Origin: Escherichia coli | GTDB lineage: Bacteria; Pseudomonadota; Gammaproteobacteria; Enterobacterales; Enterobacteriaceae | DNA length: 64,000 nt | Reading direction: 5' to 3' (one strand) | Assembly: GCF_048403405.1 (NCBI RefSeq) | Contig: NZ_CP183129.1 | In this document: in pieces, positions 1-64,000 of the stretch | Numbering within the stretch: position 1 is the stretch's first letter | Layout: each line of letters begins with the position of its first letter | Made by a program: the position numbers and the translations under genes | The notes under the pieces: generated by a model | What the model saw: the letters and a program-made list of their open reading frames with translations, nothing else | What the model was told of the DNA's origin: nothing | The model's database searches: none

Positions 1-527
1 AAGAAGGCTTCCGCGTCGTGCCACCAGCGGCAGTGCGTCAGGGCGCGTTCATTGCCCGTAACACCGTGCTGATGCCGTCTTACGTCAACATCGGCGCATA
101 TGTTGATGAAGGCACGATGGTTGATACCTGGGCGACCGTCGGTTCCTGTGCGCAGATTGGTAAAAACGTCCACCTTTCCGGTGGCGTGGGTATCGGCGGC
201 GTGCTGGAGCCGCTGCAGGCTAACCCGACCATTATTGAAGATAACTGCTTCATCGGCGCGCGCTCTGAAGTGGTTGAAGGGGTAATTGTCGAAGAAGGTT
301 CCGTCATCTCTATGGGCGTATACATTGGTCAGAGCACCCGTATTTACGACCGTGAAACCGGCGAAATCCACTACGGTCGCGTTCCGGCAGGATCTGTGGT
401 TGTTTCAGGCAATCTGCCGTCGAAAGATGGCAAATACAGTCTTTACTGTGCGGTTATCGTTAAGAAAGTTGACGCGAAAACTCGCGGCAAAGTCGGCATT
501 AACGAACTGCTGCGTACCATCGACTAA
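1..527 (+). CDS. dapD: Tetrahydrodipicolinate N-succinyltransferase, C-terminal part (5-prime end lies outside the window)
   Basis: ORF 18..527 is in frame with window position 3; translation ends ...[10 protein letters not shown] and shows hexapeptide-repeat character typical of DapD. Confidence 0.9.
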
Positions 528-539
528 AAGTATGCACAC

Positions 540-570
540 GGGCAGCACGACGCTGCCCGATTGCTTTCTG
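540..570 (+). terminator. Hairpin GGGCAGC-ACGAC-GCTGCCC just after the dapD stop, followed by U-rich tract; probable dapD terminator
   Basis: 7-bp perfect stem read from sequence directly downstream of stop codon at 525..527. Confidence 0.4.
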
Positions 571-839
571 GTTCAGAATAATTCGTCCTACTCATTCTTC
601 TTCCCCTTTTTTAAATACTTTTTCATCTTGTTTCGGACTGTCATGTAATTCGCAAAACAAAGATAAATGTGCTAATCCATCCCATGGAATATCGCCACAA
701 TAAAGCAGGTAATTTTTTGATTTTTACGCCATGATAGAAGTCTGGAAGAAAAAGGCTTTCTGCGATCACAGTCGAGCCGGGCGGGCCAGGCCAAATGCTA
801 AAATAAGCACAATTTACTGACTCATTTTGAGGTAACGCT

Positions 840-1226
840 ATGTACGACAATCTGAAAAGTCTGGGTATTACCAATCCTGAAGAAATTGATCGTTACAGCC
901 TCCGGCAGGAAGCCAACAACGATATTCTGAAAATCTATTTCCAGAAAGACAAAGGCGAGTTTTTCGCCAAGAGCGTGAAGTTTAAATATCCGCGTCAGCG
1001 TAAAACGGTCGTCGCCGATGGTGTGGGTCAGGGTTATAAAGAAGTGCAGGAGATTAGCCCTAATCTTCGCTATATCATTGATGAGTTAGATCAAATCTGC
1101 CAGCGTGACCGCAGCGAAGTTGATCTTAAGCGTAAGATCCTCGACGACTTACGTCATCTGGAGTCAGTAGTAACCAATAAGATCAGCGAGATTGAAGCCG
1201 ATCTGGAAAAACTGACGCGTAAATAA
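840..1226 (+). CDS. yaeH: UPF0325 family protein YaeH
   Basis: 128-aa [23 protein letters not shown]... recognised as YaeH; ATG start with upstream GAGG. Confidence 0.85.
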
Positions 1227-1237
1227 TGCCATTCTTT

Positions 1238-1275
1238 GGGCCGGGTAAAGTCTCACCCGGCTGTAATTTTGTCAT
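1238..1275 (+). terminator. Hairpin GCCGGGT-N8-ACCCGGC followed by TGTAATTTTGTC; yaeH terminator in convergent yaeH/cdaR gap
   Basis: 7-bp stem plus T-rich tail seen in sequence between the two stop codons. Confidence 0.5.
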
Positions 1276-1279
1276 CGAC

Positions 1280-2437
1280 CTACCGCTCTTCATCCAGTTG
1301 CAACGCCACATACAGCAGCAACCTGTCATCAAAATTGCCCAAATCCAGCCCGGTCAGTTCCGATATACGATTAAGCCGATACTCCAGAGTATTACGATGA
1401 ATAAACAGCGCCTTTGACGTAGCCAGCGGTTGCACATTGTGGCGAAACCACGCCGCCAGCGTTCGTCGCAGCAAGCCGTTATTGTCCATCGCTTTCAGCC
1501 GCGCCAGCGGTCGCGCCAGTTCGTTGGCCTGCCAGTCGCCACGCAAACTGTCGAGTAACACAGGCAACATCAGATCCTGATAAAAATAGCAGCGACTTTC
1601 TGGCATTCGCTGTTTACCCACCACCATCGTCGTTTTCGCCGTACGATAAGAGCGGGCAATACTGCCCGGTCCGGTAAAATAGTTACCCAGCGAAACGCGA
1701 AAACGCAGCTGGCCGTACTCTTTCATGCGGGTAATCAGTTGTTCAACTCGCTTACGATGATCTTCTGCATCCCAGCGCCCAAAAGAGTTCAACGCCGGTT
1801 TCAACACCACCATTTCGGTCAGCGAAACAATTGCCACCAGATTATTACGCTCAGGCGTAGTCAGCGCGTTTTGCAGTTGCTGTAACTCCGCCATTGCGCT
1901 GTCCACGCCAAGCTGACCGCTGTCGACCTCAACAATAGCCACCACTCGCGGTTGATTGAGATCGATCCCCAGCCGTTGCGCCCATTCAGTAAGTGCGGGG
2001 GTATTCTCCTCAGCCTGAATCAGGTTCATCACCAGTTCTTCCCGCAAACGGCTATCCTGCGCCAACAGGTGCATCAACCGCGACTGTTCCAGCATCATTT
2101 CAGCCGTCATGCAGACCAGTTCGCCATATTTACGCAGGTTCTCTGGTTCACCAGTCAGGCCAATTACGCCGACAATTTCACCTTCCAGCCGTAACGGTAG
2201 ATTAATCCCTTGCCGCACACCGTGCAGATGACGTGCCACCGCGTCATCGATATCGACGACTCGTCCCTGTGAAAGTACCAGCAATGCACCTTCGTGCAAT
2301 TCACCAATACGCTCACGATCGCCGCTGCCGATAATTCGCCCGCGGGCATCCATTACGTTGATATTGGTATCGATGATGCGCATGGTACGTGCCACGATAT
2401 CCTGCGCCATTTTGGTATCAAGATGCCAGCCAGCCAT
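1280..2437 (-). CDS. cdaR: Carbohydrate diacid regulator CdaR (SdaR)
   Basis: ORF 1280..2455; start set at internal Met (MAGWHLDTKMAQDIV...) giving 385 aa with GGAGGA Shine-Dalgarno upstream. Confidence 0.85.
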   Translation of the reverse strand: MAGWHLDTKMAQDIVARTMRIIDTNINVMDARGRIIGSGDRERIGELHEGALLVLSQGRVVDIDDAVARHLHGVRQGINLPLRLEGEIVGVIGLTGEPENLRKYGELVCMTAEMMLEQSRLMHLLAQDSRLREELVMNLIQAEENTPALTEWAQRLGIDLNQPRVVAIVEVDSGQLGVDSAMAELQQLQNALTTPERNNLVAIVSLTEMVVLKPALNSFGRWDAEDHRKRVEQLITRMKEYGQLRFRVSLGNYFTGPGSIARSYRTAKTTMVVGKQRMPESRCYFYQDLMLPVLLDSLRGDWQANELARPLARLKAMDNNGLLRRTLAAWFRHNVQPLATSKALFIHRNTLEYRLNRISELTGLDLGNFDDRLLLYVALQLDEER

Positions 2438-2555
2438 AAGTCCTCCGTTATGCACGGCTTAGCATAAGGAAGTACGTAACGTACGGCATTGTGCAAATGC
2501 CCAAAGGATGATGAAGATGTATGGAGTTGTGGTGAAGTTCACAGATTGTAAGGAG

Positions 2556-2583
2556 AACCCCTTCCCGTTTTCAGGAAGGGGTT
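2556..2583 (-). terminator. Hairpin (10-bp stem AACCCCTTCC/GGAAGGGGTT) downstream of degP stop; weak U-tract
   Basis: Inverted repeat read in the degP-cdaR spacer. Confidence 0.35.
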
Positions 2584-2591
2584 GAGGGAGA

Positions 2592-4016
2592 TTACTGCAT
2601 TAACAGGTAGATGGTGCTGTCGCCGCGCTGAATGTTCAGTGCCAGCACAGATGGTTTGCTGTCGAGAACTTTACGCAGTTCAGCGATGTTTTTCACTGCC
2701 TGCTGGTTCGCGCCAATAATCACATCACCTTTTTTCAGGCCGATCTGCGCAGCCGGAGTGCCCGTTTTCACGTTGTTCACTACCACGCCCTGATCTTTGC
2801 CTTTGTTGCTCATCTCAGCGCCTTCAATGCCGTTGAAGATGGAGCTGGAATCAACCTGATTCTGGCTGCTCTGCTGCAGTTCCAGGTTCACGTTAACCTG
2901 CTTACCGTCGCGCAGTAAGCCCAGGGTCAGTTTGCTGCCCACCGGCATAGTACCCACCTGAGCACGCAGGGCGGCAAAGCTGCTGATCGGCTTACCGTTC
3001 AGTGAGGTGATCACATCACCCGCTTTAATGCCCGCTTTTGCAGCGGAGGAATTAGGCAGAACCTGGCTTACGAAAGCACCGCGCTGGGCGTCAACTTTCA
3101 TCGCTTTCGCCAGTTCAGAGTTCAGCTCAGTCCCCATAATACCCAGCTCACCGCGTTTCACCTGGCCGTATTCCACCATCTGCGAGGTCAGGTTTTTCAC
3201 CATGTTACTCGGGATAGCAAAACCGATACCGATGTTGCCGCCGTCCGGTGCGAGGATCGCGGTGTTGATACCGATCAGTTCGCCGTTCAGGTTAACCAGC
3301 GCACCACCGGAGTTACCACGGTTGATCGCTGCATCGGTCTGGATGAAGTTTTCGTAGTTTTCAGCATTCAGGCCGCTACGCCCCAGCGCAGAGACAATCC
3401 CGGAAGTTACCGTCTCGCCCAGACCAAACGGGTTACCAATCGCTACGGTGTAATCACCCACGCGCAGTGCATCAGAATCCGCCATCTTAATTGCGGTCAG
3501 ATTTTTCGGGTTCTGGATCTGGATCAGCGCGATATCAGAGCGCGGATCTTTGCCAACCATCTTCGCGTCGAACTTACGACCATCGCTCAGCTGGACTTTA
3601 ATCACCGTCGCGTTATCAACAACGTGGTTGTTGGTGACAACATAGCCTTTATCGGCATCAATGATGACGCCGGAACCCAGCGCCATGAATTTCTGTTGCT
3701 GGCCGCCGCCATTACCGCCCTGGCCCCCCTGGCAGAACGGAGAGCTCTGGAACGGAGAACCTTCCTGGCAGAACGGAGAATCATCACCGAAGAACTGCTG
3801 GAAATTACGCGGCATACGCGGCGTATTAACGGTTGTGCTACCTTCTACGTTAATGCTGACCACTGAAGGCATCACCTTTTCGAGCATCGGTGCAAGGCTT
3901 GGCATCTGCTGGGCTGTCGTTGCTGAAGAAGTCTCAGCCGCCGTTGCAGAGAGCGGAGATAACGCCAAACCTAAACTCAGAGCCAGTGCACTCAGTGCTA
4001 ATGTGGTTTTTTTCAT
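2592..4016 (-). CDS. degP: Periplasmic serine endoprotease DegP (HtrA)
   Basis: 474-aa ORF with signal peptide, GNSGG serine-protease motif and two PDZ-like C-terminal regions; recognised as DegP. Confidence 0.95.
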   Translation of the reverse strand: MKKTTLALSALALSLGLALSPLSATAAETSSATTAQQMPSLAPMLEKVMPSVVSINVEGSTTVNTPRMPRNFQQFFGDDSPFCQEGSPFQSSPFCQGGQGGNGGGQQQKFMALGSGVIIDADKGYVVTNNHVVDNATVIKVQLSDGRKFDAKMVGKDPRSDIALIQIQNPKNLTAIKMADSDALRVGDYTVAIGNPFGLGETVTSGIVSALGRSGLNAENYENFIQTDAAINRGNSGGALVNLNGELIGINTAILAPDGGNIGIGFAIPSNMVKNLTSQMVEYGQVKRGELGIMGTELNSELAKAMKVDAQRGAFVSQVLPNSSAAKAGIKAGDVITSLNGKPISSFAALRAQVGTMPVGSKLTLGLLRDGKQVNVNLELQQSSQNQVDSSSIFNGIEGAEMSNKGKDQGVVVNNVKTGTPAAQIGLKKGDVIIGANQQAVKNIAELRKVLDSKPSVLALNIQRGDSTIYLLMQ

Positions 4017-4061
4017 GTATTTCAGTCTCGATTAACAGATAACGCAAAATTGCTGTGTTCT

Positions 4062-4089
4062 TCAGATTCGTTTTATAGCGCGAAGTTCC
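4062..4089 (-). promoter_or_regulatory. Sigma-E dependent degP promoter (GGAACTT-N16-TCTGA on minus strand)
   Basis: Motif GGAACTT...TCTGA read about 45-70 nt upstream of degP ATG; matches the classical sigma-E promoter pattern; GTAAA-like CpxR half-sites lie just upstream (about 4110..4140). Confidence 0.6.
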
Positions 4090-4145
4090 GAACTAAAGTT
4101 TCTGCAAAAGGTAAAAATTTATTGTTCGTCTTTACAAAAGCCTGG

Positions 4146-5663
4146 TTATTGTTCTACGGCCATCAGACGTCGGTATTCATCCCAGGCATAGAGGTCGGTC
4201 ATACCGCTGATATAATCCTGCAGCAGGCGGCAACGGTAATAATATTCCCATAGCGGAAACTCAGGAGAATCTGACGGTAATTTACTGACAGCCTCGACAT
4301 AGGCCAGCCGATGGCGCGTCGAGAGTTTGTTGAATAAGCGCGATTCAATAGGGAAACGTTTCACCCGTTCTTTTTCTACCAGTTCAGTAAAGTCTGATAA
4401 CGACAGGCTTAATAAAGGGCGATAAATCTCTAATAATCCGCTAATGACCCGATAGCCCTGCAATTCAAGCTGCTCGACATCTGGATGGCTAAACACATGT
4501 TTTACAGCGACATTTTTATATAACTTTAGAAGATCGCTGCATTCGCTGGCATCTTCCAATAATGCATGATTAAACGTTCCGGCGAAAATCGCAGGCAGAT
4601 TATCAATAAATCGTTGTGCCGCGTAGGGTACCAGTTTATTTAGGGTGTTTACCCGTAAATACATAAAAAACTGATCTTCCGTACTGCGGCTTAAACTATT
4701 TGAGCGTGATTTTTCCCAGGCATTTTCAACCACCAGCGAAAAGAGCGAACCTTTCTCATGCTGGCCCCACGCTTCGTGCAAATGATGATAAAGCTGCTCA
4801 ACGGTAAATATTCTTTTCTCTACCGCATCTTCAAGGTCTGCCACACAATAGGAGATGTCGTCGGCAGCTTCCATAATCCACGTTAATGGAAAACGACTGT
4901 AAAGCGCCAAATTAAGTTCTTTACGCAACCGGGCAATATAGGCTTCTTCAGAAAGATAATAACCCGGCTTTTTCATTAAATAGTGATGTGTCTCAGGCGT
5001 TTCGCCACGCCACCACGCCGGACGAGTATATTTTAAAATACCGCCAACCTGTGCCCAGGTGAGATTCATCCGCATCAATGTATGCACCAGGCGAATGCCT
5101 TGTGCATTCCCCTCAAAATGACATAAGTCCTGACGAATCTTGCGCCGCAGCTCGTTAAGCGGTTCTTCCCCGTCCCGTAAACGTAGTGCCGCCACGCTGC
5201 AGCGATCGTCAGTCAGAGGCTGGCTTTCGGCATCTTCCGGGTGCAAACGTTGGCGAAACCAGTCATTTATCGCTGCTTCGCCAAAATGACCAAACGGCGG
5301 ATTGCCGATATCGTGCATCAGGCATGACATCTCAACAATGCTTTCAAAGGGGCCGGTCAGTTCATCCAGGCCGTATGCTTCCAGCAATTTAAGCTCTTTC
5401 AGACGGCTTAAAATTTCTTTGGCGATGTAGCGCCCCACCTGCTGGACTTCCATTGAGTGGGTAAGACGCGTGCGCACGGCGGCATTGCGCTCCAGTGGAA
5501 AAACCTGGGTCTTTTGTTGCAGACGACGAATTGCCGGAGAGTTGATGATACGCCCGCGATCGCTCTCGAAGATTCGCAGGATCTCATGTTCGGTTTTAAC
5601 GCCCTGTGGTGAACGGTAACGACGATGCCAGTTTATTTTTTTTCGGAAATCAATCTGTGCCAT
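4146..5663 (-). CDS. dgt: dGTP triphosphohydrolase
   Basis: 505-aa [24 protein letters not shown]... with HD-domain motifs; recognised as Dgt. Confidence 0.9.
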
Positions 5664-5746
5664 GTCCTCTCCCGCGTGAGAAATACGCTTCCCCGTAAGC
5701 GCATGGTAAACTATGCCTTCAAATCGGGCTTATCGCGAGTAAATCT

Positions 5747-6445
5747 ATGAAAATCGGCATCATTGGTGCAATGGAAGAAGAAGTTACGCTGCTGCGTGAC
5801 AAAATCGAAAACCGTCAAACTATCAGTCTCGGCGGTTGCGAAATCTATACCGGCCAACTGAATGGAACCGAGGTTGCGCTTCTGAAATCGGGCATCGGTA
5901 AAGTCGCTGCGGCGCTGGGTGCCACTCTGCTGTTGGAACACTGCAAGCCAGATGTGATTATTAACACCGGTTCTGCCGGTGGCCTGGCACCAACGCTGAA
6001 AGTGGGCGATATCGTTGTCTCGGACGAAGCACGTTATCACGACGCGGATGTCACGGCATTTGGTTATGAATACGGTCAGTTACCAGGCTGTCCGGCAGGC
6101 TTTAAAGCTGACGATAAACTGATCGCTGCCGCTGAGGCCTGCATTGCCGAACTGAATCTTAACGCTGTACGTGGCCTGATTGTTAGCGGCGACGCATTCA
6201 TCAACGGTTCTGTTGGTCTGGCGAAAATCCGCCACAACTTCCCACAGGCCATTGCTGTAGAGATGGAAGCGACGGCAATCGCCCATGTCTGCCACAATTT
6301 CAACGTCCCGTTTGTCGTAGTACGCGCCATCTCCGACGTGGCCGATCAACAGTCTCATCTTAGCTTCGATGAGTTCCTGGCTGTTGCCGCTAAACAGTCC
6401 AGCCTGATGGTTGAGTCACTGGTACAGAAACTGGCACATGGCTAA
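5747..6445 (+). CDS. mtnN: 5-prime-methylthioadenosine/S-adenosylhomocysteine nucleosidase
   Basis: 232-aa [23 protein letters not shown]... recognised as Mtn/Pfs. Confidence 0.9.
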
Positions 6446-7238
6446 GTCACTGTTCAGGGCGCTGGTCGCCCTGTCTTTTCTCGCGCCGCTGTGGCTCAAC
6501 GCCGCGCCGCGCGTCATCACGCTTTCTCCCGCCAACACTGAACTCGCCTTTGCCGCCGGGATCACGCCGGTTGGGGTCAGCAGCTATTCCGACTATCCTC
6601 CACAAGCGCAAAAGATTGAGCAGGTTTCCACCTGGCAGGGGATGAATCTGGAACGCATTGTCGCGCTGAAACCCGATCTGGTGATTGCCTGGCGTGGAGG
6701 TAATGCCGAGCGGCAGGTTGACCAGCTGGCTTCGCTGGGAATAAAAGTGATGTGGGTCGATGCGACAAGCATTGAACAAATTGCCAATGCGTTACGTCAA
6801 CTGGCCCCCTGGAGTCCGCAACCAGACAAGGCCGAACAAGCCGCGCAATCCCTGCTGGATCAGTACGCGCAATTGAAAGCGCAATATGCTGATAAACCTA
6901 AAAAACGTGTTTTTCTGCAATTCGGCATTAATCCGCCATTTACCAGTGGAAAAGAGTCGATTCAGAACCAGGTACTCGAAGTTTGTGGCGGAGAAAACAT
7001 CTTTAAAGATAGCCGGGTTCCCTGGCCGCAAGTTAGCCGCGAACAGGTGTTAGCACGCGCGCCACAGGCGATAGTCATTACAGGCGGACCGGACCAAATT
7101 CCTAAAATCAAACAATACTGGGGTGAACAGCTCAAAATTCCCGTTATTCCTCTCACGAGTGACTGGTTTGAACGTGCAAGCCCACGTATTATCCTCGCTG
7201 CACAACAGCTCTGTAATGCGCTTTCACAGGTAGATTAG
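6438..7238 (+). CDS. btuF: Vitamin B12-binding periplasmic protein BtuF
   Basis: ORF 6411..7238; start at internal Met [22 protein letters not shown] (signal peptide), 266 aa; overlaps mtnN stop by 8 nt. Confidence 0.9.
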
Positions 7239-7275
7239 CGCCTGACCTTTTCAGGTGCTCAGTGGGGATTGAACA

Positions 7276-7899
7276 ATGCTCGTCTATTGGCTGGATATAG
7301 TCGGCACAGCGGTATTTGCCATCTCCGGCGTTTTGTTAGCCGGAAAATTGCGTATGGACCCTTTTGGTGTTCTGGTACTGGGCGTGGTTACCGCAGTAGG
7401 CGGCGGGACAATTCGCGACATGGCGCTGGATCACGGCCCGGTATTTTGGGTGAAAGATCCCACCGATCTGGTCGTTGCAATGGTCACCAGCATGCTGACC
7501 ATCGTGCTGGTGCGCCAGCCAAGACGCTTACCAAAATGGATGTTGCCGGTGCTGGACGCCGTTGGTCTGGCGGTGTTTGTCGGCATTGGCGTGAATAAAG
7601 CCTTTAATGCGGAAGCCGGTCCGTTAATCGCGGTTTGTATGGGCGTCATTACTGGCGTTGGCGGCGGGATCATTCGTGATGTACTGGCCCGCGAAATCCC
7701 CATGATTTTACGTACAGAAATTTACGCAACTGCCTGTATTATCGGCGGTATTGTCCACGCTACGGCTTATTACACATTTTCCGTACCACTGGAAACAGCC
7801 AGTATGATGGGCATGGTCGTGACGCTATTGATTCGGCTGGCGGCTATTCGTTGGCATCTTAAGCTACCGACGTTTGCGCTGGATGAGAATGGGCGTTGA
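7276..7899 (+). CDS. yadS: Inner membrane protein YadS (UPF0126 family)
   Basis: 207-aa hydrophobic ORF in conserved position between btuF and erpA. Confidence 0.8.
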   Translation: MLVYWLDIVGTAVFAISGVLLAGKLRMDPFGVLVLGVVTAVGGGTIRDMALDHGPVFWVKDPTDLVVAMVTSMLTIVLVRQPRRLPKWMLPVLDAVGLAVFVGIGVNKAFNAEAGPLIAVCMGVITGVGGGIIRDVLAREIPMILRTEIYATACIIGGIVHATAYYTFSVPLETASMMGMVVTLLIRLAAIRWHLKLPTFALDENGR

Positions 7900-7908
7900 A
7901 GAGAGAAG

Positions 7909-7935
7909 ATGTGCCGGATAGTTTATCCGGCACAT
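7909..7935. terminator. REP-like palindrome TGCCGGATA-N-TATCCGGCA between convergent yadS and erpA
   Basis: Perfect inverted repeat read in the 46-bp convergent spacer. Confidence 0.4.
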
Positions 7936-7945
7936 GAACAACAGA

Positions 7946-8290
7946 TTAGATGCTAAAGGAAGAACCGCAACCGCAGGTGCTTTTCGCGTTCGGGTTGGTC
8001 ACGATGAAACGAGAACCTTCCAGACCTTCGGTATAGTCAACGGAACCGCCGACCAGATATTGCAGGCTCATCGGATCAACCACCAGGCCAACGCCCTGTT
8101 TTTCGATGGTCATATCGCCTTCGTTCACCTGATCATCAAAGGTGAAACCATACTGGAAGCCGCTGCAACCGCCACCGGTGATATACACGCGTAATTTCAG
8201 ATTCGGGTTATCTTCGTCAGCGATCAGGCTTTTAACTTTGTTGGCTGCTGCGTCGGTAAACTCCAGCGGCAGTGCTACGTCATCACTCAT
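7946..8290 (-). CDS. erpA: Iron-sulfur cluster insertion protein ErpA
   Basis: ORF 7946..8323; start at [13 protein letters not shown] giving 114 aa; C-terminal CGCGSSF Fe-S carrier motif. Confidence 0.9.
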
Positions 8291-8371
8291 ATTTTGCTCC
8301 AAACGACATCGGCAATTGGGCAAATTCTAACCCAATAATAATCGCCATTATCTAATACCCTGGTATTTCGT

Positions 8372-9811
<1,440 letters not shown>

Positions 9812-10017
9812 TCATACAAATAAGATGACGGCATTTTACTCGCACGTTCCATGAAAATCCTTTGCAAAGCGTAATGTTTCAAATGCACAAAACTTTTATA
9901 CTCTAAGAAATCAGGATTGCACCAGTACAAGCAGCCTGATGTTTGACGAGTATTTAACTTGTTATGAATAACATAGAATAGCAGCCATTCACTTTTTCTA
10001 CGAATCAGGAACCCTCC

Positions 10018-11298
10018 ATGAGTAAGTCTGAAAATCTTTACAGCGCAGCGCGCGAGCTGATCCCTGGCGGTGTGAACTCCCCTGTTCGCGCCTTTACTGG
10101 CGTGGGCGGCACTCCACTGTTTATCGAAAAAGCGGACGGCGCTTATCTGTACGATGTTGATGGCAAAGCCTATATCGATTATGTCGGTTCCTGGGGGCCG
10201 ATGGTGCTGGGCCATAACCATCCGGCGATCCGCAATGCCGTGATTGAAGCCGCCGAGCGTGGTTTAAGCTTTGGTGCACCAACCGAAATGGAAGTGAAAA
10301 TGGCGCAACTGGTGACCGAACTGGTCCCGACCATGGATATGGTGCGCATGGTGAACTCCGGCACTGAAGCGACCATGAGCGCCATCCGCCTGGCCCGTGG
10401 TTTTACCGGTCGCGACAAAATTATTAAATTTGAAGGTTGTTACCACGGTCACGCTGACTGCCTGCTGGTGAAAGCCGGTTCTGGCGCACTCACGTTAGGC
10501 CAGCCAAACTCGCCGGGCGTTCCGGCAGATTTCGCCAAACATACCTTAACCTGTACTTATAACGATCTGGCTTCTGTACGCGCAGCGTTCGAACAGTACC
10601 CGCAAGAGATTGCCTGTATTATCGTCGAGCCGGTGGCAGGCAATATGAACTGCGTTCCACCGCTGCCAGAGTTCCTGCCAGGTCTGCGCGCGCTGTGCGA
10701 CGAATTTGGCGCGTTGCTGATCATCGATGAAGTGATGACCGGTTTCCGCGTAGCGCTAGCTGGCGCACAAGATTATTACGGTGTGGAACCGGATCTCACC
10801 TGCCTCGGCAAAATCATCGGCGGTGGAATGCCGGTAGGCGCATTCGGTGGTCGTCGTGATGTAATGGATGCGCTGGCCCCGACCGGTCCGGTCTATCAGG
10901 CGGGTACGCTTTCCGGTAACCCGATTGCGATGGCTGCTGGTTTCGCCTGTCTGAATGAAGTCGCGCAGCCGGGCGTTCACGAAACGCTGGATGAGCTGAC
11001 AACACGTCTGGCAGAAGGTCTGCTGGAAGCGGCAGAAGAGGCCGGAATTCCGCTGGTGGTAAACCACGTTGGCGGCATGTTCGGTATTTTCTTTACCGAC
11101 GCCGGGTCCGTGACGTGCTATCAGGATGTAATGGCCTGTGACGTGGAACGCTTTAAGCGTTTCTTCCATATGATGCTGGATGAAGGTGTTTATCTGGCAC
11201 CGTCAGCGTTTGAAGCGGGCTTTATGTCCGTGGCGCACAGCATGGAAGATATCAATAACACCATCGATGCTGCACGTCGGGTGTTTGCGAAGTTGTGA
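10018..11298 (+). CDS. hemL: Glutamate-1-semialdehyde 2,1-aminomutase
   Basis: 426-aa [29 protein letters not shown]... recognised as HemL. Confidence 0.95.
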
Positions 11299-11305
11299 TG
11301 ATTTT

Positions 11306-11335
11306 GCCTCGCCCACCGGGCGAGGCATTCTATTA
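11306..11335. terminator. Bidirectional rho-independent terminator (GCCTCGCCC-ACC-GGGCGAGGC) shared by hemL and fhuB
   Basis: 9-bp GC stem flanked by A/T runs on both sides, in the 34-bp convergent spacer. Confidence 0.55.
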
Positions 11336-13315
11336 ACGGCTCTGCTTTCTCAACAAATAGATAAAATATGGCGCGCCGATAAAGGTCGACAGCAGCCCCG
11401 CCGGGATCTGGAATGGAAACAATACCATCCGCCCACACCAGTCAGCGAACACCAGCAGTAATCCTCCCACCAGCGCCGAAATTACGATGTGTGGCATCGT
11501 CCGTCGAAAGCCCATCATCCGCGCAATATGCGGTGCCATTAAACCAACAAAACTCAACGGTCCAATAGTCATCGTCGCGGTCGCCGTCAGGCAAGCCGCT
11601 AATAGCAGCAGCGCAATTCGCGTCGGCGTCAGCGCCATTCCTACGGCTCGTGCGGTATCACCGCCCAGCGGTAAAATGGTCAGCCAGCGGCGGCACAGCG
11701 GGGTAATCGCCAGCAAAATTACCATCACAATTCCCGTGCGCCAGACCTGCGCATCGGTCGCGTTGTAGGTCGAACCGGAAATCCAGGTCAGAACTTGCGC
11801 CATTCGCGGGTCACCACTTGCCTGCAACATCATCAAAAGCATGGTGAACGCGGTACTTAACGCCATCCCCGCCAGCAACATGCGGTGTGGGGAAAATCCA
11901 CCGCGTCCGGCGGCGATTATAATGATCAACAGCGTCACCGCCGCCCCGAGACTTCCCGCTGGTAACAGCCAGCCAAAGGCATTACCCGGCACCAGAAACA
12001 GCATTAACACCACGCCAAACGCCGCGCCGGAGCTAATCCCCAGCACTTCCGGGCTTGCCATCGGGTTGCCGGTCAGCCGCTGAATAATACAGCCCGCCAC
12101 CGCCAGCATGACGCCCGCAAACAGCGCCGCCATAATTCGCGGCCAGCGCCAGGGCATCAAATCCTCGAGTAATGCCCCGCTCGCCCACGTCCAGCCGTGC
12201 GCATCACGACCAAACGACAGCGCCACCACCACAGCCATCAACAGCAGCACGCCGCCCGCGAGGGCAAACGCCAGCACATGTTGGCGTTCAGCAGCGACAC
12301 GATCGTTCACCTTCATATCCGGCGCGCTAATGCTGCGTAAACGCGGCAGCAGCCAAAGTAGCAACGGCGCACCGATCAACGCAGTGACCGAACCGGTAGA
12401 AACTTCCATCCACACGCGAGTCAGCCAGAGGATGATTTGATCAGAAAGCCACAGAATTAACGCACCAATCAGCGACGCCAGCATTAACCGTGGCAGCAGA
12501 CGCCGCGCCCCCAGCATTTTTGCCAGCAGCGGCGCGAACAACCCGATAAAGCCGATAATCCCCACTGCATTCACCAGCAGCGCACTGATGACTATCGCCA
12601 GCGACAGCGCCGCCAGACGCGCGAGCGACAAGGCCAGCCCGAGATTGCGCGCCACGCCATCATCAAGCCCCATCAGGGTTAACGGACGAAGTAGCAGTAA
12701 CGTCAGCATCACGCCGCCCAGCAACTGCGGCCATAAACGCTCAACGCCGCCCCAGTCGGTTTGCGTCAGCGTTCCGGTGCTCCACAGGAACATGCTTTGT
12801 AGCTGGTCGTGATGGAAGATAACCAGTAACTGATTGATTGCCCCACAATAAAGGCTCACTACCAGCCCCGCGAGAATCAGCGTTACCGGCGACAGCCGTT
12901 TCCCCCACGCGACGCCAAAGACAATTAAGCCAACAACGCAAGCCCCTGCCAGCGCAGCAAACTGGCTCGCCATAGCACCTGGGATCGCCCAGAGCGTAGT
13001 GACGGTAATCCCCAGTTGCGCGCCTGTTGCAACGCCCAACGTCGTCGGTTCCGCCAGCGGGTTACGCAGCACTTGCTGAAACAGCACGCCCACCAGCCCC
13101 AGGCCCGCGCCCACCAGCAGCGAAATCGCCAGACGCGGCAACAAGCTGTAGTGAAAAATCATCTGCTCGATGACGTCAATATCCGGCGACCAGGCGGCCT
13201 GCGCCCACTGGCTGCGCGGCAGCGCTTGCGAAAAGTTCATCCAGGTGAGCGCCGCTGCGACAATCACCAGCAGCGCCAGCAATAACGCCGGGAAAAGCGC
13301 AATTCGTTTACTCAC
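11333..13315 (-). CDS. fhuB: Ferric hydroxamate ABC transporter permease FhuB
   Basis: 660-aa duplicated-permease ORF; fhuA-fhuC-fhuD-fhuB operon order. Confidence 0.9.
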   Translation of the reverse strand: MSKRIALFPALLLALLVIVAAALTWMNFSQALPRSQWAQAAWSPDIDVIEQMIFHYSLLPRLAISLLVGAGLGLVGVLFQQVLRNPLAEPTTLGVATGAQLGITVTTLWAIPGAMASQFAALAGACVVGLIVFGVAWGKRLSPVTLILAGLVVSLYCGAINQLLVIFHHDQLQSMFLWSTGTLTQTDWGGVERLWPQLLGGVMLTLLLLRPLTLMGLDDGVARNLGLALSLARLAALSLAIVISALLVNAVGIIGFIGLFAPLLAKMLGARRLLPRLMLASLIGALILWLSDQIILWLTRVWMEVSTGSVTALIGAPLLLWLLPRLRSISAPDMKVNDRVAAERQHVLAFALAGGVLLLMAVVVALSFGRDAHGWTWASGALLEDLMPWRWPRIMAALFAGVMLAVAGCIIQRLTGNPMASPEVLGISSGAAFGVVLMLFLVPGNAFGWLLPAGSLGAAVTLLIIIIAAGRGGFSPHRMLLAGMALSTAFTMLLMMLQASGDPRMAQVLTWISGSTYNATDAQVWRTGIVMVILLAITPLCRRWLTILPLGGDTARAVGMALTPTRIALLLLAACLTATATMTIGPLSFVGLMAPHIARMMGFRRTMPHIVISALVGGLLLVFADWCGRMVLFPFQIPAGLLSTFIGAPYFIYLLRKQSR

Positions 13316-14202
13316 GCTTTACCTCCGATGGCGTTATCCAGAATACGCACAAAGTGCATTGCCGAAAGCGTCGCGCCATAGAACCAGACCGCCGGAACGC
13401 GCTGAAAACGTCCTGCACGGACAAACGGCATGGCCTGCCACAGCGGGGTTGCCATTAGCGCATCCATGTCTTTGCTGTTGTCGTGATCAAAACAGAGCAC
13501 ATCAACGTCTTTATACGCTGCCAGACGATCGATACTGACGGCGGTACTGCCCCAGAAGTTGGTTTCCCCTTGCCAGGCATTTGGGATGCCGTACTCATCA
13601 AGAATTTCCTGGAACAAGCTGTTTGGACCGAAGACCAACATATGGCGCGGATCGATAAGCGTCGTCAGCAATAACGGGCGTGCACCACGCTTCACAAAGC
13701 GGGGTTTCATGCTGCGGATAAAGTCTTCATAGTGCGCTAAATGCGTTTCTGCTGCGCTTTGCAGGTTAAGTAAATCTGCCATTTCCGTCAGTGATTTACG
13801 CGCCATCGCCAGCGGCTGTTTGCCGTCACTGAAGTTAAATCCGCGACCCGGCGCAATACGTGCCAGCATTTCTGGTGAAGGGCCATATCCTGCCGACCAG
13901 ACCATAAACGATGGTTTCATTTCGGTCAGCAGTTCAAGGTTAGGTTCTGTGCGCAAACCGACGTCGATCACTGAGTCCGGCAATGGTGGTTCGCTGACCC
14001 ACAGGCGATAGTTGATGGTATCCGCCACGCCGTAAGGCACGATGCCGAGCGCCAGCAGTAATTCCACCGGCAACCACTCCAGCGCCACAATACGATTGGG
14101 ATCAATAGCCGCCGCGTGGGCGGTATTCATCTGCCATAACAACGGAGAAAGCGCCATCGCCGTTAACAGTCGACGGCGCGAAATAAGAGGTAAGCCGCTC
14201 AT
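13312..14202 (-). CDS. fhuD: Ferric hydroxamate periplasmic binding protein FhuD
   Basis: ORF 13312..14205; second Met taken as start (MSGLPLISRRRLLTAMALSPLL, Tat-like signal), 296 aa; TGATG overlap with fhuC stop. Confidence 0.9.
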   Translation of the reverse strand: MSGLPLISRRRLLTAMALSPLLWQMNTAHAAAIDPNRIVALEWLPVELLLALGIVPYGVADTINYRLWVSEPPLPDSVIDVGLRTEPNLELLTEMKPSFMVWSAGYGPSPEMLARIAPGRGFNFSDGKQPLAMARKSLTEMADLLNLQSAAETHLAHYEDFIRSMKPRFVKRGARPLLLTTLIDPRHMLVFGPNSLFQEILDEYGIPNAWQGETNFWGSTAVSIDRLAAYKDVDVLCFDHDNSKDMDALMATPLWQAMPFVRAGRFQRVPAVWFYGATLSAMHFVRILDNAIGGKA

Positions 14203-14999
14203 CAATAAACAAAACTCACAGGTGCAGCACCCGCCGGATGCGGCAAAATACCCATCGGGATGCCATAAATCGTTTCGAGGGTTTCGCCGCGCATAATTTC
14301 CGCAGGCGTTCCCTGAGCAATCATTTCACCGCCGCGCAGGGCGACCAGATAATCACAGTAACGCGCCGCCATATTGATATCGTGCAGCACGGCAATGACC
14401 GTCAGGCCACGCTCCTGACTTAAACGATGCACCAGCGCCAGCACATCAACCTGGTGGGCGATATCCAGCGCCGAGGTCGGTTCGTCGAGCAACAGACAAC
14501 GGCTATCCTGCGCCACCAGCATGGCGATCCACGCCCGCTGACGTTCGCCGCCAGAGAGACTATCGACCAGCCGATGCGCCAGCGGTTTTAAGCCAACCAG
14601 CGAGATAGCTTCCTCGACCTTTTCGCGATCTGCCGCACCAAAGCGCCCTAGTGCGCCATGCCACGGGTAACGACCAATCGCCACCAGTTCACGCACTGTC
14701 ATCCCTTCTGCCGGAGGAAGCTGCTGCGGTAAATAAGCCACTTTGCGGGCAAACGCTTTGCTGCTCCAGCTTTCCAGCGGCTGGGCATCAAGAAGAATCT
14801 CCCCTTCCGACGGCGGCTGATGACGGCCAAGCATTTTGAGCAGAGTGGATTTACCAGAACCGTTGTGACCAATCAGACCGGTCACTTTCCCGGCAGGAAA
14901 GGTTAACGACAGCGGATGCAAAAGCGTGCGCCCGGGCACGCGAAAGGAGATATTACGCAGTGCAAAAGTGGTATCGGAATGATTCGTGTATTCCTGCAT
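14202..14999 (-). CDS. fhuC: Ferric hydroxamate ABC transporter ATP-binding protein FhuC
   Basis: ORF 14202..15041; start at MQEYTNHSDTTFALRN giving 265 aa; Walker A GHNGSGKST. Confidence 0.9.
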   Translation of the reverse strand: MQEYTNHSDTTFALRNISFRVPGRTLLHPLSLTFPAGKVTGLIGHNGSGKSTLLKMLGRHQPPSEGEILLDAQPLESWSSKAFARKVAYLPQQLPPAEGMTVRELVAIGRYPWHGALGRFGAADREKVEEAISLVGLKPLAHRLVDSLSGGERQRAWIAMLVAQDSRCLLLDEPTSALDIAHQVDVLALVHRLSQERGLTVIAVLHDINMAARYCDYLVALRGGEMIAQGTPAEIMRGETLETIYGIPMGILPHPAGAAPVSFVY

Positions 15000-15049
15000 A
15001 ACAGCCAACTTGTGAAACGGGCACGGAAATCCGTGCCCCAAAAGAGAAA

Positions 15050-17293
15050 TTAGAAGCGGAAGGTTGCGGTTGCAACGACCTGACGTTCTGCGCCCCAGAA
15101 GCAGCCATAGGTGTTAAAGCAGCTGGCGACGTATTCACGATCGAACAGGTTGTTGACATGCAGCGCCACGTTGGAGCCAGCCATGCCGACTCGCGCCAGA
15201 TCATAACGCACTAACGCATCCACGACCGTATAACTTCCCACTTTAAAGGAGTTAGCCGGATCACCATAGCTGGAGCCAGTATAACGACCACCGGTGCCCA
15301 GCGTCAGACCTGAAAGCGGACCGTCAAAGAAGGTATAGTCAGCCCACAGCGAAGCCATGTGTTTTGGCACCTGTGCAGGCGTATTGCCTTTATAGGTAGT
15401 GTCGGTGGTGTATTCCGCATCGGTGTAAGTATAAGAACCGACTACGTTAACACTCGCCGACAGCGCCGCTTTCGCTTCGATTTCTACGCCACGAGCGCGG
15501 ATCTCGCCACCTTCAACCGAGAAGAAGGAACCCTCAGGGTCCGCCATCAGGTTGTTGGTTTTAGTGAGATTATACACGGCACCAGTAACCACAATTGGAC
15601 GATCTTCCGGTACATATTTCACGCCGACTTCATACTGCTTACCTTTAGACGGTGCGAAAATATTACCATCCTTCCCAACTTGCGAAGAAGGTTCAAACGA
15701 TTCGCTATAGCTGAAGTAAGGTGTTACACCATTATCAAACAGGTAGTTAACACCACCACGCCAGGTAAACTGTTTGTCATCACGTTTATCGGTCGTTCCC
15801 GCTACGCGGTTAAGAGATTCTTGATCTGCCCAGTCGTAACGACCGCCCAGGGTGACCAGCACTTTATCCCACTGCGCCTGATCCTGAACATAAACGCCCG
15901 TTTGCTTCTGCTTATTCAGAATGCGGTACGGACCGGAGTTATCCGGGTCTTTCGCATTGAAGTCGAAATCGGTATTCACCGGATTGTACAGATCGAGCAG
16001 CGGTACGGAGTCGTCGTAACCAAACCAGGCGTTGATGTCATTACGCATACGCATAAAGTCGACACCGGTCAGCAGGGTGTGGTCGATATCGCCAGTGGCA
16101 AACTTGCTCTGCAACTGGGTATCAACGGAGAAGTTTTGCAGCTTCTCATCATCAACGACGTATTTACGTGCCAGGTAGTGACCTTTATCGGCTGGCGCTA
16201 AAGCGGCACACTGTTTGCTGTAAGCATTCGCCGGATCGGAGCAGACGCCGTAACCATAAACGCTGTTTTGCGAGGTTTTGTTTTCAGCAAAGCGCAGGTT
16301 CTGACGCACAGTAAAGGTGTCGTTAAATTCGTGATCGAAGCTATAGCCCACCATCTTCTCATTACGAGAATAGGTGTTGTTCTTCGCCCCTTCGTTAAAA
16401 TCTGTCGGCAGACGCTTACCGTTCGGCAGCGGCTCAACGGTACCCTCTTTCGGCAACCAGCCGTAATAACCGGTTTCCGGCTCGTTCTGGAAGTAAGAAA
16501 GGAAGGTGAAATTGGTTTTATCATCCGGACGCCAGGTGAACGCCGGTGCAATAGCATAACGCTGCTCTTCTGAGCCTTTCTGCTGGGCATTGGCAGAACG
16601 CGCAAGACCGGTCAGGCGATAAGAGTAAACACCGTCATCATCCAACGCATCGCTAAAGTCAAAACCAGTCTGGAACAGGCTGTCAGTACCGGCTTTAAAC
16701 TGAACTTCTTTCAGCGGTTCAGTAGTCGGACGCTTGCTGACCATATTCAACAGACCGCCAGGACTGCTTTTACCGTAAAGCACGGAAACCGGGCCACGCA
16801 TAATTTCAGCGCGTTCCAGCATATACGGGTCAATGACCGCATCGTTATAGAAGTTGCCCTGCAACTTCAGGCCATTCAGATAGTTATTCTGGCTTTGGCC
16901 TTCTGCCGCAAAGCCGCGAATGATCAGGTGGTCATAGGTGTTGGATGCGCCACGCGTACCAACAGAGACACCCGGCGTGTAGCTAAGCGCCTCTTTTACT
17001 GACTTCGGCTGATGCAGCGCCATCTCTTCGGCGGTCACAACAGAAATAGACTGTGGCACTTTTTGAATCGGCGTATCAGTTTTGGTGCCGGTAGCGGACT
17101 GTCGCGCCGCAATAGTTGCAGCTGGCCCCCATGCGCTTTCTTGCGGCGCAGGTGCAGCGGTAACGGTGATAGTGTCTTCTTTCGGTTCAACCGCTGCCTG
17201 TGCATAAACAGACATGCCGCTAACCGCTGTGGCTACTACAACTGCGATTTTACGCAGTGAGTGTTTTGGCTGAGCAGTTTTGGAACGCGCCAT
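15050..17293 (-). CDS. fhuA: TonB-dependent ferrichrome outer membrane transporter FhuA
   Basis: 747-aa ORF with signal peptide, TonB box and C-terminal beta-barrel ending ...ATFRF. Confidence 0.95.
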   Translation of the reverse strand: MARSKTAQPKHSLRKIAVVVATAVSGMSVYAQAAVEPKEDTITVTAAPAPQESAWGPAATIAARQSATGTKTDTPIQKVPQSISVVTAEEMALHQPKSVKEALSYTPGVSVGTRGASNTYDHLIIRGFAAEGQSQNNYLNGLKLQGNFYNDAVIDPYMLERAEIMRGPVSVLYGKSSPGGLLNMVSKRPTTEPLKEVQFKAGTDSLFQTGFDFSDALDDDGVYSYRLTGLARSANAQQKGSEEQRYAIAPAFTWRPDDKTNFTFLSYFQNEPETGYYGWLPKEGTVEPLPNGKRLPTDFNEGAKNNTYSRNEKMVGYSFDHEFNDTFTVRQNLRFAENKTSQNSVYGYGVCSDPANAYSKQCAALAPADKGHYLARKYVVDDEKLQNFSVDTQLQSKFATGDIDHTLLTGVDFMRMRNDINAWFGYDDSVPLLDLYNPVNTDFDFNAKDPDNSGPYRILNKQKQTGVYVQDQAQWDKVLVTLGGRYDWADQESLNRVAGTTDKRDDKQFTWRGGVNYLFDNGVTPYFSYSESFEPSSQVGKDGNIFAPSKGKQYEVGVKYVPEDRPIVVTGAVYNLTKTNNLMADPEGSFFSVEGGEIRARGVEIEAKAALSASVNVVGSYTYTDAEYTTDTTYKGNTPAQVPKHMASLWADYTFFDGPLSGLTLGTGGRYTGSSYGDPANSFKVGSYTVVDALVRYDLARVGMAGSNVALHVNNLFDREYVASCFNTYGCFWGAERQVVATATFRF

Positions 17294-17312
17294 TGGTATA
17301 TCTCTGATGTAA

Positions 17313-17360
17313 AGTGAATGATAACGTAAACGAGAATGATTATTATAAAGATAAGATAAT
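17313..17360 (-). promoter_or_regulatory. Fur-box-like A/T-rich operator in fhuA promoter (GAGAATGATTATTATAAAGATAAGATAAT)
   Basis: GATAAT/ATCATT hexamer repeats read 20-70 bp upstream of fhuA ATG; resembles Fur consensus GATAATGATAATCATTATC. Confidence 0.45.
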
Positions 17361-17470
17361 ATTCGAAACGCTGGCGGGTTCGCAAGCGGTACGCAATCTG
17401 AGCGTTCCTGAAGGGTTAATAAACAACCAGATGAAAAGAAAGGGTTAATACTTTGGGTGGGATGTTATTT

Positions 17471-17497
17471 TACCGGATGGCTACTCGCCATCCGGTA
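17471..17497 (-). terminator. REP-like hairpin (11-bp stem ACCGGATGGC.../...GCCATCCGGT) just downstream of mrcB stop
   Basis: Inverted repeat read in mrcB-fhuA spacer; lacks a clean U-tract so may act as RNA stabiliser rather than terminator. Confidence 0.3.
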
Positions 17498-17512
17498 TGT
17501 CACGCTTAGACG

Positions 17513-20044
17513 TTAATTACTACCAAACATATCCTTGATCCAACCGGCTACACCGTCGCTGTCTTTCTGCTCTTGCTGAGCAGGTTGCTGTTGCGGCTGT
17601 TGCTGCGGCTGAGAAGACTGATCAAACGGATTGCCTGACGGCTGCTGCTGCATCTCACTCTGCTGGCACAGCGATTGCGGATCGCTGGTCCAGACCGGCA
17701 AGACACGCATACCACCGCTGCAAACAAAGTTGCCGTCGTAGTCCACGCCCATATCTGCAATATCTTCTGGCGGAACAAGATTTAGCGGCGTTGGCGTCTG
17801 GTTAGCCAGATAACGCTGATAAATCGACATTGCCCCGCTGGCTCCATACAGTTTGGTCGGCTGGTTGTTATCACGGCCGACCCAGGTGATGGTCACCGTG
17901 CTGCCGTCAATGCCCGCAAACCAGGTATCTACGTTATTGTTGGTAGTCCCTGTTTTCCCTGCCAGATGCAGGTTCGGGTATTTCGCCCCAAGCTGACGCC
18001 CCGTACCACGTTGTACCACCTGCTGCATGGTCCATAGTGTCAGATATGCCGCCTGCGCCGGAACCGCGCGTTCTGCCTGCGGGAAGCTCTGATACAGCAC
18101 CTTGCCATCTTCTGCGATGACTGAACGCAGCGCAGAAAGCGGTGCACGGTTACCACCGCTGGCGATGGTCTGGAATGCCTGCGCCACTTCGATTGGCGTT
18201 AAGTTCAACGCCCCCAGCAGCATTGCCGGAACCGGATGCAGCTGATCTTTCGGTACGCCCAGTTTAATCCAGGTCTCCGTAACCGCAGGCAGCCCCAGCG
18301 CCATCCCCAGATTCACCGTCGGCACGTTCATCGAACGGGTCAACGCATCCACCAGCATCACTCTGCCGCTTTCGCTATAACGACGGTCATCGTTCTGCGG
18401 TGACCAGACCTGGCCATTCGGCTGACGTAGCGCGATTGGCGCATCCGCAATCCACGTGTTCAGGCGATAGATTTTCGGCTGGCTTAAGGCCGTCAGATAA
18501 GTCGCTGGTTTTGCAAGAGAACCAATCGAACGACGCGCCTGCATCGCACGGTTGTAGCCCGCAAACTGCGGCTCAGAACCACCGACCATCGCACGAACTT
18601 CACCACTAAAGCGGTCGACGACCACAATCGCAGTTTCAAGATCGCTCAACTTACGCTGTTTCTTCAGTGCCGGAATGCCTTCCACGGCGGCTTTTTCTGC
18701 CGCGTCCTGGGCCACCGAGTCAAAGGTAGTGAAGATCTTCACGCCGGAGAGATCTTTTACCTTATCGCCCAGTTTTGCCTGCAGCTCCTGACGCACCAGT
18801 TGCATAAAGGCTGGCTGAGGAGAGATCACCCCACCGCGCGGCTGAACACCCAGCGGACGTGCACTCAACATGTCATAGAGTTCTTGATCAATAATCTGTT
18901 GCTGTTGCAGCAAACGTAGCACCAGGTTACGTCGCTCCAGCGCCAGTTTCGGGTTACGCCACGGGTTGTAGATGGACGCCCCTTTCACCATACCCACCAA
19001 CAGCGCCTGCTGATCGAGGCTCAATTCTTCTACCGGACGACCAAAGTAATACAAGCTCGCCAGCGGGAAGCCGCGGATTTCGTTGTCGCCGCTCTGACCG
19101 AGATACACCTCGTTCATATACAGCTCAAGAATACGGTCTTTGCTGTAACGCGCGTCCATGATCAGCGCCATGTAAGCTTCGTTCGCTTTACGCCAGTAAG
19201 AGCGCTCGCTGGAGAGGAACAGGTTTTTCACCAGCTGTTGCGTCAGCGTACTCGCACCCTGCACCGTGCGTCCGGCGGTCAGGTTTGCCAGCACCGCACG
19301 TCCGATGGAGTAGAGACTGATCCCATCATGCTCGTAGAAATGGCGGTCTTCTGTCGCCAGCAAAGTATCCACCAGCAAATCAGGGAAACCACTGCGCGGC
19401 ACAAACAAACGCTGCTCACCGTTTGGCGAGGAGATCATGGTGATCAGACGCGGATCAAGACGGAAGAAACCGAACTGACGGTTGTTCTCCATATTGACGA
19501 TCGTCGCCAGATGATCGCCATCAAAGGTCAGACGCGCACGCACCTGCCCTTCTTTACTGTCCGGGAAATCAAACGGACGGCGAATCATCTCAATGCTGTT
19601 GGCCTGCACGGTAAATTCGCCGGGACGGGTCATTTTCGACACCTGACGATACTGTGTTGCCTCCAGCAGCTTCACCATCTCGTTCTTGCTGATGGTCATG
19701 TCTGGCTCAAGGTTGACCATTCGGCCATAAACTGCCGCGGGCAATTGCCAGACCTTGCCATCAATACGGCTGCGAATTTTTTGATCGAGATAAACGCCGT
19801 AAATGGCGATCAGCACGGCAAAAACGATAGCCAGTTTTAGCAGCAGCCATAGCCAGCCGCGTTTGCCACGAGGCTTACGCCCTTTGCCTTTGCCCTTACC
19901 TTTGCGCGGCATCGGTTCTTCATCCTCATAGTCATCATAATCGTCGTAATCGTCATCTTCGTAACGACGACGGCTTACCTTTTGTTTGACCGGACGCGTC
20001 GGTTTCCCTTTGCGTCCAATTGGCTCGCGGTCATTCCCGGCCAT
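17513..20044 (-). CDS. mrcB: Penicillin-binding protein 1B (bifunctional glycosyltransferase/transpeptidase)
   Basis: ORF 17513..20059; start at [14 protein letters not shown]; acidic [14 protein letters not shown] and KGKGKGKG tracts, C-terminal Q/P-rich tail. Confidence 0.95.
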
Positions 20045-20137
20045 GCTTTTTCTCCGCAATATTCAGGCGCAAAAGCCCGATTTTCTGTTCTTCTGTTGCA
20101 AGACAGAAGAAGATATCTCTCAAATTTGCTTTGGTCT

Positions 20138-22567
20138 TCACGAATACTTTTTCGTCCGTCGCGTCGGTGCAGTATTTGCCGGGTCGTCCGGCCAGACATG
20201 TTTGGGATAACGCCCTTTCATCTCCTTTTGCACCTCACGATACGCCCCTTTCCAGAAGGCCCCCAAATCACGCGTGATTTGCAGCGGCCTTTGGGCGGGT
20301 GAAAGCAACTCCAGCACCAGCGGCACGCGCCCCTGAGCGATCGTCGGATTGGTGGCCTCACCAAACATCTCCTGCATTCTCACCGCCAGCGCGGGCGGAT
20401 TATCTTCATGATAACGAATGGCGATCCGGCTTCCCGTCGGCACAGTGTAATGCGCAGGCAATTCACTATCCAGACGTTGCTGCATTCCCCAATCAAGTAA
20501 TCCGCGTAGTGCCTGATAAATGTCGAGTGATTTCAGGCCGCGTAGTGAATGTACGCCAGTCATATGTGGCAGCAGCCACGTTTCCAGCGCCGCCAATAAA
20601 CTTTCATCATCAACCGCTGGCCAGTCATATTCCGGCAACCACTTTGCGGCGCATAACAAACGCAAGCGTAGCTGTTCCGCTTCCGCCGTCCAGTTGAGCA
20701 CGCTTAAACCTTTATCACGAATGCCGTTAAGCATCGCCTGATGCAACTCGTCTTCCGAGGGTTTCGCCAGTGGCTGCACTTTCACCGTCAACTGACCGAT
20801 TTGCAGCCGACGCCAGGCTTTCAGCGTACCTTGCGCGTCATCCCACTCCACAGTGTCAGACTGCTGTACCAGCTGCGGGCAGCGTTGTACTAACTCATCA
20901 ATATCGACCGGCAGCGCCAGTAAAATCCGCGCATCCGGCGAGGCGCTGCCCTGCAATAATAACGGTGCGATCAACCATTCGTGGCGGCTTAGCGCATCGT
21001 CGGCATCGAGCATCGCCCCCATGCCGTTTGCCAGTTGATAGCGTCCATCTTGCCCACGGCGACGAGCAATGCGATCGGCATACGCCCCGGCAAGTAGCGG
21101 CGCGATAAGAGAACTGTCTGCCTCACCGCCGCGTACGTTTAAACGTTTTAACAGTTGCTGACTACGTTGCTGCCAGGCGGGTTGATTGCGCGAAAACGCC
21201 ACGCCCAGGTCACAATTGCCCACCCGTGGCGGCTCTTCGAGAATAGCGGCAATTTTTGCAGCGGTAGCAGCTTCGTCGTCGCTCTTCGCTCTCACCACCA
21301 TTGCTGCTAAACGCGGATCGTTACCCAGCGCCGCCATTTTTTGCCCCTGCGCACTAAGCCGTTCACCGTCCAGCGCCCCCAGCATCCGTAACAGGCGTTT
21401 CGCGGCCAGTAAATTCACTGCTGGCGGTTGATCCAGCCAGCTCATCTGCGCCGGATCGCTGCATCCCCATTGCAGTAATTCCATCAGCAAACCGGAAAGA
21501 TCGCTTTGTAAGATCTCCGGTTCACTTTGCGCGGCAGCGCGTTCTGCTTGTTCTTTGGCGATTAAATGCAGGCAGATACCCGGCTCCAGACGCCCGGCGC
21601 GCCCGGCACGCTGCGTCATGGATGCCTGACTAACGCGTTGAGTAATCAACCGCGTAAGCCCCGTGCGCGGATCAAAACGCGCCACACGCTCCTGGGCACA
21701 ATCCACCACCAGACGAATACCTTCGATGGTTAAACTTGTTTCAGCAATATTGGTCGCCAGCACCACTTTGCGCATCCCTTGCGGTGCCGGAAGGATCGCT
21801 TTTCGCTGATCGTTCAGCGACAACGCGCCATACAGCGGGCAGAGCAACACATCACTGCCGATGCGCGAAGCCAGTTGTTCCTGCACGCGCTGAATTTCTC
21901 CGACGCCAGGTAAAAATAACAGTAATGATCCACTTTCCTGACGCAGTATTTCGGCGGTGGCTACCGCAACGGCTTCGTCAAAACGCTGATGCGTGGGCAG
22001 TGGTAAATAACGGCGTTCAACCGGAAACGAGCGCCCTTCTGAGATGATGACGGGCGCTTCTGGCAGCATTTGCTGCAAGCGGTCGTTGTCCAGCGTAGCC
22101 GACATAATCAGCAGTTTAAGGTCATCACGCAGACCTTGTTGCACATCGAGTAACAGCGCCAACGCCAAATCCGCCTGCAAGCTGCGCTCATGAAACTCAT
22201 CGAGGATCACCAATCCAACACCGCTCAGTTCCGGGTCACGTTGGATCATGCGCGTCAGCACGCCTTCGGTAACCACTTCCAGGCGGGTATTCGGCCCGAC
22301 GCAGTTTTGCGCACGCATCCGGTAGCCAACGGTATCGCCTGGCTTTTCGTTAAGCAGCTCCGCCAGTCGTTGCGCAACGTTACGCGCCGCCAGACGACGC
22401 GGCTCCAGAAGGATAATTTTCCCGTTAATGCCGGGATGCGCCAGCAGTTGCAGCGGCAGCCAGGTTGATTTCCCGGCCCCGGTCGGCGCACTTAATAACA
22501 CCTGCGGTGCACCATCGAGGGCAGCAAGTAACTCAGGTAAGACGGCAGCAACGGGCAACGACGACAC
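20138..22567 (-). CDS. hrpB: ATP-dependent RNA helicase HrpB (DEAH-box)
   Basis: ORF 20138..22612; GTG start at VSSLPVAAVLPELL giving 809 aa; Walker A APTGAGKST, DEFH box. Confidence 0.9.
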   Translation of the reverse strand: MSSLPVAAVLPELLAALDGAPQVLLSAPTGAGKSTWLPLQLLAHPGINGKIILLEPRRLAARNVAQRLAELLNEKPGDTVGYRMRAQNCVGPNTRLEVVTEGVLTRMIQRDPELSGVGLVILDEFHERSLQADLALALLLDVQQGLRDDLKLLIMSATLDNDRLQQMLPEAPVIISEGRSFPVERRYLPLPTHQRFDEAVAVATAEILRQESGSLLLFLPGVGEIQRVQEQLASRIGSDVLLCPLYGALSLNDQRKAILPAPQGMRKVVLATNIAETSLTIEGIRLVVDCAQERVARFDPRTGLTRLITQRVSQASMTQRAGRAGRLEPGICLHLIAKEQAERAAAQSEPEILQSDLSGLLMELLQWGCSDPAQMSWLDQPPAVNLLAAKRLLRMLGALDGERLSAQGQKMAALGNDPRLAAMVVRAKSDDEAATAAKIAAILEEPPRVGNCDLGVAFSRNQPAWQQRSQQLLKRLNVRGGEADSSLIAPLLAGAYADRIARRRGQDGRYQLANGMGAMLDADDALSRHEWLIAPLLLQGSASPDARILLALPVDIDELVQRCPQLVQQSDTVEWDDAQGTLKAWRRLQIGQLTVKVQPLAKPSEDELHQAMLNGIRDKGLSVLNWTAEAEQLRLRLLCAAKWLPEYDWPAVDDESLLAALETWLLPHMTGVHSLRGLKSLDIYQALRGLLDWGMQQRLDSELPAHYTVPTGSRIAIRYHEDNPPALAVRMQEMFGEATNPTIAQGRVPLVLELLSPAQRPLQITRDLGAFWKGAYREVQKEMKGRYPKHVWPDDPANTAPTRRTKKYS

Positions 22568-22640
22568 AAAACGCTCCAGAGGGTTAACATTCTTCGCGCC
22601 ACATTGTAGCATCGCGGTAATTCATAACCGAGTGCCTCAC

Positions 22641-23890
<1,250 letters not shown>

Positions 23891-24067
23891 TAGAGTAAGT
23901 AACTGGTTAATTTACATTCTGGTCGCGTGCGCAAATACGCTTTTCCTCACACAGTTGTCAAGTGTTACGTTTAGATAATTGCTATCCGGAAAAGCATCTG
24001 CTATTTATAGCGGCCTCATTTTTCCCCCGAACATGGGGATCGATAGTGCGTGTTAAGGAGAAGCAAC

Positions 24068-43104: not shown

Positions 43105-45495
43105 ATGGCAATTAACAATACAGGCTCGCGACGATTACTCGTCACGCTAACAGCCCTTTTTGCAGCGCTTTGCGGGCTGTATCTACTCATTGGCGGAGGC
43201 TGGCTGGTCGCGATTGGCGGCTCCTGGTACTACCCTATCGCTGGCCTTGTGATGCTCGGCGTCGCCTGGATGCTGTGGCGCAGTAAACGCGCCGCGCTTT
43301 GGCTATACGCCGCCCTGCTGCTCGGCACCATGATTTGGGGCGTCTGGGAAGTTGGTTTCGACTTCTGGGCGCTGACTCCGCGCAGCGACATTCTGGTCTT
43401 CTTCGGCATCTGGCTGATCCTGCCGTTTGTCTGGCGTCGCCTGGTCATTCCTGCCAGCGGCGCAGTTGCCGCTCTGGTGGTGGCGTTGCTGATTAGTGGC
43501 GGAATCCTCACCTGGGCGGGATTTAACGATCCGCAGGAAATCAACGGCACCTTAAGCGCCGATGCCACACCTGCCGAAGCCATCTCACCGGTTGCCGATC
43601 AGGACTGGCCTGCGTATGGTCGCAATCAGGAAGGTCAACGCTTTTCGCCGCTGAAACAGATTAACGCCGATAACGTCCATAACCTGAAAGAAGCCTGGGT
43701 GTTCCGTACTGGAGATGTGAAGCAGCCGAACGATCCGGGCGAAATCACCAATGAAGTGACGCCGATTAAAGTGGGCGACACCCTTTACCTGTGTACCGCT
43801 CACCAGCGCCTGTTTGCGCTCGATGCCGCCAGCGGCAAAGAGAAATGGCATTACGATCCTGAACTGAAAACCAACGAGTCTTTCCAGCACGTAACCTGCC
43901 GTGGCGTCTCTTATCATGAAGCCAAAGCAGAAACGGCCTCGCCAGAAGTGATGGCGGATTGCCCGCGTCGTATCATTCTTCCGGTCAATGATGGTCGCCT
44001 GATTGCGATTAACGCTGAAAACGGCAAGCTGTGCGAAACCTTCGCTAATAAAGGCGTGCTCAATCTGCAAAGCAATATGCCAGACACCAAACCGGGTCTG
44101 TATGAGCCGACTTCGCCGCCGATTATCACCGATAAAACCATCGTGATGGCCGGTTCAGTCACCGATAACTTCTCAACCCGCGAAACGTCTGGCGTGATCC
44201 GTGGTTTTGATGTCAACACCGGGGAGCTGCTGTGGGCTTTTGATCCGGGCGCGAAAGATCCGAACGCAATCCCGTCTGACGAACACACCTTTACCTTTAA
44301 CTCACCAAACTCGTGGGCACCAGCGGCCTATGACGCGAAGCTGGATCTGGTCTATCTGCCGATGGGCGTGACCACGCCGGATATCTGGGGCGGTAACCGC
44401 ACACCGGAACAGGAACGTTATGCCAGCTCGATTCTGGCGCTGAATGCCACAACCGGGAAACTGGCGTGGAGCTACCAGACCGTTCACCACGACCTGTGGG
44501 ATATGGATCTTCCGGCACAGCCGACGCTGGCGGACATCACCGTTAACGGTCAAAAGGTTCCGGTCATTTATGCTCCAGCGAAAACCGGCAACATTTTTGT
44601 GCTCGATCGTCGTAACGGCGAACTGGTGGTTCCGGCCCCGGAAAAACCGGTTCCTCAAGGTGCAGCGAAAGGCGATTACGTCACCCCAACTCAACCCTTC
44701 TCGGAACTGAGCTTCCGTCCGACGAAAGATTTGAGCGGTGCGGATATGTGGGGAGCCACCATGTTTGACCAGCTGGTGTGCCGCGTGATGTTCCACCAGA
44801 TGCGCTATGAAGGCATTTTCACCCCACCATCTGAACAGGGTACTCTGGTCTTCCCTGGTAACCTGGGGATGTTCGAATGGGGCGGGATTTCCGTTGATCC
44901 GAATCGTGAAGTGGCAATTGCCAACCCAATGGCACTGCCGTTTGTTTCGAAACTGATCCCGCGCGGTCCGGGTAATCCGATGGAACAGCCGAAAGATGCC
45001 AAAGGCACGGGTACGGAATCCGGCATTCAGCCGCAGTACGGTGTACCGTATGGCGTCACGCTCAATCCGTTCCTCTCACCGTTTGGTCTGCCATGTAAAC
45101 AGCCAGCATGGGGCTATATCTCGGCGCTGGATCTGAAAACCAATGAAGTGGTGTGGAAGAAACGTATTGGTACGCCGCAGGACAGTATGCCGTTCCCGAT
45201 GCCTGTACCGGTGCCGTTCAATATGGGTATGCCGATGCTGGGCGGGCCAATCTCCACAGCGGGTAACGTACTGTTTATCGCCGCTACGGCAGATAACTAC
45301 CTGCGCGCTTACAACATGAGCAACGGTGAAAAACTGTGGCAGGGCCGTTTACCGGCGGGTGGTCAGGCTACGCCAATGACCTATGAAGTGAATGGTAAGC
45401 AGTATGTGGTGATCTCCGCAGGCGGTCACGGTTCATTTGGTACGAAGATGGGCGACTATATTGTGGCTTATGCGCTGCCGGATGATGTGAAGTAA
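43105..45495 (+). CDS. gcd: Quinoprotein (PQQ-dependent) glucose dehydrogenase, membrane-bound
   Basis: ORF 43087..45495 (TTG at 43087); ATG start at MAINNTGSRRLLVTL giving 796 aa; N-terminal transmembrane segments and PQQ beta-propeller. Confidence 0.9.
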   Translation: MAINNTGSRRLLVTLTALFAALCGLYLLIGGGWLVAIGGSWYYPIAGLVMLGVAWMLWRSKRAALWLYAALLLGTMIWGVWEVGFDFWALTPRSDILVFFGIWLILPFVWRRLVIPASGAVAALVVALLISGGILTWAGFNDPQEINGTLSADATPAEAISPVADQDWPAYGRNQEGQRFSPLKQINADNVHNLKEAWVFRTGDVKQPNDPGEITNEVTPIKVGDTLYLCTAHQRLFALDAASGKEKWHYDPELKTNESFQHVTCRGVSYHEAKAETASPEVMADCPRRIILPVNDGRLIAINAENGKLCETFANKGVLNLQSNMPDTKPGLYEPTSPPIITDKTIVMAGSVTDNFSTRETSGVIRGFDVNTGELLWAFDPGAKDPNAIPSDEHTFTFNSPNSWAPAAYDAKLDLVYLPMGVTTPDIWGGNRTPEQERYASSILALNATTGKLAWSYQTVHHDLWDMDLPAQPTLADITVNGQKVPVIYAPAKTGNIFVLDRRNGELVVPAPEKPVPQGAAKGDYVTPTQPFSELSFRPTKDLSGADMWGATMFDQLVCRVMFHQMRYEGIFTPPSEQGTLVFPGNLGMFEWGGISVDPNREVAIANPMALPFVSKLIPRGPGNPMEQPKDAKGTGTESGIQPQYGVPYGVTLNPFLSPFGLPCKQPAWGYISALDLKTNEVVWKKRIGTPQDSMPFPMPVPVPFNMGMPMLGGPISTAGNVLFIAATADNYLRAYNMSNGEKLWQGRLPAGGQATPMTYEVNGKQYVVISAGGHGSFGTKMGDYIVAYALPDDVK

Positions 45496-45500
45496 CCATA

Positions 45501-45528
45501 ATGCCCGGAGAGATCCGGGCATATTTCC
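45501..45528. terminator. Hairpin ATGCCCGGA-N4-TCCGGGCAT followed by ATTTCC between convergent gcd and cueO
   Basis: 9-bp stem read in 46-bp convergent spacer. Confidence 0.5.
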
Positions 45529-45541
45529 GAATACGGTCTTT

Positions 45542-47092
45542 TTATACCGTAAACCCTAACATCATCCCCGTATCTTCATGCTCCAGCAGATGGCAGTGCG
45601 CCATATAAGCATGTTCTTTCGGTGCATCGTGATTAAACTTCACCAGCACTTCGCTGACATTACCTTCTACCTTAACGGTATCTTTCCAGCCCGCGCGATG
45701 AGCGGCTGGCGGTTTGCCATTTTCTGACAAGATACGGAACTGCGTGCCGTGAATATGGAACGGATGCAGCATCATGTCGCCCACGCCAGAGATAACCCAA
45801 CGTTCGTACTGCCCTTTCGCCGCCGCAAACATCGGCTTATTCATATCAAACGCCTGACCGTTGATTTTATTGGCATGGTGGAAATCGAACTTCCCGCCGT
45901 GGTTCATATGATTCATATTGCCGTGCCCCATATGGCCCATCATCTGGCTGTGATCCATCCCGGCCATCGCCTGATCGCCATATTTCTCCATCAGCATCTG
46001 CATCCCCATCATATCGAGCATCGGGTCCATAGAGAGTTGCAGCTTACGTACCGTCAGCCCTTCCAGCGAAGGTAACGCAGGCAGGCTACTTAATGTGTCT
46101 GGCAAAGCACCAGAGGCACTAATGGCAATCGGCTGAATCCGCATTACCGGATGCGGCTTATCAAACGGCGCAATCGCCATTCCCATCTGGCTGACCGGCA
46201 GCGTCACCAGGTCAAAGGGGTTGTTGTCGTTAACCTCCACCAGCACTTCAAAACGCTCGCCCATCAGCACCGGCAGCTCGCTCACCTTCACCGGTTCAGG
46301 TAGCAGACCACCGTCGCTGGCAATCACATACAGCGGGCGATTGTCGCTGGTGGCGAAATTGAGCGAGCGGGCGTTACAGCCATTGAGCAAACGCAGGCGC
46401 AGCCAACCACGCGGGGCAGCGTGTTGTGGGTAGATTGCACCGTTGGTCAGCAACGTATCGCCAAACCAGCCCACGGCGGCGGTCATCACATCCAGTTGAT
46501 AATCAATCTGCCCGTCAGCGCTAAATTTCTTATCCTGAACGATCACCGGAACATCATCGATACCCCACTGTTTTGGCAGCATTAATTTCAGGATCTCGTC
46601 ATCTTCAATCACCACCAGACCAGCCAGCCCCATCGCCACCTGTCGCCCGGTCTTGCCATGTTGATGTGGATGGAACCAGCAGGTAGCGGCAGGTTGATCA
46701 ACGTTCAACGTCACCGAGCGCTTGCCACCTGGCGGAATAATTCCCTGCGGGCCGCCGTCGACTTCACCCGGTACTTCCAGCCCGTGCCAGTGCAACGTCG
46801 TCTCTTCCGTCAGTTGGTTATAGATATCAACCGTTACCGCTTTGCCGCGCTGTAATTTCACCGCCGGCCCCAGCAGATTGCCGTTATAGCCCCAGGTAGT
46901 TGCGGTTTTCCCGCCGAAGGTGGACTGGCCTGCGCCAATAGTTAACTGAATGCGATTACGGGCATCGGTCGTGAGCAAATCAGGGATCGGTAACGTTGGG
47001 CGTTCCGCCGCAAATACTGCGCGGCTCCACAGCGGTAAAGCCGAAGCCACGCCCAGCGCGACGGAATATTTTAAGAAATCACGACGTTGCAT
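45542..47092 (-). CDS. cueO: Multicopper oxidase CueO
   Basis: ORF 45542..47131; start at [28 protein letters not shown] (Tat signal) giving 516 aa; Met/His-rich segment and copper-site His motifs. Confidence 0.9.
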
Positions 47093-47145
47093 AGTTATTT
47101 CCTTATTCTTAAGCAGGCGAAACAAAATCAAACGTTGAGCATAGT

Positions 47146-47164
47146 CCTTCCCCTTACGGGAAGG
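47146..47164 (-). promoter_or_regulatory. CueR (MerR-family) operator CCTTCC-N7-GGAAGG in the cueO promoter
   Basis: Perfect 6-bp inverted repeat with 7-bp spacer read about 55 bp upstream of cueO ATG; matches the CueR box pattern. Confidence 0.6.
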
Positions 47165-47257
47165 TCAAGCCGCAGACACAATTTAATCGACAATAATGGT
47201 CGTCGCCTCGCTCGCAGTGTGCTAACGTTTATCTTCTTTAAGCCCCTGGTAGAAGCA

Positions 47258-47605
47258 ATGAAGACGTTTTTCAGAACAGTGTTATTCGGCAGCCTGATGG
47301 CCGTCTGCGCAAACAGTTACGCGCTCAGCGAGTCTGAAGCCGAAGATATGGCCGATTTAACGGCAGTTTTTGTCTTTCTGAAGAACGATTGTGGTTACCA
47401 GAACTTACCTAACGGGCAAATTCGCCGCGCACTGGTCTTTTTCGCCCAGCAAAACCAGTGGGATCTCAGTAATTACGACACCTTCGACATGAAAGCCCTC
47501 GGTGAAGACAGCTACCGCGATCTCAGCGGCATTGGCATTCCCGTCGCTAAAAAGTGCAAAGCCCTGGCTCGCGATTCCTTAAGCCTGCTTGCCTACGTCA
47601 AATAA
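47258..47605 (+). CDS. yacC: Uncharacterised periplasmic protein YacC
   Basis: ORF 47087..47605; start at MKTFFRTVLFGSLMAVCANSYA (signal peptide) giving 115 aa. Confidence 0.75.
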   Translation: MKTFFRTVLFGSLMAVCANSYALSESEAEDMADLTAVFVFLKNDCGYQNLPNGQIRRALVFFAQQNQWDLSNYDTFDMKALGEDSYRDLSGIGIPVAKKCKALARDSLSLLAYVK

Positions 47606-47710
47606 TCCCTGATACCTTTTTGTAGAAATATTGACCGTGCATCCGCGGTCAATGTTAGCTATTATGTTGCGCCCTTTTTTTACGGGTGTTAACAAAGGAG
47701 GTATCAACCC

Positions 47711-48577
47711 ATGGCCGAAAAAAAACAGTGGCATGAAACGCTACACGACCAGTTTGGGCAGTACTTTGCGGTAGATAACGTTCTGTATCATGAAAAGACC
47801 GATCACCAGGATCTGATCATTTTTGAGAACGCTGCATTTGGCCGCGTAATGGCGCTGGATGGCGTAGTACAAACCACCGAGCGCGACGAGTTTATCTATC
47901 ATGAGATGATGACCCATGTTCCGCTACTGGCCCACGGTCACGCGAAACATGTGCTGATTATCGGCGGCGGCGACGGTGCCATGCTGCGTGAAGTAACCCG
48001 ACATAAAAACGTTGAGTCAATCACGATGGTGGAAATCGATGCGGGTGTCGTGTCGTTTTGCCGTCAGTATCTGCCCAACCATAACGCCGGTAGTTACGAC
48101 GATCCGCGCTTTAAACTGGTGATCGACGATGGCGTCAATTTCGTTAATCAAACCAGCCAGACCTTTGATGTCATTATTTCCGACTGCACCGATCCTATCG
48201 GTCCCGGCGAAAGTCTGTTCACCTCAGCATTTTATGAAGGCTGCAAACGTTGCCTGAATCCTGGCGGTATCTTCGTCGCACAAAACGGCGTCTGCTTTTT
48301 ACAGCAGGAAGAGGCTATCGACAGTCATCGCAAACTCAGCCATTACTTCAGCGACGTTGGCTTTTATCAGGCGGCGATCCCGACCTATTACGGCGGCATC
48401 ATGACCTTTGCATGGGCGACAGATAACGATGCCTTACGCCATCTCTCAACCGAAATTATTCAGGCGCGTTTTCTCGCTTCTGGCCTGAAATGCCGTTATT
48501 ACAATCCGGCAATCCATACGGCAGCTTTTGCCTTACCTCAGTATCTGCAAGACGCACTGGCTTCACAGCCGTCCTAA
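47711..48577 (+). CDS. speE: Spermidine synthase
   Basis: 288-aa [37 protein letters not shown]... Confidence 0.95.
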
Positions 48578-48592
48578 GGAGAAGATAAGAAA

Positions 48593-49387
48593 TTGAAAAA
48601 ACTGAAACTGCATGGCTTTAATAATCTGACCAAAAGTCTGAGTTTTTGTATTTACGATATCTGCTACGCCAAAACTGCCGAAGAACGCGACGGTTATATT
48701 GCTTATATCGATGAACTCTATAATGCCAACCGTCTGACCGAAATCTTGTCAGAAACCTGTTCCATTATCGGGGCCAATATTCTTAACATCGCCCGCCAGG
48801 ATTACGAACCACAGGGTGCCAGCGTCACTATTCTGGTGAGTGAAGAACCGGTTGACCCGAAACTCATCGACAAAACAGAACACCCCGGCCCACTGCCAGA
48901 AACGGTCGTTGCCCATCTCGATAAAAGTCATATTTGCGTACATACCTACCCGGAAAGTCATCCTGAAGGCGGTTTATGTACCTTCCGCGCCGATATTGAA
49001 GTCTCTACCTGCGGCGTGATTTCTCCGCTGAAGGCGCTGAATTACCTGATCCACCAGCTTGAGTCCGATATCGTAACCATTGATTATCGCGTGCGCGGTT
49101 TTACTCGCGACATTAACGGTATGAAGCACTTTATCGACCATGAGATTAATTCGATTCAGAACTTTATGTCTGACGATATGAAGGCGCTGTATGACATGGT
49201 GGATGTAAACGTCTATCAGGAAAATATCTTCCATACCAAGATGTTGCTTAAAGAGTTCGACCTTAAGCACTATATGTTCCACACCAAACCGGAAGATTTA
49301 ACCGACAGCGAGCGCCAGGAAATTACCGCTGCGCTGTGGAAAGAAATGCGCGAGATTTATTACGGGCGCAATATGCCCGCTGTTTAA
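48593..49387 (+). CDS. speD: S-adenosylmethionine decarboxylase proenzyme
   Basis: 264-aa ORF (TTG start) [27 protein letters not shown]... Confidence 0.9.
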
Positions 49388-49391
49388 CGGC

Positions 49392-49432
49392 TCTGGCGGA
49401 GCTCGCGGGCTCCGCCAGATTTATTTACTTTT
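49392..49432. terminator. Bidirectional rho-independent terminator (11-bp stem TCTGGCGGAGC/GCTCCGCCAGA, then TTTATTTACTTTT) for speD and yacL
   Basis: Long GC stem and T-run read directly after speD stop. Confidence 0.7.
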
Positions 49433-49787
49433 GCTGCACGAAATTACGATAAGCAGCCACCACCTGCAGAAAATCCTCAACGCCGCATAGCGACAGGCTT
49501 TCTTCGTCGTAGTAGTTCATCCCCTCTTCCATTTCATCGCCAGCGAATTCCAGTTGATTGGCGCGAACCATCACTTCTTCGCCGTCCATCCATAGCGTGT
49601 ACTCATGCCCTGCCCGCTGCCAGGAACGTTCGCTACCTTTGAGCGTGCGCGCGGCGTCTTCTACTTCATCAAGCAAGGCCAGGTTTTCTTTCACCTCTTC
49701 GTTAAACCAGTGCCCGACCACTTCATGCCCCATGGACATACGCACCTTTACCACTCCGGTAATATCACGCAGAAATTCGTAATCCAT
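49425..49787 (-). CDS. yacL: UPF0231 family protein YacL
   Basis: ORF 49425..49862; start at [23 protein letters not shown] giving 120 aa. Confidence 0.8.
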
Positions 49788-49884
49788 AGTGTGTTCCTCT
49801 GCTCCCGGCAATGCGCCATTACTGCATTGCACCTTAGGTTTAATTATCGCAGCACTATGCAAGATTAAAAGGTGGAAAAGAATA

Positions 49885-49928
49885 AGGAATAAAAATAAAC
49901 CCCCTTTCCTTGAGCAGAAAGGGGGTTT
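49885..49928 (-). terminator. acnB rho-independent terminator (AAACCCCCTTTC-N8-GAAAGGGGGTTT followed on the minus strand by UUUAUUUUUAUUCC)
   Basis: 12-bp stem and U-tract read 55 nt downstream of acnB stop. Confidence 0.75.
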
Positions 49929-49983
49929 AAAGAAGTGTTACTTGTCAGGTATTCAGGAGAACACCTGAGCTATTTTCAGGCTG

Positions 49984-52581
49984 TTACACCGCAGTCTGGA
50001 AAATCACCCCGTCCGCTTTTTCGGTGTACTGAGAAAGCTGGTTGAAGTTCAGGTAACGGTAAGTATCAACGGCAGTTTTATCCACCTGTGCCACGTAGGT
50101 CTGGTACTCTTCCGGCGTCGGTAGTTTGCCAATCAGCGCCGCAACAGCAGCCAGTTCCGCAGAAGCCAGGAAGACATTCGCGCCAGTACCCAGACGGTTC
50201 GGGAAGTTACGGGTAGAGGTGGAAACCACCGTCGCACCGTCTGCTACACGCGCCTGGTTACCCATACACAGGGAACAGCCAGGGATCTCGATACGCGCAC
50301 CGCTCTTACCGAAGACGCTGTAGTAGCCTTCTTCGGTCAACTGCGCGGCGTCCATACGGGTTGGCGGTGCCACCCACAGGCGGGTCGGCAACTGGCCTTT
50401 ATGCGCATCCAGCAGTTTACCCGCAGCACGGAAGTGACCGATGTTGGTCATGCAGGAACCGATAAACACTTCGTCGATCTTCTCACCCTGTACCGCAGAC
50501 AGCGGACGTGCGTCATCCGGATCGTTCGGAGCACACAGGATTGGCTCTTTAATATCCGCCAGATCGATGTCGATCACTGCCGCGTATTCCGCATCTGCAT
50601 CGGCTTCCAGCAGCTCAGGATTCGCCAGCCATTTTTCCATGCCCTGAATACGACGTTCCAGGGTACGACGATCGCCGTAACCTTCCGCGATCATCCACTT
50701 CAGCAGGACGATGTTGGAGTTCAGGTATTCGATGATCGGTTCTTTGTTCAGCTTGATAGTACAACCAGCGGCAGAACGCTCGGCGGACGCATCGGTCAGC
50801 TCAAAGGCCTGCTCAACTTTCAGATCCGGCAGACCTTCAATTTCCAGAATGCGACCAGAGAAGATGTTTTTCTTGCCTTTCTTCTCAACGGTCAGCAGAC
50901 CTTGTTTGATCGCATACAGCGGAATAGCGTGTACCAGATCGCGCAGGGTGATGCCCGGCTGCATTTTGCCTTTGAAGCGCACCAGAACGGATTCCGGCAT
51001 ATCCAGCGGCATTACGCCTGTTGCGGCTGCAAATGCCACCAGACCAGAACCCGCCGGGAAAGAAATGCCGATCGGGAAACGGGTATGGGAGTCACCACCG
51101 GTACCGACGGTATCCGGCAGCAGCATACGGTTCAGCCAGGAGTGGATTACGCCGTCACCCGGACGCAGCGACACACCACCACGGTTCATAATGAAGTCCG
51201 GCAGCGTGTGGTGCGTGTTCACGTCAACTGGCTTCGGATACGCCGCGGTGTGGCAGAAAGACTGCATCACCAGGTCAGCCGAGAAGCCCAGGCACGCCAG
51301 GTCTTTCAGTTCATCACGGGTCATCGGGCCGGTGGTGTCCTGGGAACCTACAGAAGTCATTTTCGGTTCGCAGTACGCGCCCGGACGAATGCCTTTCACG
51401 CCGCAGGCACGACCTACCATTTTCTGCGCCAGCGAGAAGCCGCGGTCGCTCTCAGCGACATCTTTCGCCTGACGGAACACATCGCTGTGCGGCAGACCAA
51501 GTGCTTCACGCGCTTTGGTGGTCAGGCCACGCCCGATAATCAGCGGAATACGGCCGCCAGCACGCACTTCATCAATCAGCACGTCGGTTTTCAGTTCGAA
51601 GGTCGCCAGCAGTTCGCCGGTTTCGTGGTTACGCACTTCACCTTTGTACGGGTAAACGTCAATTACGTCGCCCATGTTCAGGTTAGAGACGTCGACTTCG
51701 ATTGGCAGTGCACCCGCGTCTTCCATCGTGTTAAAGAAGATTGGTGCAATTTTACCGCCGAGGCACAAACCACCGCCGCGTTTGTTCGGCACATGTGGAA
51801 TATCATCGCCCATAAACCACAGAACGGAGTTAGTGGCGGATTTACGCGAAGAACCCGTACCCACAACGTCACCGACGTACGCCAGCGGGAAACCTTTCTG
51901 TTGCAGAGCTTCGATTTGCTTGATCGGACCAACAACACCAGGCTTGTCTGGCTCAATACCTTCACGGGCGTTTTTCAGCATCGCCAGCGCGTGCAGTGGG
52001 ATATCCGGGCGTGACCACGCATCCGGTGCCGGAGAAAGGTCATCGGTGTTGGTTTCGCCTGTGACTTTGAAGACGGTAACGGTCAGTTTTTCAGCCAGCG
52101 CCGGGCGATTCAGGAACCATTCGGCATCCGCCCAGGACTGCATTACCTGCTTCGCATATTCGTTGCCTGCTTTGGCTTTCTCTTCTACGTCATAGAAGTT
52201 ATCGAACATCAGCAGCGTGTGAGAAAGTGCTTTGGCAGCGATCGGTGCCAGTTTGGCATCATCCAGCGCGTCGATCAGCGGATGAATGTTGTAACCACCC
52301 TGCATGGTGCCCAGCAGTTCGATGGCTTTTTCCGGAGTCAGCAGAGGGGATTTGGCTTCACCTTTCGCGATAGCAGCCAGGAAGCCTGCTTTTACATAGG
52401 CAGCTTCATCGACGCCTGGGGGAACACGGTTGGTTAACAGATCTAACAGGAATTCTTCTTCGCCCGCGGGCGGGTTTTTCAGCAGCTCTACAAGCGCGGC
52501 CATTTGGTTTGCATCCAGGGGTTTGGGCGCAATCCCCTCAGCGGCACGCTCAGCTACGTGCTTACGGTATTCTTCTAGCAC
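49984..52581 (-). CDS. acnB: Aconitate hydratase B / 2-methylisocitrate dehydratase
   Basis: ORF 49984..52734; GTG start at [22 protein letters not shown] giving 865 aa. Confidence 0.95.
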
Positions 52582-52935
52582 GACGGTTCTCCTCGCTCTC
52601 ATTGTCATAGTGCGGCAGGCGATTCTCTTCACGCTCCTGTGAGACAGCAGTTTGTAGGGTAAATGCCCAGTACCGCAACGGGCAGAATAGCAGGATTTTG
52701 ACGATGTGTTAATCTGTTTACAAAAAAGCAACATAAAAAAGTGGCTGAATCGTTAAGGATAGTCTAGAGATTGTTTCCCTACGTAAAAACCTCGTTAATT
52801 CGCATGGTGATAATCACCTTTCTCAACGAATCCCAAGATTAGTCAAAATTTAAACTACCGCCTCTTTATACTCGGAATCACAGCACCTGCGGGTGGCAGT
52901 TCGCCGACCATTGCGATTTCCTTGAGATCCGAATT

Positions 52936-54789
52936 ATGAAAATGACTTTGCCGTTTAAACCCCATGTGCTGGCGCTAATTTGCAGTGCCGGGCTTTGTGC
53001 CGCCTCTGCCGGGCTATATATAAAAAGCCGCACAGTGGAAGCGCCTGTGGAAGCGCAATCGACACTACTGGCTGTGTCTGACGCTGCCGCGGTTACGCTT
53101 CCTGCAACGGTTTCCGCGCCTCCCGTAACACCCGCCGTCGTCAAATCCGCATTCAACACTGCACAAATAGATCAATGGGTTGCGCCTGTCGCGCTGTACC
53201 CCGACGCTCTGCTTTCACAAGTGTTAATGGCATCAACCTATCCGGCAAACGTTGCGCAAGCAGTACAATGGTCGCACGATAACCCACTTAAACAAGGCGA
53301 TGCTGCTATTCAGGCGGTATCTGACCAGCCGTGGGACGCCAGCGTTAAATCACTGGTGGCCTTTCCACAATTGATGGCATTGATGGGCGAAAACCCGCAA
53401 TGGGTGCAAAACCTGGGCGATGCTTTTCTGGCGCAGCCGCAGGACGTGATGGACTCGGTACAGCGATTGCGGCAACTGGCGCAACAAACCGGCTCGCTGA
53501 AGTCATCAACTGAACAAAAGATCATCACGACAACGAAAAAAGTCGTACCGGTAAATCAGCCCGCCAACGCCCCTGTCACACAATCAAATACCGTTTCTAC
53601 GTCCAGCCCCGTCGTCGCAGAACCTGCACCGACCGTAATAACCATTGAGCCAGCCAATCCGGATGTGGTTTATATTCCGAACTACAACCCAAACGTGGTT
53701 TACGGCAGTTGGGCCAATACCGCTTATCCGCCAGTTTATCTGCCACCACCAGCCGGAGAACCGTTTGTTGACAGCTTTGTGCGCGGATTCGGCTATAGCA
53801 TGGGCGTTGCTACCACGTACGCGCTATTCAGCAGCATCGACTGGGATGACGACGATCATGACCATCATCATCATGACGATGATGATTATCATCACCACGA
53901 TGGCGGTCATCGTGACGGTAATGACTGGCAACACAACGGCGACAACATCAATATCGACGTCAATAATTTCAACCGTATCACCGGTGAGCATCTTACTGAT
54001 AAGAATATGGCATGGCGGCACAATCCAAACTACCGTGATGGTGTGCCCTATCATGATCAGGATATGGCAAAGCGGTTTCATCAAACCGATGTCAACGGCG
54101 GCATGAGCGCCACGCAGTTACCTGCTCCAACACGCGACAGCCAGCGTCAGGCGGCAGCAAGTCAGTTTCAGCAACGAACACACGCCGCCCCCGTCATTAC
54201 GCGAGATACCCAACGTCAGGCAGCGGCACAGCGGTTTAATGAAGCTGAACACTATGGGAGCTATGACGACTTCCGCGACTTCAGCCGTCGCCAACCACTG
54301 ACCCAGCAACAAAAGGACGCCGCTCGTCAGCGTTATCAGTCGGCCTCTCCTGAGCAGCGCCAGGCAGTCCGCGAGAAAATGCAGACTAACCCGCAGATCC
54401 AGCAGCGAAGAGAGGCTGCGCGTGAGCGTATTCAGTCCGCCTCTCCTGAGCAGCGCCAGGCAGTCCGCGAGAAAATGCAGACTAACCCGCAGAACCAGCA
54501 GCGAAGAGAGGCAGCGCGTGAGCGTATTCAGTCTGCAACTCCCGAACAGCGCCAGGTGTTTAAGGAAAAAGTACAGCAGCGCCCACTGAACCAACAGCAA
54601 CGTGATAACGCCCGCCAGCGTGTTCAATCAGCATCACCTGAGCAACGTCAGGTTTTTCGGGAGAAAGTTCAGGAGAGCCGCCCACAACGTCTAAACGACA
54701 GTGACCATACTGTCAGGCTGAATAACGAGCAACGGTCAGCAGTACGCGAACGTCTCTCTGAGCGCGGAGCAAGGCGACTGGAAAGGTAA
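52936..54789 (+). CDS. yacH: DUF3300 family protein YacH
   Basis: 617-aa ORF with signal peptide, a His/Asp-rich tract and C-terminal 31-aa tandem repeats. Confidence 0.8.
   Translation: MKMTLPFKPHVLALICSAGLCAASAGLYIKSRTVEAPVEAQSTLLAVSDAAAVTLPATVSAPPVTPAVVKSAFNTAQIDQWVAPVALYPDALLSQVLMASTYPANVAQAVQWSHDNPLKQGDAAIQAVSDQPWDASVKSLVAFPQLMALMGENPQWVQNLGDAFLAQPQDVMDSVQRLRQLAQQTGSLKSSTEQKIITTTKKVVPVNQPANAPVTQSNTVSTSSPVVAEPAPTVITIEPANPDVVYIPNYNPNVVYGSWANTAYPPVYLPPPAGEPFVDSFVRGFGYSMGVATTYALFSSIDWDDDDHDHHHHDDDDYHHHDGGHRDGNDWQHNGDNINIDVNNFNRITGEHLTDKNMAWRHNPNYRDGVPYHDQDMAKRFHQTDVNGGMSATQLPAPTRDSQRQAAASQFQQRTHAAPVITRDTQRQAAAQRFNEAEHYGSYDDFRDFSRRQPLTQQQKDAARQRYQSASPEQRQAVREKMQTNPQIQQRREAARERIQSASPEQRQAVREKMQTNPQNQQRREAARERIQSATPEQRQVFKEKVQQRPLNQQQRDNARQRVQSASPEQRQVFREKVQESRPQRLNDSDHTVRLNNEQRSAVRERLSERGARRLER
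54331..54681 (+). repeat. About 3.7 tandem copies of a 93-bp (31-aa) repeat within yacH (RIQSASPEQRQAVREKMQTNPQ.QQRREAARE)
   Basis: Two near-identical and two degenerate copies read in sequence, residues 466-582. Confidence 0.75.
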
Positions 54790-54800
54790 ATTACAGACGT

Positions 54801-54830
54801 AAAAAAAGCGGCGTGGTTAGCCGCTTTTTT
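54801..54830. terminator. Bidirectional rho-independent terminator (AAAAAAAGCGGC-N7-GCCGCTTTTTTT) between yacH and lpdA
   Basis: 6-bp GC stem flanked by A7 and T7 runs. Confidence 0.7.
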
Positions 54831-54859
54831 AATTGCCATATGTCCCGGCAAACGAAGAA

Positions 54860-64000: not shown

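Follow-up and report, generated by a model that had tools for sequence, protein, structure and literature searches.

A yaeI-negative dapD-yaeH spacer of Escherichia coli is very probably an old internal-deletion scar of a yaeI-orf236 cassette

In Escherichia coli K-12, the metallophosphoesterase gene yaeI is situated between dapD and yaeH. We show herein that the corresponding spacer of a 64,000-nucleotide stretch of E. coli DNA (hereafter the window) contains no yaeI, and that this arrangement is the majority haplotype of the species rather than a peculiarity of one strain. The spacer is very probably an old scar, left by internal deletion in a ~1.7-kb yaeI-orf236 cassette and now carried as a common yaeI-negative haplotype. 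Such a cassette would have consisted of the dapD terminator, yaeI, orf236 (236 aa) and a 118-bp yaeH upstream region, and it may have replaced a spacer of ~110 bp, typical of the Enterobacteriaceae, in an ancestor of the genus Escherichia and, from time to time, in other genera. Homologous recombination within the conserved genes on either side probably brought this replacement about. Three states, presumably derived from it, exist side by side today: yaeI together with orf236 (rare), yaeI only (K-12; 38%) and neither gene (the window; 61.5%). In the window, both genes appear to have been lost, such that the terminator, a segment of 93 bp, ~65 bp from the 3' end of orf236 and the yaeH upstream region are left. 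We infer the order of these events, as well as recombination as the means of spread; among the conceivable routes of spread, homologous recombination in the flanking genes would be the most economical.

The window covers the 4-min region of E. coli in an orientation reversed relative to that of K-12. The reading frame of dapD closes with TAA at 525-527 and yaeH opens with ATG at 840, after which cdaR, degP, dgt and mtn follow (Table 1). K-12 DapD matched the window at 100% across residues 101-274 (tblastn), and YaeH scored 244 bits against NCBIfam NF010213, for which the cutoff is 150. A first-pass annotation of this DNA had put the gap between the two genes at about 310 bp, in close agreement with the measured 312 bp (528-839), and had also described a hairpin after dapD. 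The latter lies at 539-559 and reads CGGGCAGC-ACGAC-GCTGCCCG, with eight pairs, seven of which are G-C, followed by ATTGCTTTCT. While the stem is the same across all Escherichia types, the T-tract that follows it changes from TTTTTTT in the K-12 type to TTGCTTTCT in the window. An open reading frame on the minus strand, at 641-874, had been dismissed as spurious, and rightly so, since it is unannotated in a RefSeq genome that is 100% identical here; it extends across the orf236 remnant and the 5' end of yaeH. It is not, however, the only reading frame in the gap, as had been stated, because a second one of 40 aa occurs at 672-794 on the minus strand, together with several of 21-29 aa.

Table 1. 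Features of the dapD-yaeH region (window coordinates) and position of orf236 in five retrieved loci (locus coordinates)
Feature	Position	Strand	Basis
dapD 3' part, residues 101-274 (tetrahydrodipicolinate N-succinyltransferase)	1-527	+	ORF 18-527; RefSeq annotation of identical genome CFSAN061763
Cassette left end, including the dapD terminator-like hairpin 539-559	528-562	+	Common to yaeI-bearing genomes
Short-haplotype-specific 93 bp, no source matched	563-655		AT- and pyrimidine-rich
orf236-family 3'-end pseudogene remnant	656-720	+	blastn, local alignment, tblastn
orf236-yaeH intergenic region, corresponding to the yaeH upstream/promoter region	721-839	+	K-12 identity; near-invariant in Escherichia haplotypes
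yaeH, DUF3461 family protein, 128 aa	840-1226	+	ORF; RefSeq annotation; NCBIfam NF010213
Chance ORF of 77 aa, not a gene; begins with TTG and runs antisense across the start of yaeH	641-874	-	ORF list; unannotated in RefSeq
orf236, locus L014 (MOD1-EC7003)	3172-3882		
orf236, locus L083	3001-3711		
orf236, locus L090	4001-4708		
orf236, locus L091	4001-4735		
orf236, locus L092	4001-4738		

In the RefSeq annotation of K-12 (NZ_CP032667), a 'phosphodiesterase YaeI' of 813 bp (270 codons) separates dapD from yaeH, and the three genes share one strand; the gene order and the size of about 270 codons that the first-pass annotation had given for K-12 are therefore correct. The K-12 protein scored 531 bits against NF008460 and is a metallophosphoesterase whose signal motif, RRxFLQ, is of the Tat type; its resemblance to LpxG was below threshold. 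No reading frame for a metallophosphoesterase of ~270 codons occurs between dapD and yaeH in the window, and a tblastn search with K-12 YaeI found nothing that resembles YaeI, whether in the spacer or in the remainder of the 64 kb (best chance match, E = 1.1). Thus, relative to K-12, yaeI is indeed missing between the two genes. When the K-12 spacer, which is 1027 bp long, was compared with the window by blastn, the first 35 bp past dapD were identical to 528-562 (100%), and the last 150 bp ahead of yaeH matched 690-839 at 98.7%. Between these flanks, 842 bp of K-12, composed of yaeI with 18 bp upstream and 11 bp downstream, correspond to 127 bp of the window (563-689). K-12 yaeI (b0164; NF008460/PRK11340; PF00149) hence occupies exactly the same site within common flanks, whereas the window is without the gene and holds in its place 127 bp that are unrelated to K-12, save for ~30 bp of additional orf236 remnant. 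K-12 does have yaeI here and its spacer is not identical to that of the window, so that neither of the findings which would have refuted the first-pass annotation was made; the window differs from K-12 by a replacement rather than by a clean deletion. The possibility that the 127-bp segment is a decayed yaeI was rejected, since blastn with a word size of 7 and Smith-Waterman alignments against K-12, GF43 and MOD1 yielded only scores within the range of shuffled sequences.

The short arrangement is widespread. Taking as short type every genome in which at least 80% of window positions 400-960 was matched in one place, 3338 of the 5426 complete genomes of E. coli (61.5%) proved to have a contiguous short spacer, the best matches being 100% identical; in the remaining genomes, the same stretch was split in two, as it is in K-12. 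The 127-bp segment itself (563-689) was present in exactly 3338 of the 5426, in one copy each and solely at dapD-yaeH, and K-12 yaeI was present in 2084 genomes (38%), nearly always once, on the chromosome and at dapD-yaeH. Genomes with the short segment and genomes with yaeI together account for 5422 of the 5424 that have the locus. Because the two states are complementary, short-type genomes hold no yaeI elsewhere. Identity of the 127-bp segment ranged from 93 to 100% across the 3338 genomes, with just 331 of them at 99% or above; K-12-like alleles of yaeI (at least 99% identical) occurred in 1440 genomes. Short-type examples include O157:H7 (493/89), ABU 83972 and NC101, with spacers of 297-314 bp, and CFSAN061763 matches the first 2455 bp of the window at 100% identity. 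The yaeI-less dapD-yaeH arrangement is the majority haplotype of E. coli and no strain peculiarity. Another route of loss was seen in strain 1506 (NZ_CP059288.1), where an IS1-family element lies in yaeI, which is annotated in two pieces.

A presence/absence polymorphism of yaeI is already known: Leimbach et al. (2017, PMC5422975) placed the gene among the accessory orthologous groups for which enrichment in phylogroup A was significant, in agreement with its presence in 38% of the genomes here and with the K-12-like alleles in 1440 of them. The window likewise has the same gene order and spacer length as the yaeI-negative arrangement in RefSeq (CFSAN061763 and others), of which it represents one allele with no substantive difference. 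That earlier report (PMC5422975) covers neither how the empty allele is built nor the third gene and its remnant, and these details come from the present analysis. What is added is the anatomy of the scar, the third gene and the independence of the short type from the K-12 type, none of which would surprise a specialist.

The third gene was recognized in Escherichia sp. MOD1-EC7003, where an extra open reading frame of 236 codons (orf236) lies between yaeI and yaeH. An intact dapD-yaeI-orf236-yaeH order was found in E. coli GF43, Escherichia sp. MOD1-EC7003, E. albertii CP117570 and Pseudocitrobacter cyperus, and a homologue of orf236 (orf245) without yaeI was found in Enterobacter sp. kpr-6. 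The limits of the cassette can be read from Pseudocitrobacter: between the empty site of P. faecalis and the three-gene site of P. cyperus, homology stops at the dapD stop codon and restarts ~9 bp before the yaeH ATG. These limits imply that the whole spacer, including the terminator and the 118-bp yaeH upstream region, was borne by the cassette.

The product of orf236 (~236 aa) belongs to an uncharacterised family, with only 19 sequence relatives among 5.8 billion proteins, and it matched nothing in Pfam, NCBIfam or PADLOC. Its AlphaFold model is confident (pLDDT 89.8; pTM 0.89) and found no fold match in the PDB, but in AFDB it has more than 140 structural relatives, all uncharacterised, from Bacteroidota, Leptospira, Acinetobacter, Firmicutes and Myxococcota, among others. 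The invariant residues of the family include TCSxC-N and FH..HCH, a pattern that might point to metal binding.

A piece of this gene is present in the window. The right 184 bp of the spacer are homologous to the 3' end of orf236 plus the spacer downstream of it; positions 132-312 of the spacer, for example, match 4648-4824 of the E. albertii three-gene locus (L090) at 89% by blastn, and homology of the DNA to the E. albertii and Enterobacter alleles reaches back to ~656-659. Window positions 670-717 translate to C, a stop and then SIPWNIATIKQVIF, ending with TGA at 718-720, where the intact gene ends in CEPVPWGIARIKQVIF and a stop; an additional in-frame TAA lies at 664-666. The C-terminal 16 residues were recovered with E ~4e-6 when the 19 family proteins were used in tblastn. 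The C-terminal motif, EPVPW..K.K, is kept even in family members that are only 34-38% identical, and since it is conserved in such distant homologues, the coding form came first, and what the window carries is the remnant of a pseudogene. K-12, for its part, keeps just the last ~30 bp of orf236, with homology from 690 onward, so that the remnant of the window, starting at about 656-670, is ~30 bp longer. It follows that the short type cannot derive from the K-12 type. Both types would descend from a three-gene ancestor or from alleles akin to it. A 28-bp deletion in strain BS-04 takes away part of the remnant, and the scar is still decaying.

Parts of the locus appear to have moved between lineages. 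Both a yaeI-only and a yaeI+orf235 arrangement occur in E. albertii, with yaeI 98.5% identical between the two strains. As an additional observation, the yaeI-only junction of E. albertii, along with the last yaeI codons (GTG TAG, rather than ATT TAA), resembles E. coli K-12 (L004, about 3816-3896, compared with L090, 3960-4740). Either a short tract of interspecies recombination or a deletion that recurred at the same place could explain this likeness. The junction shared by E. coli and E. albertii suggests that recombination carried parts of the locus from one lineage to another, which blurs any simple reading of states as ancestral or derived. The alleles of yaeI within E. coli are also unusually divergent: K-12 and GF43 are only 80.7% identical at the nucleotide level (L001 1677-2489 versus L083 2174-2986), and further allele classes stand at ~94% (BL21), 93% (O145:H28) and 87% (APEC E956), while the dapD and yaeH flanks differ by just 1-4% where the yaeI alleles diverge. 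This pattern points to imported alleles or to relaxed constraint.

To place the short type among relatives, the yaeH locus was taken from 80 species representatives, the retained set being one from which E. fergusonii, Shigella and Salmonella are absent. More than 70 non-Escherichia species of Enterobacteriaceae have a dapD-yaeH gap of 110-126 bp without yaeI, among them species of Citrobacter, Klebsiella, Enterobacter, Raoultella, Kluyvera, Cedecea, Kosakonia, Atlantibacter, Lelliottia, Pseudocitrobacter and other genera. This ~110-bp spacer is unrelated to that of the window and has a terminator hairpin of its own, AAAGCGGGGG..CCCCGCTTTTTTT; a weak MAFFT alignment near TTCGTTAATTATTC, with ~8 of 15 positions matching, was rejected as homology. 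In Escherichia, yaeI at dapD-yaeH was also found in E. albertii, E. whittamii, 'E. coli' SCPM-O-B-8794 and Escherichia sp. MOD1-EC7003. Escherichia sp. E1V33, on the other hand, has the same short spacer of 312 bp, which is 94.5% identical to that of the window. The flanks of E1V33 are 93.3% (dapD) and 94.8% (yaeH) identical to those of the window, close to the divergence of the spacer, and on this basis the short type appears to be old. Other inserts occur at the same place in Enterobacter: E. wuhouensis (L055 1414-4000) has an open reading frame of 762 aa on the opposite strand, which by eye resembles a molybdopterin oxidoreductase, and Enterobacter sp. BIGb0383 (L063 3355-4000) has one of 57 aa with a lipoprotein-like signal (ending LSTLTGC). 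The dapD-yaeH spacer appears to be a site of recurrent gene gain and loss in the Enterobacteriaceae.

Whether the short spacer is a deletion scar or an ancestral state had been raised by the first-pass annotation as something to be checked against the pangenome, and the comparison with E. coli genomes and outgroups favours the scar of a yaeI-orf236 cassette. Relatives have the intact cassette at this position, the window keeps both of its ends, which differ from a true empty site, and a coding fragment with a disrupted reading frame is left. It could instead be argued that the 312-bp spacer is the ancestral state of Escherichia, that yaeI, with or without orf236, was inserted later and that nothing was ever deleted in the lineage of the window. 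The short type is, after all, the majority in E. coli and recurs in E1V33, yaeI is missing from almost all other Enterobacteriaceae, and the divergence among the E. coli yaeI alleles (80.7-100% at the nucleotide level) is as expected of repeated import. This reading nonetheless seems unlikely, because the window contains a stop-interrupted 3' fragment of orf236, and an insertion cannot leave a piece of its own coding sequence in an uninserted allele. A second and independent argument is that the window carries the terminator and the yaeH upstream region of the cassette type, the terminator differing from those of the empty sites in other genera, which marks the site as a scar and not as one that was never occupied. 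We see practically no chance that yaeI was removed by a recent, strain-specific deletion or by an assembly artefact in the genome of the window. The difference from K-12 is all that would prompt such a view, against which the spacer is identical (100% over 561 bp) in independent complete genomes, the same arrangement recurs in 3338 genomes of many sources and serotypes (O157:H7, ABU 83972 and NC101 included), and short-type spacers have diverged among themselves by up to ~7%, with indels.

The one feature that does not fit a scar is the 93-bp segment at 563-655, which is unaccounted for by the parent cassette. It matched nothing above shuffled controls in yaeI and five orf236 alleles, and nothing in the ~90 retrieved loci; nor were donor copies detected elsewhere in E. 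coli genomes, in which the sequence, where present, occupies one place, always dapD-yaeH. Since these 93 bp are unmatched, one clean deletion does not account for the spacer, whose formation calls for at least two events or for an additional donor sequence. That the segment might be an older part of the orf236 remnant was considered but is not supported, as local DNA alignments with the five alleles scored at or below the means of dinucleotide shuffles. A translated 'FGL(S/T)xN' weakly resembles the family motif RFGLTLNQ (best E = 0.1 by tblastn in a 211-bp database), and a 9-mer, TAATTCGCA, is common to the segment and the allele of Enterobacter sp. kpr-6.

Within the segment, a C/T tract at ~596-612 (TTCTTCTTCCCCTTTTTT) differs in length between short-type strains; in BS-04, it is followed directly by an expansion of 13 bp, made up of pyrimidines. 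The 39-bp core at 616-654, on the contrary, shows a single change among seven short-type sequences, including those of E1V33 and the rearranged BS-04. An ATG-initiated reading frame of 23 codons (524-595, minus strand) runs antisense through the dapD terminator hairpin, with a Shine-Dalgarno-like GGGGAAGAAGA ahead of the ATG. E1V33 retains this frame along with the ATG, and the purine tract ahead of it, AAGGAGGAAGA, contains a better AGGAGG; in BS-04, the start region of the frame is rearranged. This small reading frame is probably a product of chance.

One might suppose, nonetheless, that the 93 bp are functional, whether as a site of regulation, as a small RNA or by encoding the 23-codon frame, and that they replaced yaeI-orf236 and were kept by selection. 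The near-constancy of the core, even in a different species, and the conservation of the small frame with its ATG in E1V33 speak in favour of this view, yet seven sequences are too few to tell conservation from chance, the small frame is rearranged in BS-04, and the changes between the window and E1V33 are mostly non-synonymous. No Rfam 15 family reached threshold: the nearest, sroE, scored 21 bits against a gathering cutoff of 51 (E = 0.063), and did so on the terminator hairpin. In folding tests, the plus strand showed no excess of RNA structure (z = -0.65), while the minus strand reached no more than z = -2.3, with the terminator hairpin included in the fold, and a promoter scan was without match. 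A search of the literature on an element between dapD and yaeH likewise turned up nothing relevant. We regard a selected function of the segment as very unlikely. A broader proposal, namely a long-lived polymorphism of several states under balancing selection for an envelope or phage trait, together with a functional 93-bp element, is also improbable, if slightly less so. Each of the three states is present in at least two Escherichia species, the yaeI alleles of E. coli are up to 19% apart, and an INSeq screen (PMC7414163) showed an enrichment of transposon mutants in yaeI once the bacteria had been challenged with T7, which is the sole hint of a selected trait and, in the literature searched, the sole hint of a function for yaeI. 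However, recombination between lineages without selection accounts for the same facts of the polymorphism.

With regard to the deletion that a scar of the cassette entails, the left breakpoint falls inside the T-tract of the terminator and is accompanied by neither microhomology nor direct repeats, so the mechanism of deletion is not visible. The footprint of a mobile element or island was also considered and rejected, as positions 480-900 contain no direct repeats and no terminal inverted repeats, and the neighbours are dapD, yaeH and cdaR rather than an integrase or tRNA gene; apart from the terminator hairpin and two weak A/T-rich pairs, 480-900 is free of inverted repeats. The spacer resembles the scars of deletional decay in enterobacteria in having a stop-interrupted 3' fragment, conserved neighbours and signs of further decay (BS-04). 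It differs from a simple decay scar in its 93 bp of unrelated sequence, unlike the outcome of a one-step deletion.

The region upstream of yaeH hardly varies. Positions 721-839 are 94-99% identical to their counterparts in other Escherichia species, 690-839 are near-invariant across Escherichia haplotypes, and the equivalent region of Enterobacter sp. kpr-6 is 74% identical to 721-839. By SELEX, Shimada et al. (2014, PMC3946193) located a site for RpoD holoenzyme, directing transcription of yaeH, between yaeI and yaeH of K-12, and given the 150 bp that the window has in common with K-12 there, the earlier placement of the yaeH promoter region in this spacer holds. A simple consensus scan of the spacer gave no sigma-70 match. 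The label 'yaeH promoter region' is reasonable, and the loss of yaeI has left this region intact. Termination of dapD and expression of yaeH would presumably be unaltered as well.

Beyond yaeH, the convergent yaeH-cdaR spacer (1227-1279) is also dimorphic. In the window and ABU 83972, it is 53 bp long with a hairpin, GGCCGGGT..ACCCGGC, whereas its counterpart in K-12, O157:H7 and Escherichia sp. E1V33 is 88 bp long, is unrelated in sequence and has the hairpin CCCCTC..GAGGGG. This dimorphism is independent of the yaeI state, as O157:H7 is without yaeI yet has the 88-bp form.

The present analysis provides a precise anatomy of the empty allele, very probably a scar that arose separately from the K-12 type and in which the promoter region of yaeH persists. 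The biological weight of the finding is small, yaeI being a dispensable accessory gene that is absent from most E. coli. The gene order of K-12 is thus not the norm of the species at this locus, which is of practical concern to annotators and in genome comparisons, and the 'missing' yaeI is the majority haplotype rather than a lesion.

What the first reader, a model, noticed from the sequence alone, without database searches (positions are those of the whole stretch)
4062..4140. Textbook sigma-E promoter with adjacent CpxR-like half sites upstream of degP
GGAACTT-N16-TCTGA is present at the expected distance from the degP ATG, with GTAAA-containing A/T-rich sequence immediately upstream. This supports correct orientation and identity of degP and marks the envelope-stress control region.
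Basis: established knowledge. Interest (0 to 1): 0.2.

Follow-up and report, generated by a model that had tools for sequence, protein, structure and literature searches.

The report
Known E. coli degP stress promoter
This is the long-known control region of the E. coli degP (htrA) gene, with a sigma-E promoter and a CpxR activator site just upstream; it is correctly identified but ordinary.

Summary
Observation confirmed, interpretation supported, nothing new.

On the minus strand GGAACTT (4089..4083), 16 nt and TCTGA (4066..4062) occur once in the window; 0 of 100 shuffles gave a match. The element lies in the dgt–degP intergenic region of an O157:H7-like E. coli.

Two independent genome-wide start-site maps of K-12 put the dominant degP start at MG1655 180844. 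That is window 4056, an A 5 nt after TCTGA and 40 nt before the ATG. This fits published σE geometry.

The upstream GTAAA (4135..4131) opens the curated CpxR box GTAAAGACGAACAAT. A second GTAAA lies inverted at 4111..4115 (+).

Across 111 Enterobacterales degP loci, xGAACTT, the 16-nt spacer, TCTnA and a 25–30-bp GTAAA‑N5‑ACAAT‑N5‑TTTAC block are conserved islands. The block sits 45–46 bp from the −35.

The transcript starts on the Rfam HtrA fourU thermometer (4056..4011).

Corrections:
- The element is on the minus strand.
- The −10 matches consensus TCAAA at only 3 of 5 positions.
- GTAAA half-sites alone are not above chance.
- "P3" is Salmonella htrA nomenclature.

Already known; low interest.

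The parts
4121..4135 (-). Proximal CpxR box 'degP1', GTAAAGACGAACAAT (-79..-65 relative to the start site)
   Evidence: It is identical to the curated known CpxR site taken from De Wulf 2002. TTTGTAAAGA and CAATA are conserved at 1.64 and 1.55 bits per column over 66 non-redundant Enterobacterales sequences.
4111..4115 (+). Inverted GTAAA pentamer, read TTTAC on the degP strand (-59..-55). It is the third element of the conserved GTAAA-N5-ACAAT-N5-TTTAC block.
   Evidence: GTAAA-N15-TTTAC is unique in the window, with 0.04 expected. TTTTTAC is conserved at 1.72 bits per column. It is not part of the curated 15-bp box.
4106..4110 (-). Conserved T-tract (cTTTT, -54..-50), either an UP-like A/T element or the edge of the activator site
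   Evidence: Conservation is 1.32 bits per column over 4110-4107. Rhodius 2006 describes A/T-rich UP-like sequence upstream of sigma-E -35 elements.
4083..4089 (-). Sigma-E -35 element GGAACTT (-33..-27)
   Evidence: It matches consensus at 7 of 7 positions. Orthologues carry GGAACTT (57), TGAACTT (41) or GGAACTA (8) of 111. Conservation is 1.62 bits per column.
4067..4082 (-). 16-nt spacer CGCGCTATAAAACGAA. It contains the dimorphic dinucleotide 4081-4080 (GC here, AG in K-12) and TATAAA at 4077..4072.
   Evidence: The spacer is 16 nt in 107 of 111 orthologues and only weakly conserved, 0.70 bits per column. Difference from K-12. Counts of the two forms: 4028 versus 1388 genomes.
4062..4066 (-). 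Sigma-E -10 element TCTGA (-10..-6)
   Evidence: Orthologues carry TCTGA (44), TCTCA (34) or TCTTA (24), so TCTnA is conserved. Conservation is 1.25 bits per column. mentions an invariable C in the sigma-E -10 box.
4056..4056 (-). Transcription start site (A), equal to MG1655 180844, giving a 40-nt leader
   Evidence: TSS-seq: 180844, 5'UTR 40. Cappable-seq: 180844, score 41.6, the only strong start between 180669 and 181771. The first position of the Rfam thermometer model aligns here.
4011..4056 (-). [quoted passage not shown]
   Evidence: 77 bits against a gathering score of 52, model positions 1-46 of 46. The MFE structure pairs UUUU with the Shine-Dalgarno GAGA and has a bulged C, as described for Salmonella.
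2592..4016 (-). degP (htrA) coding sequence, 474 aa
   Evidence: NCBIfam DegP equivalog, 935 bits, cutoff 720. RefSeq annotation.
4146..5663 (-). dgt (dGTPase). Its stop codon lies 10 nt upstream of the CpxR block.
   Evidence: No terminator is predicted between dgt and the promoter.
4271..4285 (-). Distal curated CpxR box 'degP2', GTAAATTACCGTCAG, inside dgt (-229..-215 of the main start). It is centred about 47 bp upstream of the minor start at 4231.
   Evidence: The minor Cappable-seq start 180669 equals window 4231. Only the AGTAAA half is conserved outside Escherichia, and any constraint beyond coding is inconclusive.

Best explanation
This is the canonical envelope-stress control region of E. 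coli degP (htrA).

Sigma-E step. RNA polymerase carrying the extracytoplasmic-function sigma factor sigma-E (RpoE) recognises GGAACTT at -33..-27 and TCTGA at -10..-6, separated by the preferred 16 nt. It starts transcription at the A at window 4056, 40 nt before the ATG. Sigma-E becomes available when misfolded outer-membrane proteins trigger degradation of its anti-sigma factor RseA; that part is established knowledge and was not tested here.

CpxR step. Phosphorylated CpxR binds the conserved block at -79..-55 (GTAAA-N5-ACAAT-N5-TTTAC) and raises transcription further. The gene therefore integrates two envelope-stress pathways.

Translation step. The 40-nt leader is a fourU RNA thermometer that partly masks the ribosome-binding site at low temperature, adding translational heat control.

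What is shown and what is inferred. Shown here: the sequence elements, their uniqueness, their fit to the mapped K-12 start site, their deep conservation, and the Rfam match. Taken from the literature: sigma-E and CpxR dependence and CpxR binding. Inferred: how CpxR contacts the polymerase. By position this is most likely an upstream (class-I-like) contact with the alpha subunit C-terminal domain.
For: - The motif is unique in the window; 0 of 100 shuffles gave a match.
- Geometry fits the sigma-E model of Rhodius 2006: 16-nt spacer, 5-nt discriminator, 26 nt from the -35 to +1, purine start, A/T-rich upstream.
- Two independent genome-wide maps put the K-12 start at 180844, which is window 4056.
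- The region is identical to K-12 apart from two spacer bases.
- It is present in 5424 of 5426 E. coli genomes, and the 43-bp core is invariant apart from that dimorphism.
- In 111 Enterobacterales loci the -35 core, the 16-nt spacing, TCTnA and the CpxR block are conserved islands (1.25-1.72 bits per column). Intervening DNA averages 0.25 bits. The block-to-(-35) distance is 45-46 bp in 96 of 104 loci.
- Klebsiella has the same motif with a mapped start nearby.
- The curated CpxR site has this exact 15-mer.
- degP rises 26.6-fold in cpxA24. It rises 32-fold with NlpE overproduction and 6.4-fold when cpxR is deleted.
- DegP is placed in the core sigma-E regulon.
- The thermometer match is full length and begins at the start site.
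Against: - No experiment was done on this strain; start-site and regulator evidence come from K-12 and Salmonella.
- The -10 matches consensus at only 3 of 5 positions.
- The CpxR 15-mer matches GTAAA-N5-GTAAA at only 7 of 10 positions and would not be found by consensus search.
- Salmonella and Klebsiella have an extra start inside the sigma-E -10, so sigma-E need not be the only polymerase form used here.
- The thermometer hairpin folds no better than shuffled sequence (z = 0.69). That is expected for a weak thermosensor but is not independent support.
Confidence: 0.95

Rival explanations
1. An overlapping sigma-70-type promoter shares this DNA and is the real target of CpxR. It would use TATAAA in the sigma-E spacer (4077..4072) as its -10 and start about 7 nt upstream of the sigma-E start, inside TCTGA. 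The sigma-E promoter would then work independently of CpxR.
For: S. Typhimurium has a constitutive low-level htrA start giving a 47-nt UTR, 7 nt upstream of the 40-nt-UTR stress start. K. pneumoniae has a start at 207608, on the G of TCTG, with more reads (25) than the downstream start (11). TATAAA-like sequence is kept in the spacer in Enterobacteriaceae. From my own memory, Danese et al. 1995 reported that Cpx activation of degP was only partly sigma-E dependent.
Against: Neither E. coli dataset reports a start at 180837; only 180844 appears. The sigma-70 scan finds no promoter-like site in the intergenic region, so any -35 is poor. TATAAA is not conserved in Yersinia, Serratia or Erwinia, while the CpxR block is. 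The idea is already described for Salmonella, so it would not be novel.
Confidence: 0.15
2. The T-rich half of the conserved block (TTTTTACCTTTT, 4117..4106) is an UP element contacted by the RNA polymerase alpha subunit rather than a CpxR half-site. CpxR would then use only the curated 15-bp box.
For: Rhodius 2006 reports A/T-rich UP-like conservation at -48/-49 and -57/-58 of sigma-E promoters. The T-tract here spans -61..-50. The curated CpxR box stops at -65.
Against: The A and C of TTTAC are each conserved in about 88-89% of non-redundant sequences, which is unusual for a purely A/T-tract element. The pentamer is an exact inverted GTAAA two helical turns from the first one. Window positions -48/-49 are G and C, not A/T.
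Confidence: 0.3
3. The GGAACTT-N16-TCTGA match is a coincidence and degP is transcribed from elsewhere, for example by read-through from dgt or from promoters inside dgt.
For: No terminator is predicted between dgt and degP. Minor starts exist inside dgt at 180669 and 180283. Salmonella has long-leader htrA transcripts.
Against: The dominant start (score 41.6 versus 1.6-1.8) lies 5 nt after the -10. The motif is unique in the window and conserved across an order of bacteria with fixed spacing.
Confidence: 0.01

Closest known systems
E. coli K-12 degP (htrA) promoter degPp, one of the two founding sigma-E promoters (Lipinska 1988 and Erickson & Gross 1989, as cited)
   Same: The sequence is the same from the dgt stop codon to the ATG. 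That includes the -35, the -10, the CpxR block, the start-site position and the leader.
   Different: Two spacer bases differ (window 4081-4080 GC, K-12 AG). The window's form is the majority E. coli allele, 4028 versus 1388 genomes. It is also the form seen in E. albertii and Salmonella arizonae.
Salmonella Typhimurium htrA promoters: the proximal stress-only start with a 40-nt leader (htrAp3), plus the 47-nt-leader and 215-nt-leader (htrAp1) starts
   Same: It shares GGAACTT-N16-TCTGA, the 40-nt leader and the fourU thermometer. The E. coli minor start 180669 gives a 215-nt leader, the same length as the htrAp1 leader.
   Different: The Salmonella start 7 nt upstream (47-nt UTR) is not detected in the two E. 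coli datasets. The 215-nt-leader start is very weak in E. coli, 1.8 versus 41.6.
CpxR-activated promoters with a GTAAA-N5-GTAAA box, for example cpxP (GTAAAACAACGTAAA)
   Same: There is an upstream GTAAA-containing site on a Cpx-induced envelope gene.
   Different: The second half-site here is ACAAT, 2 of 5 matches. A third, inverted GTAAA follows 5 bp later. The core promoter is sigma-E-type rather than sigma-70-type.
rpoH P3, the standard sigma-E reporter promoter
   Same: It belongs to the same sigma-E promoter class.
   Different: rpoH P3 is described as regulated by sigma-E only, whereas degP is regulated by sigma-E plus CpxR.

Membership tests
Sigma-E (RpoE) dependent promoter | -35 element GGAACTT | tested here: met
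   It matches at 7 of 7 positions, at 4089..4083 (-).
Sigma-E (RpoE) dependent promoter | -10 element TCAAA-like with the conserved C | tested here: met
   TCTGA keeps T, C and the final A, 3 of 5 positions. TCTnA is conserved in 102 of 111 orthologues. mentions the invariable C.
Sigma-E (RpoE) dependent promoter | 16-nt spacer between the -35 and the -10 | tested here: met
   The spacer is 16 nt here and in 107 of 111 orthologues. One search gives 16 nt as the preferred length.
Sigma-E (RpoE) dependent promoter | Start at a purine 5-6 nt after the -10 and 26-27 nt after the -35 | tested here: met
   The K-12 start 180844 equals window 4056, an A. The discriminator is 5 nt and there are 26 nt between the -35 and +1.
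Sigma-E (RpoE) dependent promoter | Transcription depends on sigma-E in vivo or in vitro | not testable with these tools
CpxR binding site | Tandem GTAAA-N5-GTAAA consensus | tested here: inconclusive
   The first half is exact and the second half, ACAAT, matches 2 of 5, giving 7 of 10 overall. The site is not recovered at 2 or fewer mismatches. It is nevertheless the curated site itself.
CpxR binding site | Conserved position upstream of a Cpx-induced promoter | tested here: met
   The block lies at -79..-55. It is 45-46 bp from the -35 in 96 of 104 loci and conserved at 1.55-1.72 bits per column.
CpxR binding site | Binding of CpxR~P and Cpx-dependent induction | not testable with these tools
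   Literature only. The site is curated from De Wulf 2002. degP rises 26.6-fold in cpxA24, and 32-fold with NlpE overproduction against 6.4-fold without cpxR.
HtrA 5'-UTR fourU RNA thermometer (Rfam RF02700) | Covariance-model score above the gathering threshold, full length | tested here: met
   77 bits against 52, model positions 1-46 of 46, window 4056..4011 (-).
HtrA 5'-UTR fourU RNA thermometer (Rfam RF02700) | Four U residues pair with the Shine-Dalgarno sequence, with a bulged C | tested here: met
   The MFE structure pairs U8-U11 with G28-A31 and leaves C13 bulged. This matches the description.
HtrA 5'-UTR fourU RNA thermometer (Rfam RF02700) | Temperature-dependent translation | not testable with these tools
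   This has been shown for the Salmonella leader. The E. coli leader differs from the model consensus at only a few positions.
DegP/HtrA protease (identity of the downstream gene) | Equivalog-level HMM match | tested here: met
   NF008189 DegP scores 935 bits, above its cutoff of 720. DegQ scores 653 bits, below its cutoff of 756.

The most novel reading that the evidence does not exclude
The activator site may be larger and more symmetric than the curated 15-bp CpxR box. It would be a tripartite operator, GTAAA-N5-ACAAT-N5-TTTAC, with the outer pentamers as inverted repeats two helical turns apart. The block is conserved as a unit, and at a fixed 45-46 bp from the -35, across all sampled families of Enterobacterales. 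That would imply that CpxR binds in either orientation or as a higher-order assembly on a sigma-E promoter. Alternatively, the third pentamer could double as an alpha-CTD (UP) contact. The original footprinting papers could not be read here and may already cover this region, which would remove most of the novelty.
Probability: 0.3. Interest if true: 0.25.

Novelty: already known. Interest (0 to 1): 0.07.

Why it matters
The finding is useful as annotation and as a sanity check. It anchors the strand and identity of degP in the window and marks a well-studied node where the sigma-E and Cpx envelope-stress pathways and an RNA thermometer converge on one protease-chaperone gene. It opens no new question. 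The only mildly informative by-products are:
- an order-wide footprint showing that the activator block is at least as conserved as the core promoter;
- the extent of that block beyond the curated CpxR box;
- a common spacer dimorphism within E. coli.

Tried and rejected
- Several literature look-ups failed or were uninformative. Lipinska 1988, Price & Raivio 2009 and the Genes & Development footprinting papers are not held. I therefore could not verify the CpxR footprint limits or the original S1 mapping directly.
- A relaxed sigma-E pattern (one mismatch, TCNNA) is not enriched in the window: 4 found against 3.0 expected. The three other hits, at 13582, 14274 and 26710, were dismissed as chance.
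- A CpxR consensus search at 2 or fewer mismatches is barely above chance (68 against 48.9). It misses the proximal site, so it was rejected as evidence for that site.
- The sigma-70 and terminator scan found nothing in the intergenic region.
- My first anchored conservation profile was biased by the anchor and blurred the -35. I replaced it with a MAFFT-based profile.
- Conservation of the distal box and the TATTAT inside dgt could not be separated from coding constraint, with only 10 sequences and 2-5 third-codon positions.
- Folding energy of the leader is no better than shuffled sequence, so I did not use it as support.
- I suspected that 'P3' was confused with rpoH P3. The Salmonella htrAp1/htrAp3 nomenclature is the more likely source.

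Full report
**What is in the sequence**

The window interval 4062-4140 lies in a 129-bp intergenic region (4017..4145) between two minus-strand genes.
- The downstream ORF, 2592..4016 (-), is DegP. It scores 935 bits against the NCBIfam DegP equivalog, whose cutoff is 720; DegQ falls below its own cutoff.
- The upstream ORF, 4146..5663 (-), is the dGTPase Dgt.

Read on the minus strand, the sequence is ...TTTTGTAAAGACGAACAATAAATTTTTACCTTTTGCAGAAACTTTAGTTCGGAACTTCGCGCTATAAAACGAATCTGAAGAACACAGC....
- GGAACTT is at 4089..4083.
- A 16-nt spacer follows.
- TCTGA is at 4066..4062.
- The degP ATG is at 4016.

**Is it more than chance?**

- The exact pattern GGAACTT-N16-TCTGA occurs once in 64 kb, and none of 100 dinucleotide-preserving shuffles gave a match.
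- A relaxed pattern is not enriched: 4 found against 3.0 expected. The other near-matches in the window are therefore noise.
- The 'GTAAA half-sites' are weak on their own. The window holds 163 GTAAA pentamers, about 0.15 expected per 60 bp.
- The site does not pass a GTAAA-N5-GTAAA search at two or fewer mismatches, and that search is barely above background (68 against 48.9).
- The arrangement actually present is GTAAA (4135..4131, minus) and an inverted GTAAA (4111..4115, plus) 15 bp apart. It is unique in the window, with 0.04 expected.

**Identity of the locus**

- The 211-bp region matches 5424 of 5426 complete E. coli genomes and is always annotated dgt | degP. It is 100% identical to O157:H7 strains.
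- Against K-12 MG1655 (dgt 179237-180754, degP 180884-182308), the intergenic region differs at only two spacer bases directly after the -35. The window has CGCG and K-12 has CAGG.
- The coordinate map is MG1655 = 180884 + (4016 - window position).

- Kim et al. 2012 (PMC3415461, supplementary TSS table) list one E. coli degP start at 180844 with a 40-nt 5' UTR. They print the upstream sequence ending ...GGAACTTCAGGCTATAAAACGAATCTGAAGAACA.
- Cappable-seq (Ettwiller et al. 2016, PMC4782308) independently lists 180844 with score 41.6. The only other starts between 180283 and 181771 score 1.6-1.8.
- 180844 is window 4056, an A. It lies 5 nt after TCTGA, with 26 nt between the -35 and +1.
- Rhodius et al. 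2006 (PMC1312014) define the sigma-E promoter as follows: GGAACTT and TCAAA, 16 nt strongly preferred, a 5/6-nt discriminator, 26/27 nt from the -35 to +1, a purine start, and an A/T-rich upstream region.
- Every geometric feature is met. The -10 matches at T, C and the final A only, 3 of 5 positions.
- A sigma-70 scan finds nothing in the intergenic region.

**Regulators, from the literature**

- The same 2006 paper places DegP in the core sigma-E regulon. It cites Lipinska 1988 and Erickson & Gross 1989 for the original htrA work.
- A 2022 compilation of 41 known CpxR sites (PMC9600279, Table S1, citing De Wulf et al. 2002) lists 'degP1' GTAAAGACGAACAAT, which is window 4135..4121 (-).
- It also lists 'degP2' GTAAATTACCGTCAG, which is window 4285..4271 (-), inside dgt.
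- The same paper reports degP up 26.6-fold in cpxA24. It is up 32.4-fold with NlpE overproduction, falling to 6.4-fold without cpxR.

**Related sequences**

I scanned one genome per species for a DegP-specific peptide pattern (APMLEKVMPSVV, which distinguishes DegP from DegQ). This returned 120 loci across Enterobacterales, of which 111 had usable upstream DNA.

| Element | Forms seen in the 111 loci |
|---|---|
| -35 | GGAACTT 57, TGAACTT 41, GGAACTA 8 |
| -10 | TCTGA 44, TCTCA 34, TCTTA 24 |
| Spacer | 16 nt in 107 |

A MAFFT alignment of 66 sequences, each less than 85% identical to the others, shows sharp islands of conservation.

| Region | Mean information (bits per column) |
|---|---|
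| TTTGTAAAGA | 1.64 |
| CAATA | 1.55 |
| TTTTTAC | 1.72 |
| cTTT | 1.32 |
| -35 | 1.62 |
| -10 | 1.25 |
| DNA between the activator block and the -35 | 0.25 |
| Spacer | 0.70 |
| 3' end of dgt | 0.49 |

- The distance from the G of GTAAA to the -35 is 45 or 46 bp in 96 of 104 loci.
- The promoter and its activator site are therefore a conserved module from Escherichia to Yersinia, Erwinia, Hafnia, Edwardsiella and Pectobacterium.
- Relative to +1, the block reads GTAAA (-79..-75), ACAAT (-69..-65), TTTAC (-59..-55).
- The curated CpxR box covers only the first 15 bp, yet the inverted third pentamer is as conserved as the first.
- That pentamer could be a further CpxR contact or an UP-like element. 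Rhodius 2006 notes A/T conservation near -57/-58. I could not decide between these readings.

**Downstream of the promoter**

- Rfam RF02700, the HtrA 5'-UTR thermometer, matches window 4056..4011 (-) at 77 bits (gathering score 52). The match is full length and its first model position falls exactly on the mapped start.
- The minimum-energy fold pairs UUUU with the Shine-Dalgarno GAGA and leaves a bulged C. This is as described for the 40-nt Salmonella htrA leader (PMC5602114).
- The fold is no more stable than shuffled sequence (z = 0.69). That suits a thermosensor but is not independent evidence.

**On 'P3'**

- In S. Typhimurium three htrA starts are mapped. One gives a 40-nt UTR and was seen only under stress. 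One gives a 47-nt UTR and one a 215-nt UTR; both are constitutive and low. Later studies add a 449-nt UTR.
- The 215-nt leader is named htrAp1. The reporter plasmid carrying the 40-nt leader is named htrAp3.
- That Lewis et al. 2009 showed only htrAp3 to be sigma-E dependent is from my own memory.
- The 47-nt start lies 7 nt upstream, inside the sigma-E -10. K. pneumoniae has an equivalent start at 207608, on the G of TCTG, with 25 reads. Its second start at 207617, downstream of the motif, has 11 reads.
- Such a start needs another promoter. The TATAAA in the sigma-E spacer (4077..4072) is the obvious -10.
- In E. coli neither dataset shows this start, so sigma-E initiation at 4056 dominates there.
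- The E. coli minor start 180669 is window 4231 and gives a 215-nt leader, the same length as the htrAp1 leader. It has TATTAT at 4244..4239, and the distal CpxR box is centred near -47 of it.
- Conservation beyond coding constraint could not be established for these elements.

**Variation within E. coli**

- The 43-bp core with the window's CGCG spacer is present at 99% identity or more in 4027 of the 4028 genomes that match it.
- The K-12 CAGG form is present in 1388 genomes. Together they account for 5416 of the 5424 genomes that hold the region.
- The CGCG form is shared with E. albertii and Salmonella arizonae, so the K-12 form is probably derived.
- Neither variant touches the -35 or the -10.

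**Verdict**

- This is the classical degP/htrA sigma-E promoter with its CpxR site, already known in detail.
- Mechanistic steps shown here: sequence elements, geometry relative to mapped starts, conservation, and thermometer membership.
- Steps taken from the literature: sigma-E and CpxR dependence, and CpxR binding.
- Step inferred: how CpxR at -79..-55 contacts the polymerase.
- Interest is low. The only loose end is the architecture of the conserved 25-bp activator block.

Noticed in passing
window 4011..4056 (-): The whole 40-nt degP leader is a full-length match to the Rfam HtrA fourU RNA thermometer (RF02700, 77 bits). Its first model position is exactly on the mapped transcription start.
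   Followed up: yes
window 4080..4081: The sigma-E spacer is dimorphic within E. coli. GC (as here, reading CGCG) occurs in 4028 complete genomes and AG (K-12, reading CAGG) in 1388. The window's form is shared with E. albertii and Salmonella arizonae, so the K-12 allele looks derived.
   Followed up: yes
window 4231..4285 (-), inside dgt: A minor Cappable-seq start in K-12 (180669 = window 4231) gives a 215-nt leader, the same length as the Salmonella htrAp1 leader. It has a TATTAT -10 at 4244..4239. The second curated CpxR box (GTAAATTACCGTCAG, 4285..4271) is centred about 47 bp upstream of it. Conservation beyond coding constraint was inconclusive.
   Followed up: partly
window 4063..4077 (-); Klebsiella start-site rows in PMC3415461: Salmonella (47-nt UTR) and Klebsiella (start 207608) initiate inside the sigma-E -10. 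This implies an overlapping sigma-70-type promoter that uses the spacer TATAAA as its -10. No such start is reported for E. coli in two datasets.
   Followed up: partly
window 4106..4139 (-): The conserved activator block extends about 10-15 bp beyond the curated 15-bp CpxR box. It ends in an inverted GTAAA plus a T-tract that are as conserved as the first half-site across Enterobacterales.
   Followed up: partly
window 4136..4148: The dgt stop codon lies only 10 nt upstream of the CpxR block (8-13 nt in 59 of 89 species). No intrinsic terminator is predicted, so read-through from dgt into degP is possible.
   Followed up: partly
window 61182..61295 (+): Rfam match to the sRNA candidate tp2 (RF02030, 103 bits).
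   Followed up: no
L059 (Sodalis-like endosymbiont of Proechinophthirus fluctus): The degP homologue has an in-frame stop codon in the N-terminal region just before the conserved PSLAPMLEK motif, suggesting a pseudogene in this endosymbiont.
   Followed up: no
L010, L046 (Yersinia), L030, L080 (Hafnia), L015, L033 (Edwardsiella), L025 (Brenneria): The distance from the sigma-E -10 to the degP ATG grows from about 45 nt in Escherichia to 100-190 nt in these genera. Their leaders are long and lack the Escherichia/Salmonella-type thermometer sequence.
   Followed up: no
E. coli genome search: Three of the 5425 matches to the dgt-degP intergenic region are on records labelled as plasmids, and one genome has two copies. 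These could be assembly or labelling oddities, or large chromosomal segments carried on plasmids.
   Followed up: no

What the first reader, a model, noticed from the sequence alone, without database searches (positions are those of the whole stretch)
53839..54681. YacH carries a His/Asp-rich tract and a 93-bp tandem repeat array
YacH (DUF3300) contains an acidic/histidine block (DWDDDDHDHHHHDDDDYHHHDGGHRDGNDWQH, 53839..53934) reminiscent of metal-binding segments. It also contains about 3.7 tandem copies of a 31-aa unit (SASPEQRQAVREKMQTNPQ.QQRREAARERIQ) at 54331..54681, the first two nearly identical at the DNA level. Near-identical 93-bp repeats imply recent expansion and potential length polymorphism in a periplasmic protein of unknown function.
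Basis: seen in the sequence. Interest (0 to 1): 0.35.

Follow-up and report, generated by a model that had tools for sequence, protein, structure and literature searches.

The report
Length-variable repeats inside E. coli yacH
The E. coli envelope gene yacH carries two unstable in-frame repeats, a His/Asp-rich loop and a 96-bp helical repeat array, whose lengths differ between strains; this is real but an ordinary kind of protein-length polymorphism in a protein whose function is still unknown.

Summary
Both features are real and lie in yacH (52936..54789, +; 617 aa; Pfam DUF3300). The repeat unit is 96 bp / 32 aa, not 93 bp / 31 aa. Units 1 and 2 are 93/96 nt identical; units 3 and 4 have diverged.

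The predicted length polymorphism is confirmed. Across E. coli genomes the array has 2, 3, 4 or 5 units. In even-spaced samples, about half of the genomes have 4 units and most of the rest have 3. The tract has at least 30 length or sequence variants (24-35 aa). Near-identical protein backbones carry 2, 3, 4 and 5 units, so the changes are recent and recurrent.

The tract is an enterobacterial expansion of a turn that is 4 residues long in most DUF3300 proteins. It is encoded almost entirely by NAY codons and is predicted to be disordered. Published work on S. Typhimurium reports an 8-bp frameshifting deletion in His/Asp codons of yacH. Each 32-aa unit is predicted to form a proline-capped helix-turn-helix within a basic Q/R-rich tail, and other genera carry their own tail repeats.

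Metal binding is plausible but untested. No solved structure, Spy/CpxP-type motif or known typing locus matches. Verdict: a genuine, modestly interesting coding repeat polymorphism of a known kind.

The parts
52936..54789 (+). yacH coding sequence (617 aa plus stop), a DUF3300 protein
   Evidence: ORF. Pfam PF11737 at E 2e-77. 100% identical to the annotated yacH of E. coli strain 4621.
52960..53022 (+). N-terminal hydrophobic helix (aa 9-29), a probable signal peptide or signal anchor
   Evidence: AF2 helix 9-29. The sequence VLALICSAGLCAASAGLY follows a basic N-terminus. Whether it is cleaved was not tested.
53158..53487 (+). Conserved all-helical N-terminal domain of DUF3300 (aa 75-184)
   Evidence: pLDDT is above 95. 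All nine invariant and many of the nearly invariant family columns lie here. dN/dS is 0.01-0.04 within E. coli.
53521..53640 (+). Hypervariable P/T/V-rich linker (aa 196-235) with two ancient allele families
   Evidence: Two haplotype families are visible in the alignment. Between them dS is about 0.77-0.95 and dN about 0.18-0.20.
53839..53934 (+). His/Asp-rich tract (aa 302-333), an expanded disordered loop between two core beta-strands
   Evidence: Sequence. 23/32 residues are D or H and 25/32 codons are NAY. Residues 311-315, 319-321 and 323-328 have pLDDT below 50; block means are 49 for 311-330 and 65-68 at the tract ends. The homologous loop has a median length of 4 aa in 97 family members. 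30 variants occur among 120 E. coli/Shigella cluster representatives.
54130..54267 (+). Two degenerate 23-aa repeats (TRDSQRQAAASQFQQ... / TRDTQRQAAAQRFNE...)
   Evidence: Read directly from the sequence. AF2 helices 400-414 and 423-439. A 45-aa tandem duplication overlapping this region occurs on the K-12 backbone (P0001-P0003).
54295..54339 (+). Leading half-unit (PLTQQQKDAARQRYQ), homologous to the second helix of the 32-aa unit
   Evidence: Sequence comparison with PQIQQRREAARERIQ. It overlaps AF2 helix 457-469.
54340..54435 (+). Repeat unit 1 (SASPEQRQAVREKMQTNPQIQQRREAARERIQ)
   Evidence: TRF. 93/96 nt identical to unit 2. AF2 helices 472-483 and 486-500.
54436..54531 (+). Repeat unit 2 (…NPQNQQRREAARERIQ)
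   Evidence: AF2 helices 504-515 and 518-532. One of units 1 and 2 is missing in 3-unit alleles, and both are missing in the 2-unit allele L005.
54532..54627 (+). Repeat unit 3, diverged (SATPEQRQVFKEKVQQRPLNQQQRDNARQRVQ)
   Evidence: 62-64% nt identity to units 1 and 2. AF2 helix 536-547.
54628..54723 (+). Repeat unit 4, degenerate in its second half (SASPEQRQVFREKVQESRPQRLNDSDHTVRLN)
   Evidence: 47-51% nt identity to the other three units. pLDDT is below 50 over almost all of the unit, 548-601.
54724..54786 (+). C-terminal basic half-unit (NEQRSAVRERLSERGARRLER)
   Evidence: Resembles the first helix of the unit (SPEQRQAVREKMQ). Read from the sequence. AF2 helix 598-606 at low confidence.

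Best explanation
The finding consists of two independent, mutation-prone, in-frame coding repeats. Both lie in non-core parts of YacH, an exported DUF3300 protein whose expression responds to envelope stress.

(1) The His/Asp tract is an imperfect trinucleotide (NAY-codon: GAY, CAY, TAY, AAY) microsatellite. In Enterobacteriaceae it has expanded what is normally a 4-residue turn between two beta-strands into a disordered, strongly acidic, His-rich loop of about 30 residues. Replication slippage, and rearrangement at its short direct and inverted repeats, add or remove whole codons. This gives loops of 24-35 aa. Occasionally the same process destroys the gene.

(2) The 96-bp array is a minisatellite. 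Each unit encodes two proline-capped helices (SPEQ... and NPQ...), that is, one helix-turn-helix. Unequal recombination or slippage between near-identical units changes the count between 2 and 5. This lengthens or shortens a basic, Q/R-rich helical tail.

Because every change is a multiple of three, the result is a graded change in protein length, not an on/off switch.

Shown: the anatomy, the polymorphism, its recurrence on single haplotypes, its lineage specificity and purifying selection on the repeat residues. Inferred: the slippage/recombination mechanism. Also inferred are two functional ideas: that the acidic His loop acts as a low-affinity binder of cations (metal ions, protons or cationic peptides), and that the tail acts as an extendable basic spacer or ligand for anionic envelope material.
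For: Anatomy. Copy-number and tract polymorphism in complete genomes: gene spans of 1854, 1758, 1764, 1746, 1815 and 1662 bp in an even-spaced 60-row sample of 5425 genomes. The repeat region spans 586-590 bp in 32/60 rows and 492-494 bp in 22/60. The tract region spans 391 bp in 49/60 rows, +6 bp in 6, -6 in 1, +24 in 1 and -39 in 2. Aligned alleles have 2, 3 or 4 units and tract changes of +DH, +DHDHHHHD or -13 aa. A 5-unit allele exists and His runs range from 3 to 7.

Recurrence on one backbone: L005, L003, L004 and P0006 differ by 0-4 substitutions yet carry 2, 3, 4 and 5 units. The K-12 backbone has acquired a 45-aa duplication and a WDDD duplication with only 1-2 substitutions.

Lineage specificity: the loop has a median length of 4 aa in 97 diverse homologues, and only 5 have an expansion with 5 or more His. 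Enteric orthologues have D/H/Y/N/G loops of differing length, and other lineages have their own tail repeats.

DNA basis: 25/32 codons are NAY, and many short direct and inverted repeats lie in the tract. An 8-bp GATCATCA deletion causes a frameshift at codons gac gat cat cac in S. Typhimurium. In an ETEC genome yacH is annotated as frameshifted and the sequence switches to inverted downstream sequence immediately after the NAY-codon run.

Structure: residues 311-328 of the tract have pLDDT below 50, and the units fold as helix pairs with pLDDT 72-89.

Selection: dN/dS is 0.10-0.17 in the C-terminal repeats and 0-0.30 in the tract.

Envelope link: yacH is CpxR-regulated and its deletion makes cells more protamine-resistant. 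It is Rob-dependent, ampicillin-induced and cathelicidin-induced.
Against: No mutation rate was measured. Frequencies come from 60-row systematic samples of a clonally biased genome collection, not a full census. Many of the 120 cluster representatives are single metagenome or Logan assemblies and may contain errors. The hairpin potential of the tract DNA is no greater than in composition-matched shuffles (z = -0.83), so a special secondary-structure mechanism is not supported. The AF2 confidence for the repeats is only moderate, and the alignment is poor in that region. Nothing here tests cation binding, location or any phenotype of particular alleles. The published protamine phenotype concerns a whole-gene deletion.
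Confidence: 0.75

Rival explanations
1. The tract is a selected periplasmic metal-binding module. It would capture or buffer Zn, Ni or Cu ions in the way the flexible His/acidic loop of ZnuA or the His-rich tails of nickel chaperones do, and this would be the reason it exists.
For: There are 10 His and 13 Asp in 32 residues. The tract is predicted to be a flexible loop. A D/H-rich loop is kept in all seven enteric orthologues examined, and at least two independent expansions occur elsewhere in the family (P0130, P0175). dN/dS in the tract is at most 0.3. The only PDB sequence matches are engineered FLAG-plus-His tags, which shows how tag-like the tract is.
Against: No metal data exist. The papers read here report no metal-related regulation or phenotype for yacH. 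The composition D/H/Y/N is exactly the NAY codon family, so a mutational origin explains it without selection. Length varies from 24 to 35 aa within one species, and one allele loses 13 residues. Most family members manage with a 4-residue turn.
Confidence: 0.3
2. Both repeats are neutral low-complexity by-products of slippage in tolerant, disordered regions of a dispensable protein, and their length variation has no functional consequence.
For: yacH is knocked out naturally: by IS1 in E. coli E69, by a frameshift in several S. Typhimurium strains, and in an ETEC genome where it is annotated as frameshifted. Deletion mutants grow well and even gain fitness in some assays. The gene's dN is 25-50 times that of its housekeeping neighbours. 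Tail repeats differ freely between genera.
Against: The gene is present in 5425 of 5426 complete E. coli genomes, and one place covers at least 80% of the query in 5372 of them. dN/dS of 0.10-0.17 in the repeat region indicates purifying selection on the encoded residues. The SPEQRQ cap is invariant across 17 unit variants.
Confidence: 0.3
3. The 32-aa units are Spy/CpxP/ZraP-type LTXXQ chaperone motifs, which would make YacH a Cpx-regulated periplasmic chaperone.
For: The motif (S/T)PEQRQ resembles LTPEQ, and yacH is CpxR-regulated like cpxP and spy.
Against: No Pfam LTXXQ or Metal_resist hit appears even at E up to 10 on the isolated C-terminus; the best match is sub-threshold DUF3106 at 18.8 bits against a cut-off of 24.3. 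A profile of 17 units finds no Spy, CpxP or ZraP chain in the PDB at E up to 10. S/T-P-E-Q is a generic helix N-capping box.
Confidence: 0.05
4. The repeats form a contingency (phase-variation) locus that switches yacH on and off.
For: A frameshifting 8-bp deletion in the His/Asp codons (gac gat cat cac) of S. Typhimurium yacH, and one E. coli pseudogene whose sequence breaks off immediately after the tract's NAY-codon run.
Against: The minisatellite unit is 96 bp, and all tract variants seen in intact genes differ by multiples of 3. Nearly all E. coli genomes keep an intact ORF. The Salmonella deletion is fixed in lineages rather than reversible.
Confidence: 0.04

Closest known systems
Coding minisatellites (VNTRs) of E. 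coli/Shigella used in MLVA typing, for example locus ms11 (96-bp unit)
   Same: Tandem head-to-tail units of about 100 bp inside genes, with copy number differing between strains. The unit length (96 bp) is even identical to that of ms11.
   Different: The ms11 primers do not occur anywhere in the 64-kb window, even with 3 mismatches allowed. The yacH array is therefore a different locus. In the papers I read it is not listed as a typing marker.
His/acidic-rich flexible loop of the periplasmic zinc-binding protein ZnuA, and His-rich tails of nickel chaperones (HypB, SlyD, UreE, Hpn). This comparison rests on general knowledge and was not retrieved here.
   Same: A disordered stretch dominated by His plus Asp/Glu, variable in length between species. 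In ZnuA the stretch sits in an exported protein.
   Different: There is no sequence or fold relationship: YacH has no solved relative. Metal binding by YacH is untested. Its tract replaces a 4-residue turn in an unrelated fold.
DUF3300-DUF2950 two-gene cassette of Proteobacteria
   Same: YacH is a full-length DUF3300 protein. Orthologues in Kluyvera, Raoultella, Enterobacter, Buttiauxella and RIT691 keep a DUF2950 gene downstream on the same strand, about 10 bp away in four of them and about 140 bp away in RIT691. This matches what was reported for rhizobia.
   Different: In the window, and in E. albertii, the DUF2950 partner is absent. The yacH stop codon is followed after 70 bp by the convergent lpd gene. 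Neither family has a characterised member.
Spy/CpxP/ZraP LTXXQ family and DUF3106 (PF11304)
   Same: Short helices that begin with (S/T)PEQ. yacH shares Cpx regulation with Spy and CpxP. There is a weak DUF3106 match at E 0.0023.
   Different: No hit reaches any family threshold, and there is no PDB profile match. The resemblance is best explained as a shared helix N-cap.

Membership tests
DUF3300 (Pfam PF11737) | Match to the family HMM above the gathering score | tested here: met
   260 bits against a cut-off of 25, E 2e-77, aa 75-333 covering profile positions 2-227 of 227.
DUF3300-DUF2950 gene pair | DUF2950 gene downstream on the same strand | tested here: not met
   Only 70 bp separate the yacH stop (54789) from the convergent lpd gene. 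The partner is present in five other enteric genera, E 1e-70 to 3e-96 in the four scanned against Pfam.
Variable-number tandem repeat (coding minisatellite) | Head-to-tail copies of one unit | tested here: met
   TRF finds a period of 96 bp and 2.4-2.9 copies with scores of 387 and 268. Four in-frame units are spaced 32 aa apart.
Variable-number tandem repeat (coding minisatellite) | Copy number differs between strains of the species | tested here: met
   Alleles with 2, 3, 4 and 5 units exist. In samples of 5425 genomes, 32/60 rows have 4 units and at least 22/60 have 3.
Phase-variable contingency locus | Repeat changes shift the reading frame or promoter spacing reversibly | tested here: not met
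   The unit is 96 bp, and tract variants differ by 3n bp. Only sporadic fixed pseudogenes were found.
MLVA locus ms11 (96-bp unit) | Published primer pair flanks the array | tested here: not met
   Neither primer matches the window with up to 3 mismatches.
LTXXQ / Spy-CpxP-ZraP (PF07813, PF13801) | HMM or profile similarity to family members | tested here: not met
   No such family is listed at E up to 10 for the C-terminal 149-184 aa. The unit profile finds no Spy, CpxP or ZraP chain in the PDB.
DUF3106 (PF11304) | Match above the gathering score | tested here: not met
   18.8 bits against a cut-off of 24.3, E 0.0023.
His-rich metal-binding segments (ZnuA loop, Hpn, HypB, SlyD tails) | Measured binding of divalent metal ions | not testable with these tools
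   Only composition (10 His and 13 Asp in 32 aa) and predicted disorder are available.
Exported (periplasmic or outer-membrane) protein | Cleavable signal peptide or demonstrated localisation | not tested
   The N-terminal hydrophobic helix (aa 9-29) and a possible A-S-A cleavage motif are read from the sequence only. The papers call the protein extracellular or outer membrane from predictions.

The most novel reading that the evidence does not exclude
The acidic His-rich loop and the basic helical tail together form a tunable electrostatic module of the cell envelope. The allelic length series would set how strongly cationic antimicrobial peptides or metal ions are attracted to or held in the envelope. 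The unusually high diversity of yacH would then reflect host- or phage-driven balancing selection rather than drift. This would connect three observations: the protamine-resistance phenotype of the yacH deletion; the regulation of yacH by CpxR and its response to cationic peptides; and the ancient allele families in the linker.
Probability: 0.1. Interest if true: 0.55.

Novelty: new member of a known kind. Interest (0 to 1): 0.33.

Why it matters
YacH belongs to a very large, completely uncharacterised family of exported proteins. The family has about 9,500 clusters at 50% identity and no solved structural relative. Three things now help anyone studying it. Its two odd segments are lineage-specific, hypervariable add-ons rather than part of the conserved core. 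Natural alleles already provide a series of 2 to 5 helical units and loops of 24 to 35 residues. And the tract is a mutational hotspot where Salmonella yacH has been inactivated. In practical terms, the 96-bp array and the tract could serve as typing markers, and they can cause alignment or annotation artefacts. The finding does not by itself reveal a new mechanism.

Tried and rejected
1. Spy/CpxP/ZraP LTXXQ relationship of the SPEQRQ units: a Pfam scan of the isolated C-terminus at E up to 10 and a 17-unit profile against the PDB found nothing. Rejected; the motif is a generic helix N-cap.

2. Identity with the published 96-bp MLVA locus ms11: the primers are absent from the window. Rejected.

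5. NCBIfam gave no family.

6. Special hairpin or cruciform propensity of the tract DNA: inverted repeats exist, but folding energy is not better than in dinucleotide-preserving shuffles (z = -0.83). It was not retained as a distinct mechanism.

The survey of orthologues is therefore thin, and Salmonella is covered only through the literature.

8. Literature: only three papers in the library mention DUF3300, and none characterises it.
Full report
**Observation.** The region lies in one ORF, 52936..54789 on the + strand, encoding 617 aa. It sits between acnB and lpd, which are on the opposite strand. The protein matches Pfam DUF3300 (PF11737) at aa 75-333 with E 2e-77 and matches no NCBIfam model. 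Its DNA is 100% identical to the annotated yacH of E. coli strain 4621.

The His/Asp tract is exactly at 53839..53934, aa 302-333. It holds 13 Asp and 10 His in 32 residues, against 6.3% D+H elsewhere in the protein (binomial P about 4e-21).

The tandem array is real, but its period is 96 bp (32 aa), not 93 bp (31 aa). Tandem Repeats Finder reports 54325..54556 as 2.4 copies with 91% matches and a score of 387. In frame, the units are 54340-54435, 54436-54531, 54532-54627 and 54628-54723. Units 1 and 2 share 93/96 nt. Unit 3 is 62-64% and unit 4 is 47-48% identical to units 1 and 2. A half-unit precedes the array and another ends the protein, so most of the last 165 residues derive from one 16-aa helix motif.

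**Polymorphism within E. coli.** yacH is found in 5425 of 5426 complete genomes. Only 15 genomes are at least 99% identical to the window, and most are 90-95% identical (K-12 is 94.2%).

- In an even-spaced 60-row sample of that ranking, the gene spans 1854 bp in 28 rows, 1758 bp (minus one unit) in 19 and 1764 bp in 6. Single rows span 1746, 1815 and 1662 bp.
- A second sample used only the repeat region. It gave 586-590 bp (four units) in 32/60 rows and 492-494 bp (three units) in 22/60. The remaining rows were mostly diverged three-unit alleles such as that of CFT073.
- A third sample across the tract gave the window's length in 49/60 rows, +6 bp (including ST131) in 6, -6 bp in 1, +24 bp in 1 and -39 bp in 2.
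- Ten alleles fetched and aligned show 2, 3 or 4 units. Their tract changes are +DH, +DHDHHHHD and -13 aa.
- Among 120 E. coli/Shigella cluster representatives there are 30 different tracts, 24-35 aa long between W303 and NGDNIN, with His runs of 3 to 7. There is also a five-unit allele, and separate 45-aa and 17-aa tandem duplications occur.

**The changes are recent and recurrent.** Alleles L005, L003, L004 and P0006 differ by 0-4 amino-acid substitutions, yet they carry 2, 3, 4 and 5 units plus different tract lengths. On the K-12 backbone, a 45-aa duplication and a WDDD duplication have arisen with only 1-2 substitutions. The identity between units 1 and 2 depends on the allele: 95/96 in L004, 93/96 in the window, 90/96 in K-12, 86/96 in O157 and 84-85/96 in the CFT073 type. 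This fits repeated loss, re-duplication or conversion rather than one recent expansion.

**Orthologues and the wider family.** DUF3300 is a large family: 9509 clusters at 50% identity reach E ≤ 1e-3. Its members share:

- a signal sequence;
- a conserved helical domain;
- a P/A/T-rich linker;
- a conserved 'IEP.NP.VVYVP.YNP' segment;
- a Gly-rich hydrophobic stretch ending in W;
- a short turn;
- an (D/N)I(D/N)(I/V)N strand;
- a 'W.H.P.HR.GV.YRD' motif;
- a basic low-complexity tail.

In 97 diverse homologues the turn after the conserved W has a median length of 4 residues, for example GGGD, HHGD or GHDD. Only the enteric clade and two other sequences have expansions with 5 or more His. Named orthologues from E. 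albertii, Kluyvera, Raoultella, Enterobacter, Buttiauxella and isolate RIT691 all keep a loop at this position. The loops are built from D, H, Y, N and G and differ in length and order.

The tails also carry tandem repeats, but a different unit in each lineage. Examples are about 17 aa 'QNPTAQQQQRR.NAKSHL' in Kluyvera and RIT691, 'REAIKARHDNPTPQQQQ' in Enterobacter, and 'NVDRDAARQKAQ' or 'GDARERAREVASNRAAGS' in distant members. The 32-aa unit is confined to Escherichia. E. albertii has three units, and a very divergent E. coli allele has 34-aa units.

**Predicted structure.** An AlphaFold2 model built on a 98-sequence alignment has mean pLDDT 72 and pTM 0.59.

- The N-terminal helix spans aa 9-29.
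- The helical domain at aa 75-184 has pLDDT above 95, and there is a confident beta region.
- Residues 311-328 of the tract are mostly below pLDDT 50, and the tract sits between strands 299-301 and 338-341.
- Each 32-aa unit forms two helices (472-483/486-500 and 504-515/518-532; then 536-547) with pLDDT 72-89.
- Almost all of residues 548-617 have pLDDT below 50; a short helix is predicted at 598-606.

Both helices of a unit start with a Pro preceded by Ser, Thr or Asn, which is a standard N-capping arrangement.

**DNA-level mechanism (inferred).** Twenty-five of the 32 tract codons are NAY. D, H, Y and N, the residues that make up the loop in all enteric orthologues, are exactly the amino acids NAY codons encode. 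The tract therefore behaves as an imperfect trinucleotide microsatellite that diversifies by first-base substitutions and codon slippage. It is full of short direct (9-nt period) and inverted repeats. However, its folding energy is not exceptional for its composition (z = -0.83).

Published work on Salmonella Typhimurium describes an 8-bp deletion (GATCATCA, codons gac gat cat cac, Asp284fs). It makes yacH a pseudogene in 14028s, UK-1, SL1344, D23580 and a milk isolate, relative to LT2 (PMC3391293; PMC10048834). These codons are the Salmonella His/Asp stretch. In one ETEC genome yacH is annotated as frameshifted, and its sequence switches to inverted downstream sequence immediately after the NAY-codon run. 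In E. coli E69 the gene is split by IS1.

For the 96-bp array, unequal recombination or slippage between units that are 84-95/96 identical is the obvious mechanism. It was not measured here.

**Selection.** Between the window and K-12, yacH has dN 0.025 and dS 0.197. The neighbouring genes pdhR, aceE, aceF, lpdA, acnB, speD, speE, yacC and cueO have dN of 0.001 or less and dS of 0.03-0.11. Constraint within yacH is uneven:

- N-terminal domain: dN/dS 0.01-0.04.
- C-terminal repeats: dN/dS 0.10-0.17.
- Tract: dN/dS 0-0.30.
- Linker aa 196-235: two old allele families, with dS about 0.77-0.95 between them.

The repeat residues are therefore under purifying selection even though their number varies.

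**Function.** No DUF3300 or DUF2950 protein is characterised, and only three papers in the library mention DUF3300. Published data tie yacH to envelope stress:

- It is CpxR-regulated and repressed by protamine (and, as that paper cites, by cecropin A). A yacH deletion survives protamine better than wild type (PMC9600279).
- It is down-regulated in a rob mutant (PMC7537768).
- Its promoter is induced by ampicillin (PMC8865558).
- It is induced by a cathelicidin peptide in UTI89 (PMC6737244).
- Its deletion raises recombinant protein yield (PMC7376861).

The tract has a net charge of -12 plus 10 His, and the last 187 residues have a net charge of +15 with 19% Q and 19% R. My best inference has two parts. 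The loop is a low-affinity cation-binding appendage, for metal ions, protons or cationic peptides. The tail is an extendable basic helical spacer or ligand for anionic envelope polymers. I put the probability of a specific binding role at about 0.3, and purely neutral variation is about equally likely. A Spy/CpxP-like chaperone reading and a phase-variation reading were tested and are not supported.

**Comparison with known things.** The array is a typical coding minisatellite. It shares its unit length with the MLVA locus ms11 but is a different locus, because the ms11 primers are absent from the window. The tract resembles the flexible His/acidic loop of ZnuA and the tails of nickel chaperones in composition only; that comparison is from general knowledge. 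YacH is a genuine DUF3300 member, but unlike its relatives in other enteric genera and in rhizobia, it lacks the downstream DUF2950 partner.

**Verdict.** It is a new, well-documented example of a known kind of variation in an unstudied protein. Interest is modest at 0.33. It would be higher only if allele length turns out to tune envelope interactions with cationic peptides or metals.

Noticed in passing
window 54790-54859; L015 4645-5439; L016 4648-5442; L017 1922-2728; L018 4605-5450; L014 4900-5562: In Kluyvera, Raoultella, Enterobacter, Buttiauxella and RIT691 the yacH orthologue is followed on the same strand by a DUF2950 gene, about 10 bp downstream in four of them and about 140 bp in RIT691 (PF11453; E 1e-70 to 3e-96 in the four scanned against Pfam). 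In the window and in E. albertii this partner is missing, and only 70 bp separate yacH from the convergent lpd gene. A paper on rhizobia calls the DUF3300-DUF2950 pairing universal.
   Followed up: partly
window 53521-53640 (aa 196-235 of YacH): The linker has two deeply diverged allele families in E. coli (VVPVNQPANAPVTQ... versus AVPVKQTVTAPVIP...). Between them dS is about 0.77-0.95 and dN about 0.18-0.20. The families are recombined mosaically with other parts of the gene. Overall, yacH dN is 25-50 times that of its housekeeping neighbours.
   Followed up: partly
window 49425-49787 (yacL): yacL is also unusually diverged between the window and K-12 (93.9% nt identity, dS 0.29, dN 0.014). 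The flanking genes acnB and speD have dS of 0.06-0.09.
   Followed up: no
L013 4114-4811 (E. coli E69): Here yacH is interrupted after about aa 375 by an insertion that encodes IS1-type InsA and InsB proteins on the opposite strand. The IS1 identification is from my own knowledge of those sequences. This is a natural knockout.
   Followed up: partly
L020 about 2712-2790 (ETEC isolate L3_E36): yacH is annotated as frameshifted. After ...CACCACGAT the sequence continues as the reverse complement of window positions about 54044-54063. This indicates an inversion (or misassembly) whose left breakpoint falls immediately after the tract's NAY-codon run.
   Followed up: partly
L010 3001-4860 (E. coli AST85): This is a very divergent yacH allele of 619 aa (dN 0.19 against the window, with dS saturated). 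It has 34-aa units and a longer N-terminal linker, and it sits next to an lpdA whose protein accession is identical to that of the other strains. megablast aligned only the first 98 bp.
   Followed up: no
P0001-P0003 and P0097 (E. coli cluster representatives): Two further tandem duplications lie outside the 96-bp array. One is a 45-aa (135-bp) duplication of AAPVITRDTQRQ...QQQKD on the K-12 backbone. The other is a 17-aa (51-bp) duplication inside unit 3.
   Followed up: partly
window 53839-53934 compared with PDB chains: The only PDB sequence matches to YacH (best E 0.035) are the FLAG-plus-polyHis tags of engineered GPCR constructs aligned to the tract. This is a database curiosity, not homology.
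   Followed up: yes
window 49984-52734 and 54860-56317: The mechanical ORFs for acnB (916 aa) and lpd (485 aa) extend upstream of the starts annotated in RefSeq, which correspond to window positions 52581 and 56284. The longer ORFs are probably not the real starts.
   Followed up: partly
(E. coli genome search summaries): A few matches to yacH sequence (5-6 places) lie on records classed as plasmids. They were not examined.
   Followed up: no
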